DNA of 28,808 nucleotides. Source: Escherichia coli. Its GTDB lineage: Bacteria > Pseudomonadota > Gammaproteobacteria > Enterobacterales > Enterobacteriaceae. Of the stretch, positions 1 to 28,808 are shown piece after piece. The notes under the pieces are model-generated. The model had not been told where the DNA came from. It saw only the letters and a list, made by a program, of their open reading frames with translations, and searched no databases. Both the position numbers and the translations under genes were made by a program. How positions within the stretch are numbered: the first letter of the stretch is position 1; every line of letters starts with the position of its first letter. Where the stretch lies: assembly GCF_003334315.1 (NCBI RefSeq), contig NZ_QOWR01000061.1; one strand, given 5' to 3'.

Positions 1-357
1 GTCGGGGCTAAATCGCGCCAGCGCTGGCTGTTTTACGCGTATGACAGGCTCCGGAAGACGGTTGTTGCGCACGTATTCGGTGAACGCACTATGGCGACGC
101 TGGGGCGTCTTATGAGCCTGCTGTCACCCTTTGACGTGGTGATATGGATGACGGATGGCTGGCCGCTGTATGAATCCCGCCTGAAGGGAAAGCTGCACGT
201 AATCAGCAAGCGATATACGCAGCGAATTGAGCGGCATAACCTGAATCTGAGGCAGCACCTGGCACGGCTGGGACGGAAGTCGCTGTCGTTCTCAAAATCG
301 GTGGAGCTGCATGACAAAGTCATCGGGCATTATCTGAACATAAAACACTATCAATAA
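1..357 (+). CDS. insB: IS1 transposase InsB, C-terminal fragment (5' end outside window)
   Basis: ORF 91..357 plus open upstream frame from base 1; recognised InsB C-terminal sequence; stop TAA at 355..357. Confidence 0.85.
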
Positions 358-372
358 GTTGGAGTCATTACC
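1..372 (+). mobile_element. IS1-family insertion sequence, partial (3' ~370 bp including right terminal inverted repeat; window starts inside the element)
   Basis: Bases 1..357 translate in frame to the C-terminus of IS1 transposase InsB (...[37 protein letters not shown]...NIKHYQ*). Element ends with the IS1 terminal sequence AAGTTGGAGTCATTACC at 372. An inverted copy lies at 28437..28808 (ORF translations identical). Confidence 0.9.
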
Positions 373-859
373 GGCTGCCGGTATCGAACAAATAAAACAT
401 TTTCTGGCGACGGCATTTATTCGCCAACAGCCGGAGCGTTTTTTCTCTGCCCCCGGAAGTTTTCATTATTCGAATGTACGCGGTGAAAGCTGGCAACATA
501 TTACCCGGCAAATTTGTGCGCAATTAGTCGCACAACACCATATTACCGCCGATGAAGCACAACGCATCATCGCCCGCGAAGGCGAAGGTGAAAACCTGAT
601 TGTTAATCGCCTCGCCATCCCACATTGCTGGAGCGAACAGGAGCGACGTTTTCGTGGATTTTTTATTACCCTCGCCCAACCAGTTGAGGTGAATAACGAA
701 GTCATTAACCATGTCTTGATCGCCTGCGCCGCCGCCGATGCGCGTCATGAGCTAAAAATATTTAGCTATCTGGCAAGCATATTGTGTCAGCATCCGGCGG
801 AGATTATTGCCGGGTTAACAGGATATGAGGCATTTATGGAGTTACTTCACAAGGGGTGA
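373..859 (+). pseudogene. frvR: frvR 3' remnant: C-terminal PTS EIIA-type domain of the Frv operon regulator; upstream part replaced by IS1
   Basis: ORF 359..859 starts inside the IS1 end (TTG) and runs in frame into host DNA. Translation has an EIIA-type-2-like motif (NRLAIPHCW) and resembles the FrvR C-terminus. Position next to yiiG matches K-12 gene order. Confidence 0.6.
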
Positions 860-862
860 ACT

Positions 863-887
863 GTGTCGGATGCGCCGCATCCGACAC
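863..887. terminator. GC-rich perfect palindrome between convergent frvR' and yiiG; probable bidirectional terminator or REP-like hairpin
   Basis: GTGTCGGATGCG-C-CGCATCCGACAC, 12-bp arms, sits between the 3' ends of two convergent genes. Confidence 0.4.
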
Positions 888-908
888 TGCATTTATCATC
901 AAAAACGT

Positions 909-1964
909 TTAACGCAGGCTATTATAGTCATCAACCATTTCGTTGTACTCGCGTAATGCTCTCGGGAAAGAGTCTTCGACCATCCAGCTTGAGTTTGCGT
1001 CCTGAAGTTGCTCTTTATCCCAGTCAGAGTACGGGACTTTATCTCTGATGCGGCGAACGTATTTTTTAGCCTCGAGTTGATACTGGCCTGCCGAATTAAT
1101 AAACGAGAAATTCATGCCGCCTTTATCCGCTTCTTTGGCCTGCGCCACTAGCGTTTCCAGTTCAGACACTTTCTTCATTGCCGCTTCTGCATCAAACTTA
1201 TCTTGCGATATCAGGTTATTAATTTGTTTCGCTGAAATCATGACTGCCAGAGAGTAGTAGTGGAATGTTTTCCCTTCTCTTTCTTCAATATTTTTCAGTT
1301 CCGCAAGCTGACGCTTATCATTAATTTCCTGAATCGCCGCATGATAAGATTCGGCTACAGGTTCAAAGGCTTCCAGATTTTTTAAGAATGTCTGGTGCAG
1401 CGTTTTCCCTTTCGCAAACGCATCGTCTTTATAATTTTCCTGGGTGTAATATTTATCCATTTCGTTAATGGTATTACCCAACGCCACGGCAGCATCGATA
1501 TAACTCACCGCCACGCCATCAATTGGTTGCAGCGCAGGCGTTAACGCCACAGCACTTTTTACGCCTTTTTCACACTCAGCGAGGTTGGATTCACTAATGC
1601 CGTAGATGCCATAAACAGTACGCTCTTCACCGGTAGGCCCCTGTTTAAAATCTTTCAGCCAGTCAGCATAACGCGCCAGACTGCGCTGTACCGGGATCTG
1701 TAACTTGTTGTAGCACTTGATATAGACATCCATTTTTTCGTCGAAAACCGCTTGTTCATCGACCACCGGTTGCGCAGGTGTTTCAGGTTTAGCTTCTGCT
1801 TTTGCAACGGGAGCTTCAGTAGGTTTCGCTTCAGGAGCTGGTGCGGCAGGTTGACTATTGGCAGGCGGGAGCGTTTCTGTTTCGGCTTTTTTATCATCAC
1901 AACCCGTCAGACCGAGGGACATGATGGCGACTATAATAGCGGAAGATAATAAATTCCTTTTCAT
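909..1964 (-). CDS. yiiG: DUF3829-family lipoprotein YiiG
   Basis: 351-aa ORF. N-terminal signal peptide with lipobox L-T-G-C (MKRNLLSSAIIVAIMSLGLTGC), followed by a Pro/Ala/Lys-rich low-complexity linker and a helical domain. Synteny with fdhD. Confidence 0.8.
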   Translation of the reverse strand: MKRNLLSSAIIVAIMSLGLTGCDDKKAETETLPPANSQPAAPAPEAKPTEAPVAKAEAKPETPAQPVVDEQAVFDEKMDVYIKCYNKLQIPVQRSLARYADWLKDFKQGPTGEERTVYGIYGISESNLAECEKGVKSAVALTPALQPIDGVAVSYIDAAVALGNTINEMDKYYTQENYKDDAFAKGKTLHQTFLKNLEAFEPVAESYHAAIQEINDKRQLAELKNIEEREGKTFHYYSLAVMISAKQINNLISQDKFDAEAAMKKVSELETLVAQAKEADKGGMNFSFINSAGQYQLEAKKYVRRIRDKVPYSDWDKEQLQDANSSWMVEDSFPRALREYNEMVDDYNSLR

Positions 1965-2073
1965 TTAATTGCCTTATAAATATATAGATAAGAGAGTGAA
2001 CATAATAAATGAAAAAAGAAAACGCCACTACACGCATTTTGTTTATAAATAAAATAATAAAATTCACGAAATG

Positions 2074-2112
2074 AATAAGTCCTGCAATTTAATATATTTC
2101 GCAGGACTTATT
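2074..2112 (-). terminator. Rho-independent terminator downstream of fdhD
   Basis: Inverted repeat AATAAGTCCTGC / GCAGGACTTATT (12-bp stem, 15-nt loop) starting a few nt after the fdhD stop; on the minus strand it is followed by a U-rich tract (complement of 2041..2073). Confidence 0.55.
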
Positions 2113-2116
2113 TTAA

Positions 2117-2950
2117 TTAATTGCTCAAACGCTGCGGATGGGTATAAACCGTTGCCCGACCCGGTTTACAAAAACCTACCAGTGTCAGATTACAGCGCTC
2201 AGCCACTTCTACAGCAAGCGTGGTCGCGGCAGACACCGCAAACAAAATCTCTACGCCGCACATCGCCGACTTTTGCACCATTTCATAACTGGCACGACTG
2301 GAAACCAGTACCGCACCTTGCTGCCAGCTTTCCCCTTCTTGTGACCGGCGGCCTAACAGTTTGTCCAGCGCCACATGGCGACCCACGTCTTCATGCCCGC
2401 CGACCAGTTCGCCAGATGGCAACATCCAGGCAGCGGCGTGAGTACAACCAGTCAGTTGCCCCACTGGCTGAAAATCGTTGAGATGACGTAATGCATCATC
2501 CAGTTTGTTGAGATCAAACGTCTGGGTGAACGGTAGCGGCTGCACCGGTTTTCCGATGTCATTAAGTTGCTCCACGCCGCATACGCCACAGCCCGTACGT
2601 CCCGCCAGCGCCCGGCGGCGCTCCTTCAACCCCATAAAGCGGCGGCTGGAAAGCTCAATTTGTACTTCAAGACCATTACAGGAAGGAACGACATCCATGC
2701 CGAAGATATCGCGCGGACTTTCGATAATCCCCTCGGAAAGCGAAAAACCGAGCGCAAAGTACTCAAGGTCTTTGGGCGACGCCATCATCACCACATGCGA
2801 AATGCCGTTGTAGACCAGCGCAACGGGAACTTCTTCCGCGACCTCATCTAACCGTGGGTGTTGTAAATCATCACGCCGCCATAACTCAATTTGACGAACA
2901 CCTGTGATATTTGTCACATTTTCGATTTCTTTTCGCTGTGTTTTTTTCAC
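2117..2950 (-). CDS. fdhD: Formate dehydrogenase accessory sulfurtransferase FdhD
   Basis: 277-aa ORF recognised as FdhD-family; divergently placed upstream of fdoG as in E. coli. Confidence 0.85.
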
Positions 2951-3143
2951 TTTCTCTTAACCAGATAAGAACACACACACCAACATTATGGTATTCTGTT
3001 ACAAACCCTTCCTGGATGGAGGGAAATTGAGCCAATTCTGGACCTTTGCGGCCCCTTCCGCAAAGAAAAATAACTCCCACTCCCTGCACACGCAGCAAGC
3101 GAATGTAAATGGGACGTGACAATGTCGAAACAAGGAGCAATCC

Positions 3144-6100
3144 ATGCAGGTCAGCAGAAGGCAGTTCTTTAAGATCTGCGCTGGCGGTATGGCAGGCACC
3201 ACGGCAGCGGCACTGGGTTTTGCACCCAGCGTAGCACTCGCGGAAACCCGGCAGTATAAACTGCTGCGCACCCGCGAAACCCGTAATACCTGCACCTATT
3301 GTTCCGTAGGCTGTGGGCTGTTGATGTACAGCCTCGGTGACGGAGCAAAAAACGCCAAAGCATCTATCTTCCATATCGAAGGCGATCCGGATCACCCGGT
3401 CAACCGCGGTGCACTTTGTCCGAAAGGCGCTGGCCTGGTGGATTTCATCCACTCCGAAAGCCGTCTGAAGTTTCCGGAATACCGTGCGCCAGGTTCTGAT
3501 AAATGGCAGCAAATCAGTTGGGAAGAGGCGTTTGATCGCATCGCCAAACTGATGAAAGAAGACCGCGATGCTAACTACATTGCGCAAAACGCCGAAGGCG
3601 TGACTGTTAACCGCTGGCTCTCCACCGGGATGCTGTGTGCTTCCGCGTCGAGTAACGAAACCGGCTATTTAACGCAAAAATTCTCCCGCGCGCTGGGTAT
3701 GCTCGCGGTCGACAACCAGGCGCGTGTCTGACATGGACCAACGGTAGCAAGTCTTGCTCCAACATTTGGTCGCGGTGCGATGACCAACCACTGGGTCGAC
3801 ATCAAGAACGCCAACCTCGTCGTGGTGATGGGCGGTAACGCCGCTGAAGCTCACCCGGTCGGGTTCCGCTGGGCGATGGAAGCCAAAATTCACAACGGCG
3901 CGAAGCTGATTGTGATCGATCCTCGCTTTACGCGTACGGCGGCGGTAGCTGACTACTATGCCCCTATTCGTTCCGGTACTGACATTGCTTTCCTGTCAGG
4001 CGTATTGCTGTACCTGCTGAACAATGAAAAATTCAACCGCGAATACACCGAAGCCTATACCAACGCCAGCCTGATCGTGCGTGAGGATTACGGCTTTGAA
4101 GATGGCCTGTTCACCGGCTACGACGCGGAAAAACGCAAGTACGATAAATCCTCCTGGACTTATGAACTGGACGAAAACGGCTTCGCCAAACGCGATACCA
4201 CGCTGCAACATCCGCGCTGCGTGTGGAACTTGCTGAAACAGCACGTTTCCCGCTACACGCCAGATGTGGTTGAAAACATCTGTGGTACGCCAAAAGACGC
4301 GTTCCTGAAAGTCTGCGAATACATCGCAGAAACCAGTGCTCACGATAAAACTGCCTCGTTCCTGTATGCCCTCGGCTGGACGCAACACTCCGTTGGTGCG
4401 CAAAACATTCGTACGATGGCGATGATCCAGCTGCTGCTCGGCAATATGGGGATGGCAGGCGGCGGCGTTAACGCCCTGCGCGGTCACTCCAATATTCAGG
4501 GGCTGACGGACCTGGGGCTGCTGTCGCAGAGCCTGCCAGGTTACATGACGCTGCCAAGCGAGAAGCAGACCGATCTGCAAACCTACCTTACCGCCAACAC
4601 GCCAAAACCGCTGCTGGAAGGCCAGGTAAACTACTGGGGCAACTACCCGAAATTCTTCGTCTCTATGATGAAGGCCTTCTTTGGTGATAAAGCGACGGCG
4701 GAAAATAGCTGGGGCTTTGACTGGTTGCCGAAGTGGGATAAAGGCTACGACGTCCTGCAATACTTCGAGATGATGAAAGAGGGCAAGGTCAATGGCTATA
4801 TCTGCCAGGGCTTTAACCCTGTTGCCTCATTCCCGAACAAAAACAAAGTGATCGGTTGTCTGTCGAAACTGAAGTTCCTCGTCACCATCGACCCACTGAA
4901 CACTGAAACCTCTAACTTCTGGCAGAACCACGGTGAGCTGAACGAAGTTGACTCGTCGAAGATCCAGACCGAAGTGTTCCGTCTGCCATCGACCTGCTTC
5001 GCGGAAGAGAACGGTTCTATCGTTAACTCAGGTCGCTGGTTACAGTGGCACTGGAAAGGTGCGGACGCCCCGGGGATTGCGCTGACTGACGGCGAGATCC
5101 TCTCCGGTATCTTCCTGCGCTTGCGCAAGATGTATGCCGAACAGGGTGGCGCGAACCCGGACCAGGTGCTGAACATGACATGGAACTACGCCATTCCGCA
5201 TGAGCCATCTTCAGAAGAAGTGGCGATGGAGAGCAACGGTAAGGCGCTGGCCGATATTACCGATCCGGCAACCGGTGCGGTTATCGTCAAGAAAGGCCAA
5301 CAACTTAGTTCGTTCGCCCAATTGCGCGATGACGGTACAACCTCCTGTGGCTGCTGGATTTTCGCCGGTAGCTGGACGCCGGAAGGCAACCAGATGGCAC
5401 GCCGTGATAACGCCGATCCGTCTGGCCTCGGTAACACGCTGGGCTGGGCATGGGCATGGCCGCTTAACCGCCGCATTCTGTATAACCGCGCCTCCGCAGA
5501 TCCGCAGGGTAACCCGTGGGATCCGAAGCGTCAGTTGCTGAAATGGGACGGCACTAAGTGGACCGGCTGGGATATTCCGGACTACAGCGCAGCGCCTCCG
5601 GGTAGCGGCGTCGGGCCGTTTATCATGCAGCAGGAAGGCATGGGGCGTCTGTTTGCCCTCGATAAGATGGCGGAAGGTCCGTTCCCGGAACACTACGAGC
5701 CGTTTGAAACGCCGCTGGGAACTAACCCGCTGCATCCAAACGTTATCTCGAACCCGGCTGCACGTATCTTTAAAGACGACGCCGAAGCATTGGGTAAAGC
5801 CGATAAGTTCCCGTATGTCGGAACCACCTATCGTCTGACCGAGCACTTCCACTACTGGACCAAACACGCGCTGTTGAACGCGATTTTGCAGCCAGAGCAG
5901 TTTGTGGAAATCGGGGAGTCGCTGGCGAATAAACTTGGCATTGCCCAGGGCGATACCGTGAAAGTCTCCTCCAACCGTGGCTATATCAAAGCCAAAGCGG
6001 TGGTGACCAAACGTATTCGCACGCTGAAAGCGAACGGCAAAGATATCGATACCATCGGTATTCCGATTCACTGGGGCTATGAAGGCGTAGCTAAAAAAGG

Positions 6101-6194
6101 CTTTATTGCCAATACTTTAACGCCATTCGTTGGTGATGCGAACACGCAGACGCCGGAGTTTAAGTCCTTCCTTGTGAATGTGGAAAAGGTGTAA
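3144..6194 (+). CDS. fdoG: Formate dehydrogenase-O catalytic subunit (molybdopterin, selenocysteine-containing); in-frame UGA at 3729..3731 read as Sec
   Basis: Six-frame ORFs 3144..3731 and 3780..6194 are in the same frame, separated only by TGA. N-terminus has a Tat motif (SRRQFFK). Sequence around the UGA reads ...QARV-U-HGPTVASLAPTFGRGAMTNHW..., typical of Sec formate dehydrogenases. SD AGGAG lies 6 nt before the ATG. Confidence 0.9.
3732..3772 (+). promoter_or_regulatory. SECIS-like mRNA hairpin directing selenocysteine insertion at the fdoG UGA
   Basis: Immediately 3' of UGA: lower stem GACCA(3736..3740)/TGGTC(3767..3771) and upper stem AGCAA/TTGCT (3746..3758) with apical loop GUC, resembling the bacterial SECIS arrangement. 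Confidence 0.55.
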
Positions 6195-6206
6195 CGGAGA
6201 CGACAT

Positions 6207-7109
6207 ATGGCTTATCAATCTCAAGATATCATTCGTCGTTCCGCGACTAACGGTCTGACCCCCGCGCCTCAGGCGCGGGACTTCCAGGAAGAAGTGGCGA
6301 AACTCATCGACGTTACCACCTGTATCGGCTGTAAAGCCTGTCAGGTGGCGTGTTCAGAGTGGAACGACATTCGCGATACCGTCGGCAATAACATTGGGGT
6401 GTACGACAACCCCAATGATTTAAGCGCCAAATCGTGGACGGTAATGCGCTTCTCGGAAGTGGAGCAGAACGACAAACTGGAATGGCTGATCCGCAAAGAC
6501 GGCTGTATGCACTGTTCCGATCCAGGCTGCCTGAAAGCGTGCCCGGCGGAAGGTGCAATTATTCAGTATGCCAACGGTATCGTCGACTTCCAGTCCGAGC
6601 AGTGCATTGGCTGCGGTTATTGCATTGCGGGCTGTCCGTTCGACATTCCGCGCCTCAACCCGGAAGACAACCGCGTCTACAAATGTACGCTGTGCGTTGA
6701 CCGCGTGGTGGTTGGGCAAGAACCAGCCTGCGTGAAGACCTGCCCAACGGGCGCGATTCACTTCGGTACGAAAGAGTCGATGAAAACGCTGGCGAGCGAG
6801 CGCGTTGCTGAGCTGAAAACCCGCGGTTACGACAATGCGGGTCTGTACGATCCGGCAGGCGTCGGTGGTACACACGTCATGTACGTGCTGCACCATGCTG
6901 ACAAGCCAAATCTGTATCATGGCTTGCCGGAGAACCCGGAAATCAGCGAAACCGTGAAATTCTGGAAAGGCATCTGGAAACCGCTCGCGGCTGTTGGCTT
7001 TGCGGCTACCTTTGCGGCCAGTATCTTCCACTACGTGGGTGTCGGTCCGAACCGTGCGGATGAGGAAGAGAATAATCTGCACGAAGAGAAAGACGAGGAG
7101 CGCAAATGA
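6207..7109 (+). CDS. fdoH: Formate dehydrogenase-O iron-sulfur subunit
   Basis: 300-aa ORF with four ferredoxin-type Cys clusters ([58 protein letters not shown]) and a C-terminal hydrophobic anchor. Confidence 0.9.
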
Positions 7110-7741
7110 AACGACGTGACACCATCGTGCGCTACACCGCGCCGGAACGTATCAACCACTGGATCACCGCCTTCTGCTTCATCCTGGCGGCGGTGAGCGG
7201 GCTGGGCTTTTTGTTCCCGTCCTTCAACTGGTTGATGCAAATCATGGGCACACCGCAGCTGGCGCGAATTCTGCACCCGTTTGTCGGCGTGGTTATGTTT
7301 GCCTCGTTCATCATCATGTTTTTCCGTTACTGGCATCACAACCTAATCAATCGGGATGATATCTTTTGGGCGAAGAATATTCGTAAGATCGTCGTCAACG
7401 AGGAAGTAGGTGACACCGGGCGTTATAACTTCGGTCAGAAATGCGTTTTCTGGGCGGCGATTATTTTCCTGGTTCTGCTGCTGGTGAGCGGCGTGATTAT
7501 CTGGCGTCCTTATTTTGCGCCTGCTTTCTCAATCCCGGTGATCCGATTCGCGTTAATGCTGCATTCATTTGCCGCAGTGGCGTTAATTGTGGTTATCATG
7601 GTGCATATCTACGCCGCCCTTTGGGTGAAAGGCACGATTACCGCCATGGTGGAAGGATGGGTTACCAGCGCCTGGGCGAAGAAACATCACCCGCGCTGGT
7701 ACCGTGAGGTCCGCAAGACAACGGAAAAGAAAGCTGAATGA
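7106..7741 (+). CDS. fdoI: Formate dehydrogenase-O cytochrome b556 subunit
   Basis: 211-aa polytopic membrane protein with conserved His residues; 4-bp overlap with fdoH stop (translational coupling). Confidence 0.9.
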
Positions 7742-8667
7742 GTATTCGCATAATCCCGCAAGATGAGCTGGGTTCAAGCGAGAAACGTACGGCGGATATG
7801 ATTCCGCCGTTATTGTTCCCTCGGCTCAAGAATTTATACAACCGCCGCGCCGAGCGTCTGCGCGAGCTGGCAGAAAATAATCCTCTGGGTGATTACCTGC
7901 GCTTTGCTGCGCTTATCGCCCACGCCCAGGAAGTGGTGCTGTACGACCATCCGCTGGAGATGGATCTGACTGCGCGCATTAAAGAAGCCAGCGCACAAGG
8001 CAAGCCCCCGCTGGATATTCACGTTCTGCCGCGTGATAAGCACTGGCAAAAGCTGCTGATGGCGCTGATTGCTGAGCTGAAACCTGAAATGAGCGGCCCG
8101 GCGCTGGCAGTGATTGAGAATCTGGAGAAGGCATCGACTCAGGAGCTGGAAGATATGGCCAGCGCGCTGTTTGCCTCTGATTTCTCGTCCGTCAGCAGCG
8201 ATAAAGCGCCGTTTATCTGGGCTGCACTGTCGCTCTACTGGGCGCAGATGGCCAATCTGATCCCCGGCAAAGCCCGCGCTGAATACGGCGAGCAACGTCA
8301 ATATTGCCCGGTTTGTGGTTCTATGCCGGTGTCCAGCATGGTGCAAATTGGCACCACTCAGGGGCTACGTTACCTGCACTGCAACCTGTGTGAAACTGAA
8401 TGGCACGTAGTGCGCGTAAAATGCAGCAACTGCGAGCAGAGCGGCAAACTGCATTACTGGTCGCTGGATGACGAACAGGCCGCGATTAAAGCCGAAAGCT
8501 GCGATGACTGCGGCACTTACCTGAAAATTCTCTATCAGGAAAAAGATCCAAAAATCGAAGCCGTAGCAGATGACCTCGCCTCTCTGGTACTGGACGCACG
8601 AATGGAGCAAGAAGGCTATGCCCGCAGTTCCATCAACCCGTTCCTGTTTCCGGGTGAAGGAGAGTAA
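7738..8667 (+). CDS. fdhE: Formate dehydrogenase formation protein FdhE
   Basis: 309-aa ORF with four CxxC pairs ([27 protein letters not shown]); start overlaps fdoI stop. Confidence 0.9.
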
Positions 8668-8848
8668 TCTCTGACGTTTTCCGGGTGGCGCAGGTCGCCC
8701 GGATTACAGCTCATAGGGTGTGACGACACCATCTCTCGTATTCCGCGTTACCACCTCAAGCTATGCCGCCAGTGCCGGTTTGGCCTCAATTTACCCACCA
8801 CCACATCAATAAGGTTATGGGCATGAGACTGATGACAAGCGTAAGATT

Positions 8849-8948
8849 GCCTGATGCGCTGCGCTTATCAGGCCTACCAATAAACTGCAATACATTGAAT
8901 TTATACGACTTTGTAGGCCGGATAAGGCGTTCACGCCGCATCCGGCAT
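8849..8948. repeat. REP/BIME element (two REP palindromes in opposite orientation)
   Basis: GCCTGATGCGCTGCGCTTATCAGGCCTAC (8849..8877) and GTAGGCCGGATAAGGCGTTCACGCCGCATCCGGCAT (8913..8948) match the enterobacterial REP consensus. Confidence 0.6.
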
Positions 8949-8996
8949 GAACAACGCGCACGTTGTCAGCAATCTGATTGACATCATTTTTTCCCA

Positions 8997-9215
8997 TTAC
9001 CATTCCTCGCGCAGCTTACGCTGATATTCGACACCATCTTCCTCACACCCTTGCCAGATGCCAGGAACACTGGTTCTTGCTGTTTGCGATTGATTTATCA
9101 GGTATTGATCTACCGCTTCCCTTAATAGGTCCGCACGAGGAAGATTACGCTGCACCTCGAGATCATCAAGTTGCTTAATCACCTCATTCGATAAATCGAG
9201 TAAAATTCTGCCCAT
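8997..9215 (-). CDS. yiiF: Ribbon-helix-helix (CopG/Arc/MetJ-like) putative transcriptional regulator YiiF
   Basis: ORF 8997..9239. Internal ATG at 9215 has the better SD (AGG, 7-nt spacer) and gives a 72-aa product ([39 protein letters not shown]...) with a beta-strand/helix/helix pattern. Paralog of yiiE. Confidence 0.7.
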
Positions 9216-9330
9216 ATCTATACCTGCCAGAGAGTTCATAAATATCTCGCCAATATCATTTTTGAATCTATGGAGAGAAAAGTACCCTTGCCGAATCTTT
9301 AAAGAAAGCTCATTTACGCATCATTTTTTA

Positions 9331-9352
9331 TTTTTGCGAGGCGTTTTCCAGA
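9331..9352 (-). promoter_or_regulatory. Conserved 22-mer upstream of yiiF (TTTTTGCGAGGCGTTTTCCAGA on + strand), identical to the element upstream of yiiE
   Basis: Exact 22/22 identity with 9769..9790 although the flanking DNA and the two coding sequences have diverged; a GTTGCAGTT block follows at similar spacing in both copies. Confidence 0.35.
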
Positions 9353-9456
9353 TATGATGTAACAGTTGCAGTTATTATAAGTTCAAGTAAAACAGCCTTG
9401 TATTAATACCAGAATAAGGGCATCTGTTTTTTATATTCAAGAATGAAAAATTTTTG

Positions 9457-9675
9457 TCATTCCTTATGCTCCTTACACTGATCATCAACACCAACTACCT
9501 CCCCCTTTTGCCTGCCTCCCTTTGCTTTACGCACCGGGAATTGCTGACGTTCCAGATATTGCTCTACCGCTTCGCGTAAAATTGCAGATCGTGAAACCTT
9601 ACGCCAGCCCCGAAGCTTGTTCAGCCGTTTAATTGCCTCTTCTGATAAATGAAGAAAAACCGTATTCATCGCCAT
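9457..9675 (-). CDS. yiiE: Ribbon-helix-helix (CopG-like) putative transcriptional regulator YiiE
   Basis: ORF 9457..9702. ATG at 9675 is preceded by SD AAGGTGG and gives a 72-aa product (MAMNTVFLHLSEEAIKRLNKL...ILREAVEQYL...), about half identical to YiiF in the RHH core. Confidence 0.7.
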   Translation of the reverse strand: MAMNTVFLHLSEEAIKRLNKLRGWRKVSRSAILREAVEQYLERQQFPVRKAKGGRQKGEVVGVDDQCKEHKE

Positions 9676-9768
9676 TACCACCACCTTACCTATATTACTC
9701 ATTAATGTATGTGCGAAAATTACGCCGGAAAATCATTTAAAAAAAGCGGATTTTTGCATGTTGTTTTG

Positions 9769-9790
9769 TTTTTGCGAGGCGTTTTCCAGA
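9769..9790 (-). promoter_or_regulatory. Conserved 22-mer upstream of yiiE (second copy of TTTTTGCGAGGCGTTTTCCAGA)
   Basis: See 9331..9352; on the gene strand it reads TCTGGAAAACGCCTCGCAAAAA, which has GG-N10-GC spacing. Confidence 0.35.
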
Positions 9791-10012
9791 AATAATAAGA
9801 GTGTTGCAGTTGTTTCATTTATTACTCAAAAATGGTTTAGTTATCGCCCAGGATGAATTATGGGTGCTATGAATATATTATATTCATAGATATTTATTTG
9901 CATAATCTGAATGGTGTAGCCGAAAAACGTCAGCATCCTAACAGCACCAGGATTTAAGGTGAAATTAATCTTTCATCACAGACCGGTCAGTACTGCCACC
10001 AACCGGTCTTTA

Positions 10013-28808: not shown

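Follow-up and report, generated by a model that had tools for sequence, protein, structure and literature searches.

Behind the end of an IS1 element, a contig of Escherichia coli (NZ_QOWR01000061.1) carries a piece of frvR, and this raises the question of how the piece arose, what became of the rest of the gene and of the frv operon to which it belongs, and whether what is left could still be made into a protein. By the window we mean the whole stretch of 28,808 nucleotides that was analysed. It begins within IS1, of which 372 nt are present, and its first part contains the following features:

1-372, plus strand: the 3' 372 nt of IS1, comprising the C-terminal part of InsB in frame 1 and the right terminal inverted repeat
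373-381, plus strand: right-hand copy of the 9-bp target site, GGCTGCCGG, equal to frvR nt 1263-1271
373-859, plus strand: frvR 3' remnant, made up of the third base of codon 421, codons 422-582 and the TGA at 857-859
863-887, plus strand: hairpin with an 11-bp stem just past the frvR stop (RNA fold -22.4 kcal/mol, z -3.45)

The original prediction held that IS1 had truncated frvR and left about 160 codons in frame with the IS1 terminus. Comparison with K-12, where frvR has 1749 nt (582 codons plus stop), agrees with this account throughout. IS1 ends at 372, and 373-859 corresponds to frvR nt 1263-1749 at 100% identity with 0 mismatches; the first base of the remnant matches K-12 locus position L009:16475 and thus lies at nt 1263 of 1749, not near a gene start. 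Complete codons number 161 of 582 (422-582), and the reading frame of the remnant continues without a stop through 10 codons of IS1, with TTG at 359 as the sole start. FrvR is the putative regulator of the fructose-like PTS operon frvABXR, and the remnant is a fragment rather than a member of its family (NCBIfam NF007366): its 295 bits over profile positions 426-586 fall short of the 426 set as the full-length cut-off, and the N-terminal HTH, which Pfam places in full-length FrvR as HTH_11 at residues 5-60, is not found downstream of IS1. The K-12 gene order is frvA-frvB-frvX-frvR, with frvR last and convergent with yiiG. The hairpin at 863-887, which has the same sequence in K-12, sits between these two convergent genes and is likely the native terminator, kept in the window.

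The boundary between IS1 and frvR can be placed to the base. The stop TAA at 355-357 closes the C-terminal ORF of InsB (the frame-1 translation is InsB-like), window 350-372 terminates in ...AAGTTGGAGTCATTACC, and 372 is the last base of the IS1 right inverted repeat (...GGAGTCATTACC). The element was recognised as IS1 by its insB reading frame together with the terminal inverted repeat GGTAATGACTCCAACTTATTGAT (outer strand), and the annotated IS1 of E. coli HZ13 (L002:5702-6073) is 100% identical to window 1-372. The orientation of insAB is the same as that of frvR, with the right inverted repeat adjoining the remnant. The 9-mer GGCTGCCGG has a single occurrence in the whole window, and the 30-mers covering both junctions are CATTACGGCTGCCGGGGTGATGCTGCC and GAGTCATTACCGGCTGCCGGTATCG. 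A junction search found the frvR-IS1 junction of the window in 0 of 5426 complete RefSeq E. coli genomes.

BLAST starts the frvR match at 365 and not at 373, because the 7 nt TCATTAC, which in intact frvR lie directly 5' of the 9-bp target (K-12 L009:16468-16474), are shared with the IS1 terminus TCATTACC (window 365-372), with a one-base offset. This match may be due to chance, or it may reflect a preference of IS1 for end-like sites; IS1 reportedly tends to insert near sequences like its own ends. Microhomology-mediated joining through the 7-nt TCATTAC was considered and rejected, since recombination within the homology would not give the complete terminus TCATTACC followed by GGCTG that the window retains. 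An assembly artefact, namely a false join at the repeat, would go well with the fact that the window stops at exactly 372 nt of IS1 at both ends, as is typical for the boundary of a collapsed-repeat contig. However, 11 independent contigs, one of them a finished chromosome, share the junction, and a matching left junction with the 9-bp duplication was found, so that an artefact appears hardly conceivable.

The original prediction had pointed to the other side of this IS1 copy for a check. That side can be read in other assemblies, where it is either frvR nt 1-1271 or rhaR, but not in the window itself, which ends inside IS1. As a test for a simple insertion, the predicted upstream product was looked up exactly in public assemblies. 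This product, FrvR(1-424) followed by VMLPTY (six codons read from the IS1 left end) and then a stop, 430 aa in all, had an exact match in 3 contigs. In contig L026 (GCA_958430825.1), positions 1-3271 show 100% identity to K-12 from frvB through frvX into frvR, as far as nt 1271 of frvR, after which GGTGATGCTGCCAACTTACTGAT, the IS1 left end, follows directly; L026:3263-3271 reads GGCTGCCGG, immediately before the IS1 left end GGTGATGCTGCC. Since the left flank of L026 ends with GGCTGCCGG and the right flank of the window starts with it, the two together form the canonical 9-bp IS1 duplication. A target duplication within the 8-9 bp sought is thus present at the population level, its two junctions coming from different assemblies. 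The locus resembles a simple IS1 disruption with 9-bp target duplication in that a complete IS1 end abuts the target and the duplication of GGCTGCCGG can be reconstructed, and it differs in that the left and right junctions are known here from separate assemblies and not from one molecule. Look-ups with minimal flanks, in which more assemblies were listed, found both junctions in no single assembly. In this simple-insertion state, hereafter state (a), a 430-codon HTH-bearing ORF remains directly behind frvABX and the EIIA-like domain is lost; the regulator has been split in two, and its tail is not the only part left.

A second state, (b), is found in CV839-15, a porcine ETEC with a finished chromosome, CP024978.1 (PMC5824013), which a product look-up in public assemblies returned as the one complete genome in which the right junction is identical. 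Its gene order is sodA, rhaT, rhaR' (the 3' 621 nt), IS1, frvR', yiiG. The IS1 is full-length (768 bp, L003:9247-10014), its flanks AACGGAAGC and GGCTGCCGG are unlike, with no target duplication, and K-12 L009:6195-16474 is missing. The 10,280 bp (10.28 kb) lost comprise 5' rhaR, rhaS, rhaBAD, rhaM, frvABX and frvR nt 1-1262. With a single IS, no direct repeat and the adjacent DNA lost, this structure is the signature of an IS1-adjacent deletion. Replicative deletions by IS1 after which no direct repeats flank the IS are established (review PMC9330008), and CV839-15 resembles them in having one IS1 between rhaR' and frvR' and 10.28 kb missing; the deletion is seen in CV839-15, whereas the window breaks off within its IS1. 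The same product would be expected from recombination between a pair of co-directional IS1 copies. The rhaR-IS1 junction of CV839-15 occurred in 0 of 5426 complete RefSeq E. coli genomes, and looking up the truncated RhaR ORF by exact match was uninformative, as frameshifted rhaR alleles elsewhere yield the same 199-aa product. Further IS1 copies lie nearby in CV839-15 (L003 5480-6249 and 19462-20230); an IS1 in kdgT has a 9-bp duplication (K-12 L009:3197-3205), and an IS1 between yiiE and yiiD is absent from the window.

These two states bear on the proposal that the DNA-binding part of the regulator had been lost and the frv operon thereby uncoupled. The HTH is indeed absent downstream of IS1, but an HTH-bearing ORF remains in state (a), and, as CV839-15 lacks frvABX, state (b) has no operon left to uncouple. 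Uncoupling of the operon from its regulator is established in neither state.

How the two states are related, and which of them this genome has, can be approached through the flanking sequence. The CV839-15-type contigs L003, L005 and L006 have no mismatch to the window over 292-1184, and a divergence of about 1.2% starts at 1185, inside yiiG, while three genomes of other lineages (W2-5, EC24 and 14EC033) have 11-13 differing sites in the 487-nt remnant. Since the CV839-15 type carries the K-12 frvR allele and 11-13 differences are found elsewhere, the junction is most simply identical by descent. It would most simply have arisen once, on a K-12-type frvR allele, and then have been recombined onto a different background. 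In yiiG (window 1185-1827) there is a haplotype switch relative to the CV839-15-type contigs, with a 15-nt indel at 1813-1827 (YiiG of 351 vs 346 aa), and this switch indicates a recombination breakpoint between 860 and 1185.

Since the window ends inside IS1, its own state, (a) or (b), is not readable from it. Window 365-6460 has 99.97% identity to K-12, the flanks of L004 and L007 are 100% identical to the window, and the assemblies closest to it (L004, L007 and L008) also break inside IS1. State (a) is favoured for this genome because the flanks of the window and the left-junction contigs are both K-12-like, and we consider it probable, with moderate confidence, that a simple insertion lies behind the IS1 in which the window ends. 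Alternatively, the genome might have the deletion seen in CV839-15, with the left end of IS1 abutting rhaR, and frvABX, rhaSBADM and 5' frvR absent. That structure is the one present in the sole complete genome that shares this right junction exactly; of the 11 junction contigs, at least 3 (L003, L005, L006) are of the CV839-15 haplotype, as are probably four more of 9.6-9.8 kb, judged on size alone, and a comparable IS1 deletion ending in frvR arose independently in HZ13. The flank of the window, however, is K-12-like and 100% identical to L004 and L007, whereas the CV839-15 type differs from 1185 on, and the reciprocal simple-insertion junction is present on a 100% K-12-like background, which makes the deletion state possible but rather doubtful for this genome. 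If it were true, nothing of the frv locus would survive except the remnant, and a rhamnose-negative strain would be expected.

The explanation that we propose, and in which as a whole we have high confidence, is therefore one of a dead frvR 3' fragment from an IS1 insertion, with one junction origin and two states. IS1 would have transposed into the 9-bp target GGCTGCCGG at frvR nt 1263-1271 and left the dead fragment at 373-859. The junction would have a single origin on a K-12-type frvR allele, and its original state (a) would keep frvABX and the 430-codon frvR 5' ORF. State (b) would be derived from it, an IS1-adjacent deletion of 10.28 kb having brought the left end of IS1 against rhaR; this deletion would have removed the frv operon and most of the rhamnose genes.

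The fragment itself encodes a recognisable domain:

473-790, plus strand: core of a PTS EIIA type-2-like domain (Pfam PF00359), remnant residues 34-139
614-631, plus strand: AIPHCW motif, with the His codon at 623-625 (FrvR His505, remnant His84)

The Pfam match of the remnant to PF00359 (PTS_EIIA_2) has an E-value of 1.8e-14 and spans model positions 11-121 of 144, and in full-length FrvR the match lies at 455-560, corresponding to remnant residues 34-139. As 33 residues precede the match and 22 follow it, the entire EIIA-like module is kept, and the remnant can be described as about 23 linker residues plus a complete EIIA-2-like domain with its conserved His. These results confirm that only the C-terminal EIIA-like domain lies downstream of IS1, HTH_11 being at 5-60 of the full-length protein. 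They also support the retention of the putative phosphorylatable-His motif, in that AIPHCW aligns with AIPHGK of E. coli PtsN (EIIA-Ntr, PDB 1A6J), in accordance with the A-[LIV]-P-H pattern of PF00359, and FrvR His505, i.e. remnant His84, falls on PtsN His73, the established phospho-site. The pairwise similarity is remote (E 0.19), and the AIPHCW stretch falls inside the significant Pfam match. PtsN shares with the remnant the PF00359 domain and the AIPH motif; it is a stand-alone EIIA-2 protein, whereas the EIIA-like domain of FrvR is the C-terminal module of a larger regulator. A phmmer search of the remnant against PDB returned nothing at E<=0.01; at E<=10, matches to HIV protease were dismissed as chance, and PtsN alone was meaningful. 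BLASTP did not align the remnant with FrvA. AlphaFold2 run on the remnant as a single sequence produced an all-helix model with pLDDT 40, which is unusable and was set aside. In the literature library searched, no functional study of FrvR was found.

A complete domain in an open frame raises the possibility, also put forward in the original prediction, that a fusion ORF is expressed. The ORF in question is the following:

359-859, plus strand: IS1-frvR hybrid ORF of 166 codons, with a TTG start inside the IS1 inverted repeat

Such a short hybrid ORF does exist, and gene callers report the 166-aa product in 11 public contigs, but the signals that expression would call for are lacking. A scan of window 1-1100 gave no sigma-70-like promoter site. 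IS1 can form a hybrid promoter from an outward -35 in its inverted repeat and a -10 box in the flank, for which proper spacing is needed (PMC8764528). With a -35 to -10 distance of 16-18 nt as the criterion, the only arrangement to discuss is an outward TTGGAG at 359-364, separated by 17 nt from TATCGA at 382-387, with 3/6 matches in each hexamer, which does not amount to an IS1-generated hybrid promoter. Nor is there a usable Shine-Dalgarno sequence for TTG 359, as TAAG abuts the TTG with zero spacing. Since it is without a promoter or ribosome-binding site of its own, the frvR remnant is, from its sequence, probably silent.

Expression could otherwise come about if transcription of insAB read through into the remnant and translation reinitiated at the TTG, giving a stand-alone EIIA-like protein active in PTS phosphotransfer or regulation. 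Read-through is geometrically possible, as insAB and the hybrid ORF are co-directional, TTG 359 lies only 1 nt past the InsB stop TAA at 355-357, the EIIA-2-like domain is complete and still has its conserved His, and stand-alone EIIA-2 proteins such as PtsN exist. On the other hand, no promoter-like site is present and the IS1 -35 opposite TATCGA forms no usable hybrid promoter, the start codon is a TTG with no Shine-Dalgarno sequence, and, as a matter of general knowledge, read-through from insAB is expected to be weak, translation of the InsB frame requires a -1 frameshift, which is rare, and IS1 has a strong polar effect. Being identical to K-12, the remnant bears no signature of selection in either direction. 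We thus regard expression of a functional EIIA-like protein as very unlikely, and translation of the hybrid ORF by termination-reinitiation coupled to InsB or InsAB' as more improbable still. If such reinitiation did take place, the level of the free EIIA-like domain would follow IS1 transposase expression, and the domain could take phosphate away from the PTS or pass signals to it.

The reading of 373-859 as a silent leftover can be set beside other IS1 events in frvR. Independent simple insertions of the same class as the disruption in the window are present in VTB97420v (about nt 1090), W2-5 (about nt 1220) and EC24 (about nt 810); in all three, PGAP annotates frvR as two partial pseudogenes, the frvR tails appearing as partial 'PTS sugar transporter subunit IIA' pseudogenes. 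HZ13 has lost 4.07 kb, between the start of frvA and frvR nt 1117, in a deletion analogous to that of CV839-15, and 14EC033 has a complex IS1 arrangement at frvR, which brings the RefSeq E. coli genomes besides the window to five (three simple insertions and two deletions or complex arrangements). This repeated and independent disruption of frvR, a cryptic and uncharacterised regulator, by IS1 fits a dispensable gene.

At least six distinct IS1 junctions, that of the window included, lie within about 500 bp in the 3' half of frvR (L002, L022, L023, L024, L025). Their clustering may point to a local IS1 hot spot, or simply to a dispensable gene. An apparent bias of IS1 in frvR towards the same orientation was rejected as an ascertainment artefact, since the search joins same-strand pieces only. 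In E. coli PI12 (NZ_CP074005.1, L021 7040-7870), rhaR is cut 1 nt from the rhaR junction of CV839-15; the IS1 has the opposite orientation, its other end joins the yiiG-fdhD intergenic region, and rhaS through yiiG is deleted. The breakpoints in PI12 and CV839-15 thus reflect two independent IS1 events at adjacent rhaR nucleotides.

The remainder of the window ends as it begins. A second IS1 copy, at 28437-28808, repeats window 1-372 exactly as its reverse complement; the right inverted repeat of this copy adjoins yihL at a point 12 nt within the 5' end of that gene (K-12 L028:28209; K-12 yihL is at 27511-28221 on the minus strand). Inverted IS1 copies, each broken off after 372 nt, thereby enclose a unique 28-kb segment, and the window has the look of a contig whose ends fall in a collapsed repeat. 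The inverted pair allows inversion by IS1-IS1 recombination. The yihL-IS1 junction was found in 0 of 5426 complete RefSeq E. coli genomes, and looking up the remnant ORF of yihL led to a typA-yihL locus that is intact. Between the two IS1 copies, the ORFs at 3144-3731 and 3780-6194 are one gene, 3144-6194, for the alpha subunit of formate dehydrogenase-O (3051 nt, as in K-12, where the record annotates it as fdnG); the in-frame TGA at 3729-3731, codon 196, is the known selenocysteine codon and no pseudogene stop. The gap between yihS and yihR (window 18461-18489) measures about 28 nt, compared with about 100 nt in K-12 (L028:18165-18265), and the sulfoquinovose cluster yihV-yihR, in the surrounding 12-19 kb, is the most K-12-divergent part of the window.

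In summary, 373-859 is, judged by its letters, an ordinary insertion-sequence pseudogene remnant of a known kind, without sign of expression, and its importance beyond correct annotation is little. The 166-codon ORF that gene callers report as 'PTS EIIA' is a piece of a pseudogene and does not belong in a tally of PTS components, and a contig that ends inside an IS does not reveal the DNA beyond its other side. The locus illustrates clearly how a single IS1 insertion allele can occur in two states, of which the 10.3-kb deletion state, with its rhamnose genes removed, would predict a rhamnose-negative phenotype.

Follow-up and report, generated by a model that had tools for sequence, protein, structure and literature searches.

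The palindrome located between the divergent fdhD and fdoG genes of Escherichia coli most probably forms an RNA hairpin in the leader of fdoG mRNA and is not a DNA operator, while the neighbouring (AC)5 tract belongs to the promoter spacer and does not serve as a slippage switch. We ascribe to this reading a probability of roughly 0.7. All positions given below refer to the window, i.e. to the whole analysed stretch of 28,808 nucleotides, unless a genomic coordinate is indicated. The fdoG control region is compact and layered: its promoter, of the extended −10 type, is accompanied by a CRP site and an ArcA operator and followed by a 139-nt leader with two conserved hairpins, the same leader carrying pairing sites for at least two small RNAs. 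The biological stakes are moderate, because what is at issue is fine-tuning of one respiratory enzyme.

Promoter of fdoG and its regulators

The stretch 2,951–3,143 is the divergent fdhD-fdoG control region, as the earlier note had supposed. The region coincides letter for letter with 4085700–4086150 of E. coli K-12 MG1655. Coordinates were converted by subtracting the window position from 4088966 (U00096.3), and this rule was cross-checked with annotated gene ends. Scanning of positions 2700–3400 for consensus promoters and terminators gave nothing; the fdoG promoter was missed since it relies on an extended −10, its −35 element being poor, and lies outside the scan rules. It is visible in Reg-Seq, a published saturation mutagenesis with the level of reporter mRNA as a readout and a library covering window positions 2984–3144. 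The only footprint registered there spans −114 to −102 from the zero point 4085867, which corresponds to 2985–2997 after re-mapping, and it was scored as a −10 element under all eight listed conditions. The −35-like hexamer reads GGAACA in most other genera, and GAACA is near-invariant in the alignment of 75 species.

Transcription initiation is placed in the same narrow interval by published data of different origin. The primer used for cloning of the fdoG 5′ UTR in pXG10 begins with ACCCTTCCTGGATGGAG, that is at 3005; the ArcA site described as occupying positions −60 to −29 relative to the mapped fdoG start (Park et al. 2013 supplement) puts this start at 3003/3004; and the distance from the −10 element is consistent with both. 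The fdoG promoter is a sigma-70 promoter of the extended −10 type with the start at about 3005. No −10 footprint was registered by Reg-Seq near the RACE end adopted from RegulonDB (4085867, position 3099), which probably arose by processing and does not mark a promoter, so that the database-derived start of fdoG should probably be corrected. In the lists of the ONT study supplements fdoG transcripts are absent. Features of the region are collected in Table 1.

Table 1. Features of the fdhD-fdoG control region and the fdoG leader (window coordinates)
Feature	Position	Strand	Basis or description
CRP consensus TGTGATATTTGTCACA, perfect match	2903..2918		within the fdhD 5′ coding region
fdhD coding sequence	2117..2950	−	GTG start at 2950; ORF list and MG1655 annotation 4086016-4086849
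ArcA operator, three direct repeats GTGTTCTTATCTGGTTAAGAGAAAGTGAAAAA	2943..2974	−	ChIP-seq peak and site sequence of Park et al. 2013, located in the window
Weak −35-like hexamer AGAACA	2968..2973	+	inferred from its 18-bp spacing to the −10 hexamer
(AC)5 tract ACACACACAC	2971..2980	+	spans −34 to −25 relative to the fdoG start and covers the end of the −35 element plus upstream spacer
fdoG extended −10 TGgTATTCT	2989..2997	+	single Reg-Seq footprint; TGTGGTATTCT near-invariant across 75 species
fdoG transcription start	3003..3005	+	three published lines
fdoG 5′ UTR, 139 nt	3005..3143	+	from the start site and ATG 3144
Hairpin 1, CCUUCC-UGGAU-GGAGGG	3007..3023	+	5′-terminal stem-loop beginning 2 nt away from the 5′ end; −9.6 kcal/mol
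Linker CAAUUCUGGAC (AAUUCUGAAC in most genera)	3033..3043	+	columns of at least 90% identity in the 75-species alignment
Hairpin 2 (palindrome)	3044..3065	+	+40 to +61 of fdoG mRNA; 8-bp stem CUUUGCGG/CCGCAAAG, 6-nt loop
A-rich tail AAAAAUAAC	3066..3074	+	AAA-AAU-AAC directly 3′ of the stem; three A-R-N triplets, four with the stem AAG
RegulonDB RACE 5′ end 4085867	3099..3099	+	adopted as the Reg-Seq zero point
Invariant box GUGACAAUGUCGAAACAAGGAG	3116..3137	+	Shine-Dalgarno 3132-3137, SdhX site (C-13 = 3131), RyhB-complementary stretch
fdoG start codon ATG	3144..3146	+	ORF list; MG1655 annotation of fdoG 4082772-4085822

Formate dehydrogenase O is frequently labelled a constitutive enzyme, and the operon was supposed to be constitutive in the earlier note as well. 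This view is outdated, as fdoG is subject to control at both the promoter and the leader. Its expression rises 6-fold in an arcA mutant, which means repression by ArcA (Park et al. 2013 supplement), and the ArcA operator overlaps the fdhD start codon together with the first 4 nt of (AC)5. The CRP site is centred at about −92.5 to −94.5 relative to the fdoG start, and the same motif TGTGATATTTGTCACA was found under the CRP ChIP-seq peak at (fdhD)/fdoG in ETEC H10407 (PMC4287617), so that CRP may play a role at fdoG. In the leader, pairing of SdhX at fdoG C-13 was proven by compensatory mutagenesis, and fdoG appeared to be the most enriched partner of SdhX on Hfq (PMC6393394). Regulation of fdoG by RyhB has also been reported. 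The best local duplex of RyhB with the leader (−20.6 kcal/mol) falls on GUGACAAUGUCG, though 10% of shuffled leaders reach this value, so that the energy is not significant.

Conserved hairpins of the fdoG leader

The palindrome consists of CTTTGCGG (3044–3051) and CCGCAAAG (3058–3065), which form a perfect 8-bp inverted repeat with the 6-nt spacer CCCCTT. The earlier note was right in recognizing a real inverted repeat about 80 bp upstream of fdoG (its 3′ end is 79 bp upstream of the ATG), while the span of 3044..3066 given there ends one base too far, the 23-mer CCTTTGCGGCCCCTTCCGCAAAG occupying 3043..3065. By count alone both this palindrome and (AC)5 are unremarkable. Perfect 8-bp inverted repeats with loops of 3–8 nt are present at 11 loci of the window (16 overlapping hits) against 3.5 hits per simulated window; the chance expectation for ACACACACAC is 0.03 per window, and that for any dinucleotide repeat of at least five units is 0.36, such repeats being present in 32% of first-order Markov simulations. 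Significance of the palindrome stems, therefore, from its conservation and covariation across species and not from its count.

In 75 species of Enterobacteriaceae 94.7% of cells in the stem of hairpin 2 are paired, and five of its eight pairs are changed on both sides in a compensatory manner. The covariation score of 0.202 was reached by none of 500 shuffles, which gave 0.141, and exceeds the range of slid controls (0.07–0.115); the picture of pairing and covariation remained the same in a model-fitted alignment. Comparison of these sequences indicates that the palindrome is under selection. Hairpin 2 is the sole helix predicted by RNAalifold unaided, and it is present in the minimum-energy fold of every species inspected. 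Its folding energy on the plus strand is −11.7 kcal/mol (z −2.9), and according to partition-function folding it is paired in the full leader with the probability of about 0.99 at any temperature from 20 to 45 °C. The loop varies freely in sequence and ranges from 5 to 11 nt in length: 59 of 68 distinct sequences have a spacer of 6 nt, while 5 or 11 nt were found in the other nine (seven and two, respectively). Being transcribed and covarying beyond controls, hairpin 2 has the properties expected for a structured RNA element. The palindrome is transcribed as a part of the 139-nt leader and folds there as a stable autonomous 8-bp stem-loop.

Several other explanations of the element were considered and rejected. 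In each of 5,393 genomes the 38-mer containing the palindrome has a single location, model R1 also giving a single match in the window, and this single copy excludes a repeat of the REP/BIME type. Nothing resembling an intrinsic terminator was found on either strand between 2700 and 3400; downstream of the stem the plus strand has A's and the minus strand GGUCCAG. A small leader ORF (TTG at 3027, in frame with a 43-aa ORF) was discarded, as neither its start codon nor its frame is conserved. Participation of hairpin 2 in anti-Shine-Dalgarno or anti-anti-Shine-Dalgarno switching was dismissed too, since breaking its arms in silico gave accessibilities of the Shine-Dalgarno sequence of 0.33–0.52 against 0.46.

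For the 5′-terminal hairpin 1 the model-fitted alignment shows 77% of cells paired and a change of both partners in five of six pairs. Together with hairpin 2 it constitutes a two-hairpin architecture of the leader preserved across Enterobacteriaceae. The linker between them is unpaired in most predicted folds. Its pairing (3031–3045) with fdoG codons 2–7 was seen in one fold and was rejected, as it disappears when more of the 3′ context is included and in most species; such pairing also leaves no room for covariation, the coding sequence being invariant. The tail is rich in A in every species, the 12 nt following hairpin 2 containing on average 63% of A. Motifs of the (ARN)n type are distal-face binding sites of Hfq. 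The tail at 3066..3074 offers at least three A-R-N triplets in single-stranded RNA and may be regarded as a candidate site of this kind, the ARN register being kept only partly beyond Escherichia, Citrobacter and Salmonella.

Hairpin 2 might serve as a structural module, which would hold the conserved flanks single-stranded and expose the A-rich (ARN)3-4 tail, and the exposed tail would seat Hfq 50–70 nt upstream of the sites where the Hfq-dependent SdhX and RyhB repress the translation of fdoG. Such a module is our leading, though tentative, guess, and we give the Hfq-docking role by itself rather less than an even chance; a contribution of hairpin 2 to mRNA stability may be a close alternative. 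In Reg-Seq the level of reporter mRNA was not affected by mutations in either hairpin under eight conditions, and this null result argues against a strong role in stability as well as against an operator. Point mutations seldom destroy a GC-rich 8-bp stem, and Reg-Seq reads out mRNA and not translation. Since the palindrome is located in RNA, its effect would be missed by transcriptional fusions and by Reg-Seq.

Leaders of the ompA type combine 5′-terminal and internal stem-loops with single-stranded segments, to which Hfq binds or at which RNase E cleaves. The fdoG leader resembles them in its length of about 135–140 nt, in the hairpin that starts no more than 2 nt from the 5′ end, in the second autonomous hairpin, in the single-stranded A-rich segments between structures and in Hfq-dependent control by small RNAs. 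It differs from them by the lack of sequence similarity, and in Reg-Seq neither of its hairpins affected the mRNA level. With (ARN)n modules of the rpoS-leader type the fdoG tail shares its position next to a stable helix, at a distance of tens of nucleotides upstream from where the small RNA pairs, and the location in an mRNA that is a proven target of Hfq-dependent small RNAs, whereas the candidate tract of fdoG is short (3–4 triplets) and only partly conserved in its register.

A bolder proposal is that the whole leader module (two hairpins, linker and A-rich tail) represents a dedicated cis-regulatory RNA element kept across Enterobacteriaceae, possibly homologous to an Rfam element of Yersinia, which might recruit Hfq or CsrA and set the translation of FdoG according to iron, carbon or oxygen status. 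We consider this speculative, with the odds against it. To our knowledge, a dedicated RNA element of this kind has not been described for the fdoG leader of E. coli. With respect to CsrA, it can be mentioned that GGA is present in the loop of hairpin 1 (in 50 of 70 distinct sequences) and that further GGA motifs occur in the linker and in the Shine-Dalgarno sequence.

Other readings of the palindrome

The Rfam scan at the gathering threshold detected only the SECIS element; FdoG is a selenoprotein. In the relaxed scan, apart from a match to MicC dismissed as chance, the sole match in the region was RF02778 (FdoG1_thermometer), which covers 2937–3173 on the plus strand at full model length with 36.5 bits (E = 9.7e-8) and remains below the gathering score of 50. 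This family is a candidate RNA thermometer described from the fdoG 5′ UTR of Yersinia pseudotuberculosis, and the E. coli leader including hairpin 2 could be its counterpart, in which translation would be controlled by temperature-dependent melting. The gene, the strand and the position in the leader are common to both, the Shine-Dalgarno and start regions are near-identical, and the helix UUUAgCGCu...GCGcGaa of the model resembles, in our reading, UUUGCGG...CCGCAAA of the palindrome. However, the score is gained mostly from the Shine-Dalgarno and coding-start segment, while the palindrome itself falls into an unaligned 53-nt insertion of the match, which begins inside fdhD, upstream of the E. 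coli fdoG start, and ends 30 nt into fdoG. Moreover, on warming from 20 to 45 °C the predicted probability for the Shine-Dalgarno sequence to be unpaired increases by little, from 0.42 to 0.50, while about 99% pairing is predicted for hairpin 2 throughout. We regard a thermometer at this place of the E. coli genome as improbable.

The earlier note considered the palindrome as a possible binding site of a regulator. In this case a dimeric transcription factor would recognize TTTGCGG-N6-CCGCAAA in DNA about 40–60 bp past the fdoG start and either block elongation or loop to the promoter. The repeat is perfect over 8 bp, and the strong conservation of its half-sites TTTGCGG/CCGCAAA, together with the prevalence of the 6-nt spacer, would look the same for a DNA site. 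In addition, the main text of the Reg-Seq study ascribes a “repressor-binding site” to the main promoter, and a peak of RpoN was reported by genomic SELEX somewhere in the fdhD-fdoG spacer. The repressor site is, however, absent from both curated and raw tables of that study, which contain no activator or repressor footprint at −55 to −34 under eight conditions, and a sigma-54 promoter under the RpoN peak was rejected, as no canonical, correctly spaced −24/−12 motif could be found on reading the sequence. ChIP data located for the region map ArcA to 2943–2974 and CRP to 2903–2918, neither being on the palindrome. Symmetric double changes preserve complementarity at the expense of one to three bases that a protein would recognize: G-C is replaced by A-T in three Citrobacter species, and the half-sites become CTTCGTC/GACGAAG in Kluyvera. 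An operator would also have to tolerate a spacer of 5 to 11 nt. An RNA hairpin fits better than an operator owing to the position downstream of the transcription start and inside the transcribed leader, the compensatory changes with a free loop and the missing footprint, which makes the operator quite unlikely.

Folding of the palindrome on the opposite strand deserves separate discussion. A minus-strand promoter of fdhD, TCGACA-15-TACATT, was proposed from genomic SELEX with RpoD, and if fdhD were transcribed from near 3102–3128, the hairpin would act in a long fdhD leader. The proposed sequence does occur on the minus strand, and the fold is equally good there (−12.6 kcal/mol). Counted in internal pairs, 14 G-U wobbles are valid on the plus strand against four on the minus strand, which favours the plus strand, but with terminal pairs included the numbers are 18 and 20 and do not separate the strands. 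Since wobbles are weak evidence and the energies are equal, assignment to the plus strand rests on the transcription-start data. The U-G pair in hairpin 1 of E. coli is valid on the plus strand only. As for the SELEX promoter, it was guessed from the sequence inside a peak of low resolution, and the paper gives identical hexamers for both genes; its −10 part lacks conservation, and leaders of the Klebsiella type do not contain the segment. Taken together, these data leave a minus-strand hairpin very little probability.

That the palindrome is a functionless chance repeat in a conserved promoter-proximal region is scarcely credible: although some 3.5 perfect 8-bp repeats are expected per window and no phenotype was registered in Reg-Seq, it persists in 75 species, in which neighbouring segments of the leader (3075–3115) diverge or are deleted, and its compensatory changes exceed those of both shuffled and slid controls.

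The (AC)5 tract as a part of the promoter spacer

The tract was placed exactly by the earlier note, at 2971..2980. On the fdhD side it reads (GU)5 and occupies positions 21–30 upstream of the GTG start codon, outside every coding sequence and adjoining the ArcA operator. The suggestion that it is a potential slipped-strand site was not borne out by the genome survey. The 80-mer around (AC)5 was found in 5,425 of 5,426 complete E. coli genomes, in 4,079 of them as an exact match. Five AC units are present in 5,422 genomes of the 5,425 (99.9%); the remaining three carry (AC)6, which arose in two independent events, as judged by lineages differing in the FdhD allele, and neither (AC)4 nor (AC)7 occurs in this set. 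Comparison of copy number among strains, proposed in the earlier note as a check, revealed essential invariance, the very outcome named there as speaking against slippage. For the idea that this dinucleotide repeat is a hotspot of variation the survey gives a clear negative.

Related genera preserve the length of the tract and not the repeat. Instead, ACACGCATAC, ACAGGCATAC or ACAAGCCTAC of equal length is found in Citrobacter, Klebsiella, Kluyvera and others, and in most other genera the position is taken by ACACGCATAC, i.e. by a sequence without the repeat. The distance from GAACA to the −10 element is free of indels in nearly all 75 species (exceptions include L033). The length of the tract is probably set by promoter geometry, with (AC)5 making up the promoter-distal portion of the spacer at fdoG, and the perfect repeat of Escherichia probably arose via point substitutions.

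A contingency switch, in which slippage of (AC)5 would alter promoter spacing and tune fdoG and/or fdhD between strains or within populations, has in its favour the location of the repeat in the −35/spacer region of fdoG and upstream of fdhD, where expression may be sensitive to length, and the fact that slippage does happen. Five units are, however, short for a hypermutable dinucleotide tract of a contingency locus, and extended −10 promoters depend little on the spacing of the −35 element; we count both points against such a switch, along with the near-fixed copy number in E. coli and the loss of the repeat, though not of its length, in relatives. This possibility can practically be set aside: (AC)5 slips rarely and is not a phase-variation switch. 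In its promoter location the tract is similar to dinucleotide repeats between −35 and −10 of fimbrial and porin promoters of Haemophilus and Neisseria, and it is unlike them in having five units, a near-fixed copy number and no repeat in sister genera.

The divergent fdhD–fdoG spacer and its two motifs

Both motifs reported in the earlier note, an (AC)5 tract and a palindrome about 80 bp upstream of fdoG, were found at their places in the divergent fdhD–fdoG region, which had been identified correctly; from the 3' end of the palindrome to the ATG there are 79 bp. The MG1655 segment 4085700-4086150 is contained exactly in the window, so the region around the motifs is that of E. coli K-12, and a search of E. 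coli genomes gave 100% matches to many K-12 derivatives. The intergenic spacer comprises 193 bp. On count alone neither motif is remarkable: 0.36 dinucleotide repeats of at least five units are expected per window, and perfect 8-bp inverted repeats with short loops arise by chance about 3.5 times per simulated window versus 16 overlapping ones (11 loci) observed.

Features of the fdhD–fdoG region in window coordinates
Feature	Position	Strand	Remark
CRP consensus TGTGATATTTGTCACA	2903-2918		perfect; within fdhD codons 11-16
ArcA site GTGTTCTTATCTGGTTAAGAGAAAGTGAAAAA	2974 to 2943		from -60 to -29 relative to the mapped start of fdoG
fdhD start	2950	minus	GTG
(AC)5 tract ACACACACAC	2971-2980		exact; -34 to -25 relative to the fdoG start
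fdoG leader	3005-3143		139 nt
Hairpin 1 (5'-terminal)	3007-3023		in E. coli; begins 2 nt after the start
Conserved linker AAUUCUG(A/G)ACC			between hairpin 1 and the palindrome
Palindrome (hairpin 2 as RNA) CTTTGCGG / CCGCAAAG	3044-3051 and 3058-3065		perfect inverted repeat, 6-nt spacer; +40 to +61 of the leader
C-rich, G-poor segment CUCCCACUCCCUGCACACGCAGCAAGCG	3075-3115		between hairpin 2 and the Shine-Dalgarno box
Shine-Dalgarno box GUGACAAUGUCGAAACAAGGAG	3116-3137		(nearly) invariant across 75 species
fdoG start	3144	+	ATG
fdoG in-frame UGA and SECIS element	3726-3784		

In the RefSeq/PGAP annotation of the E. coli matches H1-H40 (window 2930-3160) the gene divergent from fdhD is called "fdnG: formate dehydrogenase-N subunit alpha", and in the MG1655 record the same gene is fdoG, formate dehydrogenase O. 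The former label is a systematic paralogue misnaming in the RefSeq/PGAP E. coli genomes listed. This chromosomal spacer has 5,425 matches, two of which sit on plasmid-typed records, and one complete E. coli genome lacks the region altogether.

The fdoG promoter and the (AC)5 tract

A consensus promoter scan detected no promoter at the locus, and the transcription start was placed from published data re-mapped onto the window, three independent lines of which were concordant. Reg-Seq (Ireland et al. 2020) mutagenized the region from -115 to +45 around the RegulonDB RACE end 4085867 (window 3099) and registered nothing but a -10 element, from -114 to -102 (window 2985-2997), in 8/8 listed conditions; the sequence there reads TGgTATTCT, an extended -10. 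The ArcA site mapped by ChIP-seq (Park et al. 2013) was located in the window by its sequence, and its distance from the start puts the latter at 3003/3004. The E. coli fdoG 5' UTR clone of the SdhX study (Miyakoshi et al. 2019) starts with ACCCTTCCTGGATGGAG (window 3005), and that of Salmonella was cloned from the homologous base. The extent of the leader follows from the agreement of these lines. The RACE "TSS cluster" at 3099, which Reg-Seq took for the start of fdoGHI-fdhE, shows no -10 footprint, the only footprint lying 102-114 bp upstream; the cluster is probably a processed 5' end or processing product. Four putative small RNAs were reported over the beginning of fdoG, approximately window 3005 onward (U00096.3 about 4,085,8xx-4,085,96x, minus strand), in a nanopore transcript study (DMEM; full-length fdoG not transcribed). 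These RNAs may be stable fragments of the leader or products of premature termination.

The operon, supposed to be constitutive, is in fact repressed 6-fold by ArcA (Park et al. 2013), and sigma-70 occupancy at fdoG drops anaerobically. The CRP site, covered by a CRP ChIP-seq peak in ETEC H10407, is centred at about -92.5 to -94.5 relative to the fdoG start, which is the distance of a class I activator site. Some Citrobacter species preserve the site exactly, others only in degraded form.

The (AC)5 tract takes up the end of a weak -35-like AGAACA and the upstream part of the promoter spacer, its first four bases falling within the ArcA operator. Repeat number was surveyed in 5,426 complete E. 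coli genomes, of which 5,425 contain the 80-mer spanning the tract: an exact copy in 4,079, one with substitutions (C2956A in ST131, for instance) in the remainder. Altered-repeat queries returned (AC)6 from only three genomes, LSN03-016011/A and the near-identical pair 23CRST047 and 23CRST049, and no (AC)4 or (AC)7 allele among those surveyed. Since the two (AC)6 lineages carry different FdhD alleles, two independent slippage events took place. The tract slips at the low rate expected of five units and is no switch; lying outside any coding sequence, it cannot produce frameshift-type phase variation, and its proposed role as a slipped-strand site found no support. The same ten positions read ACACGCATAC, ACAGGCATAC, ACAAGCCTAC and similar in 75 other Enterobacteriaceae species, nearly all of which have no indel between GAACA and the -10 element (exceptions include the retrieved locus L033). 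(AC)5 is a length-constrained promoter spacer that in Escherichia forms a perfect repeat by happenstance.

A conserved stem-loop in the fdoG leader

Loci retrieved from 80 species preserve the divergent arrangement in all 77 cases reaching the fdoG start, the other three having too little upstream DNA, and the spacer is better conserved across species than the 5' end of the fdhD coding sequence. The loci share one architecture: extended -10, hairpin, linker, palindrome and A-rich tail. The palindrome keeps its stem with a loop free to change (CCCCTT, TCCCGT, GCATAT, GCCCGC, AAAACCAC; 11 nt in Lelliottia and Enterobacter chuandaensis). Compensatory changes are G3048A with C3061T in three Citrobacter species and the Kluyvera stem CUUCGUC/GACGAAG. 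In the MAFFT alignment 94.7% of stem cells are paired and five of eight pairs have changed on both sides, with a covariation score of 0.202 against 0.141 for shuffles (0/500 reach 0.202) and 0.07-0.115 for slid partners. RNAalifold predicted this helix and no other. Covariance model re-alignment gave the same numbers and supported hairpin 1, where both sides changed in 5/6 pairs. Hairpin 2 is present in the minimum-energy fold of every species inspected, and its pairing probability in the full E. coli leader is ~0.99 between 20 and 45 °C. Among 5,425 E. coli genomes, 5,389 carry an exact copy of the 38-mer that includes the palindrome, and the one variant read, G3041A, lies outside the stem. 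The palindrome is a conserved 5' UTR stem-loop, uncharacterised but of an ordinary kind, in a well conserved promoter and leader. Being single-copy, it is not a REP-type element, and being followed by A's and no U's, it is not a terminator.

The suggestion that the palindrome binds a regulator as DNA is not supported, and the results favour a selected RNA structure: the repeat lies inside the transcript, its loop varies in length, symmetric substitutions preserve pairing and alter protein-readable bases, and Reg-Seq registered no footprint over it (-55 to -34 in that numbering). In favour of an operator, the half-sites are well conserved with a 6-nt spacer in most species, point mutations in Reg-Seq were perhaps too mild for a visible effect, and its main text names a repressor site at this promoter, absent from its own tables. 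Both strands fold equally well; internal-pair wobbles number 14 for the + strand versus 4, a difference cancelled by the end pairs. As pairs alone do not settle the strand, assignment to the + strand rests on the transcription-start data. A minus-strand promoter at 3128 to 3102, proposed from RpoD SELEX, was guessed from the sequence and lacks conservation.

The only matching Rfam family is RF02778, a fdoG 5' UTR thermometer candidate of Yersinia. It aligns to the E. coli region on the correct strand over the full model length, but scores 36.5 bits against a threshold of 50, mostly from the Shine-Dalgarno and start region, and leaves the palindrome in an unaligned insertion; the E. coli leader was therefore not filed as a member. 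The family helix UUUAgCGCu...GCGcGaa may be a homologue of hairpin 2. Folding from 20 to 45 °C predicted no thermometer-like melting of the E. coli leader.

Possible roles and variation of the leader

The fdoG leader is an established point of post-transcriptional control. In E. coli, SdhX pairs with the fdoG leader around C-13 (window 3131) and thereby represses the gene, as proven by compensatory mutation; no other SdhX partner is as enriched on Hfq as fdoG, which RyhB regulates as well. Hairpin 2 may act as a stable autonomous module that would chiefly serve to keep the conserved sequences on either side of it single-stranded. Three to four A-R-N triplets, a motif that Hfq binds with its distal face, make up the tail AAAAAUAAC, and A-richness 3' of the stem is common to all species (mean 63% A). 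We tentatively prefer, with a probability of about 0.3, to read hairpin 2 and its tail as a module on which Hfq would dock, 50-70 nt upstream of where the sRNAs pair. A close second would be mRNA stabilization by hairpin 2 and the 5'-terminal hairpin jointly, in the manner of ompA-type leaders, although a strong role of this kind is at odds with Reg-Seq, where no mRNA-level effect was seen. Disruption of either arm in silico barely altered Shine-Dalgarno accessibility, which argues against simple translational masking.

Besides the Shine-Dalgarno sequence and the proven SdhX site, the conserved box holds a MazF ACA site 14 nt from the AUG and GUGA-CAAUGUCG, whose complement, save for one bulge, is RyhB nt 37-49. 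The best local duplex computed with RyhB falls here (-20.6 kcal/mol, a score equalled by 10% of shuffled leaders). GGA motifs occupy the hairpin 1 loop (UGGAU, 3013-3017), the linker (CUGGAC, 3040-3042) and the Shine-Dalgarno sequence (AAGGAG, 3135-3137), a pattern similar to that of CsrA targets; no data on CsrA at fdoG were found. Of 70 distinct sequences, 50 have a GGA within the hairpin 1 loop or next to it.

Kosakonia and relatives (L027:2254-2470; L021, L024, L025, L028, L039) carry a tandem duplication ~85 bp upstream, the unit of which includes the fdoG promoter -10 (TGGTATTCT), hairpin 1 and the AUUCUGAACC linker. A second, weaker covariance model match was obtained in L027 and L028 (26-27 bits), and the duplication may provide two tandem promoters. 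In Kluyvera, Pseudocitrobacter, Lelliottia and related loci (L056, L057, L060, L062, L064, L066, L069-L074, L076, L078) the spacer is 415-465 bp long, with an extra ~240 bp between fdhD and the fdoG promoter that holds no ORF > 42 aa (L056). The C-rich, G-poor segment is specific to leaders of the Escherichia/Citrobacter/Salmonella type; those of the Klebsiella type lack it and are ~40 nt shorter.

Follow-up and report, generated by a model that had tools for sequence, protein, structure and literature searches.

Escherichia coli has only three genes for selenopolypeptides: fdnG, fdoG and fdhF (PMC4009273). In bacteria the SECIS element (bSECIS) is found 3' of the in-frame UGA, within the coding region, and the criteria given for it are a loop of 3-9 nt, an upper stem of 4-16 bp, a G at loop position 1 or 2 with G or U after it, and a gap of 16-37 nt between UGA and loop (PMC13188914). 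The same paper lists U-H-x-P as the motif of the selenoprotein FdhA (its Table 1), and it cites Berg, Baron & Stewart (1991) for the experimental finding that the stem-loop of fdnG is essential for UGA decoding.

The element of fdhF has been described in most detail with respect to SelB. According to PMC8659212, which refers to Liu et al. 1998, the reported SelB contacts in fdhF are U17, G23 and U24, and the spacer is 11 nt long. In fdhF constructs selenocysteine (Sec) is inserted with an efficiency of about 30-40% in vivo (PMC4513850, PMC4605307, PMC8659212). When the UGA arrives at the A site, the lower part of the element should come apart inside the mRNA tunnel, while the upper part stays folded (PMC4513850).

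Here we study the in-frame UGA of an fdoG gene in a stretch of E. coli DNA of 28,808 nucleotides, below called the window. We put the probability at about 97% that this UGA is a programmed selenocysteine codon with a SECIS element downstream, and no observation contradicts this. Such an arrangement in fdoG is textbook biology; it is already annotated and is not new. The principle that bacterial SECIS elements constrain synonymous sites is likewise already established.

Locus and gene identity

The window originates from the E. coli chromosome. Its bases 3000-6300 are present at a coverage of at least 80% in 5426 of 5426 complete genomes, and several complete E. coli genomes hold copies that are 100% identical. 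The order of the genes is an IS1/frvR remnant, yiiG, fdhD on the minus strand, fdoG-fdoH-fdoI-fdhE on the plus strand, yiiF and, further on, the yih sulfoquinovose cluster. The features that are discussed here are collected in Table 1.

Table 1. Features of the fdoG region, counted from the first base of the window.
Feature	Position	Strand	Remarks
IS1 copy	1-372		truncates frvR
frvR C-terminal remnant	359-859 (ORF)		cut by IS1
fdhD	2117-2950	-	divergent from fdoG; accessory sulfurtransferase, formate dehydrogenase maturation; TIGR00129, 340 bits
fdoG	3144-6194	+	formate dehydrogenase-O catalytic (alpha) subunit; single frame of 1016 codons with the UGA inside it
SECIS_3 (RF01989) match	3726-3784	+	80.6 bits, gathering score 63, E = 8.1e-18, model 1-59 of 59
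UGA (Sec codon)	3729-3731	+	codon 196 of frame 3144-6194
C3734T	3734	+	synonymous, His197 CAC>CAT relative to K-12; wobble base, +6, lower stem
Lower stem, MFE register	3736-3741 with 3766-3771	+	Rfam consensus register: 3732-3741 with 3766-3774
Upper SECIS hairpin GGUAGCAAGUCUUGCUCC	3743-3760	+	presumed SelB-binding core; all pairs canonical
fdoH	6207-7109	+	TIGR01582, 478.7 bits
fdoI	7106-7741	+	NF007924 (FDH-O cytochrome b556), 453.3 bits
fdhE	7738-8667	+	NF002925, 604.5 bits

Judged by its sequence and its neighbours, the recoded gene is fdoG, as had been proposed when only the letters of the window were read, and not fdnG. The encoded protein is identical to that of K-12 b3894; fdoH, fdoI and fdhE follow downstream, and fdhD is divergent. 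This synteny of fdhD with fdoGHI-fdhE is that of K-12 b3891-b3895, in the order of the FDH-O operon. Further, the gamma subunit is specific to FDH-O, with 453 bits for NF007924 versus 244 bits for NF007558, the model of the FDH-N gamma subunit. At its N-terminus FdoG carries a twin-arginine motif (SRRQFFK).

Two minor observations concern annotation. The label 'fdnG' that PGAP gives at the fdoG locus is a quirk of HMM-based naming and is misleading. The closest genome is flagged for a possible internal stop in yihP; the window lacks it, and its ORF 21669-23087 is uninterrupted.

One reading frame across the UGA

A naive ORF search splits fdoG at the TGA into ORF 3144-3731 and ORF 3780-6194, just as the sequence-only reading had described. 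Their frame is identical, and no stop interrupts the intervening 48 nt (3732-3779). When 3144-6194 is translated as a whole, the 1016 codons contain one internal stop, at codon 196 (peptide ...DNQARV, then the stop, then HGPTVASLAPTFGRGAMTNHW). Past the TGA, all 820 codons are intact and encode the same residues as in K-12.

The known proteins also run through this position. RefSeq has a single CDS across the TGA (WP_010723259.1). For profile and structure searches we used the translation of FdoG with U replaced by C. It matches TIGR01553 with 1574.6 bits (cut-off 814.2), from residue 2 to 1015 of 1016 and over profile positions 1-1009. Among the PDB entries, chain A of 1KQF, the structure of FDH-N, matches with 1902 bits, and the TGA aligns with its non-standard residue X196; further top matches carry the name 'selenocysteine-containing'.

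Codon 196 encodes what we take to be the Mo-ligand residue, where FDH-N has its catalytic SeCys. The motif at the UGA, U196-H-G-P, fits U-H-x-P. A TGA is found at this position in every E. coli copy examined, that is in the window, at two further loci, and in fdoG and fdnG of K-12. In agreement with what had been said of the locus before, the recoding is known biology. It is supported by the continuous annotated CDS, by the TGA that falls on X196 of 1KQF and by the SECIS of Rfam that lies downstream.

The SECIS element

When the whole 28.8-kb window is scanned with Rfam, SECIS_3 is the only family above its gathering score. The sequence-only reading had called the UGA the one place in the window where naive ORF calling is wrong. 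For recoding this is correct, the SECIS_3 match being the sole one, but ORF 359-859 is also misleading, as it is what remains of frvR after the cut by IS1.

In the following the element is numbered from the U of the UGA (+1, position 3729). A spacer of 11 nt (+4 to +14) separates the UGA from the upper hairpin, which starts at +15 (3743). G15 and G16 are paired with C31 and C32, and U17 (3745) is bulged in the MFE structure as well as in that of Rfam. Then follows a core stem of 4 bp, in which A18-G-C-A21 pairs with U27-G-C-U30 (3746-3749/3755-3758). The apical loop is AGUCU (3750-3754; A22 G23 U24 C25 U26), or GUC (3751-3753) when A22-U26 closes.

Both the MFE fold and the Rfam consensus close A22-U26 and so give the GUC triloop that had been named from the sequence. 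However, a loop of five nucleotides, AGUCU, is an equally possible reading: the pair A22-U26 is without covariation support, because its 3' side is fixed by the search pattern of the comparison across species (see below). The hairpin had further been said to start right after the UGA. This is true for the lower helix of the Rfam consensus only; the stem of the MFE fold begins at +8, and +15 is the first base of the upper hairpin, the part that is well supported.

The published description of a bSECIS can be compared with this element point by point. The UGA is codon 196 and the element (3732-3774) lies within fdoG. The loop has 3 or 5 nt; the upper stem counts 6-7 bp and contains a single bulge. 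The required loop bases are G3751 and U3752, which correspond to G+23 and U+24. Between UGA and loop there are 18 nt (+4 to +21) if the loop is AGUCU, and 19 nt if it is GUC. The landmarks of the fdhF type are also present, with a hairpin of 17-18 nt that starts 11 nt past the UGA and contains the bulged U17.

A fold of 3729-3775 is predicted at -11.9 kcal/mol. In it the GUC triloop, closed by A-U, tops a 5-bp stem; below this come the bulged U and two G-C pairs, and an internal loop leads over to a lower stem of 6 bp. The sequence-only reading had made its claim depend on a stable hairpin within about 11 nt of the UGA; a hairpin is predicted here, its upper part following the 11-nt spacer.

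The folding energy itself says little. Compared with dinucleotide-shuffled sequences, the 47-mer has a z of -0.91 and the 59-mer one of -0.50; in a 121-nt context z is +1.25, and for the 18-nt upper hairpin it is -2.06. None of these values is significant, and the energy is not distinguishable from that of shuffled sequence. We rejected folding energy as a discriminating test, as z is weak even for an authentic element, with only -1.23 for the bona fide SECIS of fdhF. The folding check that had been proposed for this region therefore yields the predicted hairpin, but with an energy no better than chance it could not settle whether the hairpin is a SECIS. What supports the putative SECIS beyond chance is the match to the covariance model together with the comparative evidence, and not the folding energy.

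Comparison with the elements of fdnG and fdhF

The SECIS of K-12 fdnG falls in the same Rfam family (RF01989, SECIS_3), where it scores 84.3 bits. Its upper hairpin, loop and spacing agree with those found here, 58 of its 59 nucleotides are identical to the window, and residue 196 is Sec in both proteins. The element of K-12 fdoG (b3894), which belongs to the same protein in the same synteny, also shares 58/59 nt with the window; here the one difference is C3734T.

Outside the element the two genes are less similar. In contrast to the K-12 fdoG, fdnG is a paralogue (77% amino acid identity between FdoG of the window and FdnG of K-12, 74.9% at the nucleotide level overall) and is part of another operon, the nitrate-inducible fdnGHI. 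Over codons 198-217, however, fdoG and fdnG do not differ at all (100% identity), and these codons form the single most conserved window of 20 codons in the gene, while 58% of the synonymous codons are identical elsewhere. Gene conversion could account for a part of the identity in the SECIS region.

The element of fdhF is more distant. It belongs to another Rfam family (RF01988, SECIS_2), the sequences of its stem and lower stem are different, and its host protein is the cytoplasmic FDH-H. Its loop is GGUC (4 nt) in an element of 17 nt, whereas the window has AGUCU (or an A-U pair and GUC) in an element of 18 nt. Nevertheless, the 11-nt spacer, G15G16, the bulged U17, G23 and U24 are found at the same distances, and the core stem has 4 bp as in the window. 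The comparison with the fdnG and fdhF elements, suggested earlier as a check, thus speaks for a SECIS in both cases.

Covariation and Cys-codon homologues across species

To the comparison within E. coli we added one scan with a peptide-level pattern over the genomes of 100,044 species, in which TGA, TGC or TGT was allowed at the codon in question. It gave at least 120 loci. Among the matches listed 122 were readable, including four that are the already-known E. coli loci; 112 of them have TGA and 10 a Cys codon. In the other-species matches listed, TGA is present in 108 of 118 readable cases. The matches listed contain 98 distinct 59-mers, 88 with UGA and 10 with a Cys codon.

It should be kept in mind that the pattern has a fixed length and itself fixes +16, +17, +25 (C or U) and +26. 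The invariance of U17 in this set is uninformative, since +17 is among these positions.

For the upper helix, 89.9% of the cells are paired in the UGA sequences (88-89) among the matches listed, and double changes are seen in 4 of 7 pairs. Two of the pairs join one wobble base to another. At +18/+30 the matches listed have GC 54 times, CG 11 times, AU 10 times and UA 4 times; at +21/+27 they have CG 49 times and AU 31 times. The covariation score of the upper helix is 0.247-0.276, compared with 0.04-0.12 for slid controls, and it was reached by none of 500 shuffles (again for the matches listed).

The homologues with a Cys codon provide a control. Among the matches listed, G23U24 is present in 83 of 88 UGA sequences but in 0 of 10 Cys-codon homologues (Fisher p = 2e-10), and all 4 bp of the core stem form in 80 of 88 versus 0 of 10 (p = 3e-9). 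SECIS_3 is found at 7 of 10 sampled UGA loci and at 0 of 10 Cys loci, all of which were picked among the matches listed by the same peptide-level pattern. SECIS_3 thus does more than recognise the coding sequence. Further, residue 203 is Ser or Gly in the Sec forms and Ala in the Cys forms among the matches listed. The comparative data illustrate how an RNA element within a coding region constrains synonymous sites and even one amino acid, residue 203.

These numbers also bear on a different explanation. The conservation past the UGA might be due to constraint on the protein, or to gene conversion between fdoG and fdnG, and the UGA might be passed by read-through that is independent of a SECIS, by near-cognate decoding of the leaky UGA-C context. 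The peptide HGPTVASLAPTFGRGAMTN is indeed highly conserved, conversion could yield paralogues that are identical in 58 of 59 positions, and SECIS-independent read-through amounts to 5-8% in fdhF constructs (PMC4513850). However, the ten Cys-codon homologues among the matches listed share the peptide context and have neither the core stem nor G23U24 nor a SECIS_3 match. In addition, three or four Watson-Crick types occur among the matches listed at each of the covarying wobble-wobble pairs (+18/+30 and +21/+27), which protein constraint cannot explain. The Cys-codon controls and the wobble covariation together rule out protein constraint or gene conversion as the sole cause, and we regard this group of explanations as a whole as very improbable.

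Least credible of all is that fdoG is a pseudogene, in which the TGA is a nonsense mutation that limits the product to 195 residues and the frame behind it is a relic in decay. Naive ORF calling does split the gene and the energy of the hairpin alone is not significant. However, both a pseudogene and a split gene are ruled out by the TGA that is kept in all E. coli copies examined and across the other-species matches listed, by a downstream frame that is identical to K-12 and follows the family HMM up to the last residue, and by the SECIS after the TGA, absent from the Cys-codon homologues among the matches listed. For annotation, fdoG is one selenoprotein gene of 1016 codons, and not two ORFs or a pseudogene.

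Proposed mechanism of Sec insertion

For the programmed selenocysteine codon, what can be observed directly is the continuous frame, the UGA at the catalytic position, and an upper hairpin that covaries, is linked to the UGA and carries the landmarks of fdhF. From the 58/59 identity with the experimentally studied element of fdnG we infer that the SECIS of fdoG would bind SelB and direct the insertion of Sec. The individual steps are modelled on the E. coli Sec system and on the experiments with fdhF and fdnG (PMC8659212, PMC4513850, PMC4605307).

Sec-tRNASec, the product of selC, would be charged via SelA and SelD. The complex of SelB, GTP and Sec-tRNASec would then attach to the upper hairpin through the C-terminal domain of SelB, with probable contacts to the bulged U+17 and to G+23 and U+24 of the loop. 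As the ribosome approaches, the lower stem should melt in the mRNA tunnel (about 11 nt), and the hairpin with SelB bound to it would be located at the tunnel entrance exactly as the UGA enters the A site. There the tethered SelB complex would decode the UGA, so that Sec is inserted in preference to termination by RF2. If Sec-tRNASec is lacking, or if the insertion fails, RF2 would terminate and a fragment of 195 residues would be the expected product.

Sec machinery

The sel genes are absent from the window. In complete E. coli genomes, searched with the K-12 genes as queries, selAB are found in 5426 of 5426, selD in 5426 of 5426 and selC in 5425 of 5426. Given this distribution, the source strain is very likely selenoprotein-competent. 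The idea that the UGA of fdoG marks the strain as competent is in accordance with these near-universal sel genes, but the window itself cannot show competence.

The lower stem and the C3734T allele

Two registers can be drawn for the lower stem (Table 1). In the Rfam register 2 of 9 pairs are non-canonical here (A8-C48 and A12-G44) and the helix has -3.4 kcal/mol, and we rejected this register on these grounds. The MFE register, which is shifted by one, fits E. coli better. Across homologues about 74% of the cells are paired in either register among the matches listed, and neither is well supported across species. The sequences lend weak support to a lower stem that is real, with an ambiguous register. 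This weakness fits the mechanism proposed above, in which the lower stem has to open within the tunnel.

Compared with MG1655 there are only two substitutions in 8.6 kb of the window, and one of them, C3734T, is located in the lower stem. It changes a C-G pair of the consensus lower stem to U-G. The predicted MFE is -15.8 kcal/mol for the allele of the window and -17.4 kcal/mol for the CAC form, i.e. the window allele is weaker by 1.6 kcal/mol. The exact 59-mer with C3734T is present in 70 of 5434 E. coli records (about 1.3%), which makes it a minority allele.

C3734T is expected to be near-neutral, because the lower stem contributes little; an unpaired lower stem has an effect of about 25% (PMC8659212). 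It is unlikely that the substitution measurably alters the efficiency of Sec insertion at fdoG. If it did, natural variation at a 'silent' site would be tuning the level of FDH-O.

The second substitution lies in fdhE, where the window encodes Gly259 and MG1655 Asp259; Gly is also found in the other two strains examined.

Codon 203 and the SECIS apical loop

In the Sec-type FdnG/FdoG proteins, codon 203 (window 3750-3752) is AGU (Ser) or GGU (Gly) in 83 of the 88 sequences among the matches listed, and either codon provides the G23U24 of the apical loop. Among the Cys-type homologues listed, 9/10 have GCN (Ala) at this codon. To judge from these sequences, the amino acid at residue 203 appears to be dictated by the RNA element.

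The UGA-containing homologues of the Desulfovibrio FdhA type have neither G23U24 nor a stem in the E. coli register, and one of them, the locus L009, falls below the SECIS_3 threshold. Their SECIS probably lies in a different register, for example with a CUC/GAG stem and a UGGCA loop.

Features and loci discussed (L numbers are loci of the analysis)
Feature	Location	Remark
IS1 copy, 3' 372 nt	1-372	99.7% identity to IS1A in NZ_CP178690.1
frvR C-terminal remnant	ORF 359-859	frvR cut by the IS1 copy
Desulfovibrio-type FdhA, UGA-containing	L009, L045, L053, L060, L080	peptide VPALAESFG / VAALGESFG
Residue-203 observation	L024, L073, L082, L094, L098, L115, L119, L121, L128	

Differences from K-12 and gene naming

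Only two substitutions separate window 365-8966 from K-12 MG1655, and one of them is a synonymous C>T at 3734 (His197, CAC>CAT), within the lower stem of the SECIS. The predicted minimum free energy changes with it from -17.4 to -15.8 kcal/mol; the exact 59-mer of the window (the SECIS_3 element, 3726-3784) is found in 70/5434 E. coli records.

In fdhE, window 8513 (codon 259) is G, versus A in MG1655, giving Gly259 versus Asp259 in FdhE at a position adjoining a Cys (..SCDDCGTYL..). Strains 13C1065T and VTB97420v also have Gly259, so it may be MG1655 that is unusual here.

Judged by synteny and sequence, the gene at 3144-6194 is fdoG, despite the PGAP label 'fdnG: formate dehydrogenase-N subunit alpha' in the RefSeq annotation of all the matching genomes listed; PGAP uses that name because it is supplied by the TIGR01553 model.

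Four tandem Rfam matches to naRNA4, a REP-derived nucleoid-associated RNA that is absent from the window, adjoin fdhF in K-12 (L003 25-432, downstream of yjcO/fdhF).

The window start

The window begins within an IS1 copy that interrupts frvR, a gene of which the C-terminal part alone remains. The sequence-only reading had taken fdoG as the one place where naive ORF calling is wrong; this holds for the recoding, but the frvR ORF is a second misleading fragment. The presence of IS1 also accounts for the thousands of extra and plasmid matches. In NZ_CP178690.1, IS1 likewise lies in frvR, but about 166 bp further upstream than in the window.

Follow-up and report, generated by a model that had tools for sequence, protein, structure and literature searches.

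Sxy-dependent CRP sites, or CRP-S sites, are the closest described counterparts of the element analysed here. In E. coli, the CRP-S motif, which Søndberg et al. 2019 quote from Sinha et al. 2009, reads T4G5C6G7A8-N6-T15T16C17C18A19 (PMC6728893); Søndberg et al. describe it as asymmetric, working in either orientation and supporting class-I-like activation. According to the literature, a C at position 6 combined with a weak second half-site leads to Sxy-dependent binding and activation. CRP-S sites are carried by the toxin-antitoxin operons hicAB (promoter P1) of E. coli and toxTA of H. influenzae, and the chpSB, higBA and hokD genes are induced by sxy. In 2009, Sinha and colleagues reportedly counted 34 CRP-S transcription units.

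The locus under study lies in a stretch of 28,808 nucleotides (the window), which is E. coli chromosome; a 1.1-kb query from it was 100% identical to strain CP53 and 99.6% identical to K-12 derivatives. In the window, fdhE (7738-8667, plus strand) is followed by REP elements and by the genes yiiF (8997-9215, minus strand) and yiiE (9457-9675, minus strand), after which a non-coding stretch of ~850 nt leads to fabY/yiiD (10528-11517, minus strand). Both yiiF (b3890) and yiiE (b3889) were assigned from the list of open reading frames and the K-12 annotation, yiiF with a weak match to Pfam RHH_1 in addition. As set out below, we consider it probable, at roughly 80%, that the identical 22-mers upstream of these two genes are CRP-S sites, bound by CRP together with Sxy.

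A repeated 22-mer upstream of yiiE and yiiF

The original prediction held that a 22-mer is fully conserved upstream of both genes, and an exact search of the window confirmed this: TTTTTGCGAGGCGTTTTCCAGA occurs on the plus strand at 9331-9352 and at 9769-9790, the two copies being identical at 22/22 positions and remaining the sole matches in the window even with up to three mismatches allowed. None of 100 shuffled sequences contained a match, in line with a chance expectation of none. The presumed targets are yiiF for the copy at 9331-9352 and yiiE for the copy at 9769-9790, with gaps of 115 nt and 93 nt, respectively, to the K-12 start codons, which agrees with the predicted distance of about 90-140 bp. 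In K-12, the two copies correspond to coordinates of about 4079176-4079197 and 4079614-4079635.

The yiiE and yiiF units form a diverged tandem duplication with a period of 438 bp. Over the 100 nt around the repeat the copies are 73% identical, and this falls to ~65% once the 22-mer is left out, so that the described divergence of the flanking DNA holds as well. At 65% identity, a perfect run of 22 nt has a chance of ~0.006 over the region, whereas a run of 9 nt, such as the GTTGCAGTT block found exactly 12 nt past each copy (at 9365-9373, on the side of the yiiF site far from the gene, and at 9803-9811 beside the yiiE site), should turn up once or twice; significance thus attaches to the 22-mer and not to GTTGCAGTT alone. 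Of the shared downstream sequence pointed out previously, it therefore remains true that GTTGCAGTT follows both copies, but as a 9-mer it lies within chance expectation. The 9-mer falls inside a longer stretch, ATAACTGCAACTGTTACATTAT on the gene strand, which the yiiE orthologues of Escherichia conserve. Taken together, the general inference that selection has kept a regulatory element in front of both paralogues is supported.

An Rfam scan of positions 8600-10600 returned nothing at the repeats, and gave only weak or sub-threshold matches to REP-derived families in the interval between fdhE and yiiF. On inspection by eye, we discarded four identities for the 22-mer: a tRNA fragment, a marbox, a LexA box, and the end of a mobile element bounded by terminal inverted repeats. 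The half of a terminator hairpin was also rejected: a stem is present in Silvania and in one viral contig, and most copies, including those in the window, are without a partner arm.

Comparison with CRP-S sites and sigma-54 promoters

Both copies can be written as TTTT-TGCGA-GGCGTT-TTCCA-GA, matching TGCGA-N6-TTCCA at 10/10 bases. In the predicted yiiF site (9331-9352), which combines exact repeat and motif match, TGCGA occupies 9335-9339 and TTCCA 9346-9350 around the spacer GGCGTT; in the predicted yiiE site (9769-9790), the same elements lie at 9773-9777 and 9784-9788, again around GGCGTT. The TGCGA half-site has the C at position 6 and is preceded by a T-run in both copies, and the second, weaker half-site TTCCA follows exactly 6 bp away, making each site asymmetric. 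Since the ten motif bases alone are expected by chance ~9 times per genome, the case for a CRP-S site rests on the extended match and on conservation.

The extended match is seen when the 22-mer is set beside described CRP-S sites (Cameron & Redfield 2006; Sinha et al. 2009; the sxy site of PMC6728893), which share with it the length of 22 bp, the TGCGA-N6-TTCCA core, the T-run before TGCGA, the G-G/A-C after it, and placement in either orientation upstream of weak promoters. The 22-mer nearly duplicates the CRP-S sites of sxy, ppdD, ybaV and ycaI; the yiiE and yiiF sites are closer to the consensus than those of the competence genes, and they precede orphan antitoxin genes, whereas the known sites precede genes for DNA uptake. 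Canonical CRP-N sites (TGTGA-N6-TCACA) are of equal length, likewise have two half-sites 6 bp apart and are presumably bound by CRP too, but the 22-mer differs from them in the C for T at position 6 and in its weak, non-palindromic second half-site.

The sxy promoter site, which was dissected experimentally (PMC6728893), reads TTTGCGAGGCTCTTTCCGAA and is identical to the window copies at 16/20 positions and to a GGCGCT variant at 17/20; the dissected site, TTTGCGAGGCTCTTTCCGAAA, has the halves TGCGA and TTCCG. Close relatives of the whole element are also present at the K-12 promoters of ppdD (beginning TTTGCGAGGCGTT...), ppdA (TCTTCGAGACGCCTTCCCGAA), ybaV/comEA (TTTGCGAGGCGGCTTCAGG), ycaI/comEC (TCTGCGAGGCAGCTTCCAG) and yifB/comM (TTTTGCGAGCATCATTCCA). 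In a scan of 98 kb of K-12 loci, ten matches to the element were found with at most six mismatches, eight of them upstream of sxy, ppdD, ppdA, ybaV, ycaI, rpnA, yiiE and yiiF, and the other two in coding sequence, which is about the level of chance. We then scored the window with a CRP-S matrix made from the five K-12 promoters sxy, ppdD, ppdA, ycaI and yifB, with yiiE and yiiF excluded. Among 57,574 window positions, the yiiE copy ranked first (25.4 bits) and the yiiF copy second (24.2 bits), followed by a next best position at 15.9 bits (mean -12.5, s.d. 6.0), on a matrix that is partly non-independent at the spacer positions because the comparison sites except sxy were chosen by similarity. 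Specifically, the ppdD, ppdA, ybaV and ycaI sites were chosen because they resemble either the element or the motif as published, and sxy is the only comparison site confirmed as experimentally dissected.

The original prediction had also raised a sigma-54 promoter, in which the gene-strand form of the element, CTGGAAAACGCCTCGCA, would provide the -24/-12 region driving yiiE and yiiF. The GG-N10-GC spacing behind this suggestion is real: the gene strand reads CTGG-AAAACGCCTC-GCA, the GG and GC dinucleotides are 10 nt apart as in sigma-54 promoters, the arrangement is kept in the Escherichia variants, and the glnA site in a sigma-54 ChIP-seq table also has TCGC at -12. The match does not extend further. 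On a matrix built from 50 intergenic ChIP-seq sites, with the real sites scored leave-one-out, the element reaches 3.7 bits, below every one of the 50 sites (median 14.7, minimum 4.7); in the window, 160 positions score higher, which leaves it at rank 161, while the published intragenic fdoI site at 7259, serving as a control, ranks first in the window at 17.9 bits. Two genome-wide sigma-54 maps list no binding at the element either; yiiE, yiiF and yiiD are not mentioned in the sigma-54 ChIP-seq text and tables or in the gSELEX list, where the neighbouring fdoI and fdoG sites do appear. Furthermore, at a relBE cassette beside cybC the element points away from the operon, and the dissected CRP-S site of sxy looks much the same and scores 0.9 bits on the sigma-54 matrix. 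The spacing therefore stands, but neither the matrix nor the genome-wide maps bear out the promoter, and we regard this explanation as extremely improbable. Judged from sequence, a CRP-S site is the most likely identity of the 22-mer, ahead of a sigma-54 promoter or an operator for the products of the adjacent genes.

Conservation and dispersal of the element

In the yiiE orthologues of Escherichia, TGCGA never changes, and the second half-site, either TTCCA or ATCCA, varies at most in its first base. Within the spacer, G-G/A-C next to TGCGA is retained and the three bases that follow it vary, giving six spacers in all (GGCGTT, GACGTT, GACTCT, GACGGT, GACGGC and GACTGC). For the yifB site and a probable counterpart in E. 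whittamii, differences are likewise confined to the spacer. Half-sites that are kept around a varying spacer are the pattern predicted for a bipartite CRP-type site, and the question of whether the 22-mer is invariant thus has a divided answer in these orthologues, with a constant TGCGA but variable last three spacer bases.

The element is found well beyond yiiE and yiiF. The interval between fdhE and fabY is a hypervariable spot in E. coli. In strain 142, yiiF is absent and a third copy, CATTTGCGAGGCGCTTTCCAGA, separates a higB-like/nadS toxin-antitoxin operon from an esterase gene with a LexA-box promoter; strain E138 has two extra genes just past the yiiF copy, together with a yiiE-type gene preceded by the variant TTTTTGCGAGACTGCATCCAAA. 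At another locus, ~8% of E. coli genomes contain a relBE cassette between cybC and nrdG in which the exact 22-mer lies just upstream of the promoter, the operon being on the opposite side of the element relative to the arrangement at yiiE and yiiF.

Since the YiiE homologue search returned only Escherichia and Shigella relatives, our cross-genus evidence comes from a DNA pattern scan. We scanned 100,044 species, each represented by one genome, for exact matches to a 19-nt core, TTGCGAGRCGYTTTCCAGA, and observed it in ~27 Enterobacteriaceae contigs at no fewer than 10 intergenic loci unrelated to one another, where it occurs in both orientations, the adjacent genes lying to one side or the other. 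The genera concerned are Kosakonia, Lelliottia, Enterobacter, Citrobacter, Leclercia, Pluralibacter, Phytobacter, Trabulsiella, Buttiauxella and Superficieibacter, in addition to Escherichia species; ~23 further matches, scattered over other phyla, are of the order of chance expectation. In many enterobacterial cases, a toxin-antitoxin operon (higBA-like, vapBC, symE) begins 50-130 nt downstream of the copy, other copies are located upstream of promoters with CTG-N10-CAG LexA boxes, and the core also precedes a gene for 149 amino acids between clpA and infA. At the esterase gene beside fabY, an alignment across five genera shows conservation of only the element and the -10/LexA box. Given the number of unrelated loci, often next to toxin-antitoxin cassettes or LexA-box promoters, the element is not specific to yiiE and yiiF. 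In the plasmid collection, no genuine plasmid carried the element, the four E. coli 'plasmid' matches being of chromosome size (1-5 Mb). Three exact matches in viral contigs were uninformative.

This distribution bears on two readings in which the 22-mer would have no regulatory role. The identity of the two copies could be a functionless relic of the duplication or a recent gene-conversion patch, as the two units are clearly a tandem duplication and short conversion tracts do occur between repeats. However, the flanks on either side have drifted to ~65% identity, many genera have kept the core at unrelated loci, it leaves a phylogenetic footprint at the esterase gene, and the 22-mer coincides with the consensus of a regulatory motif that was defined independently, which makes such an origin highly improbable.

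Alternatively, the element could be a recombination or attachment site for the insertion, deletion and duplication of small cassettes, toxin-antitoxin modules among them, in the fdhE-fabY hotspot. The yiiF deletion of strain 142 ends within the first bases of the 22-mer, the two-gene insertion of strain E138 is located ~25 nt beyond the element, and up to three direct copies separate successive cassettes. Several observations speak against this function, which we consider very unlikely: no recombinase gene is found nearby, the copies are direct repeats without a terminal inverted repeat partner, the cassette in RIT691 ends at least 30 nt from the element, and the insert at cybC contains it ~90 nt inside. 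Also, the conserved promoter-proximal positions of the element exist where no cassette is present, and the strain 142 junction resembles a microhomology deletion.

Tentatively, we propose a wider association, which we hold to be possible though doubtful: a CRP-Sxy word of ~20 bp, longer than the ten bases published and including the first spacer bases, TTTGCGAG-G/A-C-N3-TTCCAGAA, may systematically mark small accessory cassettes (vapBC, relBE, higBA-type, symE) and LexA-box promoters in Enterobacteriaceae. A word of this length, reaching into the spacer, would fit direct contact between Sxy and DNA.

Orphan antitoxin genes and their predicted regulation

YiiE and YiiF are 40% identical over 73 amino acids, so the divergence of the paralogues is as described in the original prediction, but the figure is lower than the 'roughly half' given there. 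At an E. albertii-type locus (L066), the pair is intact and consists of a gene for a YiiE homologue and, downstream of and overlapping it, a PIN/VapC gene; this homologue is YiiE-like at its N-terminus and YiiF-like at its C-terminus, and is 64% identical to YiiF. In Superficieibacter (L029), a YiiF-like protein is encoded beside a PIN fragment, with a CRP-S site common to it and to the esterase promoter. The list of open reading frames has no toxin gene after either antitoxin gene in the window, leaving the vapBC pairing incomplete there, and the window copy of yiiE has a decayed C-terminal region. Because the pair with PIN is intact at the first of these loci, partly visible at the second and absent from the window, yiiE and yiiF are, on the evidence of sequence, orphan VapB-type RHH antitoxin genes from a tandemly duplicated vapBC cassette and not complete modules.

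This ancestry places the locus beside hicAB P1 and toxTA, with which it shares a toxin-antitoxin-type operon, an upstream CRP-S site and a proximal region that is likely controlled by the antitoxin. It differs from them in that the toxins have been lost in the window strain, in the type of module, which is vapBC (RHH antitoxin and PIN toxin), and in the presence of two tandem copies, each with its own site.

RHH antitoxins usually autoregulate, and the original prediction accordingly proposed the 22-mer as a shared operator for auto- or cross-regulation by YiiE and/or YiiF. Its position upstream of both RHH genes agrees with this, as does the same 22-mer at the relBE cassette beside cybC, where the antitoxin RelB is an RHH protein. 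Sequence inspection and a repeat scan revealed, however, none of the internal direct or inverted repeats of RHH operators in the 22-mer; moreover, the core also lies upstream of the higB-like/nadS operon, whose antitoxin is of the HTH type, and of the esterase gene, and in Phytobacter its neighbours are fdhE and the esterase gene, toxin-antitoxin genes being absent from the vicinity. The orthologues further keep the half-sites and vary the spacer in the manner of a bipartite CRP-type site, and a palindromic block by the -10 region occupies the more usual position of an antitoxin operator. Lacking internal symmetry and standing also before operons without RHH genes, the 22-mer does not bear out the shared-operator claim, and we judge such a function to be very unlikely.

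The palindromic block in question, CACATACATTAAT-G-AGTAATATAGGTA on the minus strand at 9687-9713, is an imperfect palindrome that directly precedes the Shine-Dalgarno sequence of yiiE. Two candidate -10 hexamers, TACATT (9704-9709) and TAATAT, overlap with the palindrome, which lies inside a block conserved across Escherichia and pairs at 9-10 of 13 arm positions in yiiE orthologues; a search for exact 6-nt inverted-repeat seeds near the -10 regions found none. It might nevertheless be a better candidate than the 22-mer for an RHH autoregulatory operator, and autorepression, if any, would more likely act at this block by the -10 region.

With the 22-mers read as CRP-S sites, we infer binding by CRP-Sxy, activation and promoter positions at yiiE and yiiF as follows. 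Each 22-mer would be a 22-bp CRP site of the E. coli type, in which TGCGA is combined with the weak half-site TTCCA. If the analogy to studied sites holds, cAMP-CRP would bind poorly on its own, and a complex with the co-activator Sxy (TfoX) would occupy the site and recruit RNA polymerase in a class-I-like manner, through contacts between activating region 1 of CRP and the alpha C-terminal domain. The polymerase would be brought to a weak sigma-70 promoter located on the gene side of the site, so that yiiE and yiiF would be expressed as part of the Sxy 'competence' regulon. During duplication of the vapBC cassette the site would have been carried along, with selection for CRP-Sxy recognition holding the consensus while the flanks drifted.

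Depending on the -10 hexamer chosen, the centre of the CRP-S site, at window position 9342.5 for yiiF and 9780.5 for yiiE, would fall at about -37.5, -51.5, -84 or -96. A putative yiiF -10 hexamer is TAGATT (9265-9270, minus strand), which aligns with TACATT of yiiE in a block common to the paralogues and would put the centre near -84. Simple sigma-70 and terminator scans gave nothing useful on the gene strand. The yiiE/yiiF locus has been reported to be bound by H-NS and responsive to SlyA, indicating that other regulators act there too.

In searchable open-access text, we found no mention of yiiE or yiiF together with Sxy. The two sites may already be listed in the Sxy-regulon paper of Sinha et al. 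2009; if they are on that list, our result would be a correct re-annotation of the first finding. The finding assigns to two uncharacterised K-12 genes a candidate regulator (CRP with Sxy) and an ancestry in vapBC cassettes that have since decayed, and their upstream sites would be strong natural test sequences for how Sxy alters the specificity of CRP.

The finding also bears on the purpose of the Sxy regulon in E. coli. We know of no natural condition that induces sxy, and to our knowledge expression of sxy alone does not lead to chromosomal transformation in this species. If the association with accessory cassettes and LexA-box promoters holds, consensus-grade CRP-S sites beside toxin-antitoxin and LexA-box genes would make the regulon wider than DNA uptake. 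The Sxy regulon would then take in toxin-antitoxin modules as well as part of the SOS response, and the fdhE-fabY hotspot would be an array of Sxy-controlled cassettes.

Sigma-54 matches around fdhE and yiiE

The top sigma-54 matrix score of the window, 17.9 bits, belongs to CTGGCGCGAATTCTGCA, on the + strand at 7259–7275 inside fdoI. It corresponds to IS47, an intragenic sigma-54 site already described in the literature, which lies upstream of fdhE. Another match, CCGGCGTAATTTTCGCA, lies on the − strand at 9712–9728, between the yiiE start codon and the predicted yiiE CRP-S site (a Sxy-dependent CRP site), and its 10.7 bits fall inside the range that the same matrix gives for real sigma-54 sites. 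The −12 GC of this match is missing both in yiiF and in the E. albertii-type orthologue, and genome-wide sigma-54 maps contain no peak at 9712–9728.

Contents and repeats of the fdhE–fabY interval

Comparison with six loci of other Escherichia (L001, L002, L003 and L066–L068) shows the fdhE–fabY interval to be a hotspot, occupied by varying combinations of vapBC, higB-like/nadS, DUF6708, hypothetical genes and an esterase gene with a LexA box; the K-12-like version present in the window is the most reduced. REP-type palindromic elements lie between fdhE and yiiF (8813–8952), with weak or sub-threshold Rfam matches to naRNA4 and ES036. In the non-coding DNA that separates yiiE from fabY lies a perfect palindrome with 11-nt arms, CTATGAATATA-T-TATATTCATAG (9867–9889), which strain 142, an E. 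coli lacking yiiF, does not conserve. The sequence CAC-N3-ACCGGTC-N-TTACT occurs twice in direct orientation at 9977–10014, the copies being 20 nt apart; they are also kept in other E. coli strains, where they adjoin a 92-aa hypothetical gene that is a mere remnant in the window.

Two contigs labelled Bacillus coahuilensis and Robinsoniella (L020 and L024) carry E. coli yiiF-region sequence, probably through assembly contamination. Downstream of clpA in a Lelliottia locus (L025), a unit of ~50 nt (ggtcccctgtctgtgtgggtgatctccagggtgaaagtgtttgctcaatc) is repeated five times in tandem, about 200–450 nt ahead of the element.

Further CRP-S-like sequences and their pairing with LexA boxes

Within the yiiF coding sequence, TTTGCGATTGATTTATCAGG (9083–9102) is CRP-S-like, with the form TGCGA-N6-TATCA. 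In other Escherichia, yiiE-type genes score at the homologous position too, and this likeness may reflect coding constraint only. In the K-12 feoC–rpnA intergenic region (L071, 2020–2040), TTTGCGTGCGGCTTTCCATAA differs from the element by 4 mismatches and stands upstream of rpnA, which encodes a recombination-promoting nuclease. Upstream of K-12 higBA (L072, 3600–3630), an operon reported to be induced by sxy, TGGAA-GCGCGA-TTCCA contains the weak TTCCA half-site as an inverted pair.

At three unrelated promoters, a CRP-S-type site is followed by a LexA box within ~15–55 nt: that of the esterase gene adjoining fabY (L001, 4672–4780, and L029, L042, L044 and L052), that of the clpA–infA locus (L006, L012, L015 and L025), and that of the sulA–sxy intergenic region (L058, 3950–4020). 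This recurrence suggests that they are under joint control by SOS and Sxy.
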